Virus record (IMG/VR): IMGVR_UViG_3300027244_000003
DNA: 64,000 bases
Strand: one strand, 5' to 3'
Source of the DNA: a virus
Shown here piece after piece: positions 1 through 64,000 of this stretch. The notes under the pieces are model-generated. The model saw nothing but the letters and a program-made list of their open reading frames with translations. It searched no databases and was not told the DNA's origin. The position numbers were made by a program, and so were the translations under genes. Position 1 is the stretch's first letter, and each line of letters starts with the position of its first letter.

Positions 1-1
1 T

Positions 2-1951
2 AAATGGAATCAAGATGTATCAGTATTCGTTAGAATCATTCAAGGAAACCCAAACGATATCGTCGGTAAACTTGTTGATGTTGTAACAACTACTAAAATC
101 ATTCGTGTCTTAGTTGATCGTCGTCAGTATGTTGAGGTAGAAGTAGATCGTGCAATTCGAATCTCTGATGATGTTTATGAGTTTATCATAGATCGTCGTT
201 TCTTCGGTAATATTTCTGTCGGTGATAGATTACGTTATCGAGATGATGCCAATGGCATTTTCTTTAATGGTACGATCTTAACTACAACAGCTAGCCTTAT
301 AATTCAACAACCTGGAACTGGATTTAAAGTAGGTGATTTATATAATGTTAAAAACTTTGATGGTTATGGATCTATATTAAAAGTTTCAGGTGTAACATCA
401 ACAGGTGGTATGGCATCTGCTGTTTTTATTAAATATGGTATTGGATATACCACTGACTTTACTACTACAATTTCTTCTACAAGTGGTCAGGATGTAGCTG
501 GTACTGCAGGAACAATTATTCAGCGTGTAGATTCTATAGTTGGTGGGGTTAATACATTAAGTACATTAACCATATCAGAAGGTATGGATGGCTTCTCTGA
601 GAGTGGAACATTCAGTGTGGCAGACTATAACCAACAGGTACCAGCAGATTCTAACTATGCGACTGGACCAGCAATAGATGGAACTTATGCTGGTCTTGTT
701 GTTCGTGAATTTGGTATTAGTTCTGTAGATTCTCAAGCATCTACAACTGAACCAGCTATTCTTAAAGTTACTCTTGGACCACTTGCAAAATATCCAGGTT
801 ATTATATTAATAATGATGGATTCTTGGATGATGCAATTTATATCCAAGATAGTCGTTACTATCAATCATACTCTTATGTTATTAAGATTGATGAAGCATT
901 AGACAGTTACAAAACCGCTGTTAAGAATTTAATTCACCCCGCTGGTATGGCAATTTTCGGTGAATATGATATTCGAAATGAATTTAATGTCGGTATTACT
1001 TTGGAGTCTATGTTAAAGATTCTAAACGTAACTGTGAACGATTCGTTCATGCTTGGCGATACTACTGGAACATTATTCACTAGAACTGTCCCGTATTTAA
1101 ATTTATCAAAACCGATTGATGATACTACATTAAATTATGATAATTACGCTGATGGACATTCTGTAACTATAACAGAAATTGGATATGCGAGTGATTTAAC
1201 GAGAACACTTCCGTATCTTGATTTATCAAAACCAATTAATAGTACTACATTAAATTATGGTTTAGTCACAGAATCGCAGGATGTAACTCCAAGCGAACTT
1301 ACATCTACATATGCTGATGCTAGCACTCGTTTGGGTGCAAATATATTTGACTTCTCCAAGAGTTTAAGTCTTGGACACTTTATTAACAATGGAACTACGA
1401 CAGACGATGAATCTGTTATAATGACTGAAACTGGTTATACTGCAGATCTTGGTAGAACTCTACCAATTTTAAATGTTTCTAAGTTACTTTATAACAACAC
1501 ATTTAACTATGATAATGTATTAGACGATAATACAGCGACTATGACAGAAGTTGATTATGCTGGTATTCTAGGAACCAGACTTGGCATTTCAGCAATTGAT
1601 AGTAATAAAGTACTAAGTGCTGGACATTATTTACTTGATGGTTCATCTACAGATACTGAAACTGCCACTATGCTGGATACAGATGCCTCAAGCGCATCTG
1701 ACCTAAATAGAACAAACCCTGCATTCTCTTTAACAACTACCCTAAATAGTCAGTACTACATTGTTGGTACTGCTACATATGCTGGCGATAATAGTATTAC
1801 TTTACCCACTGGTGGTGAGAGTGGTGTTTTAGATCTTAACCCATATGCTGCAGGAGATTATTTCTTGCATGACGATGGTTTATACGTTGGAGTTCTATAT
1901 GTTGCAGGGCAAGGATACGGATATCAGACCTTTACTGGGGCTGGTGTATAA
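2..1951 (+). CDS. gp7: Baseplate wedge protein gp7-like (5' truncated by window)
   Basis: Frame is open from base 2 (KWNQDVSVF...) through the ORF-track start at 410. Contains IQDSRYYQSYSYVIK...LIHPAGMAIFGE, typical of T4-like gp7, and lies upstream of gp8. Confidence 0.7.
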   Translation, partial: KWNQDVSVFVRIIQGNPNDIVGKLVDVVTTTKIIRVLVDRRQYVEVEVDRAIRISDDVYEFIIDRRFFGNISVGDRLRYRDDANGIFFNGTILTTTASLIIQQPGTGFKVGDLYNVKNFDGYGSILKVSGVTSTGGMASAVFIKYGIGYTTDFTTTISSTSGQDVAGTAGTIIQRVDSIVGGVNTLSTLTISEGMDGFSESGTFSVADYNQQVPADSNYATGPAIDGTYAGLVVREFGISSVDSQASTTEPAILKVTLGPLAKYPGYYINNDGFLDDAIYIQDSRYYQSYSYVIKIDEALDSYKTAVKNLIHPAGMAIFGEYDIRNEFNVGITLESMLKILNVTVNDSFMLGDTTGTLFTRTVPYLNLSKPIDDTTLNYDNYADGHSVTITEIGYASDLTRTLPYLDLSKPINSTTLNYGLVTESQDVTPSELTSTYADASTRLGANIFDFSKSLSLGHFINNGTTTDDESVIMTETGYTADLGRTLPILNVSKLLYNNTFNYDNVLDDNTATMTEVDYAGILGTRLGISAIDSNKVLSAGHYLLDGSSTDTETATMLDTDASSASDLNRTNPAFSLTTTLNSQYYIVGTATYAGDNSITLPTGGESGVLDLNPYAAGDYFLHDDGLYVGVLYVAGQGYGYQTFTGAGV

Positions 1952-1975
1952 TAAATCACTCAATAGGAGATTCTT

Positions 1976-2443
1976 ATGAATTTAAACGAACAAGATATAA
2001 AAGCAACAGGACATGTAGAAATTGTTGTTACCGATAAACAAGGCAAGATTAAAGAAACACGTAGTGTAAAGAATCTCGTTATGACTGTTGGTAAAGCATA
2101 TATTGCACAACGTATGACTTCTGGTTCTACGCAGATTATGAACACAATGGCCATTGGTGTTGGAACTACAACCCCAGCTGCTACTCAGACTGCTTTGTCA
2201 TCTGAGGCTGGTCGTGTTGCGACTTCTTCTTTCTCTGCAGGTGGTACTTCTGGTAATGAAGTTACTGCGACTGCTACATTTCCAGCTGGTACTGGTACTG
2301 GATCTATTACTGAAGCGGGAATTTTTAACCCATCTTCAGCTGGTGCAGCTGCTGGTACTATGATGTGTCGTACAACCTTCCCAGTTGTTAGTAAAGCTGC
2401 TGGTGATTCTATCGCCATCACATGGAAAGTTACTGTATCCTAA
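1976..2443 (+). CDS. Putative virion structural protein (155 aa)
   Basis: AGGAGA RBS; NLVMTVG...ITEAGIFN pattern seen in phage tail-associated proteins; baseplate context. Confidence 0.6.
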   Translation: MNLNEQDIKATGHVEIVVTDKQGKIKETRSVKNLVMTVGKAYIAQRMTSGSTQIMNTMAIGVGTTTPAATQTALSSEAGRVATSSFSAGGTSGNEVTATATFPAGTGTGSITEAGIFNPSSAGAAAGTMMCRTTFPVVSKAAGDSIAITWKVTVS

Positions 2444-2458
2444 ACTAGGAAAATCTAA

Positions 2459-5035
2459 ATGGCATCACTACTGAAATCACCATTACACAATTCGATTGCA
2501 GAAGGGTTGTATAATGAACTTCAGAATCGTACATCACGATACTATTATTTCTTAGGAAAATCTCTCAGTTGGACAGATTCGGATACACCTCCACTGCCTA
2601 TTGATAGTTTTGACTATGAGTTACAAACACGTAACGAAATAATTACAATGAAGGAGATAAAGTCCACAGACGTGGCTTTCGTCATTCTACGCAGAGACTG
2701 GATTTCTGGTACAATCTATGATATGTATGATGATCAATATAGTGATGAACTGCAAGGTATTAATTTAATCTCTGGTGGATATGGTTATTCAGATACACCA
2801 AGTGTAACTATTACTGGTGGTGGTGGTACAGGTGCTACAGCAACAGCACAACTAACAGATGGATTCGTTACATCAATAATTTTATCTTCTCGTGGCAGAG
2901 GTTATACAACTGCTCCAACAGTTAATATTTTAGGTGGTGGTGGAGAAGGTGCTGCTGCACTTGGTGTTATCACTAAAGCACCTTCTGGAACTCAAAAATT
3001 AGAAGACACTAACTGTTATGTAATGACAGATGAATACAACGTATATAAATGTCTCGATAACAACAATAATGCGATTTCTACTTACAAACCAATTGGTACT
3101 GTTGTAGATCCTGTTATCATGCCAGACGGATATATGTGGAAATATTTGTATAGTATTCCAATTGCATTGCGCAATAAATTCTTGACTGATGTCTATATGC
3201 CTGTTGTTAATGCATTAAGATCTCAGTTTTATTCTGATGGCGAAATCCTAAACATAGTTGTTGAGAATGGTGGGCAGAATTATACCACAGCAAGCATTTC
3301 AGTTGCTGGTGATGGATATAGAGCATCAGATCCTCTATTACTAACTGGTGTTAATATAACTACTGGAGGTACTGGATATAGTGGTGGAGCCACATGTTTA
3401 ATGACTCCTCCTTTCAATGGTGCAAATAACTGGGTTGCTAACATAGGTATTCTTCTTGGACAATTGGTGGAGCATGATAATAACATTTATATTGCAACTC
3501 TTACTGGCACCACAGCAACTCCTGCCCCATCTCATAAATCTGGAATTGTTGCCAATGGAACTGCAGCACTAAAATATATTGGTTCAAGAGTAACTGGTAC
3601 ACCAATAGTTTCTAGTGGTGTAATAACTGGTGTTACTCTTAATGGTAGTATTTATGATATTACTATGGCGACTTCTGGATCAGGATATACATCTGCTCCA
3701 GCTGTAACATTAATTGGTGGAGGTGGTTCTGGATTTGTTGGTTCTTCAATTATGAGTGGTACTTCTGTACAAAGAGTATACATAACTAATTCTGGAATAA
3801 ATTTTACTAGCGTTCCAACTGTAAGATTTGGAACTTTATTTACAAATTCTACTGTATATACTGTTGGACAACAGGTATACTTTTCAACTAGATTATATAC
3901 TGTGACTGGTGCAGGAACATCCCATGCATCTACTACACCGAGCCACACTTCTGGAGCAGTTGTTAATGGAACTGCTACATTAACATATGTTGGCTCTCCT
4001 GCAACTGGTACTGCTACTCTAAAATATGGTGCTGGTTATTCTACACTACCATCTATATCGTTCTCTCCGATTTCAGGTGGGGCTGGTGGAACAGGTTATT
4101 TTGCAGGTATAAAATCTGAAGCCAAACTAATTCCTATATTAAACAATGGACAGATTTATGGTGTGCAGATTGACGATGGTGGTGTTGGATATACATATGC
4201 TAACTTAACTGTTACTGGTAATGGTACTCTTGCTTCTCTAACTGCAGATCTATCTCCAGGTGATATTAATACACTTCAAGCGAATACTGAATTGTTGACA
4301 CCTGATGGTCGTATTATGGCTTACCCAGTTATTTCTGGGGGTTTTGGATACGGTGGTGCTCCTACTGTTACTGTTACTGGTGATGGTACAGGGGCTAGTG
4401 CAACAGCTACTGTTGTAAATGGGGCTGTTAAAAAGTTAATTGTTGTTGATTATGGTACTGGTTATCGTTGGGCAAATGTTTCTATAACAGGTTCTGGATA
4501 TGGAGCATCAGCTAGAGCAGTTCGTGCGCCATATGGTGGCCATGGTAAAGATCCAATTACTGGTATGTTTGCCAATACATTGATGTTTTATACTAATATT
4601 TCTAAAGATAAAAATCAAGGATTTGATGTTAATAATGACTTCAGACAACTTGGTATAATTAAAAACCCCAGACAGTTTGGTTCTTATGGAAACCTAAAAA
4701 GTGCGCTAGCATCTGCATGCTATGTTGTAACTGCTTCTATGAACACTACATATTTTACACAAGATATGCAAGTAAGACTTGGTACTCTAACTGGACCAAG
4801 ATTTACAATTGTTGCACTAACAACAACTTCTTGTTTACTTCAATCTATAGATAATGCTGTTCCTGCTGTTGGGTCTGTATTTCTAAATTCTGTGGCACAA
4901 ACATTTAGTGCAGCTGGTGTCACTACTCCAACGGCAGATAAATACTCAGGACACATCTTGTTTATTGATAATAAACAAGCATTTACTCCTACAGCAGACC
5001 AGACTGTTACTTTGAGAACTGTTATAAAATTCTAA
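2459..5035 (+). CDS. gp8: Baseplate wedge protein gp8-like with inserted repeat domains
   Basis: YVMTDEYNVYKCLDNN and DGYMWKYLYSI motifs; C-terminal NDFRQLGIIKNP and DKYSGHILFIDN. Confidence 0.8.
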   Translation: MASLLKSPLHNSIAEGLYNELQNRTSRYYYFLGKSLSWTDSDTPPLPIDSFDYELQTRNEIITMKEIKSTDVAFVILRRDWISGTIYDMYDDQYSDELQGINLISGGYGYSDTPSVTITGGGGTGATATAQLTDGFVTSIILSSRGRGYTTAPTVNILGGGGEGAAALGVITKAPSGTQKLEDTNCYVMTDEYNVYKCLDNNNNAISTYKPIGTVVDPVIMPDGYMWKYLYSIPIALRNKFLTDVYMPVVNALRSQFYSDGEILNIVVENGGQNYTTASISVAGDGYRASDPLLLTGVNITTGGTGYSGGATCLMTPPFNGANNWVANIGILLGQLVEHDNNIYIATLTGTTATPAPSHKSGIVANGTAALKYIGSRVTGTPIVSSGVITGVTLNGSIYDITMATSGSGYTSAPAVTLIGGGGSGFVGSSIMSGTSVQRVYITNSGINFTSVPTVRFGTLFTNSTVYTVGQQVYFSTRLYTVTGAGTSHASTTPSHTSGAVVNGTATLTYVGSPATGTATLKYGAGYSTLPSISFSPISGGAGGTGYFAGIKSEAKLIPILNNGQIYGVQIDDGGVGYTYANLTVTGNGTLASLTADLSPGDINTLQANTELLTPDGRIMAYPVISGGFGYGGAPTVTVTGDGTGASATATVVNGAVKKLIVVDYGTGYRWANVSITGSGYGASARAVRAPYGGHGKDPITGMFANTLMFYTNISKDKNQGFDVNNDFRQLGIIKNPRQFGSYGNLKSALASACYVVTASMNTTYFTQDMQVRLGTLTGPRFTIVALTTTSCLLQSIDNAVPAVGSVFLNSVAQTFSAAGVTTPTADKYSGHILFIDNKQAFTPTADQTVTLRTVIKF

Positions 5036-5041
5036 TAAATA
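5035..5041 (+). promoter_or_regulatory. T4-type late promoter (ATAAATA)
   Basis: Intergenic TAAATA box about 30 nt upstream of the ATG at 5070; gp55 is present in the window. Confidence 0.55.
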
Positions 5042-5069
5042 ATAGTAACTAACATAAAGAAGAAAAAGA

Positions 5070-8000
5070 ATGCTAGATTTTAATACCGAACCGTATAATG
5101 ATGATTTCGATGAAGAAAAAAAATTCTATCGAATTTTGTTTCGCCCTTCTTTTGCTGTTCAGGCACGTGAACTAACACAACTCCAGACAATCCTTCAGAA
5201 TCAGATTACTCGCCATGGCGATAATATTTTCAAACAAGGTGCCATGGTTATACCTGGACAGGTATCTGCTGAAACTATTACTAATACTACAAAAGGTATT
5301 GATTATGTTAAACTACAGGCATTGTATAATGGTGTAGCCGTTGCTACATTTATTGATTCTTTGCAGGGTTTAGTTATCACAGGTTCAAGTGGATTAAAAG
5401 CACAGGTTATCAAGGCACAACGAGCAGAAGATACAGATCCAACAACTCTTTATGTTCGCTATTTAAATTCTGCAACTGATACTACGCAAAAAGTTTTTGC
5501 TGGTAATGAAGTTCTTCATACTGATACTGGTTTTTATTTTCAAGCACAAGCAAGTTCAGCTACAGGTAAAGGATCTTTGGCTACAATTGAGAGAGGTGTC
5601 TATTACATTAATGGACATTTTGTTCTTTGCGATACACAAGCAATTACACTAAACAAATATGACCCTTCTCCATCATATCGTGTTGGATTGAATGTATCAG
5701 AAAATATCACTACTGCAGAAGATGATGAAACTCTTTTAGATAATGCGCAGAATAGTTATAACTTTGCTGCTCCAGGTGCTCATCGTTACTTTATTGATTT
5801 AACACTATCTAAAAGATCTTTGGAGTCAACTGATGATCAGAACTTCGTAGAATTGATTCGTGTAACTGGTGGTGTTGTTAATACCATTGTTAAAGAAACT
5901 GCATATAATATAATCTATACTCAGATTCAAAATGAGATGGAAAGAAGAACATTCGATACTAATGGTGATTACACTGTTAATGGATGGTCTGTAGATGTTC
6001 GTGAATCACGTAATAATAATCGTGGAGCATGGGCTCAAAATAGTGCATATCTAATTAATGATATTGTTACATATGGTGGTTATACATATACTGCTAAAAA
6101 TAGTGCATCTTCAGTAACTACTCCTCCAACTCATAATTCTGGCTCAGCATATGATGGTGCAGGTAATAGCGGTGTTAACTGGCAATATGATGAAAATCCA
6201 GTATACAATCGTGGTATAAAATTAACTGGTAATGAAGGTGATCTTGCTATCGGTATTGATGCTGGAAGAGCATATGTTTCTGGAGCAGAACTTGAAAATC
6301 CTGCTACTGCATACATAACAGTACCAAAGGCTAGAGATTATGATCAAGCGATCGATTCTGTAATAACTCCAGTTGTTGGAAATTATGTTATTGTAACTAA
6401 CTTAAATTATGTACCAACTATCGATACAGGTACGTTAGTTAATATCTATGACGGTATCACTGGATCTTCTAATCGAGGTAATGCGTCAGCAGTTTCTAAT
6501 GCACAATTAATCGGAACTGCCCGTGCTCGTTTTATTGAGTGGCACAATATTCTTCCTTATGGATCTACTTCACAATATAAATTAGGTCTATGGGATATCC
6601 AGATGAAATCTGGATTTGATTTCAACAGAAATGCTAAGTCTTTCTATACTGTTGGCAGTGGTGTTGGGACTTCTTTCTCAGCCGACATACAACCAGCATT
6701 AGTTAATTTAACTGGTTCAGTTACTGCAGTTGCAACTAATACTGTAACTGGTGTTGGGACTTCTTTCCTAACAGATTTAAAAGTTGGTGATTACATCCTT
6801 ATTAACGATTCTCTGTATAGAAGAATCTCAGCCATTACTTCTCAAAATTCTTTAACAGTTGATAGCTCAATATCATCAGTGACTGGTGTAAAATATCAAC
6901 TAGTAACAACTGTTCTACAAGAAGCCATAGCAAATAATTTAGTGTTCCCTCTTGCATATAGTTCTGTTCGTTCTATGAGAACATCTGGCAATAGTGGAGT
7001 TAACAATTTAAACTATACAGCTTATGTTAAGTTTAATAGTGTAAATACTGCTACTACTACTCTTGCATTAAATACATCAGGTAATTTTGCTTCTGCTGCA
7101 GATAATGATAGTTATCTTGTAGTTAAAGATTCTGATGGATCTGTTGTGAACATCACAGCATCTAATATTAGTGGTACTGGTACTTCTAACGTAAGTATCA
7201 CTGTTCCGACATCTGGAACATATACTGTAATTGCTGCAGTTATTCGTTCTGGATCTGGTTTCGAAAAATCAAAAACACTAACACAAGTCACTGAAACATT
7301 CATTAGTGCTACTGCTGCTCAACAAGCATCAATCGTTCTAGATAAAGCAGATATATTCAGAATCATAAGCATTAAGATGGCTCCAGGAACTGCCTTTGAT
7401 AGCACTCCAGGATCTTATACTCAAGATATTTCAGAGAGATATTCTTTCGATAATGGTCAGCGTTTGACACATTATGATTATGGTAAATTAAATTTACTAC
7501 CATCTTATACTCAACCATCTAATCCAGTTCAAGTTGTATATGAATACTTTGAACATGGTGCTGGTGACTATTTTGATGTTAACTCTTATAGTGGTATTGA
7601 TTACAAACAGATTCCTGCCAATCTACGAGACTCTATTGATTTTAGACCAAGAGTTGCTAATAAAACAACTGGTAGTGGAGTGAAGAACTTTACTAGCACA
7701 GGCTCTTCTATGACTTCTATACCAAAACGTGGTGAATATGTCAAAGCAGATTACAGTTACTATCTTGCTAGAAAAGATAAAATTATTTTAGAGCCAACTG
7801 GTAAATTAGTTGATATACAAGGCGTTCCATCTACTGTTCCTGGAGAACCAGTAACACCAGCACTTGGAATGGTATTGTATAATCTATCTCTAGAACCATA
7901 TACTTTTGGTACTGCATCAACTAATGTGAGCGTTTCAAAAGTTGATAATAAACGCTACACAATGCGTGACATCGGTAAGTTAGAAAATAGAATTAATAAT

Positions 8001-11000
8001 TTAGAGTACTACACATCATTATCTCTGTTGGAATCAGAAACATCTAGTTTAAAAATTCCAGATAGTAATGGTATGGATAGAATGAAGAATGGTTTTGTTG
8101 TTGATAACTTCGGTAGCAGTGCTCTTGTAGCTGATCCAAAAACTTCTGATCTTAGCTGTTCTATTGATATGGGGGCTAACTTACTGCGCCCAGCGCACAC
8201 AATGCATAATGTAGATTTAATCGAACAAGCCTCTACTACTTCTGCAAGAACTAATGCTAATTATCAGCTAACTGGTGATATTATAACTTTACCTTATACT
8301 ACTACACCTCTGGTCACACAGGCATATGCGTCTAGACTAGAATATGTTAATCCATTTGCCATCTATACATTCTTAGGAAGTGTTCAGATAACCCCAGCAT
8401 CAGATGATTGGTTTGACACTGACAGAGTACCTGATCTTATTCAGCAGGTAGAGGGGAATTATAATTCTCTTAAGAATATGATAGATTTAAATAATGGTTG
8501 GCCAATTTATGGCGCATGGACTACAGATTGGTCTGGAACTCCTCAACATACTGTTACTACTAATAACTACATAAGTGGTAATCTTTTGATGGAAACAACT
8601 ACTGATTCATGGTCTCAGACTGGTATTAAGTCAAGAAATGGTACTAAAACTTCTATAGTAGCAAAAACAGATTATGAGTCAGTTGGTGACAGAACAGTAT
8701 CAACTTCTATCGTTCCTTATGTACGATCACGTTTTGTATTAGTTCAATCTAAACAATTAAAGCCATCTACTCGCTTTTATGCTTATTTTAATGAAGTTGA
8801 TATAAATTCATATTGTACTCCAACGACTAAACTGGTGTATACTCCAACAGGTTCTACTGAAATTCTAAAAGCAGCAAACCATAAACTTTGGAATACTTCA
8901 ACTAATGTCGGTGGATCTAGCACAGACATTAAAAGAAGAATCGGTACAGACGTACAAGTTTGTTTAACACGTGGTGACGTAATAACAAAATCAGACAATT
9001 CTGCATCAGCAGTAGTTGTTGGTAAATATTTAATACATAATGATGATGGTACTACATCTTATGCGCTTGATTTAGTTAATATTATCGGAACATTTAGTTC
9101 AGGTAATACATTTACTGGATCTATTAGTAATCAAACAGGAACTGTAGTTTCGGTAACAACTAATACTACATTAACTACAAATCAATCAGGTGAAGTAAAC
9201 TTCTTGTTTAATATACCAAATACTGAATCTGTTCGTTTCCGTACTGGTAAATCTACATTAAAACTAATGGATTCTGCAACTTCTACAGGAAATTATACTT
9301 CTCGTGGAATCGGCACTTATGAAGCCACTGGAACACTTCAAACTGTTCAAGGTATAGTTAATGCTGTTAGAAATTCTACTATTGTTCAAGAACAGATTAA
9401 TCCTCGTGCTGGTGATCCTAATACTTATGAGGTCGTTAATAGAAATGGTAGTTCTACTTCTACCAGAGTTATTGCTGATTTAACACCAGCATGGACAGAT
9501 CCACTTGCACAATCATTTTATGTAGAATCAAGAGGTGGTGCATTCTTAACAAGTATTGATTTATTCTTTGCAACTAAATCTGCAAATGTCCCAGTAACTG
9601 TACATATTCGTGAGATGGTCAACGGTAATCCGACACATCAGGTTCTTCCATTCAGTAGTGTAACTTTAAATCCAGATTTGGTTAATGCTCCTGTTTCTGG
9701 AACTACTGCAGAAGCATCAGGATATACATCTGTTGCTCTGCCTGATGGTAATTCTTATGCAGACTATAACACAGCAACGAAATTCACATTCGAATCTCCT
9801 GTCTTTGTAGAAGACAGTAAAGAGTATGCATTTGTTATTCAGTCTGATTCAAATGATTACAGAGTTTGGATTTCTAATATGGGTGATGTCATCCCAGGAA
9901 CAAGTAGAACTATTTCTGAACAACCATATGCTGGTGTAATGTTCAAATCTCAGAATGCTTCTACATGGACACCAGATCAAAATCAAGATATTAAATTTAC
10001 AATACATCGTGCTGTATTTGCTACAAATACGGTTGGTGCTATTGTTATGACGAATAATGTTTTACCTCATGACCAATTGAAAAATAACCCAATCCAAACT
10101 GTTACTGGATCTAATGTTATTAGAATTTGGCATCCTAATCATGGTATGTCTTCTGGTTCTAGTGTTCAACTTAGTGGATTGACTTCTAATATTAATGGAA
10201 TCCCAGTCGGTGAAATCAATACGACTAAAGTTATTGCTAACGTAGATGCTCATTGTTATACAATAACTACTAGCACAGTTGCTACTTCTACTGGTTATTC
10301 TGGTGGTAACTTACTAAAGGCTTCTAGAAATATTGCATATGATTTAATTAAACCAACTTTGCAGATGCAAACTTTCGGTGAATCATTAGCAAAATTCTCT
10401 ATGAAAACAACATCAGGAACATCACCTGATGGAGCACAAACATCATATGTTATAGATACTTCTTATTCTCCAGTTGTAGTTGATATTGACAACATTTGGG
10501 ACAAAACAAGAGTTGTTGCTTCTGAGGTTAATGAAAACACTTATATGAGTGGAGAAAAATCTCTACAATTGTTGTGTCAGATTTCTACTACAAACAATGC
10601 AGTTTCTCCTGTTATTGATACTGCTCGTTCTAGTGCAGTATTAGTTTCAAATAAATTAAATTATCCTACTGAATCTAATACAAATGTGGCTTCTTTAGAT
10701 ACAAAAATAATGTTTGCTGGAGCAGCTGGAACTATTACTGGTGTTCCAAATAGTGGTGTGGCAGTAGCAGTTACTGGTGGATCATATAACTATGCTATTA
10801 CTGGAACTCTATTAACTTTATCAGGCTCTCAATCCTTAACTCAAGGAACACAGTACTATTATGGAAATAAACTTTACCTATGTACTGTAGGAGGAACTGC
10901 TAGTGTCAGCGCACCTACTCACACATATGGTGTAGCAACAAATGGCACAGCAACTTTACAGTGGGTTGGAAGTGCATCTTCTATAACTTCTACTAATGCG

Positions 11001-11588
11001 ACTGTTAGAGGATTAATGGCTGGACTTGGAATTGGTAGATATCTAACTACTGGTGGTTCTTCAAACACAGCAAATAATAGTACATGGATAGTTACTGGCT
11101 ATGGTGATAATGGTACTACTGGAACTGTTTATGTAGATTCTGTTTCTGGGGCTGTATTCACTGCAGAGACAGTTACTTCTTCTGCAATTTATGTTGCAGT
11201 CAGAGAATTATTCTACGATGAAATCGCCCCACGTGGAGGAAGTTCGCTAAGTAAGTATGTAACAACACCTATTAAATTTGCGAATTCTTCTAGTTTCGTG
11301 AGAATTAAACTTGGAGCTAATTGCCCGAATGAGGCTGATATCAAAGTTTACTATAAGACTTGTCTGGGTGATAGCAAACAGTTAGATACTATTAGATATA
11401 CGCTAGCCTCCGCTGATAATAATGGAATAATTAAAGTCGACAATGGAAACTATGCATTCTCTGATGTAGACTATACTATGAACAATATGACACCATTCGA
11501 TACTATTGCGATTAAAATCGTTATGCAGTCCACTAATAGTTCTGCTACTCCAATCATCAAAGACTTTAGGGTTATTGCCTGCGCATAA
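5070..11588 (+). CDS. Large virion structural protein, DUF4815/VrlC-like (2172 aa)
   Basis: N-terminal FNTEPYNDDFD...RILFRPSFAVQARELTQLQTILQNQ, APGAHR, DNKRYTMRDIGKLENRI and DPLAQSF motifs, characteristic of this T4-like family that follows gp8. Confidence 0.8.
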   Translation: MLDFNTEPYNDDFDEEKKFYRILFRPSFAVQARELTQLQTILQNQITRHGDNIFKQGAMVIPGQVSAETITNTTKGIDYVKLQALYNGVAVATFIDSLQGLVITGSSGLKAQVIKAQRAEDTDPTTLYVRYLNSATDTTQKVFAGNEVLHTDTGFYFQAQASSATGKGSLATIERGVYYINGHFVLCDTQAITLNKYDPSPSYRVGLNVSENITTAEDDETLLDNAQNSYNFAAPGAHRYFIDLTLSKRSLESTDDQNFVELIRVTGGVVNTIVKETAYNIIYTQIQNEMERRTFDTNGDYTVNGWSVDVRESRNNNRGAWAQNSAYLINDIVTYGGYTYTAKNSASSVTTPPTHNSGSAYDGAGNSGVNWQYDENPVYNRGIKLTGNEGDLAIGIDAGRAYVSGAELENPATAYITVPKARDYDQAIDSVITPVVGNYVIVTNLNYVPTIDTGTLVNIYDGITGSSNRGNASAVSNAQLIGTARARFIEWHNILPYGSTSQYKLGLWDIQMKSGFDFNRNAKSFYTVGSGVGTSFSADIQPALVNLTGSVTAVATNTVTGVGTSFLTDLKVGDYILINDSLYRRISAITSQNSLTVDSSISSVTGVKYQLVTTVLQEAIANNLVFPLAYSSVRSMRTSGNSGVNNLNYTAYVKFNSVNTATTTLALNTSGNFASAADNDSYLVVKDSDGSVVNITASNISGTGTSNVSITVPTSGTYTVIAAVIRSGSGFEKSKTLTQVTETFISATAAQQASIVLDKADIFRIISIKMAPGTAFDSTPGSYTQDISERYSFDNGQRLTHYDYGKLNLLPSYTQPSNPVQVVYEYFEHGAGDYFDVNSYSGIDYKQIPANLRDSIDFRPRVANKTTGSGVKNFTSTGSSMTSIPKRGEYVKADYSYYLARKDKIILEPTGKLVDIQGVPSTVPGEPVTPALGMVLYNLSLEPYTFGTASTNVSVSKVDNKRYTMRDIGKLENRINNLEYYTSLSLLESETSSLKIPDSNGMDRMKNGFVVDNFGSSALVADPKTSDLSCSIDMGANLLRPAHTMHNVDLIEQASTTSARTNANYQLTGDIITLPYTTTPLVTQAYASRLEYVNPFAIYTFLGSVQITPASDDWFDTDRVPDLIQQVEGNYNSLKNMIDLNNGWPIYGAWTTDWSGTPQHTVTTNNYISGNLLMETTTDSWSQTGIKSRNGTKTSIVAKTDYESVGDRTVSTSIVPYVRSRFVLVQSKQLKPSTRFYAYFNEVDINSYCTPTTKLVYTPTGSTEILKAANHKLWNTSTNVGGSSTDIKRRIGTDVQVCLTRGDVITKSDNSASAVVVGKYLIHNDDGTTSYALDLVNIIGTFSSGNTFTGSISNQTGTVVSVTTNTTLTTNQSGEVNFLFNIPNTESVRFRTGKSTLKLMDSATSTGNYTSRGIGTYEATGTLQTVQGIVNAVRNSTIVQEQINPRAGDPNTYEVVNRNGSSTSTRVIADLTPAWTDPLAQSFYVESRGGAFLTSIDLFFATKSANVPVTVHIREMVNGNPTHQVLPFSSVTLNPDLVNAPVSGTTAEASGYTSVALPDGNSYADYNTATKFTFESPVFVEDSKEYAFVIQSDSNDYRVWISNMGDVIPGTSRTISEQPYAGVMFKSQNASTWTPDQNQDIKFTIHRAVFATNTVGAIVMTNNVLPHDQLKNNPIQTVTGSNVIRIWHPNHGMSSGSSVQLSGLTSNINGIPVGEINTTKVIANVDAHCYTITTSTVATSTGYSGGNLLKASRNIAYDLIKPTLQMQTFGESLAKFSMKTTSGTSPDGAQTSYVIDTSYSPVVVDIDNIWDKTRVVASEVNENTYMSGEKSLQLLCQISTTNNAVSPVIDTARSSAVLVSNKLNYPTESNTNVASLDTKIMFAGAAGTITGVPNSGVAVAVTGGSYNYAITGTLLTLSGSQSLTQGTQYYYGNKLYLCTVGGTASVSAPTHTYGVATNGTATLQWVGSASSITSTNATVRGLMAGLGIGRYLTTGGSSNTANNSTWIVTGYGDNGTTGTVYVDSVSGAVFTAETVTSSAIYVAVRELFYDEIAPRGGSSLSKYVTTPIKFANSSSFVRIKLGANCPNEADIKVYYKTCLGDSKQLDTIRYTLASADNNGIIKVDNGNYAFSDVDYTMNNMTPFDTIAIKIVMQSTNSSATPIIKDFRVIACA

Positions 11589-11589
11589 A

Positions 11590-11817
11590 ATGGATTATTT
11601 GAAAGTTCAAGGACATGATGGCTTAGTTAGAGATACCTCTACTGGAGCCATTATAAATACTAATAGAACAGAATATGAAACCTATATGAGCAGAAAAAAG
11701 ATGGCTGAGCAGAGAGAGTTAGAGATTTCTCAACATACAGAAGACATAAATATATTGAAGAACGAACTGCAAGACATAAAATCTCTTATTTTACAGCTTT
11801 TGCACAAAAAAGATTGA
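11590..11817 (+). CDS. Conserved small T4-like protein (75 aa, C-terminal coiled coil)
   Basis: ATG at 11590 just after the VrlC-like stop; KVQGHDGLVRDTSTGAIIN. The ORF-track start at 11506 overlaps the previous gene. Confidence 0.7.
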   Translation: MDYLKVQGHDGLVRDTSTGAIINTNRTEYETYMSRKKMAEQRELEISQHTEDINILKNELQDIKSLILQLLHKKD

Positions 11818-11831
11818 CTAAGGAAACTTAA

Positions 11832-13037
11832 ATGCCAAATATTACATCCGCATCTATTACGCTAAGATCGACTAAGGGTAGTCCTCTTACGAATACAGAA
11901 GTCGATAATAACTTTAATAACTTAAACACAGCCATTGCGACTGGTTTAACTGCAGCCAGCTATACCGCAGCTGATGTTCTAGCCAAACTAGTTACTGTTG
12001 ATGGTGCTGGATCTGGTCTAGACGCTGACTTACTTGATGGACTGACTACTGCTTCAGCAAATACAGCATCTACTGTTGTTGTTCGTGACGCTTCTGGTAA
12101 CTTCTCTGCTGGTACTATTACTGCAGCGTTAACTGGCACAGCGACTATCGCTTCCAGCTTGAATTATACAGTGGCTATCTCTGGTGGTGGTACTGGTGCT
12201 ACTACTGCATCATCTGCTAGATCTAACTTAGGTTTGGCAATCGGCTCTGATGTTCAGGCTTATGATGGTGAACTAGCTGCGTTGGCTTCTACCACTTCTT
12301 CAGCAAATGCACTACCTTACTTTACTGGCGCAGGTACTGCTTCTACTACAACTCTTTCTGCATATGGTCGCACTCTTATCGATGATGCAGATGCATCTAC
12401 TGCTCGTGGTACACTTGGTTTAACGATTGGTTCTGATGTTCAGGCTTATGCGGCAAACTTAGCTGCACTTGCAGGTGTTTCTGGTAATGGTCTTTATATT
12501 CGTACTGGTGCAGGTACTGCTGTTAATAGATCAATTGCAGCTGGTTCTGGTATTACTGTCTCCAATGGTGATGGTGTTTCTGGTAATCCAACGATTAATG
12601 CAAACGTATTGTCTGTTCAGGGTAATACTGGTAACGTAATCGTTTCAGTTCCTGTTACTTCTGTTCAGGGTAATACTGGTGCGGTTATTGTTTCTAACAT
12701 TGCTGGTAATGCTGCCACTGCCACCAACGCACATGCTGCACATACTTCTCAGTTCTCACACCATGCTCAGTATACTCCATGGTCTCAGGTTCAAGGTCGT
12801 CCACACCACTTATCTCAATTTGCCAACGACTTAGGTAACTATGGTGGTTGGGTTCCACATAATACTAAACATACTAACCCAGATGTCAGCTCTACCATTG
12901 GGCGAAATGCTGGTGGTGTAGGAAATTGTGGTAATATCGTATCTAGAAACGTATCGAGAATGCACTTAGATACAAACCACCATTTTGATCCTCACCATCA
13001 CCACAATAATTGTACCAATTGTAACTGTAACTGTTAA
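11832..13037 (+). CDS. Tail fibre-like protein with His-rich, Asn-Cys repeat C-terminus
   Basis: Fibre-type N-terminus [31 protein letters not shown] motif, repeats ([12 protein letters not shown] x2, SVQGNTG x2); ends [14 protein letters not shown]. Confidence 0.75.
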
Positions 13038-13054
13038 TAGGTAATAGGAAAACT

Positions 13055-13990
13055 ATGCAATATATAACTAAACTCCAACATCGTGCTAGATATTTGGGAT
13101 ACCCAAATGCAGTATTACCAAAACATTTCGATGATTCGGTAGGTTTAACTGGTATCACTGATCCTGTAGAATACGATAGAATATCAGCTGCTGCTGACCC
13201 AACTATTTTCGAACAGATGGAATTTGATTTTAAGTGGGATTTAAATTTAACTGGTAATATTTTAAAAGCAAAATTTATTAATGTTACCGAAAATAATAGA
13301 ATTATTAATAATTTTTCTATTGATATGTCATATTTAAGTAATGCAGACGCATGTACTCTTTGGTATATTAAAGATGATATTATTTTAAGTAATATATCCA
13401 AAGTACTTGATGCAGATGCAGAAGAACTAACTATAGTAGATACAGATCTAGTTAATTCTTTCGCAAATACTTTACCAACCAAAAATTTTAATATTTATGG
13501 AACCCATGGTTTAATAGTATTTTATGTGACTAAAGATAATCCAACTCCTGCTGATATTATCACTTGTATTATTAGACCTATAGTTAGCACAGATACGGAC
13601 TATAATACAGTTTTACCAGAAATGTTAAGAAATAATATCGAAATTAAACCACTAGGTGATTATAGAGTTACTGTTACAGGTAATTTGACTAAGCATCCTG
13701 CTGATCCTACTACATTACTGATTATTGATACACTTTTACCAGAAATAACAGTGACATCTTCAACAGTATCTGGTGATATTGTTACAGTTAATTTTACAAC
13801 AGATTCGAAAATCAATAACATTTATCTGGTCCAATCTGAAGGTTATTTACCAAAATTAAAAATCCCAGTTACTAATGGAACTGGTTCTTTTAAAGTAGTC
13901 ACAACTGGTATGGATGCAGGTGATACTATTAAAGTTAAAATGGGTTTTAAATATTGGGTTAACAGAACTGAGTTCACTAAAATATTATAA
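13055..13990 (+). CDS. Hypothetical protein between fibre and radical SAM gene; beta-rich (Ig-like?) C-terminal domain
   Basis: 311 aa ORF with AGGA RBS, 17 nt after the fibre stop. Confidence 0.6.
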   Translation: MQYITKLQHRARYLGYPNAVLPKHFDDSVGLTGITDPVEYDRISAAADPTIFEQMEFDFKWDLNLTGNILKAKFINVTENNRIINNFSIDMSYLSNADACTLWYIKDDIILSNISKVLDADAEELTIVDTDLVNSFANTLPTKNFNIYGTHGLIVFYVTKDNPTPADIITCIIRPIVSTDTDYNTVLPEMLRNNIEIKPLGDYRVTVTGNLTKHPADPTTLLIIDTLLPEITVTSSTVSGDIVTVNFTTDSKINNIYLVQSEGYLPKLKIPVTNGTGSFKVVTTGMDAGDTIKVKMGFKYWVNRTEFTKIL

Positions 13991-14007
13991 AATTTATATT
14001 TTGAACA

Positions 14008-14040
14008 TATCCTATCGGAGATAAATACTCTGATAGGATA
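14008..14040 (+). promoter_or_regulatory. 13-bp hairpin with late-promoter box ATAAATA as its loop
   Basis: TATCCTATCGGAG-ATAAATA-CTCTGATAGGATA (one G-U pair), followed by ATTTATTTT. Confidence 0.55.
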
Positions 14041-14059
14041 ATTTATTTTGAGGGATAGT

Positions 14060-15451
14060 ATGGCAACTTTTGAAATTTCAGCATGGAGTCCAGCAGAAAA
14101 GGTTACTAAGAAATTATTTTACAATAGTTCTCTTAGCACATTAAAGTGGGAAGATGGTTCCAATGTTATTGCAGATGTTAGAACACAACCTGATGTTGTT
14201 TCTCCTGCAAAGATTGAACATGGTAAAAAAGATTTAAAAACTGTTAAGATTCAACTAGGTCTTTCTTGTAACTTTGAATGTGATTATTGCAATCAAAGAT
14301 TCGTACCACATGCAGATGAAACTAATCCAAACGATGTAGATCCATTTGTATTGAATATGGACTCATGGTATGAAGGTGGGTCTGATGGATTTGGTAAAGA
14401 TACAAACTTCGAGTTTTGGGGTGGTGAACCATTTGTTTATTGGAAAACAATGAAGCCTCTTGCAGAAGCACTTAATAAAAAATACCCAAATGCTCGTATG
14501 TCAGTAATTACAAATGGTAGTTTATTAGACATAGAAAAAAATGAGTGGTTAGAACGATATAATTTTGGTGTGGCGGTTTCACATGATGGTCCAGGACAAC
14601 CAGTTCGTGGACCAGATCCTTTAGATGATCCAAAATCTAAAGAAGGTATTATAGATCTTTATAAAAGACTTGCACCAAAGCGTATGTTTAGTTTTAATTC
14701 TATGATTAACTCTAAGAATACTAGTCGTGCTGAGATTGAAAAATTCTTCTTCAATTTTGTTGATACTGAAATCGGTGAGAAATATAAACAGTTCTTAACA
14801 ATAGGCGAAGGTGCTTTCGTTGATGCTTATGATGAGGGTGGATTAGCAAATTCTTTAGTTGATGGTGAAGAAGATATTTCTTATAGAAATCAAGCATTAG
14901 AAGAATTGCGTGCTGGTAAGGTAACAAGATTTGATGTTATCGGGCAGAAAGTCGGTGGGTTTATTGACTCATTAGCGAATGGTGTTAGAATCGAATCACT
15001 ACCCCAAAAGTGTGGTATGGATAAATCTAATTCTATTGCTCTTGACTTAAATGGTAATGTTTTAACCTGCCAAAATGTAAGTCCAGTTTCTACAAATCCC
15101 GCAGGTATATCTCATAAACTTGGACATATATCTGATCTTTCTTCAACTAGATTAGATTCAGCTACTCATTGGAGTGATAGAAAAGAATGCCCAAACTGCC
15201 CAGTAGTACATATTTGCAAGGGTGCTTGTATGTTTCTTTCTGGTCCACTATGGGATGCTTCTTGTGATAATGCATTTAGTGATAATATCATCCCATTTTG
15301 TATCGCAATTGAAGAGATAACAGGATGTATCCCTGAGTATATCGAGGGTCCATTAAGAGAAGATCGTAAAGATATTTTCTGGTGGGTTAAGGGTAAACCA
15401 GAAAAGGTTAGAAAACCTAAAAAGATTATACCGATTGTGATGGCATCATGA
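14060..15451 (+). CDS. Radical SAM protein with SPASM domain (peptide/protein maturase type)
   Basis: CNFECDYC (CxxxCxxC), FWGGEP, ITNG, VSHDG; 7-Cys SPASM motif C-x13-G-x4-C...C-x2-C-x5-C-x3-C-x11-C; GAGGGA RBS before ATG 14060. Confidence 0.92.
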   Translation: MATFEISAWSPAEKVTKKLFYNSSLSTLKWEDGSNVIADVRTQPDVVSPAKIEHGKKDLKTVKIQLGLSCNFECDYCNQRFVPHADETNPNDVDPFVLNMDSWYEGGSDGFGKDTNFEFWGGEPFVYWKTMKPLAEALNKKYPNARMSVITNGSLLDIEKNEWLERYNFGVAVSHDGPGQPVRGPDPLDDPKSKEGIIDLYKRLAPKRMFSFNSMINSKNTSRAEIEKFFFNFVDTEIGEKYKQFLTIGEGAFVDAYDEGGLANSLVDGEEDISYRNQALEELRAGKVTRFDVIGQKVGGFIDSLANGVRIESLPQKCGMDKSNSIALDLNGNVLTCQNVSPVSTNPAGISHKLGHISDLSSTRLDSATHWSDRKECPNCPVVHICKGACMFLSGPLWDASCDNAFSDNIIPFCIAIEEITGCIPEYIEGPLREDRKDIFWWVKGKPEKVRKPKKIIPIVMAS

Positions 15452-15762
15452 GTAGTTTCTTTAAAGGATACGTATTAGAGATTAATCAATTCCCTAGAAT
15501 TGTAGGAAACATTGGAACTATCGAACACTATACAGTCAAAGAAGTATTTGAATTTGATAGTGATACTAAAGAATATGGGTACAGAGATAGCCTAATTCCA
15601 CTACAATCTGTTATAAATAAAGATGAGATTGACCTAAATACAATTAAAGATCTTATAAATAATAAGGTGGCTTTCTTGAGAAGAACCTTAAATTTTCAGA
15701 ACCAAACACAAGTCTGGTCTTTTGATACCAGCAAATTAGGAGAACTAAAAAATGACAGTTAA
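15448..15762 (+). CDS. Hypothetical protein (104 aa)
   Basis: ATGA overlap with the radical SAM stop; contains TATAAATA at 15612-15619, upstream of the next gene. Confidence 0.55.
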   Translation: MSSFFKGYVLEINQFPRIVGNIGTIEHYTVKEVFEFDSDTKEYGYRDSLIPLQSVINKDEIDLNTIKDLINNKVAFLRRTLNFQNQTQVWSFDTSKLGELKNDS

Positions 15763-16699
15763 AAATGTAAAATGGGTTATCGCTCATGAGCCTATTGGTT
15801 TATTTTTGAAGGTAGCCGAAGCATTTTCCAAAGAAGTTAACGAAAGAACTAATGGGAAATTTAATGTTGAGATTCTCTCATTGACTGAGTATTCTCAAAA
15901 GTACAATTTCGGTAAACAACTAACAAAACGATCTATGATGGATTTAGTTGGTTCTGGACAAGTTGAGATGGGTCACATCTATACAACTTGGCTCGCAGAT
16001 ATCAATCCAGATCTTAATGTTTTAGATTTACCATTCTTGTTTAGAGATCACGATCATGCTGATGCTATTCTTGATGGTCCAATCGGTGCTGATTTGTTAG
16101 CTGGTGTTGAGAAGAACTCTCAGATCAAAGCAATGGCATTTACATATTCTGGTGGATATCGTGTGGTTCCTGCTAATTTTAAAGCAGATACGATTGAATC
16201 TTGGAAAGGTAAAAAAGTTAGAATTAGTTCTAGCCCAGTTGCCCAAGCAACTTTCGAAACACTCGGTGCAATTGCAAATCCTAATATCGAATTAGAACAA
16301 ATGAATGAACAAGCCGATCGTGGAAACATCGATGCAGGTGAATCAACTTATGTTCGCATTTTCCCACTACAGCAAAACAAATCTTTCAAGTATGTTAATG
16401 ATACTGCACACAGTTTGTTCTTGACTTCTATTATTGTCAATGAGGCTTTCTTCAATCAGTTTGACGATGAAACTAAACAGATCATGTCTGAAGCAGCATT
16501 TAATGCAGCAAAGGCAGAACGTAAAGAATCTGTTGCAGATATTCCAAATATTTTAGATCAATGTAAAGCTGAAAAAGTTGAAGTTATCTCTATGTCTAAA
16601 TCTGAACAGAAAAAGATGCAAGATCTATTGACCCCTCTCCATGATAGATTTGAGGCTTCCTTTAGTGATGGATTAGTCAAGAGCATTAAGTCTCATTAA
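15752..16699 (+). CDS. dctP: TRAP transporter solute-binding protein (DctP family), no signal peptide
   Basis: EVNERTNGKFNVEI, LDLPFLFRDHDHA, KGKKVR (conserved Arg), DAGES and NDTAH motifs; AGGAGA RBS. Confidence 0.85.
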   Translation: MTVKNVKWVIAHEPIGLFLKVAEAFSKEVNERTNGKFNVEILSLTEYSQKYNFGKQLTKRSMMDLVGSGQVEMGHIYTTWLADINPDLNVLDLPFLFRDHDHADAILDGPIGADLLAGVEKNSQIKAMAFTYSGGYRVVPANFKADTIESWKGKKVRISSSPVAQATFETLGAIANPNIELEQMNEQADRGNIDAGESTYVRIFPLQQNKSFKYVNDTAHSLFLTSIIVNEAFFNQFDDETKQIMSEAAFNAAKAERKESVADIPNILDQCKAEKVEVISMSKSEQKKMQDLLTPLHDRFEASFSDGLVKSIKSH

Positions 16700-16720
16700 T
16701 CTAAACTAAATATATTATAC

Positions 16721-16750
16721 AGGGGATGTTTAGCATCCCCTTTTTATTTT
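16721..16750 (+). terminator. Intrinsic terminator-like hairpin
   Basis: AGGGGATG-TTTAG-CATCCCCT followed by a T-run; CTAAATA box just upstream at 16706-16712. Confidence 0.7.
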
Positions 16751-17806
16751 ATGGAAAATATAATGAAACCTAGAATTTTATATTATAACAAAAAACAAGC
16801 ACCTTTCTTAATTAATAGAGATGCTTCTTCAATGTCACCATTTTTATCTAAAACGTATACATATAAAATTTTTAATTCATATGAGACACTTGGATTAAAT
16901 AAACATAATATGGTATATGATAGATCTGGTTCTGTACCACATTATTTAAATATTGCAGAAGATGCCCACCCAATACCAGAGGTGGGTATTTCTTTTAATA
17001 AATCATTTTATCAAGCATGTGAAGAACGTGCAAAGCACCTCCTAAGTCTTAATAAAGTAGTACATGTACTTTGGTCTGGTGGAATTGATAGCACTTTTGT
17101 TTTATTCATGTTAAAGAAATTCTCCAACGATCCCGATCAGGTTAGAGTTTGGGGTACATTAAATTCTATCTTAGAATCTGGTGATATGTTTGATAGAAGA
17201 TTAAAGAATGAATTTCCTTACACTATCCTAGAACCAACAGATAATGAGTTTTCCTTTAATGTAAATGAATGTATTTTTGTCAGTGGGATGGGTGGGAATC
17301 AGTTATTTGGACCAACAGATGATATGTTCGCCACTGGTGGAACTGCTATGTTCCACCACACTCTTGGTACTCCAGAAACTATATACGAATCTTACGAGAA
17401 TAACATAGACCCTAAACTATTAGAATTTCTGGATCCAATGATAAAGAATTCTTATAGGAAAATTGAAACAGTCGCCGATCTAAGATGGTATTGTATTTTT
17501 AATCTAGACTGGTACACTGGCTTATATGAACATAGAACAATGCTTCAGATAGAAAAGACTAAAAAGATGCATGCGTTTTTTGATTCTGACGATCTACAAC
17601 GCTGGGCTATGACTACTAAAGAACCATTCACCAAAGTTCGTGGGAATGCCAATACACATCGTTGGCAAATGAGGCAAATTCTGTCCGAAGAATTCGGAGA
17701 ACGAGATTATGCTTTAAACAAATCAAAGAAAATATCAAACCTAAACGTCCAACGTCCTCAGTGGCTATTTTTACTAGACGATTTCCATAATGTCCTGATC
17801 GACTAA
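16751..17806 (+). CDS. Asparagine-synthase-like PP-loop ATP pyrophosphatase (no glutaminase domain)
   Basis: VLWSGGIDST PP-loop; SGMGGNQLFG resembles AsnB SGEGADELFG; AFFD...RWQMR resembles PFLD...KWLLR. Confidence 0.7.
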   Translation: MENIMKPRILYYNKKQAPFLINRDASSMSPFLSKTYTYKIFNSYETLGLNKHNMVYDRSGSVPHYLNIAEDAHPIPEVGISFNKSFYQACEERAKHLLSLNKVVHVLWSGGIDSTFVLFMLKKFSNDPDQVRVWGTLNSILESGDMFDRRLKNEFPYTILEPTDNEFSFNVNECIFVSGMGGNQLFGPTDDMFATGGTAMFHHTLGTPETIYESYENNIDPKLLEFLDPMIKNSYRKIETVADLRWYCIFNLDWYTGLYEHRTMLQIEKTKKMHAFFDSDDLQRWAMTTKEPFTKVRGNANTHRWQMRQILSEEFGERDYALNKSKKISNLNVQRPQWLFLLDDFHNVLID

Positions 17807-17831
17807 GTTGCAAATACAAAAATCCCTCGCT

Positions 17832-17839
17832 TATAAATA
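17832..17839 (+). promoter_or_regulatory. T4 late promoter TATAAATA
   Basis: Exact T4 late consensus 30 nt upstream of ATG 17869. Confidence 0.75.
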
Positions 17840-17868
17840 AAGAGGTAAAAGCAATTTAGGATCAGAAA

Positions 17869-18204
17869 ATGGCGACTGTTAGTAATCTATTCGTTGACGC
17901 TGGGGCTAACTACAGCAATATAATTACTGTATCCGCATCCAATGGTCAAGCACTCGATTTGACTGGATATACTGTGGCTTCTCAAATGAGAAAGTCATAT
18001 CAGTCCAGCACATCCTATAATTTCACATCAAGTATATACTTAGCAGCTTCTGGTAAGGTTAGACTTCAATTAACAGATGTACAATCTGCTAGTATTCCAG
18101 CTGGACGCTGGCTTTATGATGTAGAGATAACTTCTCCATCTGGTACAAAAACCAGAGTAGTCGAGGGAGTTGTCACAGTTAACCCACAAATTACACAGAT
18201 TTAA
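17869..18204 (+). CDS. Virion structural protein (111 aa)
   Basis: DLTGYTVASQMRKSY...GRWLYDVEI...RVVEG pattern common in T4-like tail regions. Confidence 0.65.
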   Translation: MATVSNLFVDAGANYSNIITVSASNGQALDLTGYTVASQMRKSYQSSTSYNFTSSIYLAASGKVRLQLTDVQSASIPAGRWLYDVEITSPSGTKTRVVEGVVTVNPQITQI

Positions 18205-18206
18205 TT

Positions 18207-18458
18207 ATGACAGATACAATAGCAATTGTTACCCCAGATGAAGCGTTAACTGTTGCAGTTTCCGAAGGTGTTCTTACACTTTCACAATCAAACTTAGCTG
18301 CACCAGCTGTAGTCGAATCTATGTCAAACATCGCCGATGTCGATGTTACTACGAATGGTAAGTTAAATGGATCGCTTTTAGTATACAGAACAATAACAAA
18401 TAAATGGACTGCTTCTACTACGCTTGATGCGCAGAATTTAGAAGGTGGCGAATTTTAA
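18207..18458 (+). CDS. Hypothetical tail-associated protein (83 aa)
   Basis: Tightly packed ORF; DVDV...NGSLLVY...W...LEGGEF end shared in style with fibre proteins. Confidence 0.55.
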   Translation: MTDTIAIVTPDEALTVAVSEGVLTLSQSNLAAPAVVESMSNIADVDVTTNGKLNGSLLVYRTITNKWTASTTLDAQNLEGGEF

Positions 18459-18472
18459 TCGGAGAATAAAAG

Positions 18473-21148
18473 ATGGCATCAATAATTAGAATAAAACGCT
18501 CATCGGTTTCAGGGAATCCAGCTACACTGGGTGCTGGTGAATTAGCGTATTCAGCACTTAATGGGGCTGGTGGTAATCGTCTATACATTGGTATGGGCAC
18601 AGAGACCTCAGGTAATGCTGCTAACCACTTAGTAATCGGTGGTACTTACTACACTGGTTTAATTGACGCATCAGTTGCTGGCACATTAACTACTAGTGCA
18701 TCCTCAATTCCAGTTCTTTCTGCAACTGGTACGATCGATACTTGGAAAGTTGGTAATACTCAATTAACTGGTAACACATTATCATCTACTGACACCAATG
18801 GTAACATTAACCTTACACCAAATGGTACTGGTAAATTAGTTCTTAATAATCCGTACATTAATGGTACGACTGATACTCTTGCTGAGTATATCTTTGATAC
18901 AGTTGGTGGAGCAGTAACTGCTGGTACAGGTATTACTGTAACACCAAGTGATGTTGGTAATACTACTACCATTTCAATAACTAATACTGCGGTAACTCCT
19001 GGAACTTATGGCTCTGCTACTTCGATTCCAACATTCACTGTTAATCAACAAGGTCAATTAACTGCTGCAGGTAGTGCTTCTTTAGCAACTACTTTAAATA
19101 TCGCTGGTGATACTGGTACGTCAGCATTTGCTCTACTAACAGACACCATGACTTTTGTTGGTGGTACTGGTATTACTTCTGTTGTCGCAAAAGTTGGTGC
19201 TGCTACTAGTGTAACTTTTGATATTGATTCAACTGTTACTACTTTAACTGGTACTCAGACACTTACTAATAAGACTTTAACTAGCCCAATAATCAATGGT
19301 GCAACCATTGGTGCTACAGGTGCTACATTTAATGGTTCTACTTCTGGTACAATTACTGTACTTGCATCAGCTGTTGCTGGAACAAATTCATTAACTCTAC
19401 CAGCTGCAACTGATACTTTAGTCGGTAAAGCAACAACTGATACACTTACTAACAAGTCTATCAACTTAGCAAACAATACACTAACTACTACTTCTGCTCA
19501 GTTAGCAACTGCTATCTCTGATGAGACTGGTACTGGTGTTGTTGTATTCTCTAATACTCCAACTCTTGTTACTCCTATTCTTGGTGTTGCTTCTGCTACT
19601 TCTATTAATAAAGTAGCAATTACTGCTCCTGCCACTGGTTCTACTTTAACTATTGCTGATGGTAAAACCTTTACTGCAAGCAATACTTTAACTCTAACTG
19701 GTACTGATACTTCATCTATTGCTTTCGGTGCTGGTGGTACTGTTGCTTATGTAGCAAACAAACTAAGCGTATTTGCTGCCACTACTTCTGCTGAACTTGC
19801 TGGCGTTATCTCTGATGAGACTGGTACTGGTGTTCTAGTATTCTCTAACAGCCCAACTCTAGTTACTCCAACTCTTGGTGCTGCTTTAGCAACTAGCATT
19901 ACTGCCACTTCTGGCAATATGACTGTTAATGCTGCAGCTGGTAATAACAGTGTAAACTTAGTTGCAACTGGTACTGGTACTGTTGACGTTGCCAACAAGC
20001 GTATTACTTCTGTTGCTGAGCCTACTCAGTCTAGCGATGCTGCTACTAAGAACTACGTTGATGCTGTTAAGACTGGTCTAAAAGTTAAAGATGCTGTTCG
20101 TGCTGCAACTACTGCAAACCTAGCTGCAACATATGCTAACGGATCTTCTGGTGTTGGTGCTACATTAACTAACTCTGGATCTCAAGCTGCCTTTACAATT
20201 GATTCGATCGTATTAACTGCTGGACAACGAGTTCTTGTTAAAGATCAATCAACTGCCTTCCAAAATGGTATCTATACAGTAACAACTGTTGGTACTGTTT
20301 CTACAAACTGGGTTCTTACTCGTGCTATTGACAATGATAGTAATGTCACTGTTCTAGAAGTTGAAGGTGGAGATTTCTGTTTCGTTCAAGAAGGTACAGT
20401 AAACGCTGATAATGGTTTCGTTGTAACTACTAATGGATCTATTACAATTGGTACTACTGGAATTGACTATGTTCAATTCTCTGGTGCTGGACAAGTTATC
20501 GCTGGTGATGGTTTAACTAAGACTGGCAATACTCTAAACGCAGTTGGTACTAATAACCGTATCTCTATTTCTGCTGATGCGATTGACATCTCTTCAAGTT
20601 ATGTTGGTCAAGCAACTATTACTACTCTTGGTACTATCGCAACTGGTACTTGGCAAGGTACTATCGTTGGTTCAACTTATGGTGGTACTGGTGTTAATAA
20701 TGGATCTAGCACTATTACACTTGGTGGTAGTTTAAGCACTATCGGTGCGTTTACTACTGCGTTAACTGCAACTGCTAATACTACATTAACACTACCTGTT
20801 ACTGGCACTCTTGCTACACTAGCTGGTACTGAAACATTTACTAACAAAACTTTAACTGCTCCAGTTATCGCAACTATTGTTAATACTGGTACTTTAACAC
20901 TACCAACTTCAACTGATACTTTAGTTGGTCGTGCCACTACTGATACACTTACTAATAAAACAATCACTGGTGCGATAATCACTACTGGTAGTATTAACAA
21001 TACTCCAATCGGTGCCACTACTACAAACACTGGTGCGTTCACTACATTAAATGCAAGTGGTACTATTACTGCTCAAGGTAATATTACTGGTGCTGGTGCT
21101 GGTACTTCTACTCTCGATGGATTCAATATCGATGGTGGTACGTACTAA
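18473..21148 (+). CDS. Long tail fibre-like protein (891 aa)
   Basis: IRIKRSS...GELAY N-terminus; TLTNKT repeats; ISDETGTGxxVFSNxPTLVTP x2; DAATKNYVD; RVLVKDQ...QNGIY; ends IDGGTY. Confidence 0.75.
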   Translation: MASIIRIKRSSVSGNPATLGAGELAYSALNGAGGNRLYIGMGTETSGNAANHLVIGGTYYTGLIDASVAGTLTTSASSIPVLSATGTIDTWKVGNTQLTGNTLSSTDTNGNINLTPNGTGKLVLNNPYINGTTDTLAEYIFDTVGGAVTAGTGITVTPSDVGNTTTISITNTAVTPGTYGSATSIPTFTVNQQGQLTAAGSASLATTLNIAGDTGTSAFALLTDTMTFVGGTGITSVVAKVGAATSVTFDIDSTVTTLTGTQTLTNKTLTSPIINGATIGATGATFNGSTSGTITVLASAVAGTNSLTLPAATDTLVGKATTDTLTNKSINLANNTLTTTSAQLATAISDETGTGVVVFSNTPTLVTPILGVASATSINKVAITAPATGSTLTIADGKTFTASNTLTLTGTDTSSIAFGAGGTVAYVANKLSVFAATTSAELAGVISDETGTGVLVFSNSPTLVTPTLGAALATSITATSGNMTVNAAAGNNSVNLVATGTGTVDVANKRITSVAEPTQSSDAATKNYVDAVKTGLKVKDAVRAATTANLAATYANGSSGVGATLTNSGSQAAFTIDSIVLTAGQRVLVKDQSTAFQNGIYTVTTVGTVSTNWVLTRAIDNDSNVTVLEVEGGDFCFVQEGTVNADNGFVVTTNGSITIGTTGIDYVQFSGAGQVIAGDGLTKTGNTLNAVGTNNRISISADAIDISSSYVGQATITTLGTIATGTWQGTIVGSTYGGTGVNNGSSTITLGGSLSTIGAFTTALTATANTTLTLPVTGTLATLAGTETFTNKTLTAPVIATIVNTGTLTLPTSTDTLVGRATTDTLTNKTITGAIITTGSINNTPIGATTTNTGAFTTLNASGTITAQGNITGAGAGTSTLDGFNIDGGTY

Positions 21149-21185
21149 CTAAATATAGTATAATACTGGGGATTCTTATCCCCAG
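21149..21185 (+). promoter_or_regulatory. Late promoter box CTAAATA followed by hairpin
   Basis: CTAAATA at 21149-21155; CTGGGGAT-TCTT-ATCCCCAG at 21166-21185. Confidence 0.55.
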
Positions 21186-21206
21186 ATAACCTTTTTAGGA
21201 AGATGA

Positions 21207-21983
21207 ATGAGTAATCAAATCATACTCAAGAAATCATCTGTTGGAGCAAAAGTTCCAGTTGCAGGTGATTTGGCATACGGTGAATTGGCATTAAACTATG
21301 CTGATGGTAAACTGTATTTCAAAAACTCTTCCAATGCAATTCAATCGTTCTCAAACGATTCGAATAATGCATCAAATGTTACCTTAACTGGTACACAAAC
21401 CCTAACAAACAAAACAATCGCTTTTGGTAGTAATACTATTAGTGGAACAACAGCACAGTTTAATACAGCATTAACTGATGGCGATTTTGCTACGTTAGCT
21501 GGCACTGAAACCCTAACAAATAAAACTTTAACATCTCCAAGTCTTAGTGGTACAGTTGCATTAACTTCTACTACGCTACTTTCTATTAATGGTAGTACTG
21601 GAAGTTCTGGACAATTCCTTGCACGTGGACCAACTGGTCTTACTTGGACAGCAGCACCCAGTCCAGCACTATCAACATTAAGTGATGTTGCGATTAGTGG
21701 ACCAACAGCACAACAAGTTTTAACATATACAGGTTCCGCATGGATTAACGCTGATTCAAATGCAGTTGTTGCTTCTGCGGTTTTTGCCACTTCTCAATCA
21801 GATCTTGGATACGTCTATGATGGTAACGTAACTATCACAGAAGAGTTAGGTACAATTACTGAAATTGCCAACAGTATTTACGATTTGGGTGTACTAAGTT
21901 TTACAGGTATTATCTCATTAAACAACATAGACCAATCGATCAAATCAGATTATCTTGGTTACTCTATTATTTTCGGATTCTAA
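21207..21983 (+). CDS. Tail fibre-like protein (258 aa)
   Basis: IILKKSS...GELALNYADGKLYFKN N-terminus; TLTNKT repeats. Confidence 0.65.
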   Translation: MSNQIILKKSSVGAKVPVAGDLAYGELALNYADGKLYFKNSSNAIQSFSNDSNNASNVTLTGTQTLTNKTIAFGSNTISGTTAQFNTALTDGDFATLAGTETLTNKTLTSPSLSGTVALTSTTLLSINGSTGSSGQFLARGPTGLTWTAAPSPALSTLSDVAISGPTAQQVLTYTGSAWINADSNAVVASAVFATSQSDLGYVYDGNVTITEELGTITEIANSIYDLGVLSFTGIISLNNIDQSIKSDYLGYSIIFGF

Positions 21984-21992
21984 GGATATACA

Positions 21993-24869
21993 ATGGCACG
22001 TCAGTTAATTGAAAAATACATCTTCTCTCCAAATGCAGCAGGATATGGTACAGTAAAATTTCCTGGTAAAGTTGATTTAACTCAACTTTTGATTATTGCA
22101 AATAAAACTCAACAAACAAACGTCTATGCGATTGGTGACCCTACTAAGAATGGTACAATCGTATATGATCCAGATGATGTTACTTTTATGGGTAGCACAG
22201 CACAGTATTCTGAACAGGTTGGTGCAAGTACTGTAACATTCGCAGCTGATACTGCTTCAATGTTATCTACTGATAAAATTGCTATCTATACTGATGCGCC
22301 AAAACAAATTGGTAACATCGTTCGTCCTTACGCATTCGGTGTTGATGCTATTGAACGCCAGAGGGTGGCAATGCCCCAAGCGTTAATTGACGCTGACTTT
22401 GAGTATGGATTACAACCAACTAAATGGCAGAACTATTCTGACATTCGTGGTATTCCAGGTATTTACGAAAAACCTGGACTTGACTTGTTCATGACTAACA
22501 TTACTTCAGATGGTGGTAATCCATCTGTTATGACAGTTACATGTTCACAGGCGCATGGACTTTCTGTGGCTCAGCCAGTTATTATCTTCGGTACTGCTGG
22601 TGTATCAAATGCTGCTCGTGCTGAAGGTGCTTTCGTTGTAACAGCTGTGCCAACTTCTACTACCTTTACATTCTTTGCTAAAGGTATTGTTGGAACTAAT
22701 GGATCTTCTATTTGGAATCAGTCTACATATGCTCGTCGTGGTGGCTTTTATGCTGGTGCTGGTCTACCAATCACTGGATATGTTTCTAATGCAGCATCTC
22801 CTTCTATCATTACTGTAACATGTTCTGCCAACCATGGTTTAGTGGCTGGTGCTCCAATCGTTAACATTGTTACTTCTTCTGGAGTATATCATGACCTAAT
22901 GGGTGGTAACTTCTTCGTTGAATCAGTTCCCACTGGAAATACATTTACATTTACTGCTCGAGTTGGTGGAGCAGTAGCAAATGCGTCTATCGTAGCTACA
23001 ACATATACTCGTTCTGATGCTTATGTTCAACACAGACCATTCGATGGTGGTGTTAACATTGGTACATTCTTACCGTCTCATGGTGCATCTGTTTCTCGTC
23101 AAACTAAAAAATATATGCGTTACCAATCTGGTAAAGGTATGCTCTGGACTTCAGGTGTTCTGTTTAATCCAGTTATGAACTTAGACCAAATTTCTGCAGC
23201 AGCAACTTCTGTTGGTTCATTAATTACAGTATCCACTGAAATTGACCATGGTCTACAGGCTGGCGCAACTATTCAAATTGCTGGTGTTGTTACTTCTGGT
23301 TATAATGGTACATATGGTGTAGGAACTATTGTTAATGAATCGTCATTTACAGTTAATGCTATTCAGACTCTTGGTTCTACTTCTGCTGTTATTACTAATC
23401 TACCACGTGTTACTGTTAAAAATTGGATTGGTGCTTCTACTCGATGCGGTCCATTTGATGATCAAAATGGATTATTCTGGGAATTTGATGGTCAAGAATT
23501 AGCAGTCGTTAAGAGATCTGCGACTTATCAGTTATCAGGATTCGTTGCTGTAACTGCTGGTTCACAATCTGTTGCTGGAACTAACTGTCGTTTTACTCAA
23601 CAATTAAAAGTTGGTGATTCTATCGTTATTCGTGGTATGACATATCGTGTTGGTTCTATTACTGATGATAACACTATGTCTATCAATCCAGAATACCGTG
23701 GTGTTAATAATTCATCTGGTATTAAAATTGCTCACGTAATTGATACTCGCATTCCACAATCACAATTTAATTTTGATAAGATCGATGGTACTGGTATCTC
23801 TGGTTACAATATTAACCTAAACAAAATGCAGATGTTGGGGATTTCATTCTCATGGTATGGTGCTGGTTTTATTGACTTTATAGTTCGTGGTGGTGATGGT
23901 AATATGATTCAAGTTCATCGCATGAAACAGAATAACGTAAATGATGAAGCATATATGCGCACAGGTAATACTACTGTTCGTTATCAAGCGATTAACGAAT
24001 CTGCTAGAGATCGTTTGGCTGCAACTATGACAAACAGTCAAACAAGCATGACATTAGTAGATGCATCAAGATTTCCATCTACTGGTGGCATTGTATTAGT
24101 TGATAGTGAATACATTTCATTTACTGGTAAAGCAGGTAATGTATTAACTGGACTAACTCGAGCAGCAACATTCTCTATGTTCGTTGGTGGATCTACTAAA
24201 ACATTCTCTGGTGGTGCAGCTGCAGTTCATGCTGTTGGTAATGGATTTAACTCAGTGACTCTTATTAGTTGCACTTGCTCTCCAATTATCAATCACTGGG
24301 GTTCTTCATATATTATGGATGGTAACTTTGATACAGATCGTGGTTATTATTTTAACTACGCTGCAACTGGAATTGCATTAACATCTGGTCAAACTAAAAC
24401 TGCATTCTTCTTAAGACTTGCACCGTCCGTATCAAACTCAATTGCTGGTCAATTTGGAGATCGAGATCTTATTAATCGTTCACAATTATTACTACAGCAA
24501 TTACAAATTCAATCAGATCAGTCAGTACAGGTTTACGGCATTTTAAATCCAGGTAATATTGATGCGTCATCATTAACTTGGACAGCGGTTAATACTACTG
24601 CTCTTGGTTCTCAACCTTCGTTCGCTCAAGTTTCTACAAGTAGTTCAACTACTGCATCTCCAGGAGAACAAAACTTTAGTACGTTGGGTCAACCAGCTGG
24701 ATTTGCGCAGATTGACTTATCAAACCTTAAAGAATTAACAAACTCAGCAATTGGTGGTTACTCAAATTATCCAGATGGTCCAGACGTCTTAGCAGTTGTT
24801 GTTAAAAATCTAACTACCAATACTGCTACTGCCAATATTAACCTATTCTGGTCAGAAGCACAAGCCTAA
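21993..24869 (+). CDS. Large virion structural protein (958 aa)
   Basis: LIDADFEYGLQPTKW, repeated T..HGL domains, RQTKKYMRYQSGKG and WYGAG motifs typical of T4-like tail-region proteins. Confidence 0.65.
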   Translation: MARQLIEKYIFSPNAAGYGTVKFPGKVDLTQLLIIANKTQQTNVYAIGDPTKNGTIVYDPDDVTFMGSTAQYSEQVGASTVTFAADTASMLSTDKIAIYTDAPKQIGNIVRPYAFGVDAIERQRVAMPQALIDADFEYGLQPTKWQNYSDIRGIPGIYEKPGLDLFMTNITSDGGNPSVMTVTCSQAHGLSVAQPVIIFGTAGVSNAARAEGAFVVTAVPTSTTFTFFAKGIVGTNGSSIWNQSTYARRGGFYAGAGLPITGYVSNAASPSIITVTCSANHGLVAGAPIVNIVTSSGVYHDLMGGNFFVESVPTGNTFTFTARVGGAVANASIVATTYTRSDAYVQHRPFDGGVNIGTFLPSHGASVSRQTKKYMRYQSGKGMLWTSGVLFNPVMNLDQISAAATSVGSLITVSTEIDHGLQAGATIQIAGVVTSGYNGTYGVGTIVNESSFTVNAIQTLGSTSAVITNLPRVTVKNWIGASTRCGPFDDQNGLFWEFDGQELAVVKRSATYQLSGFVAVTAGSQSVAGTNCRFTQQLKVGDSIVIRGMTYRVGSITDDNTMSINPEYRGVNNSSGIKIAHVIDTRIPQSQFNFDKIDGTGISGYNINLNKMQMLGISFSWYGAGFIDFIVRGGDGNMIQVHRMKQNNVNDEAYMRTGNTTVRYQAINESARDRLAATMTNSQTSMTLVDASRFPSTGGIVLVDSEYISFTGKAGNVLTGLTRAATFSMFVGGSTKTFSGGAAAVHAVGNGFNSVTLISCTCSPIINHWGSSYIMDGNFDTDRGYYFNYAATGIALTSGQTKTAFFLRLAPSVSNSIAGQFGDRDLINRSQLLLQQLQIQSDQSVQVYGILNPGNIDASSLTWTAVNTTALGSQPSFAQVSTSSSTTASPGEQNFSTLGQPAGFAQIDLSNLKELTNSAIGGYSNYPDGPDVLAVVVKNLTTNTATANINLFWSEAQA

Positions 24870-24872
24870 ATA
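24866..24872 (+). promoter_or_regulatory. Late promoter box CTAAATA
   Basis: Overlaps the previous stop, 20 nt upstream of ATG 24893. Confidence 0.5.
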
Positions 24873-24892
24873 TATCGAATTAGAGGAAAACT

Positions 24893-27292
24893 ATGTCAAC
24901 ACAAGTACAATTTAGACGAGGTACAACTACACAAAATAATGCGTTCACTGGAGCGCAGGGTGAATTGTCTGTTGACACCGATCTTAAAACGATTCGTCTA
25001 CACGATGGAACTACCGCAGGTGGTGGTTCCACTATGCTTAATAACATCTCTGCACAAACTGCTTTAAATAAAACATTTAGTACTGGTTCTGTTTGGCAGG
25101 GTAATGCTGTTGGTTTAGGTTATGGTGGTACAGGTTCTGCTCTCAGCCCAGCAGCTGGTGCTGTTCTGTATTCTACTGCCAGTGGTCTTGCTCTTTCTGC
25201 AGCTGGTACTTCTGGTCAAATTCTAGTTTCTGGTGGTGCTGGTGCTCCGACATTCGTTGCTGCTTCTTCTATCGCAGCTGGTACTTCTACTACAGCTGCT
25301 ACTGCTACTAACATCGCTGGCGGTTCTGCTGGTCAGTTAGTTATTCAAGCAGATACAAGTTTATCTACATTCATTACTGCTGGTGCATCAGGTACATTCT
25401 TGCGCTCTGCTGGTGCTGGTTATGCACCTACTTGGGCGACTGCAGACGTAACAATTGGTTCTACTGTTATTGCTCTGGGTAGTTCTTCTACTAGTTTAGC
25501 TGGTATGAATATTATTGCAGCTACTGGTACTAGCCATTGGACACTTCCAGTGGGTACAACTGGTAATCGTCCAGTTTCTCCTGCTGCTGGTATGGTTCGT
25601 TACAACTCTACAATCACTTCGTTCGAGGGTTATTCATCTGGTGCATGGTCTTCTCTTGGTGGTGTATCTTCTGTAGATAAGTTTACATACATTCAAGCAG
25701 AAACTTCTGCCAATGCTTCTAATGGTGATCTAGATTTCTTTGCTGAAGATGCAGCTGGCACTGCTGCCACTCAAGTTGGTCAGTGGAATAGAACTAACCT
25801 TAAAGATTATACTGGTACTTTAGTTGGAACACAAACTACTCAGAATGTCTTTAACGCTACTGCAACAACTGTTAATGCTTTTGGCGCAGCGACTACACTT
25901 TCTCTTGGTGCTGCAAGTGGTACAGCGACTGTTAATAACTCAACAGTAACATTAGCCAATGCTACTGCTCTTAACATTAATGGTGCGTCTCCAGCAATTG
26001 CTACAACTAGTACTACTGCTTCCCTATTCAACTCAACAGTTACTACATTAAATATCGGTGGTGCAGCAACTACTATTTCTATAGGTGCTGCAACTGGCAC
26101 ACTAACAATCAATAATGCAAATACAGTTATTACTGGTAACTTAACTGTAAACGGCACAACTACAACAATTAACTCAACAGTAACTTCTGTTGATGATATT
26201 GAATTTGAATTAGGTTCTGTTGCATCTCCAACTAATGTTACTGCCAATGGCGGTGGTATTCGTCTTAAAGGTACTACCGATAAGACTATTACTTGGGATA
26301 GCACTAATGCTAACTGGACTTCTAGTGAAAACTGGAATCTTGCTACTGGTAAGACATTTAAGATCAACAACGTATCAGTTCTAACTGCTAATGCTGTTCT
26401 TAATGATTCTACTCAAACATCTATTACTGTTGGTGGTTCTGCCACTGCGATTACTCTAGGTGCTAATAGTGGAACATTAACTATTGGTAACCCAACTGTT
26501 GTTGGAACACAAACAACACAAAACTTATTTAATACAGTAGCAACTACTTTAAATATTGGTGGTGCATCGACTGCACTAAACTTAGGTGCATCTACAGGTA
26601 CAGCGACTATCGCTAACCAAACTGTTACATTAAGTAATGCCACTGCATTGAATTTGAATGGCGCTTCTCCTGTAATTGCTACAACTAGTACTACTGCTTC
26701 AGTTTTTAACTCATCAGTTACTACTCTCCATATTGGTAGTGCAGCAACTACACTAGCGATTGGTAATGCCACTTCTGCTACCTTGACTCTTCGTCCAGGA
26801 ACTGTTGTTGGATCTAATACCACTCAGAACTTATATAATACAGTTGCCACTACTTTAAACTTAGGTGGTGCAGCAACTGCACTAAACTTAGGTGCATCTA
26901 CTGGTACTACAACAGTTAACAATGATTTAACAGTTGCCTCTGGTAAAAAGATAGTAATGACTAACATCTACGATATCGTAGCATTTAGTGGTTCAACTTC
27001 TGGAACTGGTGCCACAGCAATAACTACTTTATCTTCTTCTGTGTATCGTTCTGGTAAAGTTGTACTGTCAATCACTAATGGTTCTGTTTATAGAATTATG
27101 GAAATGTTGTTTATGCATGATGGTACTACTGTAACATTTAACGAAAACTACACAGTTGCCAATGAAATGCAAAGTGCAACTACTAATACTACATTTAGTG
27201 GATCTATCTCTGCTGGAACTTTAACGATCTTTGCTACTTGTTCTTCTGGAACTTCTGCAATAAAAGGTCAAGCAACTTTATTCAAGGTATAA
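24893..27292 (+). CDS. Tail fibre protein with Mtd-like N-terminal domain (799 aa)
   Basis: QVQFRRGTT...FTGAQGELSVDTDLKTIRLHDG N-terminus; repeated TTQNLFNTVATTLNxGGAAT. Confidence 0.7.
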   Translation: MSTQVQFRRGTTTQNNAFTGAQGELSVDTDLKTIRLHDGTTAGGGSTMLNNISAQTALNKTFSTGSVWQGNAVGLGYGGTGSALSPAAGAVLYSTASGLALSAAGTSGQILVSGGAGAPTFVAASSIAAGTSTTAATATNIAGGSAGQLVIQADTSLSTFITAGASGTFLRSAGAGYAPTWATADVTIGSTVIALGSSSTSLAGMNIIAATGTSHWTLPVGTTGNRPVSPAAGMVRYNSTITSFEGYSSGAWSSLGGVSSVDKFTYIQAETSANASNGDLDFFAEDAAGTAATQVGQWNRTNLKDYTGTLVGTQTTQNVFNATATTVNAFGAATTLSLGAASGTATVNNSTVTLANATALNINGASPAIATTSTTASLFNSTVTTLNIGGAATTISIGAATGTLTINNANTVITGNLTVNGTTTTINSTVTSVDDIEFELGSVASPTNVTANGGGIRLKGTTDKTITWDSTNANWTSSENWNLATGKTFKINNVSVLTANAVLNDSTQTSITVGGSATAITLGANSGTLTIGNPTVVGTQTTQNLFNTVATTLNIGGASTALNLGASTGTATIANQTVTLSNATALNLNGASPVIATTSTTASVFNSSVTTLHIGSAATTLAIGNATSATLTLRPGTVVGSNTTQNLYNTVATTLNLGGAATALNLGASTGTTTVNNDLTVASGKKIVMTNIYDIVAFSGSTSGTGATAITTLSSSVYRSGKVVLSITNGSVYRIMEMLFMHDGTTVTFNENYTVANEMQSATTNTTFSGSISAGTLTIFATCSSGTSAIKGQATLFKV

Positions 27293-27295
27293 TAT

Positions 27296-28255
27296 ATGGC
27301 AATCCCAACAACTAGAGAAGGTTTAAAACAATACTGTCTCCGTGACTTGGGTGCACCTGTACTCGAAATTAACGTAGATGATGATCAACTAGAAGATCGT
27401 ATTGATGAATCGTTAGATTATTGGAGACAATATCACTATGATGGTATTGAAGAAATTTATTTAAAACAACTTATACGTGCTTCTGAGATCACTCTAACAG
27501 CTAGCGTGGCTGGTACATTTGATACTGGTGAAATAATTACAGGTGTTTCTTCTGGAGCAAAAGCAACAGTTTGTGTAGAATCTCAAAGAAAATCTAATGG
27601 AACATTACTATTAGTTAAAAAGGTCACTGGAACATTTACTGCAGGTGAAGCAATTACTGGTTCTGCTGGACATAATGCTACTCTTAGTTCTATCACTCTA
27701 AGAGAGTACGATAACAAATACATAATTGTCCCAGATTATGTTTGGGGTATAACAGGTATTCTTAACATTGGGCAAGCATCTTCTTCTAAGAATATGTTCG
27801 ACTTGCAATACCAGTTGCGTTTAAATGACTTGTATGATTTAACTTCTACATCAATCATTTATTATACAACTGTGATGCAGCATTTAGACTTACTTGATTG
27901 GACTCTAAATGGTAAAGCAGATTTTAGATTCAATAGACTCCAAGATCGCATGTACTTAGACATTAACTGGGACTCAGATTTATTTCTTGGTGATTACATA
28001 ATCATTAAAGGATATCGTGCAATGGATCCTACCACTTGGTCTAAAGTTTGGAACGAGACTTGGCTAAAGAAATATACATCTGCATTGTTTAAGAAACAAT
28101 GGGGAACAAACCTTAAGAAATTCAAAGGTATTCAACTTCCAGGTGGAGTTGTTTTAGATGGCGATACACTATACCAAGAAGCAATTGCAGAAATACAGAT
28201 GTTAGAACAAGATTTAATTACCAAGTCTGCGCCACTAAACTTCATAATGGGCTAA
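27296..28255 (+). CDS. gp13: Neck protein gp13
   Basis: LKQYCLRDLGAPVLEINVDDDQ, KQWGTNLKKF and LPGGV motifs. Confidence 0.9.
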   Translation: MAIPTTREGLKQYCLRDLGAPVLEINVDDDQLEDRIDESLDYWRQYHYDGIEEIYLKQLIRASEITLTASVAGTFDTGEIITGVSSGAKATVCVESQRKSNGTLLLVKKVTGTFTAGEAITGSAGHNATLSSITLREYDNKYIIVPDYVWGITGILNIGQASSSKNMFDLQYQLRLNDLYDLTSTSIIYYTTVMQHLDLLDWTLNGKADFRFNRLQDRMYLDINWDSDLFLGDYIIIKGYRAMDPTTWSKVWNETWLKKYTSALFKKQWGTNLKKFKGIQLPGGVVLDGDTLYQEAIAEIQMLEQDLITKSAPLNFIMG

Positions 28256-28256
28256 A

Positions 28257-29186
28257 ATGTCAACAACAAATGTTTATTTCTCTCAGGGAACTAAAAACGA
28301 ACAGTTCCTAATTGAGGATTTGATCATAGAATCGTTACGTATTTACGGTAACGAAGTTATGTACATCCCTAGAACTTTGGTTTCTAAGGATAATATTCTT
28401 GGTGAAGATCGTCTCTCTCAATTTAAGTCTGCATTTCCTATTGAAATGTACTTCGAGAACGTAGACTCGTTTGCAGGACAAGGTGCTTTTATTCAGAAGT
28501 TTGGTTTAATGATTGAACAATCTGCCACTCTGGTATGCGCACGTAGAAGATGGGAACAGTTTGTTGGGCGCTATGGAGTAACTACAATTCCAAGTCGCCC
28601 AAACGAAGGTGATTTGATTTACTTCCCACTATCAAAGGGGTTGTTTGAAATCAAATTTGTTCAACATCAAGATCCATTTTATCAACTTGGTAAACTTTAT
28701 GTTTACAAACTGCAAATTGAATTGTTTCAATATGCTTCTGAGTTTATCGATACTGGTATACCTGCTGTAGATGCATTCGAATCTCTAAAATCATTCACAA
28801 CTAATACTACCAGAAGTTCTCGTGGTGAGGTTGTTAGTATCACTATGACCAATCTTGGATCTGGATATACTTCTGTTCCGACAGTTTCATTTGTTAGTGG
28901 AAGTGGTTCTGGTGCTACTGCTACAGCAATTAGGGGAACCTCTGGAGCAAACCTTAATAAAATTACAGGTGTGACTATTACAAATGGTGGTACTGGTTAT
29001 CAAAGTGCTCCAGTCGTACAATTTACTGGAGGTGGTGGAATTGGTGCTCAAGCAACTGCTACTATCGAGACTAATATAGACAAAGCAGCAGACTCTTTCG
29101 CTGACAATAATTCATTCAAGAAAGAATCTGTTAATGTTATTAATTTTGATGAATCAAATCCATTCGGTGAAATAAACAATGCTTAA
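28257..29186 (+). CDS. gp14: Neck protein gp14 (with Gly-rich insertion)
   Basis: YIPR, PIEMY, RPNEGDLIYFP and PFYQLGK motifs; ends FDESNPFG. Confidence 0.9.
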   Translation: MSTTNVYFSQGTKNEQFLIEDLIIESLRIYGNEVMYIPRTLVSKDNILGEDRLSQFKSAFPIEMYFENVDSFAGQGAFIQKFGLMIEQSATLVCARRRWEQFVGRYGVTTIPSRPNEGDLIYFPLSKGLFEIKFVQHQDPFYQLGKLYVYKLQIELFQYASEFIDTGIPAVDAFESLKSFTTNTTRSSRGEVVSITMTNLGSGYTSVPTVSFVSGSGSGATATAIRGTSGANLNKITGVTITNGGTGYQSAPVVQFTGGGGIGAQATATIETNIDKAADSFADNNSFKKESVNVINFDESNPFGEINNA

Positions 29187-29922
29187 CGATAACGTATACT
29201 ATCATGGAATAATTCGAAAAAGCATTGTTGCTTTTGGTCGTTTATTCAGCGACATCTATATTGATCGCAAACAAGGTGACTCTGTTACTGGAACTACACT
29301 ACAGCGTTTGCAGATTCCTCTTGCCTATGCACCAAAAGAAAAATGGTTAGTTAGAATTGATGGAGATCCAACTTTAGAAAATAACGTAAACACTGTTCTC
29401 CCAAGAATGTCTTTTGAGATCACTGGTTACAATTATGATGCTGCTCGTAAGACTAATCGTATGCAGCAGATTAAATCTGGTAATAGTCTTAACAAATCAG
29501 TTATGTACACACCAGTCCCATACAACTTAGATATTTCTTTGTATGTGTTAACTAAAACACAAGAAGATGGTCTTCAAATTATCGAACAGATTCTCCCAAC
29601 ATTCACACCAGAGTATACATTAAGTGTTAATGCTGTGCCAGATATGGGTGTTGTTATTGATGTTCCCATTGTATTAAATTCTATTCAAGTACAAGATGAA
29701 TACGATGGCGATTTTCAAACTAGAAGATCAGTGGTTCATACATTAAATTTCCAAATGAAATTAAACCTATTTGGACCAATGTCAAATCAAGCAGTTATTG
29801 GTACTGTGTATGCCAATGTTGGTCAAAATGAAAACTTCGCAAATGCAAATAGAGTTTATACTGCAGAAGGTGATGTTACCACAGCTACTGTAACAACAGA
29901 AGACTGGACTTCGAATTTCTAA
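29179..29922 (+). CDS. gp15: Tail sheath stabiliser/terminator gp15
   Basis: IVAFGRLF, PLAYAPKEK, LPRMSFEI and QIIEQILPTF motifs. Confidence 0.9.
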   Translation: MLNDNVYYHGIIRKSIVAFGRLFSDIYIDRKQGDSVTGTTLQRLQIPLAYAPKEKWLVRIDGDPTLENNVNTVLPRMSFEITGYNYDAARKTNRMQQIKSGNSLNKSVMYTPVPYNLDISLYVLTKTQEDGLQIIEQILPTFTPEYTLSVNAVPDMGVVIDVPIVLNSIQVQDEYDGDFQTRRSVVHTLNFQMKLNLFGPMSNQAVIGTVYANVGQNENFANANRVYTAEGDVTTATVTTEDWTSNF

Positions 29923-29924
29923 AC

Positions 29925-31502
29925 ATGGCTGAAATTTATAATTCGAATTCGAACTTAAAAGCTGCTGGTGTAACTGTACAATTTACTCCAGAAAATATTC
30001 AAGAGTACATTAAGTGTTCTCAAGATTACGTTTACTTTATTGAAAACTATTGCTATATCGTTACACTTGACCATGGTCTTCAGTTGTTTAAACTGTATGA
30101 TTGTCAGAAAAATAAACTACATATAATCCATCAGAATCGTCGTGTGATTTTAATGGAAGGTCGTCAGCAGGGTAAGACAACTACATCAGCTGCATACATT
30201 TTATGGTATACCTTATTCCAAGCAAACAAAACTGTAGCGATTTTGGCTAACAAAGCTACATCTGCTCGTGAAGTTTTAAATCGTTATCAAACTATGTATG
30301 AATTGCTTCCTCAATGGATGCAACAAGGTGTCACTACTTGGAATAAAGGTGATATTGAACTAGAGAATGGATCTAAAGTATTCACTTCAGCAACTTCTGC
30401 TTCTGGTATTCGTGGTAAATCTGTTAACTTACTTTATGTTGACGAAGCTGCGATTATCCCAAATCAAGTTGCCGAGGAATTCTTTACATCTGTTTATCCA
30501 ACGATTTCTGCTGGACAGACTACTAAGATTCTTTTATCTTCTACACCACTCGGCTATAACCATTTCTGGAAGTTTTGGAATGATGCTGAAAATGGTCGCA
30601 ATGGGTTTACACCATTGTTCATTCCTTATTGGGAAATTCCAGGTCGTGATGATAAGTGGGCAGCTGAACAGAAAGCCATGCTTGGTGAACTTAAATATAA
30701 CCAAGAGGTTGCTTGTAAATTCCTTGGTTCTAGTTTAACTTTAATCTCTGCAGATGTTATCGCCAAGATGCCAGTCGATCCTATCATCTATACAAAAGAT
30801 GGATTGGATGTTTATGTTAAGCCACAGGCTGGACATACTTATTGTATGGTCTGTGACGTAGCAAAAGGTGTTGGTGGTGACTATTCAGCATTCCAATTAA
30901 TAGATATAACAGAAGTTCCATATAGAACAGTCGCAAAATACAGAAAGAATGATATTAGTCCTCTCTTATATCCCAATGTGATATACAAAGTGGGTAAAGA
31001 ATACAACGAAGCATACGTATTAATAGAAATTAACTCGAGTGAACAGGTCGCCCATATCTTATACTCAGAATTAGAATATGAAAATCTTCTATTCGTTAAT
31101 CGCCATAATATGGGTCAGTATATCGGTGGAGGATTTGGTGGAGGTAAAACTCAACTAGGTGTCAATACTGATAAAAAGATCAAAAGAATTGGATGTCACA
31201 ACTTCAAATCATTGATCGAAGAAAACAAGTTACTTGTAACCGATGCAGATACGATTTCTGAAATTTCAACATTTATAGAAATTAAAGGATCATATGCTGC
31301 TGATGAAGGATATCACGATGATTTGGTAATGCCTTTGGTGCTCTTTGGATGGGTCACAACTCAGCCGTATTTCAAAGACCTAAATAATGTTAACCTTAGA
31401 GAAATTATGTACAAAAAGCAAATACAAGCTATTGAAGAGGAATTGACACCATTCGGATTCTATGACGATGGAAGTCCTGAAAAGGCTCCACTGAATTTTT
31501 GA
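29925..31502 (+). CDS. gp17: Terminase large subunit gp17
   Basis: RQQGKT Walker A, LLYVDEAA Walker B, STPLG, DVAKGVGGDYS and HDDLVM motifs. Confidence 0.95.
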   Translation: MAEIYNSNSNLKAAGVTVQFTPENIQEYIKCSQDYVYFIENYCYIVTLDHGLQLFKLYDCQKNKLHIIHQNRRVILMEGRQQGKTTTSAAYILWYTLFQANKTVAILANKATSAREVLNRYQTMYELLPQWMQQGVTTWNKGDIELENGSKVFTSATSASGIRGKSVNLLYVDEAAIIPNQVAEEFFTSVYPTISAGQTTKILLSSTPLGYNHFWKFWNDAENGRNGFTPLFIPYWEIPGRDDKWAAEQKAMLGELKYNQEVACKFLGSSLTLISADVIAKMPVDPIIYTKDGLDVYVKPQAGHTYCMVCDVAKGVGGDYSAFQLIDITEVPYRTVAKYRKNDISPLLYPNVIYKVGKEYNEAYVLIEINSSEQVAHILYSELEYENLLFVNRHNMGQYIGGGFGGGKTQLGVNTDKKIKRIGCHNFKSLIEENKLLVTDADTISEISTFIEIKGSYAADEGYHDDLVMPLVLFGWVTTQPYFKDLNNVNLREIMYKKQIQAIEEELTPFGFYDDGSPEKAPLNF

Positions 31503-31520
31503 ATTGAAAACTTGTAAAAA

Positions 31521-31527
31521 CTAAATA
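31521..31527 (+). promoter_or_regulatory. Late promoter box CTAAATA upstream of gp18
   Basis: Intergenic; followed by a TAGACA...TGTCTA hairpin and AAGGAG RBS. Confidence 0.6.
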
Positions 31528-31584
31528 AAATGTAGACAAGAAATTTCTGTCTAAAGTAAAAACTTATTAACAAGGAGAATTACA

Positions 31585-33927
31585 ATGCCTTTCCAATTAT
31601 CTCCAGGCGTTGCAGTCGTAGAAAAAGATTACACATCGATCGTTCCAGCTGTATCTAGCTCTCGTGGAGCGTTTGCTGGTGCTTTCCAATGGGGTCCAGT
31701 TTTGGCTCCTACTCAGGTTAGTTCCGAGAACGAATTAGTTCGTTACTTCGGTAAACCAACTGATGCGAATGCGCAAGCCTTTTTTACTGCAGCGAACTTC
31801 CTGTCATACACAAATGCTCTCTTAATTTCTCGTGCAGACGTAACTGCAGCTAGAAATGCAGTTGCTACTCAAACTGGTACAGTTACATCAGTCACTATGG
31901 TGACTGGTGGTACTGGTTACGATGCAACTCTTTTACCTGCTGTTACATTTAGCGCACCTCAAATTACAGGTGGTGCAGCTGCAACTGGTACTGCAATTTC
32001 TTCTGGTGCTTCTGTTACTGGTGTCACTCTTTCAAATGGTGGTACAGGTTATAGTGCAGCAACCCTAACATTTAGCGCACCACAAGTTGCGGGTGGTGTT
32101 ACTGCTACAGGTACTGCTACTATCGTTGGTGGTTCAATTACTGGTATTATTGTTACTAATGGTGGATCTGGTTACACAACTGCCCCAACTATTAACATTA
32201 CTGCTAATGGTACTAATGCAGCGATCGGTACAGTTTCTCTAGGAACTGCCACTATTACTGGTATCACAGTAACTTCTGCTGGATCTGGTTATACCGCTGC
32301 TCCAAATATATCAGTCGCTTTTGCTGGTTCTGATCAGGGAACTGCATGGTCAGCTACTACAGCATTGGCTCAAAATGTTTACGTTTCTTTTGCTGGTAGA
32401 TTATATACAGTTACAGTAGCTGGAACAACAGGTTCTACTGGTCCATCTCATACAACTGGTAGTGTGGCTAACGGCTCTGCTACGTTATTGTTTGTTAGTA
32501 CTGCTGCTGCCGCAACTGCAGCTATTACTGTCGGTGGTTTAAAGATCAATAACAATAATGATTACTTGGCTGCTTATGGTAGTGGACAAGCTGTTGTTGG
32601 TGAATTTGCTGCACGTTGCCCTGGAACTTTAGGAAACTCACTATTAGTTTCTCTGGCTGACTCTGCATCTTTTGCTGGTTGGACTTATGCAGCAAATTTT
32701 GATGCTGCTCCTTCTACTTCAACATATGCAGCAAACAATAATGCTTCTTTAGATGAAGTTCATATTGTTGTTATTGATCAACTTGGTTACTTCACTGGAG
32801 TTCCAGGTTATGTATTAGAAAAATTTGCGTTTGCTTCTAAAGCATCTGATGCGAAAAAGTCTGATGGTACTAATAACTACTACAAAAATGTAATCAATAC
32901 AAACTCAGAATATATCTACTGGATGGATCATACAGCATCAGGTACAGATTGGGGAAGTACTGCAGTTGTTGGAGGTGCTTTTGTTACTGTTGGTACAGCT
33001 ATCACTCGTCAATTGTCTGGTGGTATTGATGGATTGACTGCTACTGCTGGTCAACTACAAACTGCTTATGCATTGTTTGCCGATGATGCTGCTTATGATA
33101 TCTCATTAGTTATGATGGGTAAAGCAGATGCAGCTACAACTGCTGCTGTTATTGGATCGGTTGCAGAAACTCGTCTTGATTGCGTAGTGTTTGCATCTCC
33201 ACAGAACACTTCTACTGGTGATCCAATTATTGGTTCTGGTTCTGGTTCTACAAATGCCATCATTGCTTACCGTAATGCACTTCCAAGTACTTCTTATGCA
33301 GTACTAGATTCTGGTTGCAAATATCAGTATGATCGCTACAATGACGTATATCGTTGGGTTCCATTGAATGGTGACATTGCTGGTCTATGTGCTCGCACTG
33401 ATTACCAACAAGATCCATGGTTCTCTCCAGGTGGTCTAAATCGTGGTCAGATTAAGAGTGTTGTTAAATTAGCACACAATCCTACTAAAGCAGATCGTGA
33501 TCTACTGTACAAAGCTGGTGTAAACCCAGTTGTTACTTTCCCAGGAGAAGGTACAGTTCTATTCGGTGACAAGACTCTCTTGGCTAAACCAAGTGCGTTC
33601 GATCGTATTAACGTGCGTCGTTTGTTTATCGTTATGGAAAAGGCGATTGCTACAGCTGCTAAATTCCAGTTGTTTGAATTCAATGATCCTTTCACTCGTG
33701 CTCAGTTTAAGAACTTGATCGAGCCATTCCTGCGTGATGTCCAAGGTCGTCGTGGTATTACAGACTTTAGAGTTAAGTGTGATGATTCGAACAACACAGG
33801 ACAAGTTATTGACGCAAATGAATTTGTTGCTGATATTTTCGTTAAGCCAAATCGTTCTATCAACTACATTACTTTGAACTTTGTTGCTGCTCGCTCTGGA
33901 ATTAACTTCAGCGAAGTCGGTGCGTAA
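31585..33927 (+). CDS. gp18: Tail sheath protein gp18 with inserted domains
   Basis: LSPGVAVVE, WGP, PWFSPGG and FDRINVRRLF motifs. Confidence 0.95.
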   Translation: MPFQLSPGVAVVEKDYTSIVPAVSSSRGAFAGAFQWGPVLAPTQVSSENELVRYFGKPTDANAQAFFTAANFLSYTNALLISRADVTAARNAVATQTGTVTSVTMVTGGTGYDATLLPAVTFSAPQITGGAAATGTAISSGASVTGVTLSNGGTGYSAATLTFSAPQVAGGVTATGTATIVGGSITGIIVTNGGSGYTTAPTINITANGTNAAIGTVSLGTATITGITVTSAGSGYTAAPNISVAFAGSDQGTAWSATTALAQNVYVSFAGRLYTVTVAGTTGSTGPSHTTGSVANGSATLLFVSTAAAATAAITVGGLKINNNNDYLAAYGSGQAVVGEFAARCPGTLGNSLLVSLADSASFAGWTYAANFDAAPSTSTYAANNNASLDEVHIVVIDQLGYFTGVPGYVLEKFAFASKASDAKKSDGTNNYYKNVINTNSEYIYWMDHTASGTDWGSTAVVGGAFVTVGTAITRQLSGGIDGLTATAGQLQTAYALFADDAAYDISLVMMGKADAATTAAVIGSVAETRLDCVVFASPQNTSTGDPIIGSGSGSTNAIIAYRNALPSTSYAVLDSGCKYQYDRYNDVYRWVPLNGDIAGLCARTDYQQDPWFSPGGLNRGQIKSVVKLAHNPTKADRDLLYKAGVNPVVTFPGEGTVLFGDKTLLAKPSAFDRINVRRLFIVMEKAIATAAKFQLFEFNDPFTRAQFKNLIEPFLRDVQGRRGITDFRVKCDDSNNTGQVIDANEFVADIFVKPNRSINYITLNFVAARSGINFSEVGA

Positions 33928-33933
33928 TTCAGA

Positions 33934-33940
33934 ATAAATA
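33934..33940 (+). promoter_or_regulatory. Late promoter box ATAAATA upstream of gp19
   Basis: Intergenic TAAATA box. Confidence 0.55.
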
Positions 33941-33964
33941 AAGAAAAGAACAAAGGAGAATTAA

Positions 33965-34552
33965 ATGGCAAATATTGCTGATTTCAAATCACAGATGATC
34001 GGGGGCGGTGCTCGTCCCAATCAGTTTAGAGTTGAATTATCTTTTCCATCATTTGTTACACTTGGTCCAGTAGCTGGTCAGCGTGCACAGTTTTTGTGTA
34101 AGGCTGCTCAGTTACCTGCTTCTACTTTAGAGAACATCTCTGTTCTCTTCAAAGGTCGCCCAGTTAACTTTGCTGGTGAGCGTACATTCCAACCATGGAC
34201 TGTAACAATTTACAACGATACTACTTTCGGTATTCGTAATGCACTAGAACAGTGGCAATCTGGTATCCAGAATTATGACACTACTCTTGGTCGCACAAAC
34301 CCAACAGACTATCAAGTTGATATGCAAGTGCATCAATTAGATCGTTCTGGTTCTATCATCAAGACTTATAAGTTTGTTGATGCTTATCCTACTAACATTT
34401 CTGCTATTGGTTTAGATTACGAACAGCAAAATGCTATTGAACAGTTTGATGTAGAGTTCCAATACAACTTCTTTACATCTGCTACAGGTGCATCTGGTGG
34501 CTTTGGAGTTAATGTTTCTATCGACACACCAGTTGGATCTATTCCTCTATAA
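33965..34552 (+). CDS. gp19: Tail tube protein gp19
   Basis: GGGARPNQF, CKAAQLP, AGERTFQPWTVT and QLDRSG motifs. Confidence 0.92.
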   Translation: MANIADFKSQMIGGGARPNQFRVELSFPSFVTLGPVAGQRAQFLCKAAQLPASTLENISVLFKGRPVNFAGERTFQPWTVTIYNDTTFGIRNALEQWQSGIQNYDTTLGRTNPTDYQVDMQVHQLDRSGSIIKTYKFVDAYPTNISAIGLDYEQQNAIEQFDVEFQYNFFTSATGASGGFGVNVSIDTPVGSIPL

Positions 34553-34572
34553 TTTAACCGAAGGTTTATATA

Positions 34573-36171
34573 ATGCAATTTTTTGGCTTCGAGATAAGTC
34601 GTAAAAAAGAGAAAGAACTTGGAAGTGTAGTACCTCCGAGTCCTCAAGATGGAGCAACCGTAATAAATACTGGCGTAAATGCTGGTGGTTATTACGGTAT
34701 GGTCATGGATCTGGATGGGGTCGTTAAGAATGAAAATGATCTTATTCGTCGTTATCGTGAAGTTGCTTCATACAGCGACTGCGATATGGCGATTGAAGAT
34801 ATTATTAATGAAGCAATTGTTACTGATGAACACAAACCATCAGTAGAGATCAACTTAGATGATCTAACTGTTTCAGAAAGTATTAAGAAAAAAATTCGTG
34901 AAGAGTTTAGGAATATTTTACGTGTTCTAAAATTTGAAGATTGTGGTCATGACACTTTTAGAACTTGGTATATTGATGGTCGTTTATACTATCATATCTT
35001 AATAGATGAGAAGAATTTAAAACAAGGTATTGTTGAATTACGTTACATTGATCCTCGCAAAATTCGTCGTATCAAAAACGTAGTTAAAGAAAAAACACCA
35101 CAAGGTGTTGAAGTTATAAAGAACATCGAAGAATACTATCTTTATAACGACAAGGGTATTACTGAAAGTACTACTCAGGGTATTAAGTTATCCTTAGATT
35201 CAGTAGTCTATGTACCATCAGGTTACTTAGATTCAAATACTGGAATGATGATGTCTTATTTACATAAGGCAATCAAACCAGTAAATCAGTTAAAGATGAT
35301 TGAGGATTCTCTAGTCATCTATCGTATTAGTCGTGCACCTGAACGCAGAATTTTTTACATTGATGTAGGTAACTTACCTAAAGTAAAAGCTGAACAATAT
35401 GTTCAGGACATCATGAATAAATTCCGTAACAAGATTGTGTATGATGCCACTACTGGCGAAACTCGTGATGATAGAAAACATCTTTCAATGATGGAAGATT
35501 TCTGGATGCCTCGTCGTGAAGGTGGTAAGGGTACTGAAATTACTACACTTCCAGGTGGTCAGAATCTTGGTGAGATTCAAGACATTGAGTATTTCCAAAA
35601 TAAATTATTCCATGCTTTAAATGTTCCAATTGGTCGTTTACAGGAACAAGCAGGATTTAGTATTGGACGAGCAACTGAGATCTCTCGTGACGAGATTAAG
35701 TTTCATAAATTTGTTGGTCGTCTTCGTAAGAAGTTTTCTAATATATTTACTGATGCATTATATGTTCAGTTAGTAGCTAAAAATATTATTCGTCCCGATG
35801 AATGGGAAGATTTAAAACATGAAATTAGATATGACTACATCGAAGACAATCATTATTCTGAATTAAAAGATAATGAAATTCTTAATGCTAGACTCGCCAC
35901 TCTACAATTAGTAGAACCATACATCGGTAAGTTTTATTCTATGGACTGGATTCGTAAAAATATTCTTCAGATGAATGAACAAGAAATGGAAGAGATGAGC
36001 AAACAGATGGAATCAGATGGTGAGATTCAGATGCAGCATGCTGAGATGGATGGAACTGTTGCAGCTGCGGCACAAGCAGCACAGCAGAACTTTTTACAGG
36101 CAAATGCACCACAAGCAGATGAAGCACCAACTGACCAAGGTAAACAAGATAATCAAGGAGTGAATAAATGA
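34573..36171 (+). CDS. gp20: Portal protein gp20
   Basis: WYIDGR, YRISRAPERRIFYIDVGN and EDFWMPRREGGKGTEITTLPGG motifs. Confidence 0.97.
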   Translation: MQFFGFEISRKKEKELGSVVPPSPQDGATVINTGVNAGGYYGMVMDLDGVVKNENDLIRRYREVASYSDCDMAIEDIINEAIVTDEHKPSVEINLDDLTVSESIKKKIREEFRNILRVLKFEDCGHDTFRTWYIDGRLYYHILIDEKNLKQGIVELRYIDPRKIRRIKNVVKEKTPQGVEVIKNIEEYYLYNDKGITESTTQGIKLSLDSVVYVPSGYLDSNTGMMMSYLHKAIKPVNQLKMIEDSLVIYRISRAPERRIFYIDVGNLPKVKAEQYVQDIMNKFRNKIVYDATTGETRDDRKHLSMMEDFWMPRREGGKGTEITTLPGGQNLGEIQDIEYFQNKLFHALNVPIGRLQEQAGFSIGRATEISRDEIKFHKFVGRLRKKFSNIFTDALYVQLVAKNIIRPDEWEDLKHEIRYDYIEDNHYSELKDNEILNARLATLQLVEPYIGKFYSMDWIRKNILQMNEQEMEEMSKQMESDGEIQMQHAEMDGTVAAAAQAAQQNFLQANAPQADEAPTDQGKQDNQGVNK

Positions 36172-36371
36172 GTGAAACAGTGAAAAATTTAGTAGATGCG
36201 ATTCAAGCCAAAGATGCAATTGGAACAGAGGCTGCATTTCAAGCAGCAATGGCAGAAAAGATTTCTGCTAGATTAGACAGTATGCGTCAAGACGTTGCAC
36301 AGAGTATGTTTAAAACTCAAGAGGTAGAAGTATCTACTGAAGAGCCAAACGCAGAAACAGAAGTAGAATAA
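36168..36371 (+). CDS. Prohead core protein gp67-like
   Basis: Small acidic helical protein directly after portal, as for T4 gp67; GGAG RBS. Confidence 0.55.
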   Translation: MSETVKNLVDAIQAKDAIGTEAAFQAAMAEKISARLDSMRQDVAQSMFKTQEVEVSTEEPNAETEVE

Positions 36372-36916
36372 TGCGTTACTACCAATTAACAAAATCTTTA
36401 AAGAGATCTGATGTTGTCGAAAGCATCAGATCTTACTCACATCTGATTGAAAGAACATCAGAAAATAAGATTTTGATTAATGGCGTAGAGTCAAAGTATA
36501 AAAGTTTGGAAGAAGCAAAAGATTTTATCAAACAAGAATATATCTCGCAAAAATTAGAAGAACAAGTATCAAAAGAATCATACGACGAATTATCAGACGA
36601 AAAAGTCGCTAGTATTATCAAAGAATACCATGATGTAAAAGTTACAGATACGTTAATAGAAACATATATTAAACTTGCTTCTTCCAACATTTTTAACGTA
36701 GACCCTGTTGTTCAGAATATTCGTTCTTTGAATAAACTTGACAGAATCGTTGAAGGTAAATTACACTACGTGCTTGCTGATGAAACTATTGTTGCAATTA
36801 ATCAGCAAACGCAAGATCACCTAAATAAGTTATTAGGTAATCAACCAGAGATTATCGAGTACATGAGAGAGTCAAAAGAGAACTTCTGTCATGTGCTTGA
36901 ACAAATAGAGGAATAA
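36371..36916 (+). CDS. Hypothetical protein in head module (181 aa)
   Basis: TAATG overlap; lies between portal and protease. Confidence 0.55.
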   Translation: MRYYQLTKSLKRSDVVESIRSYSHLIERTSENKILINGVESKYKSLEEAKDFIKQEYISQKLEEQVSKESYDELSDEKVASIIKEYHDVKVTDTLIETYIKLASSNIFNVDPVVQNIRSLNKLDRIVEGKLHYVLADETIVAINQQTQDHLNKLLGNQPEIIEYMRESKENFCHVLEQIEE

Positions 36917-36919
36917 CAA

Positions 36920-37378
36920 ATGGCTGTCACCAAGACTATTTTAAAGAACACTAATTTAGAGACTGTTGTCAAAATTAGTGGTACTGCAGCATCTGCTACT
37001 ATTAGTTTAGCAACTGATTGTTTAGCATCTACACAAGCACTTTCTGGTGGAACACAGACTGTTGACATCATTACTTCTCAAGTAACTGGTCTATTAAATT
37101 CTAGTATTACTGTTGTAAGAAACTCACTTCCTGTGTTAGCATTTGCACCAGAACACAATGGTTTGTTTAACTTTGAAGGTAATGGGTACAGAGATACTGT
37201 TGGAAATACATCTGATATCGTAGTAACAATCGGAGGTGCAGAAGCCCACATTTATCTCACACTTCGTAAAGTTGGTGGATATGCTACTAAAGTTGAAGAA
37301 GCTACTTACGGTGCTTACGAAGATGTTACTCGTGTTGGTGCTTCTACCACAGCAAGTGGTTCTCCAGATAAGGTCTAA
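36920..37378 (+). CDS. Hypothetical protein in head module (152 aa)
   Basis: GAGGA RBS; lies between portal and protease. Confidence 0.55.
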   Translation: MAVTKTILKNTNLETVVKISGTAASATISLATDCLASTQALSGGTQTVDIITSQVTGLLNSSITVVRNSLPVLAFAPEHNGLFNFEGNGYRDTVGNTSDIVVTIGGAEAHIYLTLRKVGGYATKVEEATYGAYEDVTRVGASTTASGSPDKV

Positions 37379-37380
37379 CT

Positions 37381-38037
37381 ATGAAACTAATTAGAGAAGA
37401 AGTTCAAGACACTAAATTTATCGTTGAAGATAAAGGTCTTGGTAAACCAAAACAATACTTCATTGAAGGTATCTTCCTTCAATCAGAACTAGTAAATCGT
37501 AATGGTCGTATGTACAAAGAAGGTACAATGGACAAAGAAGTTGGTCGCTATCTTAAAGAAGCCGTTGAAATGAATCGTGCTTATGGCGAACTTGGTCATC
37601 CAGATGGTCCAGGTATTAACCTTGATCGTGTATCACACATGATCACTTCACTACGTAAAGAAGGCACAAACTATATTGGTCGTGCTAAGATTTTAGAAAC
37701 TCCAATGGGTAATATTGCACGTGGTCTATTAGATGGCGGTGCAAATCTTGGAGTATCAAGTAGAGCAATGGGTTCTCTCAAACAAAACAATGAGGGGGTT
37801 CAGGTAGTTCAAGATGACTTTATGTTGTCTACAGCTGCAGACATTGTAGCTGATCCATCTGCTCCTGACGCATACGTCAGAGGCATCATGGAGAACAAAG
37901 AGTGGATATTTGTCGATGGAAAGTTTGTGGAACAACATATTGAAGAGGTTAAATCCTTTATTAAAAAGACTTCTTCTAGAAATCTAGAGGAAGCAAAGGT
38001 GCAGGCTTTCCAACGCTTTCTGAGTAAAATCAGATAA
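37381..38037 (+). CDS. gp21: Prohead protease gp21
   Basis: IEGIFLQ, NRNGRMY, GELGHP, GVSSRAMGS and DIVADPSAP motifs. Confidence 0.95.
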   Translation: MKLIREEVQDTKFIVEDKGLGKPKQYFIEGIFLQSELVNRNGRMYKEGTMDKEVGRYLKEAVEMNRAYGELGHPDGPGINLDRVSHMITSLRKEGTNYIGRAKILETPMGNIARGLLDGGANLGVSSRAMGSLKQNNEGVQVVQDDFMLSTAADIVADPSAPDAYVRGIMENKEWIFVDGKFVEQHIEEVKSFIKKTSSRNLEEAKVQAFQRFLSKIR

Positions 38038-38051
38038 ATAATAAATAAATA
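38034..38051 (+). promoter_or_regulatory. Tandem late promoter boxes upstream of gp22
   Basis: ATAAATA at 38034, 38041 and 38045. Confidence 0.55.
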
Positions 38052-38079
38052 ACAGAACTATCCAGTTAGGAGAACATAG

Positions 38080-39078
38080 ATGTCAATCGAACAAAAAATC
38101 GCTGAAATTTTAGCTGAGTCTAAGAAACAGAAATTAGACGAAGCCAAGTTTGCAGGTACTGAAGGTGGCAGCAAATCCACTAAAGAAAATGCTGAAGCTG
38201 GCGACCAAGCTGTAATTCGTACAGGTAACCCAGTTCCAAATGGTGGTAACACACCAAACCCAGACAATGCACGTAACAACGTACAAGACGAAAAAGATGC
38301 AGAAGATGCACCTACTGGTAAAATGAATCCACACAATGGAGATCAAAAACCAGTTCGCCCAATGAAAGAAGACATTGATGCAATGTTGGGTGATGCAGAA
38401 CTAACAGAAGAATTTAAAACCAAAGCAGCTACTATTTTTGAAGCAGCTGTATTGGCACGTGTCGCTGAAGAAGCTGCACGTATTCAAGAAGAATTCGAAG
38501 CGAAACTTGCTGAGCAAGTTGAGCAGAATACACAGGGAATTGTTGAACAAGTTGATGGATACCTCGGCTATATGGCTGAGCAGTGGATGGCACAAAATGA
38601 AATCGCCCTAGAGCAAGGCATGAAATCTGAAATTCTCGAAGGTTTCGTGAATGGTCTGAAAGGACTATTTGAAGAGCACTATATCGATATCCCAGAAGAG
38701 CGTTTCGATGTTCTTGGTGAGATGGAAAATAAAATTGCTGAATTAGAATCTAAAATTGACGAGCAAGTTGAAGCCAATATTGAGTTGACAAAAACTCTAG
38801 CAGAAGCAAAACGTGCTGAAATCGTTGGTACAGTAAGCGAAGGTTTGACAGATACTGAGACTGAAAAGTTTCTTTCTCTAGCAAAAGAAATCGCTTTTGA
38901 AGATTCTGAATCATTCGAAACTAAACTAAAAACTATTCGTGAAAGTTATTTTACTGCCAAGCAGTTAACTGAAGTTAAATCAGTAGTAACTGATGCTCCA
39001 GTAGAAGTGTTAACAGAGTCAAAGGCGAAAGCAGTTGATCCTGTAATGGCACAATATCTATCCGCACTCAACAAATAA
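38080..39078 (+). CDS. gp22: Prohead scaffold protein gp22
   Basis: EEFKTKAATIFEAA, VDGYL and LFEEHYIDIP motifs; precedes the major capsid gene. Confidence 0.9.
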   Translation: MSIEQKIAEILAESKKQKLDEAKFAGTEGGSKSTKENAEAGDQAVIRTGNPVPNGGNTPNPDNARNNVQDEKDAEDAPTGKMNPHNGDQKPVRPMKEDIDAMLGDAELTEEFKTKAATIFEAAVLARVAEEAARIQEEFEAKLAEQVEQNTQGIVEQVDGYLGYMAEQWMAQNEIALEQGMKSEILEGFVNGLKGLFEEHYIDIPEERFDVLGEMENKIAELESKIDEQVEANIELTKTLAEAKRAEIVGTVSEGLTDTETEKFLSLAKEIAFEDSESFETKLKTIRESYFTAKQLTEVKSVVTDAPVEVLTESKAKAVDPVMAQYLSALNK

Positions 39079-39094
39079 TAAAGGAAAACTAACT

Positions 39095-40384
39095 ATGTTA
39101 GACCGTAAACAATTAATGGAGAAATGGGCTCCAGTATTGAACCACGAAGGTTCAAGCCCAATCAAAGATAACTACCGTAAGGAAGTTACAGCAGTTCTTT
39201 TGGAAAACCAAGAACGTGAACAGTATAAGTACAATGAGCAAGTTGGCGCATTGAACGAAGCTGCTCCAACAAACAGCGTTGGTTCATATGGTGACACTGG
39301 CGGTATCGCTAAGTTTGATCCAGTATTGATCAGCTTGGTTCGTCGTGCAATGCCACAACTTATCGCTTATGATGTTGCTGGTGTTCAACCAATGACTCAG
39401 CCAACTGGCTTGATCTTCGCAATGAAGTCACGTTACAGCACTCAAGGTGGTACTGAAGCGTTGTTCAACGAAGCAGATACTGACTTCTCTGGTACTGGTG
39501 TTCACTCTGGTGCGTCAGTATTCGGTGGTGCTGACACTAATGGTACTGGTATGGCTACTTCTGCTGCAGAAGCCATGGGTACTTCTGGTGGTGGTACTTT
39601 CGGTGAGATGGCATTCAGCATCGAAAAGACTTCTGTAACTGCAAAGACTCGTGCTTTGAAGGCAGAATACTCTATTGAACTAGCACAAGACTTGAAATCA
39701 GTTCATGGTCTTGACGCTGAAGGCGAATTGAGCAACATTCTTTCTACAGAAATTCTTGCTGAAATCAATCGTGAAGTTATCCGTACAATCTACAACACTG
39801 CTAAACCAGGTGCTGCAGTTGGTACAGCTACTGCTGGTACTTTCGACTTGGACGTTGACTCTAATGGTCGTTGGTCTGTTGAAAAATTCAAAGGTCTAAT
39901 GTTCCAAATCGAACGTGAAGCCAATGCTATCGGTCAACAAACTCGTCGTGGTCGTGCGAACTTCCTCATCACTTCTGCTGACGTAGCGTCTGCATTGGCG
40001 ATGGCTGGTGTTCTTGACTATTCTTCTGGTATCACTGGTAAGAACGCATTGAATGTAGATGACACTTCTACTACTTTCGCTGGTGTTCTAAACGGCAAGT
40101 ACAAAGTGTATGTTGATCCATATACTTCAAACGTAAGCAACACTCAGTTCTTCGTTGCTGGTTACAAAGGCGCATCCGCTTTTGACGCTGGTTTGTTCTA
40201 TTGCCCATACGTTCCACTACAGTTGGTTCGTGCGGTTGATCCAAGCAGCTTCCAACCAAAGATTGGCTTCAAGACTCGTTACGGTCTAGTTGCTAACCCA
40301 TTCGTTTCATTGGATGGTACTGGTGGTTTGACTGCAAACGAAAACTACTACTATCGTCGTGTACGTGTTACTAACTTGATGTAA
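39095..40384 (+). CDS. gp23: Major capsid protein gp23
   Basis: LVRRAMP, GVQPM, RALKAEYSIELAQDLK, FYCPYVPL and IGFKTRYG motifs. Confidence 0.98.
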   Translation: MLDRKQLMEKWAPVLNHEGSSPIKDNYRKEVTAVLLENQEREQYKYNEQVGALNEAAPTNSVGSYGDTGGIAKFDPVLISLVRRAMPQLIAYDVAGVQPMTQPTGLIFAMKSRYSTQGGTEALFNEADTDFSGTGVHSGASVFGGADTNGTGMATSAAEAMGTSGGGTFGEMAFSIEKTSVTAKTRALKAEYSIELAQDLKSVHGLDAEGELSNILSTEILAEINREVIRTIYNTAKPGAAVGTATAGTFDLDVDSNGRWSVEKFKGLMFQIEREANAIGQQTRRGRANFLITSADVASALAMAGVLDYSSGITGKNALNVDDTSTTFAGVLNGKYKVYVDPYTSNVSNTQFFVAGYKGASAFDAGLFYCPYVPLQLVRAVDPSSFQPKIGFKTRYGLVANPFVSLDGTGGLTANENYYYRRVRVTNLM

Positions 40385-40424
40385 TCATCGAGTTGGCTAC
40401 TAAGCCGACATAGAAGCGGTATTT

Positions 40425-40454
40425 AAAAGGGGGACTTCGGTTCCCCTTTTTTTC
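40425..40454 (+). terminator. Intrinsic terminator after gp23
   Basis: AAAAGGGGGAC-TTCG-GTTCCCCTTTT plus T-run; C(UUCG)G tetraloop. Confidence 0.9.
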
Positions 40455-40469
40455 TTCCTAAATAATTAT

Positions 40470-40991
40470 ATGCCAAATACATCTATACCTGCCAATATCA
40501 ATCCATTGTCTCCCAATGGGTTTAAGTTTGCTGTCAACAAAATACCTGATGTCACATTCTTTGCACAGAATGTAAACCTTCCAGGAATCACGTTGGGTGA
40601 ACCTACATTTGCCACTCCATTCTCCACACAACCAGTTCCAGGTGATACTCTATCGTATGATCAATTAACCATTAACTTTATGGTTGATGAAAATATGACT
40701 AATTATAGAATCATCTACAATTGGATTGTTGCTCTTGGTTTCCCAGAAAGTTATGATCAGTATGTTACTGGTCAGGCAGGGGACACTACTGCATATGGTG
40801 AATTGGCAAAGAACTATTCTGATGCTGTTCTACAAATTTTAGACAGTTCAAATAATCCAATACAAAGTATCCAATTCTTTGATGTGTTTCCCACAACACT
40901 TGAATCTCTTTCGTTTGCATCTACAAACGATGATGTGAATTACCTAGTTGGTTCTGCAACATTTAAATTCGGTTGGTATAGATTCTTGTAA
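40470..40991 (+). CDS. gp3: Tail completion protein gp3
   Basis: LSPNGFKF, VNLPGI, FMVDENMTNY and YSDA motifs; CTAAATA at 40458-40464. Confidence 0.85.
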   Translation: MPNTSIPANINPLSPNGFKFAVNKIPDVTFFAQNVNLPGITLGEPTFATPFSTQPVPGDTLSYDQLTINFMVDENMTNYRIIYNWIVALGFPESYDQYVTGQAGDTTAYGELAKNYSDAVLQILDSSNNPIQSIQFFDVFPTTLESLSFASTNDDVNYLVGSATFKFGWYRFL

Positions 40992-40998
40992 GACAAAT

Positions 40999-41027
40999 TT
41001 GATTTTTTTGTAATACTGCGATATAAT
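40999..41027 (+). promoter_or_regulatory. sigma70-like promoter upstream of uvsY
   Basis: TTGATT-17 bp-TATAAT. Confidence 0.7.
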
Positions 41028-41052
41028 GTGCAGTATATAACTTGAGGATATT

Positions 41053-41490
41053 ATGAATATAGAACAACTACAAGAGATGTGGGATGTTGATTGCCAAATA
41101 GATGATAACTATCTTGGTGAAACCACTACCGCTACCCCCAAACTTCACGCTAAGTATTTAAAATTACTTGTCAATGTCAAACTAAAACACACTAAGTTTA
41201 GTTCTGATTGTAACATTCTCCGTAAAAATAAATTTCGTTTGTATCGTGGTGAACTATCACGTGACGAATTAACACAACTTGGTTGGGAACAATGGCAGGG
41301 TGTTAAACCATTGAAGAATGAGATGGATGAATTTCTCTCAGGTGACACCGAACTAAATACTTTGAAGGTAAAGATAGATTATCTCGAAACGATGATTTAT
41401 TTTCTTGAGTCAGTCCTTGGTCAAATTAAAGCAAGAGACTGGCAAATTAAAACTGCTGTTGAATGGAAGAAGTTTCTTGCTGGGATGTGA
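41053..41490 (+). CDS. uvsY: Recombination mediator UvsY
   Basis: W..D..ID, PKLHAKYL and IK.R.WQIKTAVEW motifs; gp3-uvsY-uvsW synteny. Confidence 0.85.
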   Translation: MNIEQLQEMWDVDCQIDDNYLGETTTATPKLHAKYLKLLVNVKLKHTKFSSDCNILRKNKFRLYRGELSRDELTQLGWEQWQGVKPLKNEMDEFLSGDTELNTLKVKIDYLETMIYFLESVLGQIKARDWQIKTAVEWKKFLAGM

Positions 41491-41492
41491 TA

Positions 41493-42056
41493 ATGAACTT
41501 TGTTAATATATTTCCTTCTATAATTGGGTATAATGTAGATAAGCAATTTACAGATAAAATTTTGCCATTTGCAAATGAATACCTTGCGCAAGAAACTAGA
41601 TTAACATATACCTGGAATTATAAAAACACATATGGTAATGATTATGCGATGCGAGATAATAATTTAAAATTTATAAAAAAACGCATATATGATATGTGTT
41701 CTGAATATTTACAATCTCAACACAAAGTTGTGCCAAAGTCTATCGTTATAGAGTTATTTTTTAGTGAAATGGATGTTAATGATCATCATGATGAACATTG
41801 TCATCCAAATTGTATTCTTTCTGGAATATTATATCTAAAAGTTCCTGATAATTCTGCTCCAATTATTTTTCATGATAGAAGTCCACACAGAGATTATGTG
41901 TATATTAAAAATATAGATGACACTGTAGATTTAACAAAATATACAGTACCGCCAAAAGATGGGTTGATGTTAATATGGCCATCGTGGATGCAACACCAAG
42001 TCCCTTTAAATAAGTCTAATAGTAGAATAACCTGCGTATTTAATGCAGTATGGTAA
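41493..42056 (+). CDS. 2OG-Fe(II) oxygenase-like protein
   Basis: HCHPNCILSGILY, WPSWMQHQV and RITCVFN motifs (HxH...H...R); likely start at ATG 41493. Confidence 0.8.
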   Translation: MNFVNIFPSIIGYNVDKQFTDKILPFANEYLAQETRLTYTWNYKNTYGNDYAMRDNNLKFIKKRIYDMCSEYLQSQHKVVPKSIVIELFFSEMDVNDHHDEHCHPNCILSGILYLKVPDNSAPIIFHDRSPHRDYVYIKNIDDTVDLTKYTVPPKDGLMLIWPSWMQHQVPLNKSNSRITCVFNAVW

Positions 42057-43540
42057 TGATTAAAATTGAAAAACTTGATGAAGTCTATGTTCGTGTCTTT
42101 TCTGATCCTAGCATTGAACAAGAATTAGTAGACTTCTTCACATACGAATATCCAGGTGCTAGATTTACACCACAATATCGAGCAAGATTGTGGGATGGTA
42201 AAGTGCGTTTGTATGATGCAGTAAGAAAAACTCTTTATGTTGGTCTTGTTTCTTATGTACAAGAATTTGCCGAAAGGAATAATTATGAACTACAATATGT
42301 CAAACCTGAACACTTCTTACAAAATGATATCGTATACAGTGACATTGAGCGATGGGTCGAAACACTCAATCCACAATCAAGAAACGAAGCGATCACAGTC
42401 AGAGACTACCAGTGCGATGCTATCCATAAAGCAATTGCTAGTGACAGAGTACTACTCTTATCGCCGACTGCTTCAGGGAAATCGTTAATAATCTATTCTA
42501 TCTTACGATGGCATTTAGAAAATAATCGTAAGTGTATCATTATAGTTCCAACAACATCTCTTGTTGAGCAACTGTACACAGACTTTGAAGATTACTCATC
42601 TGCAAATGGATGGGAAACAAAAGTTCATTGTCAAAAACTTTACAGCGGTTTCACTAAAGACTTTACCAAAGATGTTTTAGTAACAACTTGGCAATCAGTC
42701 TATCTACAACCAAAATCTTGGTTCAAACAATTCGATGTTATCTTTGGTGATGAGGCTCACCAATTTAAAGCCAAATCTCTTACAGGGGTTATGGAAAAGA
42801 TGGATACAGTCAAGTATCGTATTGGTACAACTGGAACACTTGACAATAAGAAAATTCATAAATTAGTTCTTGAAGGTGTCTTTGGTCCAATACATAGAGT
42901 CACTACAACTAAAGCACTCATGGATTCTGGAAGGTTGTCTACCCTAAATATAATGTGTGTAATACTGAAGTACAATGAAGAGATTCGTAAAGGGCGAAAA
43001 AACAATACGTACCAAGAAGAAATGGATTGGCTTGTATCTTGTGAACCAAGAAATAAGTTTATTCGAAACTTGGCAGTAAATTCTAAAGGTAATACGCTCG
43101 TTCTTTTTCAATACGTTGAAAAGCATGGCAAAGTCCTATACGAACTTATTAAAAATAAAGTGCATGATAAAAGAAAAGTTTTCTTTGTCTACGGTGGTAC
43201 TGAAACCACTGATCGAGAAGCAATCCGTCATATTACAGAGGGGGAAAGTGACGCCATTATCATTGCTTCTTTTGGTACTTTTAGTACTGGAATTAATATC
43301 CCATCATTGGAGAATGTAATTTTTGCGTCTCCATCTAAATCAAAGATTCGTAACCTGCAATCGATTGGTCGTGGGTTACGTTTAAAAGAAGGTAAGACTT
43401 CTTGTAATCTATTTGATCTTGCAGACGATCTTCATTGGAAGTCTTGGAAGAATCATACTTTAAATCATGCTGCAGAAAGATACAAAACGTATGCAGAAGA
43501 ACAATTTAAAACAAAAATAGTAGAGGTAGACTTATGCTAA
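42050..43540 (+). CDS. uvsW: DNA helicase UvsW
   Basis: WDGK, RDYQ, SPTASGKS, DEAH and QSIGRGLR motifs. Confidence 0.95.
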   Translation: MVMIKIEKLDEVYVRVFSDPSIEQELVDFFTYEYPGARFTPQYRARLWDGKVRLYDAVRKTLYVGLVSYVQEFAERNNYELQYVKPEHFLQNDIVYSDIERWVETLNPQSRNEAITVRDYQCDAIHKAIASDRVLLLSPTASGKSLIIYSILRWHLENNRKCIIIVPTTSLVEQLYTDFEDYSSANGWETKVHCQKLYSGFTKDFTKDVLVTTWQSVYLQPKSWFKQFDVIFGDEAHQFKAKSLTGVMEKMDTVKYRIGTTGTLDNKKIHKLVLEGVFGPIHRVTTTKALMDSGRLSTLNIMCVILKYNEEIRKGRKNNTYQEEMDWLVSCEPRNKFIRNLAVNSKGNTLVLFQYVEKHGKVLYELIKNKVHDKRKVFFVYGGTETTDREAIRHITEGESDAIIIASFGTFSTGINIPSLENVIFASPSKSKIRNLQSIGRGLRLKEGKTSCNLFDLADDLHWKSWKNHTLNHAAERYKTYAEEQFKTKIVEVDLC

Positions 43541-43986
43541 CAGACAAAGATGTCTATGTTGTTATAAAGTTAACCAATGGGGAACAGGTCATGGCTGTCC
43601 TCGAAGAAGAAGATGATAAGTATGTGCAACTTGGTAGTCCAATGACTATAAGAACTACACCAATAGTTGGTGAGGGGAGAGAACATATCACTGCGCATCC
43701 ATATTGCCAATTCACAGATGATACATCTTTTTCTATAGAAAAGAAAAACGTAATGTTTATCAAACGTCTACACGAAATGATGATCCCTCATTATAGACGT
43801 ATTGTTGCCCAACATAGCAATGATTGGCGAATCGAAAAGCCTGAACAGGAAGAACCATTTATTAGTTCTAGGGAAGCCAAGAAAAGAATCGCTATGTTGG
43901 TAGGTATAGCTGGAGAAGAAGAGGAAGAAGTTGAAGATACTTCGATACCAAGTACTTACATAGATGGTAACGAGACTAAACATTAG
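43534..43986 (+). CDS. Hypothetical protein (Sm-like N-terminal fold possible)
   Basis: VIKLTNGEQVMA pattern; conserved position between uvsW and gp55. Confidence 0.6.
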   Translation: MLTDKDVYVVIKLTNGEQVMAVLEEEDDKYVQLGSPMTIRTTPIVGEGREHITAHPYCQFTDDTSFSIEKKNVMFIKRLHEMMIPHYRRIVAQHSNDWRIEKPEQEEPFISSREAKKRIAMLVGIAGEEEEEVEDTSIPSTYIDGNETKH

Positions 43987-44009
43987 TAGTCATCAACCCT
44001 AACACAGTG

Positions 44010-44038
44010 ATTATGTCTCAAGTCAACTATAAAAGCAA
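44010..44038 (-). promoter_or_regulatory. Divergent (antisense) sigma70-like promoter
   Basis: On the minus strand: TTGCTT-17 bp-CATAAT. Confidence 0.45.
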
Positions 44039-44062
44039 ATCTAAATTGTAATAAAAATATAT

Positions 44063-44091
44063 TTGTCTTTCTGTCATCGATGATGTATACT
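44063..44091 (+). promoter_or_regulatory. sigma70-like promoter of gp55
   Basis: TTGTCT-17 bp-TATACT. Confidence 0.7.
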
Positions 44092-44126
44092 ATGTGTAGT
44101 TTGAATTAAAGGATAAAAGAAATGCT

Positions 44127-44762
44127 ATGGCTCACTACGTAAACAACGCAGATTTTCTCGCAGCAATTGTTGAGATGCGACAAAAATATCAACATGCAAA
44201 AGAAAACAATCTCCCAACACCCCAAGTAAGCAATTATATTGGTGAGTGCATTCTAAAGATAGCAACGCACTTATCATACAAACCTAACTTTCTAAACTAC
44301 TCTTATCGAGATGAAATGATCTCGGATGGTATAGAAAATTGTCTGCAATATATTAATAACTTTGATCCTGCAAAATCCAATAATCCTTTCGCATATTTTA
44401 CACAGATTATCTACTATGCATTTCTTCGTAGGATTGCCAAGGAAAAGAAACAGTCTTACATTAAAGGTAAGTTGATTCAGGACATGCCATTCGAGATGTT
44501 CGAGTTACAAGAGCAAGATGAGACAGGTGAATTTAAGAATGCTTATTTAGATTTTATGCAGAACAATCATACCTTTGATGACTTTATCGATCGTAAGAAA
44601 GAAAAGGTTGCAAAGAGAAAAATGGAAAATACGTTGAACGCATTTATAGATGATGAGGTAAAAGATGGAACGATCGATACAGGATTGGATAGCGGAATTG
44701 AGCAAGGGAGTGAGCAGTCGCAAGTTTCCTTCGATTCGGAGACGCAGAAGCAAAGTAAATAA
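44127..44762 (+). CDS. gp55: Late-transcription sigma factor gp55
   Basis: HYVNN, YSYRDEMISDGIEN and NPFAYFTQIIYYAFLRRI motifs. Confidence 0.95.
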   Translation: MAHYVNNADFLAAIVEMRQKYQHAKENNLPTPQVSNYIGECILKIATHLSYKPNFLNYSYRDEMISDGIENCLQYINNFDPAKSNNPFAYFTQIIYYAFLRRIAKEKKQSYIKGKLIQDMPFEMFELQEQDETGEFKNAYLDFMQNNHTFDDFIDRKKEKVAKRKMENTLNAFIDDEVKDGTIDTGLDSGIEQGSEQSQVSFDSETQKQSK

Positions 44763-45843
44763 AAGAACTATCAAGAAATTTGCTTGGGATTCAAGCGATA
44801 ATCAATTTGCATTGAATAAAATTATGAACGAAAATACAAACGAAAAAATCTTTCTCGGTGTTAGTGACTTTGATGACTTAATCACTTCAGAGATCCTGAA
44901 GCGTCGTGTTGAAGCTGGCCAACGTACTATTCATCGTGAAACCAGTGTTCTCTGCAATCGAGAACAGTGGGCTGAATGGGCAGAGGAAATGTTTAAAGAC
45001 GACCTCCATGTCCAAGGTAATTCCTCTAATGGTCTTATCATTGAACGTGATACAAACAATTACATTCGCTTTGATGTGAACAGTAATACTGTTTCTGTTC
45101 GTGCTTATGGTGATGCAGATTTTGCAGATGCTATTGTTGCGACAGTTGAATCTAACTTTGATATCGTAACATCTCACATCGAATGGGTTTATGGTAGCGA
45201 TGGTAACTCTGTCAATGTACCACTGAATCGTGATCGTCTCCCAGTCGATGAAATGTATCCATTTCTAGATGGTGAAACACTTGGTGATTATTATGAACGC
45301 TACATGGCGTCTTCAGCGAATATCCTACTGTTGATTGGTCCTCCAGGAACTGGCAAGACTACATTCATTCGTGGATTGTTAGCACATACAAACTCATCCG
45401 CAATCGTTTCATACGATTCTACGATTCTTGAGAAGGATGGTTTCTTTGCTCGCTTTATCGAGAGTGATGACAACGTAATGGTTCTTGAAGACTCTGATGC
45501 ATTTTTAAAATCTCGCACTGATGGAAACACCATGATGCATCGTTTCCTAAATGTGGGTGATGGTCTTGTTACAACCAAAGGTAAGAAGATGATCTTCTCT
45601 ACCAATCTCCCATCTATTCGTGATGTTGACTCTGCATTGGTTCGTCCAGGACGTTGCTTTGATATTCTAACTTTCGATACATTGAATGTTGAACAAGCAA
45701 ACAACCTTGCTAAACGTCTTGGTGTTAATTTGGCTGTTCGTAAACGTGGTGATGAAACAAAACCATATAGCATCGCTGAGGTCTTCAATCAAAAGACTGA
45801 AGGTATGTCAACTGCATCATCTAGAAGGGTTGGTTTTATCTAA
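44665..45843 (+). CDS. AAA+ ATPase (start either 44665 or 44824)
   Basis: GPPGTGKT, LEDSD, FSTN and DSALVRPGRCFD motifs. Confidence 0.85.
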   Translation: MERSIQDWIAELSKGVSSRKFPSIRRRRSKVNKRTIKKFAWDSSDNQFALNKIMNENTNEKIFLGVSDFDDLITSEILKRRVEAGQRTIHRETSVLCNREQWAEWAEEMFKDDLHVQGNSSNGLIIERDTNNYIRFDVNSNTVSVRAYGDADFADAIVATVESNFDIVTSHIEWVYGSDGNSVNVPLNRDRLPVDEMYPFLDGETLGDYYERYMASSANILLLIGPPGTGKTTFIRGLLAHTNSSAIVSYDSTILEKDGFFARFIESDDNVMVLEDSDAFLKSRTDGNTMMHRFLNVGDGLVTTKGKKMIFSTNLPSIRDVDSALVRPGRCFDILTFDTLNVEQANNLAKRLGVNLAVRKRGDETKPYSIAEVFNQKTEGMSTASSRRVGFI

Positions 45844-45983
45844 TGTATAAAGTAAGATATTACATGGCTGGGAGCAATCAAAGAGTATGTAAGATTTTTA
45901 AAACTCTTACAGAAGCTGTGGAGTTTTCTAATACCAAAGTGGGTATTAATGATGTATATGAGATCGTGAAAGTTGAAGAATGA
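45843..45983 (+). CDS. Small hypothetical protein (46 aa, not in ORF track)
   Basis: MYKVRYYMAG...VKVEE; TAATG and ATGA overlaps with both neighbours. Confidence 0.6.
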   Translation: MYKVRYYMAGSNQRVCKIFKTLTEAVEFSNTKVGINDVYEIVKVEE

Positions 45984-47035
45984 AAGTAGCAATTATTACA
46001 GACCAACACTTCGGTGCTCGTAATGATAGTATTACTTTTCTAGATTTCTATCAGAACTTTTATGATAATACTTTCTTTCCTACTATCGACTCAGCTGGTA
46101 TTGATACTGTTCTTATTCTTGGTGATACTTTTGATAGACGTAAATATGTAAATTTCTATTCTCTACAAAGAGCCAAAGAAATGTTCTTTGATAAATTAGA
46201 AGAACGTGGAATAACAGTTTATATGTTGGCTGGTAACCATGATACATACTACAAAAATACCAATGATGTAAACTCTCCAGATTTGTTACTGACACAATAC
46301 AATAATATTGAAGTGATAGACAGCCCCAAAACTATTAATCTAAATGGTTTTGATGTTTGTATGGTTCCATGGATTTGTGCAGAAAATTATGAAGAGTCTA
46401 TTGATGTTATGAAGAACACCCCAGCAACACTTTGCATGGGGCATTTTGAGATTGCAGGATTCGCAATGTATAGGGGAATGGAATCACATGAAGGACTTTC
46501 TAAAGAAACTTTCGATAAATTTGATATGGTATTCTCTGGGCATTATCACCATCGTTCTAATGATAACCACATTTATTATCTCGGAAATCCGTACGAACTT
46601 ACATGGCAAGACCATAACGATCCCAGAGGATTTCATCTGTTCGATCTCGAGAACAGACAACTTGGATTCATTCAAAATCCTTATACAATGTTCACGAGAA
46701 TCGAATACAACGACAAAGAAGTTGAACCAATCGACTTAACATCACTTGATCTAAATGGTAAGTATGTAAAGTTAATTGTTGTTAACAAAACTGACTACTA
46801 TAAATTTGACAAGTTCACGCAACTGTTGTATAATAAGGGTTGCGCAGACATTAAGATTATTGAAGATCTTTCTGAATTTCAAGAAGGCGAAATCAATGAA
46901 GACATCAACTTAGAAGATACAGTTTCTGTTCTCTCTAATTTTATTGATTCAATAGAAACTGATGTTGACAAAGAAAAAGTTAAATCATACATGCGAGGTT
47001 TATATACTGAAGCGATTAATATTGAGGTTGTTTGA
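45980..47035 (+). CDS. gp47: Recombination endonuclease subunit gp47 (Mre11/SbcD-like)
   Basis: TDQHFG, LGDTFD, GNHD and SGHYH motifs. Confidence 0.95.
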   Translation: MKVAIITDQHFGARNDSITFLDFYQNFYDNTFFPTIDSAGIDTVLILGDTFDRRKYVNFYSLQRAKEMFFDKLEERGITVYMLAGNHDTYYKNTNDVNSPDLLLTQYNNIEVIDSPKTINLNGFDVCMVPWICAENYEESIDVMKNTPATLCMGHFEIAGFAMYRGMESHEGLSKETFDKFDMVFSGHYHHRSNDNHIYYLGNPYELTWQDHNDPRGFHLFDLENRQLGFIQNPYTMFTRIEYNDKEVEPIDLTSLDLNGKYVKLIVVNKTDYYKFDKFTQLLYNKGCADIKIIEDLSEFQEGEINEDINLEDTVSVLSNFIDSIETDVDKEKVKSYMRGLYTEAINIEVV

Positions 47036-48753
47036 TGATTGTTTTTAAAAGTGTAAGTTGGAAGAATTTTTTATCTACTGGCAACTCATCGAACAAAGTT
47101 CTCCTAAACAAATCCCAAACTACTTTAATCATTGGTAAAAATGGTGAGGGTAAAAGCACAATCTTAGATGCATTGTGCTTTTCATTATTTGGAAAACCCT
47201 TTCGTAGTATTAACAAGGGGCAACTAGTAAACTCTATTAATGGTAAGGGTTGTTTAGTTGAGATAGAACTTTCTATCGGTACCAAAGACTACAAAATAGT
47301 ACGTGGAATAAAGCCAAACATCTTTGAAATCTGGTGTGATGGTATCATGTTAAATCAAGATGCTGCTTCTCGTGATTACCAGAAGGTACTAGAACAGCAA
47401 ATTCTTCGACTGAATTATAAGACATTCACTCAGGTAGTTATTCTCGGTTCTGCATCATTCGTTCCATTCATGCAGCTGACACCACTACAAAGAAGAGAAG
47501 TTATTGAGGATATTCTTGACATTAGAATTTTCTCTACAATGAATTCATTATTGAAAGAAAAGGCGCAGGAGACTAAAGATGCTATACTACGCATTGAGAG
47601 CGAAATTAAAAGCGCAAAGGACAAGGTTGAAAGCCAGCAAGCAATCATCAGAACTATCGCAGAAGCGAAGTCCAGTGCTATCGAAAGTATCGTATCAAAA
47701 ATATCTGCTAACAATGATGAGATTCTATCTGTCGAGGGGGAGATCGAATCTATCGTTTCGGAGATCACTGCTCTTCAAACAAGCATCGATGATAAAGAAA
47801 CTGTATCTGAAGACATTGACAAAGCCAAATCAATCCGTAGTAAGTTGCTCCAGAAAATCGAAACTTGCGAGCACAACACAGAGTTTTTTAGCGAACACGA
47901 TGTTTGTCCATCGTGTAGCCAAGATATCCCAGAGGAATACAAAGAAGGTATTATCAAGGATCTTAATTCGAAACTGTTGGACAATAACACAAAGATTGGT
48001 GAACTCGAAACCATTCTCACAAATCTCCAATCGAAACTATCGCAAATTAACGAAGTGGTTGGGCAAATTACAACCAAGAACATTGAGTTATCTACAAGGA
48101 ACTCTACTGTCACCTTACTTAACAAACAAATCAAAGAACTTGAAGCTGAGACCCAAAGGGTTAAATCTGACACAACTAATATCGATGAAGAGAAGGGTAA
48201 GTTAAAAGATCTCGCAACTAATGCTCTAGAAAAGATTAACAATAAAAATAGTTTAATGGATCAACGTAACTTAGAAGAAGTTGCTTCTGTTCTTCTTAAA
48301 GATACTGGTATCAAGACAGCAATCATACGTGAGTATCTTCCTGCAATGAACAAATTGATTAATAAATACCTACAAGCAATGGATGCATATATTCATTTCG
48401 AACTTGACGAATCGTTCAATGAATCTGTGAAGTCTCGCTATCGTGATGACTTTACATATGCAAGTTTCTCTGAAGGTGAAAAGATGCGTATCGATCTCGC
48501 TATCCTTTTCACATGGCGTCAGATTGCAAAGATGAAGAACAGTGTCAACACTAATCTTCTATTGCTTGATGAGATTTTTGATTCATCTCTTGACACTGCA
48601 GGAACTGATTACTTCCTCAACCTAATGAATCAGTTTGGTGACAATACAAACATCTTTGTAATCAGCCATAAAGGTGATCAACTCTTTGATAAGTTTAGGT
48701 CTGTAGTGAAGTTTGAGAAGCGCAATGACTTCTCAGTGATAGTCCCGAACTAA
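47032..48753 (+). CDS. gp46: Recombination endonuclease subunit gp46 (Rad50/SbcC-like)
   Basis: GKNGEGKS, CPSC hook, FSEGEK, LDEIFD and ISH motifs. Confidence 0.95.
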   Translation: MMIVFKSVSWKNFLSTGNSSNKVLLNKSQTTLIIGKNGEGKSTILDALCFSLFGKPFRSINKGQLVNSINGKGCLVEIELSIGTKDYKIVRGIKPNIFEIWCDGIMLNQDAASRDYQKVLEQQILRLNYKTFTQVVILGSASFVPFMQLTPLQRREVIEDILDIRIFSTMNSLLKEKAQETKDAILRIESEIKSAKDKVESQQAIIRTIAEAKSSAIESIVSKISANNDEILSVEGEIESIVSEITALQTSIDDKETVSEDIDKAKSIRSKLLQKIETCEHNTEFFSEHDVCPSCSQDIPEEYKEGIIKDLNSKLLDNNTKIGELETILTNLQSKLSQINEVVGQITTKNIELSTRNSTVTLLNKQIKELEAETQRVKSDTTNIDEEKGKLKDLATNALEKINNKNSLMDQRNLEEVASVLLKDTGIKTAIIREYLPAMNKLINKYLQAMDAYIHFELDESFNESVKSRYRDDFTYASFSEGEKMRIDLAILFTWRQIAKMKNSVNTNLLLLDEIFDSSLDTAGTDYFLNLMNQFGDNTNIFVISHKGDQLFDKFRSVVKFEKRNDFSVIVPN

Positions 48754-48840
48754 TCCCCTACGAGGAGTAGGGGAATGTAAGTTGTTGATTTTACAGGGTT
48801 TTTTCAGGGGCTTGTCTTTTATCTAAAACTGGTGCATAAT
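48754..48840 (+). promoter_or_regulatory. Early promoter module 1: palindrome + IHF site + sigma70 promoter
   Basis: TCCCCTAC-N5-GTAGGGGA (48754-48774); TAAGTTGTTGATT (48778-48790, reverse complement fits WATCAANNNNTTR); TTGTCT-17-CATAAT (48812-48840). Confidence 0.7.
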
Positions 48841-48865
48841 TCACTCTATTGAATCGGAGAAAATT

Positions 48866-49024
48866 ATGTGGAATGAATTTAGTGACTTTGAACTAGCCGA
48901 GTTGGCTGCAATGTATGGTCTTGAGGAAGAACTTGTGTTCTGCAATGACCTTTCCCTAGCGAATCGTACTCACATCGAGTCACGATTGACCGAAGTAGAA
49001 TACGATATGGCTTACGGAGAATAA
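48866..49024 (+). CDS. Small acidic hypothetical protein (52 aa, not in ORF track)
   Basis: GGAGA RBS; MWNEFSDFELAELAAMYG...; first gene after the promoter. Confidence 0.65.
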   Translation: MWNEFSDFELAELAAMYGLEEELVFCNDLSLANRTHIESRLTEVEYDMAYGE

Positions 49025-49025
49025 T

Positions 49026-51197
49026 ATGAACATCAAAGCATCTGACCTTTCCGCACGTCTTCTTGCCAATGAGAATCTTTCAGTGATTCGTGCAAGAACA
49101 CGCACTGCATCTTTTGACATCAAAGCACGTGTGTTGACTTTACCAGTCTGGAAAGATATGACTCCAGAGATTGAAGATATGCTAACTGGTCACGAAGTTG
49201 GCCATGCCTTGTATACTGGTGACGAATACTTGGTTCCAATTCAAGAAGATCGTAAAATTATGACTTACCTCAACGTACTCGAAGATGTACGTATTGAGAA
49301 AATGATCAAACGTAAGTATCCAGGACTGCGTAAACGCATGAACGAAGGATATAAACAACTCAATGATCGTGACTTCTTTGGTGTAAAACAAGTCCAGAAT
49401 TTTGATGACTTGTTACTCATCGACAAAATCAATCTATATTTCAAAGCAGGATTCCAGTGTGGAGTTACATTCACACCTGAAGAAAGGTTGTTTGTCAATC
49501 GTGCTGAACGCACAGAGACCATTGATGAAGTGGTTGAATTGGCTAAAGAAATTTATGGTTTCTCGAAAGAAGAATTACAGGAAAAAAAGAAACGTGTCCT
49601 TATTGAAGATCCAGAAGAACTTGAAGAATCTAACGAAGAGCCAGAAGGCGAATTTGATGACATCGATGACTATGAAGACAATTGGGATCAAGAAGATTCT
49701 GATGAAGATCAAGATGAAAAGAGTAGTCGTAAAACCCATGGTGGAAAATCCACTGAGTCTGACGATGAGCCATCTATCTCTGAAGAAGAACTTGAGTCTA
49801 AGACTGATCGAAATTTTGCTGATAAATTGCAAGATTTGGCTGATGACAGCACGCAATATAACTATGTTAAATTCGATGACAAATACTTCAAAGATCCTAT
49901 TGTTGGTTACAAAACCATCCTCAATGAAACCATTGACAACTGGTATACAGAAGACAAGAATGGTAATACCAAAGAAATGACTGCTGATGAACGCAATCAA
50001 TTTGCATTGGATCGTGCTAAGTATGATAAATTCAAAACAGATTCTACACGTGCAGTGAATTATCTGGTCAAAGAATTCGAGATGCGTAAGTCTGCAGCCC
50101 TGTACAAACGTGCTCAGGTCTCCAAGACTGGTTCATTGGATATGAAACGTGTCTGGTCTTACACACTTAATGATGACTTGTTCAAACGTGTCAGTGTCGT
50201 ACCACAGGGTAAAAACCATGGTATGCTTTTCTTGCTGGACTGGTCTGGTTCAATGGATGGCGTTATGGAAGATACCTTGAAACAGGTTATCAATTTGGCA
50301 ATGTTCTGTGCACGTATTCAAATTCCATATCGTGTGCTTGCTTTCACTTCTCAATACGGTGATCGTAATCCTGATAATTATGACAAACAACGTGAGTGGC
50401 ATCGTATTCACAATGAGTATTTGAATGCAAACAATATACTGGTGACGAATAATAATTTCTCGTTATTAGAATTGTTTTCGAACAAGATGACTACCAGCGA
50501 ATTCCATACGATGGCTCGTCGTGTAACTAACTACAAATTCTTTTGGAATGATGGTTACAGTATGGGTGGAACACCATTGAACGAAGCATTGGTATGGGTT
50601 TACAATAATCTTGGAACTTATACTAAACAAAATGCTATCGAGAAGATGACACTCATTACCTTAACTGATGGTGAAGGTAGTGCATTGTATACTGTCAATA
50701 GTAGTATGCAAGAGCATGAGAATGTGTATTCCACTAGTGGTTACAAAAGGATCAAACACAAATACTTTATTCGTGATGATAAAACACAGAAAACTTATCA
50801 GCTGAATAAAAATTCTAATGAACAAACATCTACGATTATTCAGATGATCAAAGATCGTCACAACTGCGTGGTTGTTGGATTTTATATCTGCCGTAATGCT
50901 CGTCGTGATTTATGTTCTGCGATTCGTTCAAACTTACCAGTCTTTTCAGGTAATGAATACAATATCATTGATACTTGGAGAAAAGAGTTTCGTGATCAAG
51001 GATTCGCTTCAATCAAAGGCACTGGTCGTGATGACTTGTTCTTAGTCCCACAGTCTTCTACGAAGATTGTTGAGGGTGAGTTGGAAGTGAAAGAAGATGC
51101 AAACGCTAAGGCAATTGCAAAGAACTTCAGCAAATTCCTCAATGTAAAACAGACTAGCCGAGTCCTCCTGAATCGGTTCGTGGGATACGTTGCGTAA
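49026..51197 (+). CDS. Metallopeptidase-like + VWA domain protein (CobT-like partner of MoxR AAA)
   Basis: HEVGH zincin motif, acidic linker, DWSGSM MIDAS motif, GGTPL, LTDGEG. Confidence 0.8.
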   Translation: MNIKASDLSARLLANENLSVIRARTRTASFDIKARVLTLPVWKDMTPEIEDMLTGHEVGHALYTGDEYLVPIQEDRKIMTYLNVLEDVRIEKMIKRKYPGLRKRMNEGYKQLNDRDFFGVKQVQNFDDLLLIDKINLYFKAGFQCGVTFTPEERLFVNRAERTETIDEVVELAKEIYGFSKEELQEKKKRVLIEDPEELEESNEEPEGEFDDIDDYEDNWDQEDSDEDQDEKSSRKTHGGKSTESDDEPSISEEELESKTDRNFADKLQDLADDSTQYNYVKFDDKYFKDPIVGYKTILNETIDNWYTEDKNGNTKEMTADERNQFALDRAKYDKFKTDSTRAVNYLVKEFEMRKSAALYKRAQVSKTGSLDMKRVWSYTLNDDLFKRVSVVPQGKNHGMLFLLDWSGSMDGVMEDTLKQVINLAMFCARIQIPYRVLAFTSQYGDRNPDNYDKQREWHRIHNEYLNANNILVTNNNFSLLELFSNKMTTSEFHTMARRVTNYKFFWNDGYSMGGTPLNEALVWVYNNLGTYTKQNAIEKMTLITLTDGEGSALYTVNSSMQEHENVYSTSGYKRIKHKYFIRDDKTQKTYQLNKNSNEQTSTIIQMIKDRHNCVVVGFYICRNARRDLCSAIRSNLPVFSGNEYNIIDTWRKEFRDQGFASIKGTGRDDLFLVPQSSTKIVEGELEVKEDANAKAIAKNFSKFLNVKQTSRVLLNRFVGYVA

Positions 51198-51287
51198 GTT
51201 GTTGATTTTACAGGTGAAAATAATCCCATACAAAGTGTAGGGGAATTCCCAAAAAGGCTTGTCTTTGATTGCAGTTTAGGGAATAAT
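51194..51287 (+). promoter_or_regulatory. Early promoter module 2: IHF site + palindrome + sigma70 promoter
   Basis: GTAAGTTGTTGATTTTACAGG identical (21 bp) to 48777-48797; TCCCATAC-N5-GTAGGGGA; TTGTCT-17-AATAAT. Confidence 0.7.
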
Positions 51288-51321
51288 ACAGTTATTGATT
51301 GGTTGTTATATTATGGAGAAA

Positions 51322-52485
51322 ATGATGGCAAAATGTGATGTGGCTTTTCGTGCGACTTTTGAGGAAAAACTCAATGAGATGTTTCCTGACATCAAAACTA
51401 AAGGTACGGTATCCCGACCTCAGTTGATTGAGTGTATGGCTAAACTTAAGACTGACAAATATCCTTTGTGGCTCATGAAGAATAAACTTGGTCGTGGTTT
51501 GTATGCCATCGATGGTGGTGTTCCTGCAGTTGAAGGTAACACTGTTCGTAAACCTGTAGCTGTTGTAGAATCTTTCACTGTGGACTATACGAATACTGAT
51601 TCATTGATTCCTAAGAAGGATCCGAACTTTGTACCATTCGGTAACTACAATGATCTTGAAACTATTATCAAGACTAAGATTTTCTATCCTGTGTTTGTTT
51701 CTGGTCCAACTGGGAATGGCAAGTCCACGATGGTTGAACAAATTTGTGCCAAGCACAAACGTCCTCTGATTCGTGTTAACTTAAACATGATGACTGATGA
51801 AGAACAACTCATTGGCTCCAAGACTTTGGAAAATGGTAATGTCGAGATCATCGAAGGTCCAGTCTTGATCGCCATGCGAACTGGAACTGCACTCTTGCTT
51901 GATGAGATTGATGCTGGCTCTGCAAATACTTTGCTTTGCTTGCAACCGATTCTTGAGGGTAAGCCATATTACTTCAAGTTGAAGAACGAGATGATTGTTC
52001 CAGCTGAAGGATTCAATATGTTTGCAACAGCAAACACTAAGGGTAAGGGTAGCGATGATGGTCGTTACATTGGTACTAACGTGCTCAACGAAGCATTCTT
52101 GGAACGATTCGCTGTTACGTTTGAGCAGGATTACCCAAGTGCTAAGATTGAGCAAAAGATTGTTGAGAATCTGATGGACTTCTACGGATGCAAAGATGTA
52201 GAATTCGCAGAGACATTGGTTAAATGGGCAGACGCAATTCGTCGCACCTTTGCCGATGGTGGCGTGGATGAAAATATTACGACTCGTCGTATGATCCACA
52301 TTGTGCGTGCGTTTGCAATCTTCAAGAGTCGTACGAAAGCAGTAGAACTTTGCTGCAATCGTTTCGACTCCGCAACGAAGACTGCATTCATGGACTTGTT
52401 TGAGAAGGTTGCAAACCCTGCTCCTGAGGTAGTACCTACACCAGAAGTTGCTGCAATCGATCCTACCGATGAGGTTCCATTTTAA
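51322..52485 (+). CDS. CobS/MoxR-like AAA+ ATPase
   Basis: GPTGNGKS, LLDEID, ATANTKG, NEAFLERF and TRR motifs; GGAGA RBS before ATG 51322/51325. Confidence 0.88.
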   Translation: MMAKCDVAFRATFEEKLNEMFPDIKTKGTVSRPQLIECMAKLKTDKYPLWLMKNKLGRGLYAIDGGVPAVEGNTVRKPVAVVESFTVDYTNTDSLIPKKDPNFVPFGNYNDLETIIKTKIFYPVFVSGPTGNGKSTMVEQICAKHKRPLIRVNLNMMTDEEQLIGSKTLENGNVEIIEGPVLIAMRTGTALLLDEIDAGSANTLLCLQPILEGKPYYFKLKNEMIVPAEGFNMFATANTKGKGSDDGRYIGTNVLNEAFLERFAVTFEQDYPSAKIEQKIVENLMDFYGCKDVEFAETLVKWADAIRRTFADGGVDENITTRRMIHIVRAFAIFKSRTKAVELCCNRFDSATKTAFMDLFEKVANPAPEVVPTPEVAAIDPTDEVPF

Positions 52486-52487
52486 AC

Positions 52488-52516
52488 TTGTCTTACATTG
52501 AAACTTGTTGTATAAT
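52488..52516 (+). promoter_or_regulatory. sigma70-like promoter
   Basis: TTGTCT-17 bp-TATAAT. Confidence 0.8.
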
Positions 52517-52548
52517 TCTGTCTTGAACTTTGAAAAAGGAAATTTGTT

Positions 52549-53031
52549 ATGTTGAAATTCGCTAATTTGTCTATGTCCCAGAAGAAATTTGTTGTGTCTG
52601 TTATTGAGAGCAATCCTCAATACAAGAAAGACCCACAGATTACTTTGAAGGAATGTGCTTCCATCTATTACACCTTGCGTGATCAACGGACTGGTGTTAA
52701 GGGTGAGAAGATTGGTTATCCTAACTGGTTGTTCAATAAGAACAAGGTTGAGCGTGGTGTATACCAACTTCCTGTTCCTACTGCTGTTGAGTTGTCGCAA
52801 TTTGCGAAAGACTCTGCTGTGAAACCAGCTAAGGCTAAACCTGTTAAGGTTGCTAAGGTTAAAGTTGTGAAAGCACCTGCTAAGAAAGCAGTTGCAGTCA
52901 AGACACCTGTTGCTAAGGAAGACAACATGGAGATCTCTCGTCTGCAGAAGATCATTGATGACTCAGTTGAAGTTGATTCTGATACTGAAGACTTCAATGC
53001 GATCCTGCGTGAGAATGGTATCCAAGTTTAA
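52549..53031 (+). CDS. Hypothetical protein with Lys/Ala/Pro/Val-rich linker
   Basis: AAGGA RBS; KPAKAKPVKVAKVKVVKAPAKKAVAVK segment. Confidence 0.7.
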   Translation: MLKFANLSMSQKKFVVSVIESNPQYKKDPQITLKECASIYYTLRDQRTGVKGEKIGYPNWLFNKNKVERGVYQLPVPTAVELSQFAKDSAVKPAKAKPVKVAKVKVVKAPAKKAVAVKTPVAKEDNMEISRLQKIIDDSVEVDSDTEDFNAILRENGIQV

Positions 53032-53039
53032 TTTTCCGA

Positions 53040-53079
53040 GAAGGTTGGGGTAATTGCCATCGCCCCACCTTCTTTTTTT
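53040..53079 (+). terminator. Intrinsic terminator
   Basis: GAAGGT(T)GGGG...CCCCACCTTC followed by T7. Confidence 0.7.
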
Positions 53080-53115
53080 AATTTTAATGATGGTTTAATT
53101 ATGGAGATATTATCT

Positions 53116-53382
53116 ATGTCGAAGCAAGAAAAATTGTTGGAGAATCTAAAGGCTGGAAAAGAATTTACTGCTAAGCAGATCAAAGGTTCTTTCCAGATCG
53201 CACATCCAGCATCTGCAATTCGCAATTTACGTGAGCAAGGTTATGCTGTTTACAGCAACAGTGCAAAATTGCATGATGGTACATTGACTACCAAGTATCG
53301 TCTTGGTCAGCCAAGCAAGCGTATGGTTCGCATTGCTAATGCTGTTATGGGTGCATCTGTGTTTAGCGCACGACGTGCTTAA
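53116..53382 (+). CDS. Small winged-helix DNA-binding protein
   Basis: LLENLKAGKEFTAKQI...PASAIRNLREQGY...KYRLG; GGAGA RBS favours ATG 53116. Confidence 0.65.
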   Translation: MSKQEKLLENLKAGKEFTAKQIKGSFQIAHPASAIRNLREQGYAVYSNSAKLHDGTLTTKYRLGQPSKRMVRIANAVMGASVFSARRA

Positions 53383-53389
53383 TTGACGT

Positions 53390-53429
53390 ATGAGTCAGGA
53401 TATTCTTCGGAGTATCTTGACTCATTTTA
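53390..53429 (+). terminator. 16-bp hairpin with UUCG loop (terminator or processing site)
   Basis: ATGAGTCAGGATATTC-TTCG-GAGTATCTTGACTCAT, then TTT. Confidence 0.7.
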
Positions 53430-53446
53430 TATTATGGAGACATGCG

Positions 53447-53815
53447 ATGCCAATTGGTGATGTTAAAGGTGATGGATTCATTTCCAAAGAAGACATTAAA
53501 AAGTCCCAGACTGCCACGACAGGTGGGCGAAAATTTGATGGTGGTAAACTTCAATATGGTTTACTACCACCACTCGCATTAAAAGCGACTGTAGAAATCC
53601 TAACATTTGGTGCAGAGAAATATGAGCCAGATAATTGGAAAGTAGTTCCTGACTCAAAACGTAGATACTTTGACGCAATGCAAAGACATCTTTGGGCATG
53701 GAAAGAGGGAGAACAAGATGATCCCGAAACTGGAAAGAATCACTTGGCACATGCAATGTGTTGTCTAATGTTTCTTTATGAACACGATGTGAAGTATTCT
53801 AAGGAAATTAAATGA
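53447..53815 (+). CDS. dATP/dGTP diphosphohydrolase-like protein (DUF5664)
   Basis: GRKFDGGK, FGAEKY..DNW, AMQRH and DPETGKNHLAHA motifs; start 53447 lies after the hairpin with a GGAGA RBS. Confidence 0.8.
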   Translation: MPIGDVKGDGFISKEDIKKSQTATTGGRKFDGGKLQYGLLPPLALKATVEILTFGAEKYEPDNWKVVPDSKRRYFDAMQRHLWAWKEGEQDDPETGKNHLAHAMCCLMFLYEHDVKYSKEIK

Positions 53816-54165
53816 CTCTTGAACAGATCTTAGTAGCAACTGCAGTTTGGATGGTTCTTGTAGCCATTGTGTTTACTCACTCTAACTGGGGTAAGATTCG
53901 TGCTTGTTTTGGTATGTGGCTTACTCGAGAGTACTGGACTAACTACAACACGGTAGAGTTTGCCAGTTGGGCAGCAAAGGCAGTTATCATCATCCCTGGA
54001 CTTATCTTTGGTATCCAGCTTTGGTGGTTGTACTTCTTCACTCTTGCAACCTCGCTGTCTCTCATCTGGGCAAGCAATAAGAAGTTGCTCCCAACTCTTA
54101 TTGGATTCAACATCGTGTGGACTTGGATCAGTTGCATGGTTTTGGCTCAACATTTAATCAAATAA
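53812..54165 (+). CDS. Small integral membrane protein
   Basis: Several hydrophobic, Trp-rich segments; ATGA-type coupling with AAGGA RBS. Confidence 0.65.
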   Translation: MTLEQILVATAVWMVLVAIVFTHSNWGKIRACFGMWLTREYWTNYNTVEFASWAAKAVIIIPGLIFGIQLWWLYFFTLATSLSLIWASNKKLLPTLIGFNIVWTWISCMVLAQHLIK

Positions 54166-54167
54166 AT

Positions 54168-54196
54168 TTGATTATTTTTGATTTTGAATGTATAAT
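54168..54196 (+). promoter_or_regulatory. sigma70-like promoter of gp45
   Basis: TTGATT-17 bp-TATAAT, same -35 as the uvsY promoter. Confidence 0.7.
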
Positions 54197-54229
54197 TTTT
54201 ATACATAGTTATTATTAATTGGAGAAAAT

Positions 54230-54895
54230 ATGAAATTATCTAAAGACACAATCGAACTGATCAAGAACTTTGCTACAATCAACAGCAATCTTCTATTGAA
54301 AGAGGGATCAAAACTCTCTACAATCTCAGCCCAGAAAAACGTGATGGCTGATGTTGATGTCACAGAAACATTCCCATCATTTGGCATCTATGATCTAAAT
54401 GAATTCTTAGCTGCAATGTCTTTGTTCGATGACCCAGAGTTGACATTCAGTCCAGACAATAAGTCTGTAGTTTTCTCACAGGGTGGTATTGGTAGTTATA
54501 AATTCTTTGCAGCTGATGCAAGTGTTCTAACTGCACCAACAAAGGAAATTACTTTCCCTGCTCATGAGATTGAGTTTGATATGTCAGCTGCATTGCTGAA
54601 TCTTATTCACAAGTCTGGCTCTGTTTCTCGTTCAGCAGACGTATCTGTTATTGGCGATGGATCAAAGATGACTGTTTATGTTGGTGACAAAAAGAATGCG
54701 ACTGCAAATGCATTCAGTAATGTTGTTGGAACAACTGACAAAACCTTTAAGGTAAACTTAAAGGTTGAGAATCTGAAGATGCTTCCAGGAGATTACAAAG
54801 TTAGTATTTCCAGCAAAAAGATTTCTCGTTTCAAGAGCAATCGTAGTTTAGTTTATTATGTAGCAGTTGAGGCAGATTCTACCTTCGAAGTCTAA
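54230..54895 (+). CDS. gp45: Sliding clamp gp45
   Basis: MKLSKDT..LIKNFATIN, FGIYDLNEFL, NLKMLPGDY and YYVAVE motifs. Confidence 0.93.
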   Translation: MKLSKDTIELIKNFATINSNLLLKEGSKLSTISAQKNVMADVDVTETFPSFGIYDLNEFLAAMSLFDDPELTFSPDNKSVVFSQGGIGSYKFFAADASVLTAPTKEITFPAHEIEFDMSAALLNLIHKSGSVSRSADVSVIGDGSKMTVYVGDKKNATANAFSNVVGTTDKTFKVNLKVENLKMLPGDYKVSISSKKISRFKSNRSLVYYVAVEADSTFEV

Positions 54896-54905
54896 TAGAT
54901 AGATT

Positions 54906-56381
54906 ATGAAGAAAATAATTGTACTAGGCGCAGGAACAGCAGGGTTAATCACTGCTCTCATTCTTAAATCTACCTTTCCGAAGTATCAAATCTCAGTTAT
55001 TGAGTCTGGTGCGATTGGTATTATTGGAGTTGGTGAAGGTTCAACAGAACACTGGAAGATATTCACTGACTATTGTGGTATCAATACCAACAGATTGATT
55101 CGAGAGACAGATGGTGCTCTTAAGAAGGGTATCAAATTTGAGAATTGGAATGGTGATGGTGCATCTTATTTTCACTCATTGTCTCCTCCATTCTTTGATG
55201 AGTTTACAGACAGTGGTCAACGTCTAAATTTTACGAAGTCTATGATCCATAAAGGTATTCCAACTGAAGATATTCTATTGGATACCAACTTTGTAACACA
55301 ACAATCTGGTATTCAAAGCACTAATCAATATCATTTTAACACTATGAAGTTAAATAAATTTCTTCATGATGTGTGTAAAGAAAAGGGTATTAATTTCACA
55401 GATGCCATTATTGATCAAGTGATGTTCTCAGAAAATGGAGATGTTGCTAAGTTAATAGACAATGCTGGTATTGAATATGTTGCAGATATCTTCATTGATA
55501 GTTCTGGATTCAAGAGAGTGATTTCTTCTAAGCAGGGTGCTAAGTGGATCTCATATAAAAAATATCTGCCAATGAATCATGCATTAGCATTTCCAACAAA
55601 TGATATTTCTGATCTAAAACCCTATACACTTTCACGTGCTCTTGGCTCTGGTTGGAACTGGAGAATTTCTACTCAAGGAAGGTATGGTAATGGTTATGTA
55701 TTTTGTGATGAGTTCATTGATGCAACTAAAGCCCATGAAGAAATACAATCATTCTATACTGAAGAAGTAAAGGTAGCGAAGGATATTAAATTTGATGCTG
55801 GTCGTGTAGACAAATATTGGATTGACAACTGTATCTCTGTTGGTCTTTCTGCATCATTTGTAGAACCACTTGAAGCATCTAGTATTGGTAACTCAATCCT
55901 ACAGGCTTTTGGCATTGCAAAGTTGCTACCTCTTTGGGAACTTGACCGAAAGTACGCAGAGAAGTATAATAAAGACTTCACTAGGTGCTTTGACAATATT
56001 GTTGACTTTGTTCAGTTACATTACATGACCAAAAGAAATGATACTTTGTTCTGGAGAACTTTACCTGAGATGATGACTAAGACAGATTTTATCAAGGAAC
56101 ATTTAGAGATCTTTAAAAAGACAATACCGAATCAATCTCTTTTTATGGGCGAGTATCATATGTTCCAATCTCCAAATTGGGCTCAAGTAATGAATGGTCT
56201 TGGTTTATTGGATAAAGAATACATTAGCAATAAGTTACAAGAAGTTAGTGGAGAAGGTGCTATTAAAGATTCATACGGAAGGTATGATGCATATCTAAAT
56301 GATACAGAAAAGGGTTCTTACATCGAACACAAGACACTATTAGAACAGAATAGGATTGTTGTTAAACTTGACAGACGTTAA
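54906..56381 (+). CDS. Flavin-dependent halogenase (tryptophan halogenase/PrnA family)
   Basis: GAGTAG, GVGEGS, catalytic-Lys region ALKKGIKF, FIDSSGF, WNWRIS (WxWxI) and FVEPLEASSI motifs. Confidence 0.85.
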   Translation: MKKIIVLGAGTAGLITALILKSTFPKYQISVIESGAIGIIGVGEGSTEHWKIFTDYCGINTNRLIRETDGALKKGIKFENWNGDGASYFHSLSPPFFDEFTDSGQRLNFTKSMIHKGIPTEDILLDTNFVTQQSGIQSTNQYHFNTMKLNKFLHDVCKEKGINFTDAIIDQVMFSENGDVAKLIDNAGIEYVADIFIDSSGFKRVISSKQGAKWISYKKYLPMNHALAFPTNDISDLKPYTLSRALGSGWNWRISTQGRYGNGYVFCDEFIDATKAHEEIQSFYTEEVKVAKDIKFDAGRVDKYWIDNCISVGLSASFVEPLEASSIGNSILQAFGIAKLLPLWELDRKYAEKYNKDFTRCFDNIVDFVQLHYMTKRNDTLFWRTLPEMMTKTDFIKEHLEIFKKTIPNQSLFMGEYHMFQSPNWAQVMNGLGLLDKEYISNKLQEVSGEGAIKDSYGRYDAYLNDTEKGSYIEHKTLLEQNRIVVKLDRR

Positions 56382-56396
56382 TTGAAGGAATATATT

Positions 56397-56723
56397 ATGA
56401 AACATGAAGGAACTGCTTTGACATCTACTCTTAACAATGAGTGGATGTTTAAAAAACTTTGGGTAGAAGATTTAGTTAGTGATGATGAACCAGATGCAAA
56501 AACTATCTGGAGATATGTATTACGAAGTAACTGTTATGTTAAATCTGAAAGGCAAGATATTGCCCCACATAATTTAAAGGATAGTGATTTTCGTAAAGTT
56601 TCTACAAGACTTTATATTCAAAAAGAAAGGAATAGCAAACTACATGGGCATTTCATTTCAAATTTTGAATGGAATGATCTTGTGACTAGATCAAATCTCC
56701 ACAACTTTACAGTAGAACTTTAA
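56397..56723 (+). CDS. Hypothetical protein
   Basis: AAGGA RBS before ATG 56397. Confidence 0.5.
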   Translation: MKHEGTALTSTLNNEWMFKKLWVEDLVSDDEPDAKTIWRYVLRSNCYVKSERQDIAPHNLKDSDFRKVSTRLYIQKERNSKLHGHFISNFEWNDLVTRSNLHNFTVEL

Positions 56724-56724
56724 T

Positions 56725-57678
56725 ATGATTGAATCCCGTGATAACCAATTTCTTTGGGTAGAAAAGTATCGCCCACAGACTATTGATGAGTGTGTACTTC
56801 CCGAAGCACTAAAGAATACTTTTAAAGAGTATATCGCTAAAGGCGAACTACCAACATTTATGTTTACTGGAACAGCAGGTGTCGGTAAGACTACTGTTGC
56901 TAAAGCACTATGTAATGAAGTTGGTGCAGAGTATCTTATGATCAATGGATCAGATGAAGGTCGTTTGCTGGAGACTCTCCGAGTTGCCATCACTGGCTTT
57001 GCTTCTACTGTTTCATTAACTGATGCCAAGAAGGTCGTCATTATCGATGAAGCAGACTACATGAAAGCAGATACAGTTCAACCAGCACTGCGTTCATTCA
57101 TTGAAGAATTTAGTAACAACTGTCGCTTCATCTTTACATGTAACTATAAAAATCGTATCATTGAACCACTCCACAGTCGTTGTTCAGTTATCGATTTTAA
57201 GATCGAACCAAAAGACAAACAGTTACTTGCAGGAACTTTCTTCAAACGTGCAACACAGATTCTTAAACAAGAGAATGTTGAGTTTGATCCTAAGGTAGTT
57301 GCAGAACTTGTCACGAAACATTTCCCAGATTATCGTAGGGTTCTAAACGAACTTCAGCGTTACAGTGTTTCAGGTAAGATCGACTCTGGTATTCTAGTCA
57401 ATACCAGTCAAGAATCCTATAAAGATCTAATCAAATTCCTCAAAGAAAAAGACTTCACTAATGCTAGAAAGTGGGTTGGAAAGAACTCGGATTCTGATAC
57501 AGTTGGATTGTTTAGAGAACTTTATGATAACTCAGTGAGTTTCCTAATGCCAGATAGCATCCCTGCGCTTGTATTGATCTTGGCTAAATATCAATATCAA
57601 GGAGCATTCGTTGCTGACCATGAACTAAATATAATGGCAGCACTCACAGAAATTATGGTCGAGTGCAAATTCAAGTAA
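56725..57678 (+). CDS. gp44: Clamp loader large subunit gp44
   Basis: LWVEKYRP, GTAGVGKT, IIDEAD, SRC and FPDYR motifs. Confidence 0.95.
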   Translation: MIESRDNQFLWVEKYRPQTIDECVLPEALKNTFKEYIAKGELPTFMFTGTAGVGKTTVAKALCNEVGAEYLMINGSDEGRLLETLRVAITGFASTVSLTDAKKVVIIDEADYMKADTVQPALRSFIEEFSNNCRFIFTCNYKNRIIEPLHSRCSVIDFKIEPKDKQLLAGTFFKRATQILKQENVEFDPKVVAELVTKHFPDYRRVLNELQRYSVSGKIDSGILVNTSQESYKDLIKFLKEKDFTNARKWVGKNSDSDTVGLFRELYDNSVSFLMPDSIPALVLILAKYQYQGAFVADHELNIMAALTEIMVECKFK

Positions 57679-57686
57679 GGGAATAT

Positions 57687-58019
57687 ATGGACTTATTACT
57701 ACATTTGTTTTACATGGCTGTAGTTTTTGCTATTGGATTTATCTGGGGCTGGAGAGAACGTGAGAACTTTGCATCTAAAAAAGTAGATGCACTATTAATG
57801 CACATTGACAGTAGTGTGCACGAACGAATAGAAGAATCCAGAATAGATATAAAGATAGAAAAACATAAAGATGTTTACTATGCCTATGATAAAGACAACA
57901 ACACCTTTATGGCTCAGGGGAGCACTAAAAAAGAATTAGAGGAAGTACTTGCATCTAAGTATTCCAATAAAAGATTCTTTGCTGATAGAGATAATTTGAA
58001 GGAAGTTGGATTACAATGA
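57687..58019 (+). CDS. Hypothetical protein with N-terminal TM helix
   Basis: MDLLLHLFYMAVVFAIGFIWGW; AAGG RBS. Confidence 0.6.
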   Translation: MDLLLHLFYMAVVFAIGFIWGWRERENFASKKVDALLMHIDSSVHERIEESRIDIKIEKHKDVYYAYDKDNNTFMAQGSTKKELEEVLASKYSNKRFFADRDNLKEVGLQ

Positions 58020-58195
58020 CTGAACTATATCAAAAAGATGGAAGGTCTGCATCTATAGAAAAACAGATGACTAATGACTACATGGTAACATTTAATAATG
58101 AACTCGGTGGAAACCAGATGGAAACCTTCCATACTGAAAAGCAAGCCATTGATGCAGCGCAACGATGGATAATTAAAGATTATGAGCCCATTTGA
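58016..58195 (+). CDS. Small hypothetical protein (59 aa, not in ORF track)
   Basis: ATGA overlap; MTELYQKDG...AAQRWII; fills the gap before gp62. Confidence 0.55.
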   Translation: MTELYQKDGRSASIEKQMTNDYMVTFNNELGGNQMETFHTEKQAIDAAQRWIIKDYEPI

Positions 58196-58562
58196 TTTCT
58201 TAAATGCAATAAATGATACAAAGAAAAACTTATTTGAAGACCCACAGGCTGCAAAGGATTATAAACCATTCATTGTAAATAGAGGACTTTCGTATTTCCA
58301 CGATACTGTTCTTTACGCTAACGAGATGAACAAACATCCCGAACTAGATAAAGACCAGCAATTTTCTTTTTTCCTAAATATTATTTCAAGGAAGAAGCGT
58401 TTCAGTAAGTGGTCTAAAAAAGATGCAACTACTGACTCCATCGAACTTGTTAAAGAGTATTTTGGGTATTCGAGCGAGAAGGCTAAAGATGCATTGAGCC
58501 TTCTTAGTGAAGAACACTTGATTATGATAAAAGAAAAATTATACAAAGGTGGAAAATCATGA
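58182..58562 (+). CDS. gp62: Clamp loader small subunit gp62
   Basis: PFDFLNAIN, YKPFIVNRGLS, ANEMN and KEYFGYS motifs. Confidence 0.9.
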   Translation: MSPFDFLNAINDTKKNLFEDPQAAKDYKPFIVNRGLSYFHDTVLYANEMNKHPELDKDQQFSFFLNIISRKKRFSKWSKKDATTDSIELVKEYFGYSSEKAKDALSLLSEEHLIMIKEKLYKGGKS

Positions 58563-58978
58563 CTGTCGAAATGATTTATTACGACTGGAAACCAGAGTCG
58601 ATGCTTGAAGTGACATTGCCAGAACCAGATAACTTCTTAAAGGTTCGAGAAACACTTACTCGAATCGGCATTGCTTCCAGAAAAGAAAACAAATTATATC
58701 AATCCTGCCATATTTTACATAAGCAGGGTAGATACTTCATCGTCCATTTCAAAGAGTTGTTTGCTCTGGATGGTAAAGAATCGAATATCACTAGTGGTGA
58801 TATCGAGCGTAGAAATGCAATCGCTGGTTTGCTACAGGATTGGGATCTTTTAAAGATACTAAATAATTCTCAAGCGGATCAGAAAGCATCTCTGTCGCAA
58901 ATTAAGGTCGTATCGTTTAAAGAGAAAGACCAATGGGAACTAGTACCGAAATATAACATAGGAAAAAAATCAAAATGA
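58559..58978 (+). CDS. regA: Translational repressor RegA
   Basis: FLKVRETLTRIG and LYQSCHILHKQGRYFIVHFKELF motifs. Confidence 0.95.
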   Translation: MTVEMIYYDWKPESMLEVTLPEPDNFLKVRETLTRIGIASRKENKLYQSCHILHKQGRYFIVHFKELFALDGKESNITSGDIERRNAIAGLLQDWDLLKILNNSQADQKASLSQIKVVSFKEKDQWELVPKYNIGKKSK

Positions 58979-59139
58979 TTAAACTTGAACTTGAAATTAA
59001 TGAAGTTAACATGCTACTTGCAGTGTTGGGAAAGCATCCTTTCGAGGAAGTTGTTAAAGTGATCAGCAAGATCAAACAACAAGGTGACCCACAAGCAGAA
59101 GCACTTGCACAAGCAGCAGCAGAACTACCTGCTGCGTAA
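58975..59139 (+). CDS. Small hypothetical protein (54 aa, not in ORF track)
   Basis: ATGA overlap with regA; MIKLELEINEVNMLLAVLGKHPFEEV... Confidence 0.65.
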   Translation: MIKLELEINEVNMLLAVLGKHPFEEVVKVISKIKQQGDPQAEALAQAAAELPAA

Positions 59140-59143
59140 CCAA

Positions 59144-59220
59144 TTCGCCTTAGGACCACTAAAGTACGAATCGTTGGTAAAGCGGATGTGACGAACGACA
59201 TCGCTGGAACTCGTAACCAG
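59144..59220 (+). ncRNA. Candidate structured RNA in regA-hsp20 intergenic region
   Basis: GC-richer, ORF-free stretch with stems ACCA/TGGT, AGCG-GATGT/ACATC-GCT and CTGG/CCAG. Confidence 0.35.
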
Positions 59221-59277
59221 TATTTTAACACGGCTCTCTTCTTTTCGCCTTCGGGGATTTGCTTGAGAGTTTTCCAA

Positions 59278-59292
59278 CTCGCTTAATAGGAG
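59278..59292 (+). promoter_or_regulatory. ROSE-like RNA thermometer hairpin
   Basis: CUC(G)CU-UAAU-AGGAG: UCGCU pairs with the SD leaving a bulged G; sits upstream of the hsp20 operon. Confidence 0.6.
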
Positions 59293-59299
59293 CAAAACA

Positions 59300-59524
59300 A
59301 TGTTGAATAACATTAACACAGCCATCGATTCTTTCCAAGGAATCAAAACTAAATTCGTTGAGACCTGCGTCAAAAACGAAGAACTCAAAAAACCACTTAA
59401 TCAATTTATTGAAGCGCAATCTTCTTTCGCAAAGATCGTGGCTAAAGCACATGTAGACTTTTATACGTCTCTTGGTCTTTCAGCTTACACATTCGATGCC
59501 AAAAAAGCATTTGCTAAACAATAA
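59300..59524 (+). CDS. Small helical hypothetical protein (74 aa)
   Basis: AGGAG RBS; amphipathic helical sequence. Confidence 0.7.
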   Translation: MLNNINTAIDSFQGIKTKFVETCVKNEELKKPLNQFIEAQSSFAKIVAKAHVDFYTSLGLSAYTFDAKKAFAKQ

Positions 59525-59534
59525 GGAGATTGAT

Positions 59535-60014
59535 ATGGGAAACAATTTCACACCCACATTCTGGGGCACTAAAGATATGGACAAATTTCTTATCGGTTTC
59601 GATGAGCAGTTTAATCGTCTACAGAAATTTCATGACGACATGTCCAAGAACATTCCTAACTATCCACCATACAATATCGTCAAGAGAGATGAGAACAACT
59701 ACACCATTGAGTTGGCTGTGGCAGGTTTTGGTCAATCTGACATTGATATCGAAATGGAGAATGGTAAGTTGACTGTTCGTGGTAGCATCAAAACCGAAGA
59801 AGCTGAAGATAATTTCTTGTTCAGAGGTATTGCAAATCGTGCGTTCAGTCGAGCGTTTGCTTTGAATGATGAAGTTGAAGTTAAAGATGCAGAACTCTTT
59901 AATGGCATGCTTAAGATTTTCTTGGAGCGTTTGATTCCAGATGCTAAGAAGCCAAAGAAGATTGTTGTAAAGTCTAAAAGCGAAAAACAATTATTGAATG
60001 AGGACATCCTATGA
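59535..60014 (+). CDS. hsp20: Small heat-shock protein Hsp20 (IbpA-like)
   Basis: NYPPYNI, IELAVAGF, RGIANRAFSRAF and NGMLKIFL motifs; AAGGAG RBS before ATG 59535. Confidence 0.93.
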   Translation: MGNNFTPTFWGTKDMDKFLIGFDEQFNRLQKFHDDMSKNIPNYPPYNIVKRDENNYTIELAVAGFGQSDIDIEMENGKLTVRGSIKTEEAEDNFLFRGIANRAFSRAFALNDEVEVKDAELFNGMLKIFLERLIPDAKKPKKIVVKSKSEKQLLNEDIL

Positions 60015-60109
60015 AATCAATCAAAAAGTTTTTCACTAATCTTCTTGAAGCACTCATTGAGGCTAGACATGCCAGAGCAGATGCTGCTTCGAAAAGAATA
60101 GGTAGATAA
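60011..60109 (+). CDS. Small basic peptide (32 aa, not in ORF track)
   Basis: ATGA overlap with hsp20 and GAGG RBS; MKSIKKFFTNLLEALIEARHARADAASKRIGR. Confidence 0.5.
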   Translation: MKSIKKFFTNLLEALIEARHARADAASKRIGR

Positions 60110-60119
60110 GTCATACAAT

Positions 60120-60145
60120 TTTAGGGGTCTTCGGATCCCTAAATA
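60120..60145 (+). terminator. UUCG hairpin whose 3' arm overlaps a late box CTAAATA
   Basis: TTTAGGGGTC-TTCG-GATCCCTAAA; CTAAATA at 60139-60145. Confidence 0.55.
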
Positions 60146-60151
60146 ATTTGT

Positions 60152-60361
60152 ATGATGAAAGCCAAATTAACACCAAACCTAATCTCATTCTTCTTAGTTA
60201 GAAGAGGGAGTTGGCTTCTCAAAGTATCAGTCTTTAAACATAAGCAGATCATGGTGATTGCTCAAAATGTTTACGAACAAGACCGAACGATTGTTCAGGT
60301 TTTCCCGAACGAAACCCTCGCTGCAAACTTCATTGAATTCCTAGTTTCAGAGGACGTTTAG
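60152..60361 (+). CDS. Hypothetical protein (69 aa)
   Basis: ORF directly after the late box. Confidence 0.5.
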   Translation: MMKAKLTPNLISFFLVRRGSWLLKVSVFKHKQIMVIAQNVYEQDRTIVQVFPNETLAANFIEFLVSEDV

Positions 60362-60364
60362 ACA

Positions 60365-60448
60365 CCCCTAGAGCCTTCCTAGCGTCTAAGTCGGGGCTAA
60401 ACCCTTCCCTAGCGTCCTAGAGCCTTCTAGCCCTTCCTAGGGGCTAAA
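60365..60448. repeat. CTAG-containing short direct-repeat array
   Basis: Six CTAG at 60368, 60379, 60409, 60417, 60427 and 60437 within repeats CCTAGAGCCTTC x2, CCTAGCGTC x2 and GGGGCTAAA x2. Confidence 0.75.
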
Positions 60449-60460
60449 AAATCCCTTATA

Positions 60461-60569
60461 AATCAACAACTTACAAAAAGTAAACCTTTAGGCTTACTCT
60501 CGGATAACCACACCCACAGTAGGGGATTGCAAAATACTTGTTGCCTTTAATGCAGTTTTGGACGATAAT
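60461..60569 (+). promoter_or_regulatory. Early promoter module 3: IHF site (inverted) + half palindrome + sigma70 promoter
   Basis: AATCAACAACTTA (60461-60473); GTAGGGGA (60519-60526); TTGCCT-17-GATAAT (60541-60569). Confidence 0.65.
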
Positions 60570-60599
60570 AGATCTTATGATGAATCGAAAAGGAACTTT

Positions 60600-60815
60600 A
60601 TGATGAATGTGATCTACAAATCCAAAGCCCAGTTGGCTAAAGAAACCGAAAAGCAAGTCAAAGCATTCTTGCGCAAAGGTGGCTCGATTGAGATTGTAAA
60701 ATCTCGCAAAGCACCAAAGCAGAAAATGCGTGGTAAAGTTTCACGTGGGTTCGTGCAGGGCACTTCTGGTTTTCCTGCTGGTGCTCCACGCAAGTCTACA
60801 TTCAGTTTGATTTAA
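60600..60815 (+). CDS. Small basic protein, SutA-like RNAP-binding motif
   Basis: AAGGA RBS; EKQVKAFLRKGGSIEIV resembles the FLxxGGxI/V motif of SutA. Confidence 0.55.
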   Translation: MMNVIYKSKAQLAKETEKQVKAFLRKGGSIEIVKSRKAPKQKMRGKVSRGFVQGTSGFPAGAPRKSTFSLI

Positions 60816-60828
60816 TCAGGAGATCGAT

Positions 60829-61191
60829 ATGCTATCATGGGAAGAAATGTCTGAGTTGGAACAAGCACAATGCCAGTATTGGGATATGTACAAGGATGCC
60901 TATGGTGTGCGTCCTCGTGGTATCGATACCAGCATGTGGACGCTGAAAGACTTTGAAGCTGAGTTTATTCAGTTGGGTCATGTTATTATGCTTGAAGAAA
61001 TTGCTCGCAAAGAATCCGAAGCCAAAGCCATCATTGAGTTTGAAGATCGTGTACTCAATCTCATGCACACTGGCACTAATCGTGAACGTGTCATTGCATG
61101 GTTGATGGATGCTGAAGGTGCTAATGGCGACCATGAGTATTTCTGTTTCACGCAGGGTCTCCCTTATGGTTACTTCAGGAAAACCGCATGA
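60829..61191 (+). CDS. Hypothetical protein (120 aa)
   Basis: AGGAGA RBS; DMYKDAYGVRPR motif. Confidence 0.7.
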   Translation: MLSWEEMSELEQAQCQYWDMYKDAYGVRPRGIDTSMWTLKDFEAEFIQLGHVIMLEEIARKESEAKAIIEFEDRVLNLMHTGTNRERVIAWLMDAEGANGDHEYFCFTQGLPYGYFRKTA

Positions 61192-61376
61192 GAGTTTTCC
61201 AAGAGACAACTCCAGATTGGGTTGGGAATGTATCCAACCACATCTATTATTTGACTGATGATAAATCAAAGATGGTTGCCTTCTATAATGTGGACACTGG
61301 TGTAGTGAAGAAATTCATTAAGCCAATTCGTTTTGATATGAGATATAGAAAATTTAAGGAACTGAAACACAAATGA
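61188..61376 (+). CDS. Hypothetical protein (62 aa)
   Basis: ATGA-coupled on both sides. Confidence 0.6.
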   Translation: MRVFQETTPDWVGNVSNHIYYLTDDKSKMVAFYNVDTGVVKKFIKPIRFDMRYRKFKELKHK

Positions 61377-62677
61377 ATATTAATAAATTTTTAGATGGTT
61401 TAGCAGCAAATGCCTCACGCAACTTCAAAATCGAGCAACTAAACGCTAACAGCGATAACGAAGTTTTGCGTGAGGTCATTCGCTTGGCTCTGGATCCATT
61501 CACTCAATTCTATCAACGCAAGATTCCTGAGTACACCACAGACAAACATCAAACAAGTCTTGATCAAGCCATGCTTGCATTGTATGACTTGAAAGAAAGA
61601 GTCGTGACTGGTAATGCAGCAATTGAATATCTCCGTATGCTTCTCTCATCCGTATCAGCTGATGATGCTAAGGTACTGGAAAGAATCATCTCCAAAGATT
61701 TGAAGTGTGGTGTTGATGTATCTACTGCCAACAAAGTTTGGTCTGGTTTGATTCCTGAATACCCATGCATGTTATGCAGTCCATTCGAACAGAAGTTGGT
61801 TGACAAGATTAAATTCCCAGCCTACGCACAAATGAAGATGGATGGCATGCGCTTCAACGCAATCGTCAGAGATGGTAAGTGTGAATTTAGGAGTAGAAAT
61901 GGAAAAGAAATTTTACTACTTGGCAATTTGGAGCAAGAATTTATTTCTCTTGCTGGTTCTATTGATTGTGTTTTTGATGGTGAACTACTTGTAATGCTTG
62001 AGGGTGACCACCAATTTGCTGACAGGCAGACTGGTAATGGCATCTTGAACAAAGCAAACAAAGGCACAATCTCTGCCAAAGAAGCAGCACTGGTTCATGC
62101 AACTGTTTGGGATTTAATTCCTTACGTACAATTCATTGATGGATACTGTGGAAGTCCATACTCAAAACGATACTCTACACTGCAGGCAATTGTTGCCAAA
62201 CAAAAGTCAGATGGGAGGAAGATCTGGAATGTGACATCAACCATTGTGGAAACTCTGGAAGAAGCACAAGAGATTTTCCAAGGTTATCTTGCAGAAGGAT
62301 TTGAAGGTATCATTCTTAAGGATGGTGCTGGTGTTTGGGAAGACAAACGAAGCAAGACTCAGATTAAATTTAAGGGAGAACTTGAATGCGATCTTAAGAT
62401 TGTTGCAGTCGAAGAAGGTAAAGGTAAAGCAGTAGGTATGCTTGGTGCAATTATATGTGAGTCTGCAGATGGAATTGTAAAGGTAAATGTAGGATCTGGT
62501 TTCAATGATGCACAACGAAAGCAATATTGGAAAGAAAATTTAGTTGACAAAATCGTGGCAGTGAAGTATAATAGTCGTATCAAGAATAAGGCTGGAGAAG
62601 ACTCATTGTTTCTTCCAGTGTTCATTGAAATTCGTAATGATAAAGATATCGCAGATAAATCAAAGGATATAAAATGA
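61373..62677 (+). CDS. gp30: ATP-dependent DNA ligase gp30
   Basis: KMDGMR (KxDG), FDGEL, EGIILK, KFK and SLFLPVF motifs. Confidence 0.95.
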   Translation: MNINKFLDGLAANASRNFKIEQLNANSDNEVLREVIRLALDPFTQFYQRKIPEYTTDKHQTSLDQAMLALYDLKERVVTGNAAIEYLRMLLSSVSADDAKVLERIISKDLKCGVDVSTANKVWSGLIPEYPCMLCSPFEQKLVDKIKFPAYAQMKMDGMRFNAIVRDGKCEFRSRNGKEILLLGNLEQEFISLAGSIDCVFDGELLVMLEGDHQFADRQTGNGILNKANKGTISAKEAALVHATVWDLIPYVQFIDGYCGSPYSKRYSTLQAIVAKQKSDGRKIWNVTSTIVETLEEAQEIFQGYLAEGFEGIILKDGAGVWEDKRSKTQIKFKGELECDLKIVAVEEGKGKAVGMLGAIICESADGIVKVNVGSGFNDAQRKQYWKENLVDKIVAVKYNSRIKNKAGEDSLFLPVFIEIRNDKDIADKSKDIK

Positions 62678-63045
62678 AAGTAGCAATCAATCGTTGTTTT
62701 GGTGGGTTCGGTATCTCGAATGAAGCATTCGAGAAGTTGCTCGAGCGTAAGGGTGTAGGATTTCAAAAAGTTCCAGCGAAGTTTAAATTCCGTGGTGATG
62801 ATTTTGATTACTACAAAGCAGGTATTGAGCCATGTGATGACACATATATCAGTGCGTATGATTATTATCAAGATCGTTCTGACCCAGACTTGATCGCAGT
62901 CATTGAAGAAATAAAAGACCAAGCAAATAGTTGGGCAGCAGAGATCGCTATTGTGGAAATTCCTGATGATGTTAAGTGGCACATCGATGAGTATGATGGT
63001 ATGGAACATGTGGCTGAAGATCACCGAACTTGGTATGGAGATTAA
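62674..63045 (+). CDS. Hypothetical protein (123 aa)
   Basis: KVAINRCFGGFGIS, RSDPDLIAVIEE and IDEYDGME motifs. Confidence 0.7.
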   Translation: MKVAINRCFGGFGISNEAFEKLLERKGVGFQKVPAKFKFRGDDFDYYKAGIEPCDDTYISAYDYYQDRSDPDLIAVIEEIKDQANSWAAEIAIVEIPDDVKWHIDEYDGMEHVAEDHRTWYGD

Positions 63046-63047
63046 TT

Positions 63048-63605
63048 ATGCGTAAAGAACTAGACGAAGCACTGTGTGCAAAGTATCCTCTGATCTTTAA
63101 AGATCGTCATGAGAATATGCAACACACCGCCATGTGTTGGGGTTTCTCGCATGGTGATGGTTGGTATAATATCCTTGATGTTCTTTGCGGGATGTTGACT
63201 GGCGATTATCGTCAAGCGAAAAGTCGCTATGAATCGATTAAAGATAAAGTTGGCCAACCAACATTTGGATTCAGAGATAATGGTGATCCAGTCGGTAAAA
63301 TTGTCACTCAAGAACTGATTGATGAAGCCAAAGTAAAACTTGATGAAGAAACTGCAAAGGTTCCAGTGGCTTCTCAAGTAAAAGAAAAGTTCGGAGGACT
63401 TCGTTTCTATGTTAATGGAGCAACTGATAAGCACTGGAATTATATTTCAATTGCTGAGAATTTTAGTTATCGCACATGTGAAGAATGCGGTAGTCCAGGT
63501 AAAACTTATACTGATGGTTGGCATCGTACTCTTTGCGATATCCATGCAGCGATGGCTGGTCGTACTGAAGAATATCAGTCTGATGAAGATGAAGGAGATG
63601 AATAA
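63048..63605 (+). CDS. Hypothetical protein with C-terminal zinc-finger-like motif
   Basis: QVKEKFGGLRFY and CEECG...TLCDIH motifs; GGAGA RBS before ATG 63048. Confidence 0.7.
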   Translation: MRKELDEALCAKYPLIFKDRHENMQHTAMCWGFSHGDGWYNILDVLCGMLTGDYRQAKSRYESIKDKVGQPTFGFRDNGDPVGKIVTQELIDEAKVKLDEETAKVPVASQVKEKFGGLRFYVNGATDKHWNYISIAENFSYRTCEECGSPGKTYTDGWHRTLCDIHAAMAGRTEEYQSDEDEGDE

Positions 63606-63973
63606 TGTTTTACGGTAAAGAAACTATTGAACAAAACTTTTCTCTCGTTCTAAACAAATTGGAAGAACAAGAATTGTTTTTGTTCGAACCAATGCCAAGT
63701 TACAAACTGAATGATAGATGGACTGACGAATTTCGTATTCGTGATGGACACACTAAACTTGCTGATGGCACTTGGGTTACTATACATAAAGTAACTACTT
63801 GGGTTGAGAAACTCAAGAAAGATACTACAGAGTTGTATGAACAAAATCAACAAACTAATCGTGAGTTGACTCTTGCTAAACGCAGGATCTATGAGATGGA
63901 ATATGGATTGCGAGTTGCTGAGAAAGCATTGAAGAATTCACTGGCTTTAACTAAGGAGATGATTGATGAGTAA
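63605..63973 (+). CDS. Hypothetical protein with C-terminal coiled coil
   Basis: TAATG overlap; 122 aa. Confidence 0.6.
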   Translation: MFYGKETIEQNFSLVLNKLEEQELFLFEPMPSYKLNDRWTDEFRIRDGHTKLADGTWVTIHKVTTWVEKLKKDTTELYEQNQQTNRELTLAKRRIYEMEYGLRVAEKALKNSLALTKEMIDE

Positions 63974-64000
63974 ATTTGTTTTGGTTGATTGCATTGCACA

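Follow-up and report, generated by a model that had tools for sequence, protein, structure and literature searches.

A candidate phage maturation cassette pairing a SPASM radical SAM enzyme with the Asn-Cys tail of a tail fibre

The window analysed here, a stretch of 64,000 nucleotides (IMG/VR virus record IMGVR_UViG_3300027244_000003), comes from a T4-like freshwater phage. It contains a T4-like structural module with genes for baseplate wedge, fibres, terminase, sheath, portal and major head protein. One fibre gene, with neighbours that encode a baseplate wedge protein, a 2172-aa structural protein and an 891-aa fibre, is followed by genes for a 311-aa protein and a radical SAM/SPASM enzyme. 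A megablast search of positions 11500-18300 against GenBank phages returned zero matches. The features of the locus are as follows.

11832..13037, + strand: tail-fibre-type protein of 401 aa, the proposed substrate, matching PHROG tail-fibre/structural families (phrog_697, 6e-18; phrog_24210, 2e-13)
12735..13034, + strand: fibre tip module (residues 302-401) with an F-x-N-D-x-G-N-Y-G motif, an upstream Asn-Cys and a terminal Asn-Cys run, defined by alignment of 12 tips
12924..12929, + strand: upstream Asn-Cys pair (residues 365-366), ~28 residues ahead of the terminal run
13008..13034, + strand: terminal run (residues 393-401) of four Asn-Cys pairs, with Cys at the very end
13055..13990, + strand: 311-aa partner with a variable N-terminal beta-sandwich and a conserved C-terminal Ig-like domain (alignment; model pLDDT 83)
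13736..13987, + strand: the conserved Ig-like domain (intimin/invasin Big_1-type; partner residues 228-311), from VIA-align
14008..14040, + strand: 13-bp hairpin with a T-rich run after it, in the gap that separates the partner and enzyme genes (dG -18.8 kcal/mol, z -3.4)
14060..15451, + strand: radical SAM/SPASM enzyme, 463 aa from ATG 14060 (alternative TTG 14048); PF04055, TIGR04085, phrog_1802 (5e-62)
14267..14290, + strand: CX3CX2C radical SAM cluster motif (C70/C74/C77), invariant in the alignment
15011..15265, + strand: SPASM region (two auxiliary Fe-S clusters), all seven Cys invariant
15448..17806, + strand: facultative neighbour cassette of a 104-aa protein, a DctP-like solute-binding protein (PF03480, 1.7e-45) and a 351-aa PP-loop-like protein

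The 401-aa protein was assigned as a fibre from its matches to several PHROG tail-fibre families and its place in the tail module. Its counterpart in Ralstonia phage RSP15 is annotated as a tail fibre, and that in Limnohabitans parvus matches fibre families. Neither Pfam nor NCBIfam assigns a family to this fibre, the 311-aa protein or six further proteins with Cys tails. The composition that an earlier note had described for the fibre is exact to the residue: all 15 His lie after residue 300 (within residues 301-391), and the five Cys (366, 394, 397, 399 and 401), every one directly after an Asn, fall within the final 36 residues. As a rough estimate, the chance of 5/5 Cys following Asn is ~9e-6 (Asn frequency 0.097), and that of 15/15 His in the last 101 residues is ~1e-9.

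Comparison of 117 distinct tails shows which of these properties are shared. Cys is the final residue in 102 of them, and 76 carry an additional Asn-Cys in the zone ~28 residues upstream of the run. The residue preceding Cys is Asn, then Cys, Asp, Ala and Gly, in statistics that are biased by about half of the tails having been gathered via an Asn-Cys DNA pattern. The tip module also occurs as free-standing proteins of 86-167 aa (loci L023, L100, L113 and L131). The His-rich segment, which the earlier note had taken as a component of the system, is not conserved: the fibres of the close relatives L011, L017 and L019 have no His at all, and His is missing from the last 45 residues of 52 of the 117 tails. 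With many tails devoid of His, His cross-links or metal sites were rejected as elements of the conserved system.

The ORF of the enzyme spans 14048-15451, and the ATG at 14060, preceded by GAGGGA, is more likely to be its true start. Both motifs claimed previously, CxxxCxxC and a complete seven-Cys SPASM motif, are present. The SPASM Cys are arranged as C318-x13-G-x4-C337 (with G332 in this first spacing), C377-x2-C380-x5-C386-x3-C390 and C402, and together with the CX3CX2C Cys they are invariant among 29 aligned homologues. The NCBIfam SPASM model TIGR04085 matches residues 322-396 with 34 bits (cut-off 27), and PF04055 scores 29.2 bits, slightly below its cut-off of 29.5. The predicted structure (pLDDT 89.9) has a SPASM-enzyme fold, for which Foldseek returned anSMEcpe (5e-13), CteB (1.7e-12), ChlB (4.7e-12) and TigE (7e-10), and also SuiB and SkfB. 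An enzyme of the peptide- or protein-modifying kind is supported. It lies far under the cut-offs of all curated maturase models in NCBIfam: the best match is PapB (NF047865; 50.6 bits, cut-off 340), QhpD is among the top matches (TIGR03906; 42.3 bits, 3.7e-11, cut-off 453), and the SCIFF maturase model TIGR03974 gives 29.7 bits (cut-off 425). An N-terminal RRE domain, about which the earlier note had asked, is not recognisable, with no PqqD match in Pfam and with residues 1-60 modelled as three beta-strands and a loop that include no helices. The enzyme family comprises 521 clusters at E <= 1e-30 among 1.84 billion representative proteins.

The structural matches could be read to mean that the enzyme acts as anSME does, converting Cys in the run, through oxidation of the beta-carbon, into formylglycine or another oxidised form and so placing reactive aldehydes at the tip. 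The anSMEcpe chains (PDB 4K36-4K39) are the best structural matches (TM by target 0.61-0.66), the anSME model TIGR03942 aligns over the whole length (residues 70-394), and anSMEcpe likewise works on a protein substrate without an RRE. However, the match to TIGR03942 reaches 40.8 bits against a cut-off of 349.45, and the tails contain no sulfatase motif (Cys/Ser-x-Pro/Ala-x-Arg). The auxiliary clusters of anSME are ligated by 8 Cys and those of thioether-forming enzymes by 7; only 7 auxiliary Cys are conserved here, as in the latter. Action of this kind is, in our estimate, very unlikely.

The C-terminal domain of the 311-aa partner aligns with intimin (1f02; VIA-align Z 9.2, rmsd 2.4 A, 80 residues) and invasin (1cwv; Z 8.4), and one partner homologue gives a weak match to Pfam Big_1. 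For the whole protein, fold matches are limited to uncharacterised viral proteins. As modelled, the partner is a beta-sandwich protein of non-enzymatic character that includes an Ig domain of the intimin/invasin type, which would fit a role as adhesin or chaperone. The suggestion that a homologue of this gene recurs beside the enzyme holds as a frequent association: a homologous C-terminal domain is encoded in RSP15 (ORF047), at 52 of 80 genome loci and at 15 of 20 IMG/VR loci. It does not hold universally, as the partner is missing or replaced in the Achromobacter phages JWF and 2-1 and in L021 and L191.

The association between the enzyme and NC-repeat tails, proposed in the earlier note as the test of its idea, was borne out in both directions and across unrelated phage types. 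Starting from enzyme homologues in three isolated phages, IMG/VR contigs and Burkholderiales prophages, we found a same-strand neighbour ending in an alternating-Cys run at 76 of 81 informative loci with a strict motif, and at 80 of 81 with a looser one. Such a run ends only 5 of 3829 opposite-strand ORFs. L216, which has three tandem radical SAM genes, and P0273 were uninformative and left out. In the reverse direction, the enzyme is encoded within ~3.3 kb of 41 of the 44 genes that end in three Asn-Cys pairs, and beside none of 29 chance frames with the same DNA pattern. The pairing is kept at the edge of the enzyme family, in L217, and gene order varies between loci while the enzyme and the Cys run remain together. 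Judged from these gene neighbourhoods, what is conserved is the pair of Cys run and enzyme, usually accompanied by the Ig-like partner. A functional tie between the SPASM radical SAM enzyme and the Asn-Cys tail of the fibre protein is supported on the same grounds.

Isolated phages of two morphotypes share this arrangement. RSP15, JWF and 2-1 encode enzyme homologues at 41-47% identity, in each case just downstream of a fibre gene, and their fibres end in Asn-Cys runs or are cleaved to such ends. The proteins that carry the run differ between loci, and include fibres of 290-620 aa, tips of 86-173 aa and fusions to Hint domains. The enzyme might instead have a different true substrate, be it the 311-aa protein, some other protein of the virion or a small molecule, with the Cys run only a linked feature of this type of fibre module. 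The link between enzyme and tail comes from gene neighbourhood, and the Ig-like partner often co-occurs as well. Against a substrate other than the tail, the partner is dispensed with in the four cases named above and its N-terminal part is not conserved, whereas the Cys run persists across all of these carriers. We give a different substrate a low probability.

In JWF, 2-1, L151 and L191 the final Cys of the run is precisely where the Hint domain begins, so that self-cleavage would leave the run as the C-terminus. These variants thus cleave after the run and not before it, which speaks against the tail being cut at Gly-Gly and set free as a RiPP-like peptide that serves as toxin or signal. 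A release of this kind could be suggested by the Gly-Gly located 37 residues before the end of the window's fibre, and by short (125-173 aa), extremely Cys-rich proteins encoded directly ahead of the enzyme gene at some loci. The Gly-Gly cleavage site raised in the earlier note is, however, not conserved even among close relatives, and leader cleavage at this site was rejected on that basis. In the loci examined, moreover, no peptidase or exporter gene was found, the neighbours being fibre, baseplate and lysis genes. A released peptide appears extremely unlikely.

Three terminal Asn-Cys pairs also occur, with the enzyme not encoded nearby, in two or three protein families. At the exception L080, a different radical SAM gene (317 aa) follows closely downstream; a gene of this type is found in L217 together with the main enzyme. 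Beside the Asn-Cys tails of the L092 and L101 families there is no radical SAM gene. The L092 protein is encoded in an 89.7-kb phage genome rated 100% complete and without the enzyme, so an Asn-Cys tail can exist without it; the sole radical SAM-like ORF of that genome encodes a distant 286-aa protein, judged to be of the spore-photoproduct-lyase type.

Tails without the enzyme would be expected if the alternating Cys formed a metal or Fe-S site that clamps the three fibre chains with no covalent modification, the enzyme having another task in fibre assembly or only helping to load metal. Cys-x-Cys motifs of metallothionein bind metal clusters, and a trimer with at least three Cys per chain would offer nine or more thiolates. 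The window's clade has 15 further His that could add ligands, and the tip of T4 gp37 binds iron through His-x-His motifs. Yet many tails have no His, and the co-occurrence of enzyme and tail at ~95% of loci in both directions is not explained by metal binding alone. We know of no SPASM enzyme that serves as a metal-loading factor. A purely metal-based clamp is, in our view, distinctly unlikely.

We instead consider it somewhat likely, from the gene associations, that the locus is a phage-encoded maturation cassette in which a dedicated SPASM enzyme modifies the C-terminal Cys run of a virion fibre. Action of the enzyme on the Cys-run tail is in itself quite likely. The substrate would be the fibre, or elsewhere a small free-standing tip protein, with an alternating and mostly Asn-Cys run at its extreme C-terminus, and its modification would take place in the infected cell, either ahead of fibre assembly or in the course of it. 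In the chemistry that we favour as most likely, Cys thiolates would attach to a free position of an auxiliary Fe-S cluster, after which the 5'-deoxyadenosyl radical would take a hydrogen from a residue close by, in most cases Asn. Thioether bridges could then form within one chain or between the three chains, and the tip would become compact and resistant to redox change and proteases. The acceptor may be a residue other than Asn, because the Asn before Cys is replaceable among tails. We put a thioether product at somewhat short of even, and cross-links that join chains are unlikely; bridges that tie together the Asn-Cys tails of three fibre chains, alone or with the Ig-like partner, are a doubtful proposal. 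The partner itself would be non-catalytic and could act as fibre chaperone, tip adhesin or an element that presents the tail to the enzyme. A complex prediction for the enzyme (with three Fe-S clusters and SAM) and the last 100 residues of the fibre scored 0.02, in a run without controls, and counts neither for nor against binding.

The proposed cassette resembles several known systems in part. In ranthipeptide and sactipeptide systems (CteB with SCIFF, PDB 5WGG; PapB with freyrasin) the SPASM enzyme gene likewise adjoins that of a Cys-rich target, seven SPASM Cys are conserved, and the phage enzyme shares the fold of CteB. Unlike these, it falls far under the family cut-offs and has no RRE domain, and its target would be a 401-aa fibre with the run at the extreme C-terminus instead of a leader-plus-core peptide. 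The 86-173-aa carriers at other phage loci have fibre-type N-termini, and the phage-encoded system is without an export or protease gene. In the NxxcB/NxxcA system of streptococci a Cys-to-Asn beta-thioether is formed, with Asn, Ala, Gln and Asp tolerated as acceptor by NxxcB (PMC9389541). There too Asn is paired with Cys, the acceptor range resembles the residues that precede Cys in the phage tails, and the fibre run holds overlapping N-x-x-C units, which is a trivial consequence of the alternation. The streptococcal target is, however, a small quorum-sensing-linked peptide and not a structural protein, the invariant phage feature is Cys at every second position, and the likeness is set at superfamily level.

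A protein target does have a precedent in QhpD, a SPASM enzyme of quinohemoprotein amine dehydrogenase maturation that puts Cys thioethers into the protein subunit QhpC and not into a free peptide. Its model is among the top NCBIfam matches, but far below cut-off, and the target and biological setting are unrelated. In T4 (gp37/gp38/gp57A), the trimeric tip is stabilised by His-bound iron and the fibre gene is followed by a small variable chaperone/adhesin gene. The phage locus shares this gene order and, as proposed, an unusual stabilisation of the tip, whereas T4 has no radical SAM enzyme or Cys run, and no sequence similarity was detected. Self-cleaving C-terminal domains are known from phage fibres and spikes, as is Hint/Hedgehog autoprocessing; the four Hint carriers described above follow this pattern, with the run's last Cys as the first of the Hint domain. 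In contrast, the window's fibre has no Hint domain and its run is already terminal.

In agreement with the earlier note, which knew of no characterised example, no published description of a fibre-tail/radical-SAM system was found in a search of literature that included few subscription journals. Radical SAM/SPASM maturases are known for peptide natural products and for a few enzymes' own subunits, and the maturation of virion proteins is generally ascribed to folding, proteolysis or self-catalysed cross-links. If correct, modification of the host-binding fibre tip by a dedicated radical enzyme would represent a new step in virus assembly and a new factor in the stability or host range of fibres. 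The engineering of phage fibres would be affected as well, as would their expression in foreign hosts, which would need the enzyme and a good Fe-S supply. Inter-chain thioethers, if real, would be the first enzyme-made cross-link in a receptor-binding organelle of a virus, and would reveal a large virus-borne branch of RiPP-type chemistry on whole structural proteins.

The late-promoter box previously placed before the enzyme gene stands in approximate form. The loop of the hairpin (14021-14027) carries ATAAATA, a 7-of-8 box; an exact T4 late promoter box (TATAAATA) was not found ahead of the enzyme gene, and the exact box is not conserved. A late promoter may nonetheless be present, as the ATAAATA box recurs in L004, L005, L006, L017 and L022. 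Hairpins of differing sequence occupy the matching position in L006, L008, L011 and L017, and there is none in L009 or L010. Contigs from RNA libraries are no proof of transcription, since DNA carry-over is possible.

The neighbour cassette downstream of the enzyme gene lies outside the core system. It is present in the window's clade, is located between the partner and enzyme genes in L018, and is absent from L035, L066, L084 and L096. Its 351-aa protein gives a weak PP-loop (LarE/QueC-like) hint, with no solved relative found, and was left out of the core because it is not always present.

Several carriers of the system can be cultured, namely the Achromobacter phages JWF and 2-1, Ralstonia phage RSP15, prophages of Limnohabitans parvus II-B4 and other Limnohabitans isolates, and Burkholderia paludis MSh1, which makes direct testing possible.

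The genes of the window form a T4-like myovirus structural module that encodes a baseplate wedge protein, several fibre-like proteins, large terminase, tail sheath, portal and major head protein; the GenBank phage set yielded no close DNA relative. Three genes on the same strand fit the earlier note, which had tied a radical SAM enzyme to a tail fibre ending in Asn-Cys pairs:

11832-13037, plus strand: 401-aa tail-fibre-type protein (the fibre)
13055-13990, plus strand: 311-aa protein (the Ig-like partner)
14060-15451, plus strand: radical SAM/SPASM enzyme

The 401-aa protein has tail-fibre PHROG matches, and family searches with the 311-aa protein returned no match. The unusual composition described for the fibre is borne out: all 15 His fall within residues 301-391, and the five Cys (366, 394, 397, 399 and 401) are each preceded by Asn. 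Contigs that agree fully with all three genes were found in freshwater metatranscriptome libraries belonging to two studies; these matches may stem from DNA carry-over. The fibre stretch at 12653-12721 is part of a repeated V-Q-G-N-T-G-x-V-I-V-S segment, and a contig of run X17 has extra letters there, between two overlapping pieces, which hints at variation in repeat number among strains.

Gene neighborhoods support, at the level of sequence, the proposal that the enzyme is tied to the Asn-Cys tail. Enzyme homologues with 41-47% identity were identified by tblastn in Ralstonia phage RSP15 (168 kb; Ackermannviridae according to its record) and in Achromobacter phages JWF and 2-1 (about 82 kb). 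The enzyme gene is directly downstream of fibre genes in all three. At its C-terminus, the RSP15 side-fibre protein has two Asn-Cys pairs and a Cys-x-Cys, and in the JWF and 2-1 fibres five or six x-Cys pairs, predominantly Asn-Cys, form a run. We extended this analysis to 20 IMG/VR loci and 80 loci from bacterial genomes, the latter mostly Burkholderiales prophages and including cultured strains of Limnohabitans, Polynucleobacter, Burkholderia, and Paraburkholderia. Under a strict criterion (a same-strand neighbor whose last 15 residues include Cys-x-Cys-x-Cys, or one with such a run ahead of a Hint domain), a Cys-run neighbor is present in 76 of the 81 enzyme loci that have enough upstream sequence; the background in opposite-strand ORFs of the same loci is 5 of 3829. 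Four of the five misses (RSP15, L009, L010, L181) have looser versions of the run, and the fifth (L179) has a broken frame. In L217, which encodes a remote member of the enzyme family (268 bits), the gene order after the baseplate J gene is Cys-run protein, Ig-like partner, a second, smaller radical SAM gene, and the enzyme.

The co-occurrence also holds in the reverse direction. Scanning IMG/VR for DNA that encodes three Asn-Cys pairs and then a stop codon yielded 112 stretches. The enzyme lies within about 3.3 kb of 41 of the 44 real genes (ORFs of 80 aa or longer whose downstream sequence sufficed), or near 32 of 35 when distinct tails are counted, and none of the 29 short frames in which the pattern arose by chance has it nearby. 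Exceptions include L080, where the downstream radical SAM gene is a different one (317 aa, L217 type, about 380 nt downstream of the tail gene); in some loci, a shorter radical SAM gene of about 317 aa occurs beside or instead of the main enzyme. For two families with three terminal Asn-Cys pairs, no SPASM enzyme was found nearby, and it is absent from the genome represented by the L092 contig, which is rated 100% complete. The loci concerned are:

L217:4073-5026: second, shorter radical SAM gene
L092:2672-3226: 184-aa protein with 15 Cys (L092 type; also L037, L114)
L040:2300-2908, minus strand: 202-aa protein (L101 type; also L074, L101, L124)

Given the tallies and these exceptions, the tail is not always accompanied by this enzyme, yet the enzyme essentially always adjoins such a tail. 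A literature search found no published description of the pairing.

Carriers of the run include fibers of 290-620 aa and tip proteins of 86-167 aa that stand alone, with three of them in tandem in L023. Other carriers, encoded directly upstream of the enzyme gene, are small and Cys-rich (125-173 aa, 15-21 Cys, nearly all Asn-Cys, and about 30-38 Asn); the two that we scanned, from L036 and L038, have no family match:

L038:2306-2707, minus strand: small Cys-rich carrier
L036:4373-4894: small Cys-rich carrier (others in L053, L102, L108, L126)

Across 117 distinct tails, a set biased towards Asn because part of it was gathered via the Asn-Cys pattern, 71% of Cys within the last 25 residues come after Asn, with Cys, Asp, Ala, and Gly next in frequency at this position, and the final residue is Cys in 87%. 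The last 45 residues are free of His in 52 of these tails, and Tyr occurs instead in relatives from the clade of the window, so a His-rich tip is not supported as part of the conserved system. Nor is the Gly-Gly proposed as a cleavage site conserved in the tip alignment.

An independent line of evidence comes from fiber proteins in which the run is fused to a Hint domain:

L002:5853-7304: Hint-fused Cys-run fiber protein
L003:5853-7295: Hint-fused Cys-run fiber protein
L191:3745-5307: Hint-fused Cys-run fiber protein (Burkholderia paludis MSh1)
L151:3256-4401: Hint-fused Cys-run fiber protein

The run is internal in JWF, 2-1, L151, and L191, and the Hint domain (about 160-175 aa) starts exactly at its last Cys, which is the Hint nucleophile. 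N-terminal cleavage by Hint-type domains is known chemistry and, by analogy, would expose the run as a new C-terminus in these proteins. This suggests that the functional form of the Cys run is the terminal one.

The mechanical ORF of the enzyme starts at TTG 14048. The start is most likely ATG 14060, which is preceded by GAGGGA, agrees with the N-termini of all homologues, and gives a protein of 463 aa. Its assignment as a radical SAM/SPASM enzyme stands, based on a CX3CX2C motif at C70-C77, a full SPASM pattern at C318-C402, and a SPASM domain model score above the cut-off; the radical SAM and SPASM Cys are invariant in an alignment of 29 homologues with identity down to 38%. The confident structure model (pLDDT 89.9) has as its nearest solved folds anSMEcpe, CteB, ChlB, TigE, SuiB, and SkfB; every one of these enzymes modifies a peptide or protein. 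The enzyme nevertheless belongs to none of the defined maturase families, and none of the curated maturase models scored near its cut-off. Family searches and the structure model revealed no RRE; the core follows a sheet of three strands and a long loop.

With seven conserved Cys for two auxiliary clusters, one iron would have no Cys ligand. In CteB, one iron of the auxiliary clusters lacks a Cys ligand and the substrate Cys binds there, whereas anSME has eight Cys for these clusters. The resemblance to CteB in this respect would favor thioether chemistry over formylglycine formation. The system may be akin to ranthipeptide or NxxC-type maturation, with a putative chemistry acting on a virion protein.

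Homologues of the 311-aa protein come only from viruses; the family has a variable N-terminal part and a conserved C-terminal domain. The protein is modeled as beta-sandwiches (pLDDT 83), and whole-protein fold matches are limited to uncharacterized viral proteins. In the predicted structure, the C-terminal domain resembles intimin/invasin Ig domains (Z 9.2). A profile of this domain matches RSP15 ORF047, 52 of the 80 genome loci, and 15 of the 20 IMG/VR loci. No match was found in JWF, 2-1, L021, and L191, where an unrelated protein, about 240 aa long, is encoded instead. In many loci, the tail and enzyme genes are separated by one to three genes for 2OG-Fe(II) oxygenases (PF13759, PF13640); these phages may add a second modification, for example hydroxylation:

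L015:5207-7001: 2OG-Fe(II) oxygenase locus (others are L014, L016, L020, L023, L048, L065, L093, L098, L100, L104, L113, L120, L131)

A potential control element lies between the genes for the 311-aa protein and the enzyme:

14008-14040: 13-bp hairpin with a T-rich run behind it; ATAAATA in the loop

Four more distant relatives (L006, L008, L011, L017) have hairpins of unrelated sequence at the equivalent position, with the ATAAATA box in or beside these hairpins, and none was found there in L009 and L010. The hairpins suggest attenuation, a common feature of RiPP operons, by which less transcript would be made of the enzyme gene than of the structural genes. The late promoter that had been placed in front of the enzyme gene was not supported in that form; the box is in the hairpin loop, and the hairpin in the window may combine the roles of attenuator and late promoter.

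Downstream of the enzyme gene is a cassette of three genes:

15448-17806: 104-aa protein, DctP-type solute-binding protein, and 351-aa viral protein

The DctP-type protein starts without a signal peptide, and the 351-aa protein has an SGGIDS PP-loop motif. The cassette occurs in only part of the clade of the window, being present, absent, or moved (L018) in close relatives, and the 351-aa gene alone adjoins the enzyme gene in L012, L013, L034, and L087. On this distribution, we treat the three genes as facultative. One RNA-library contig (run X19) weakly indicates a junction of 15405 to 17830 that omits the cassette (depth 2.4, with just 22 letters on one side), in agreement with the relatives that lack it.
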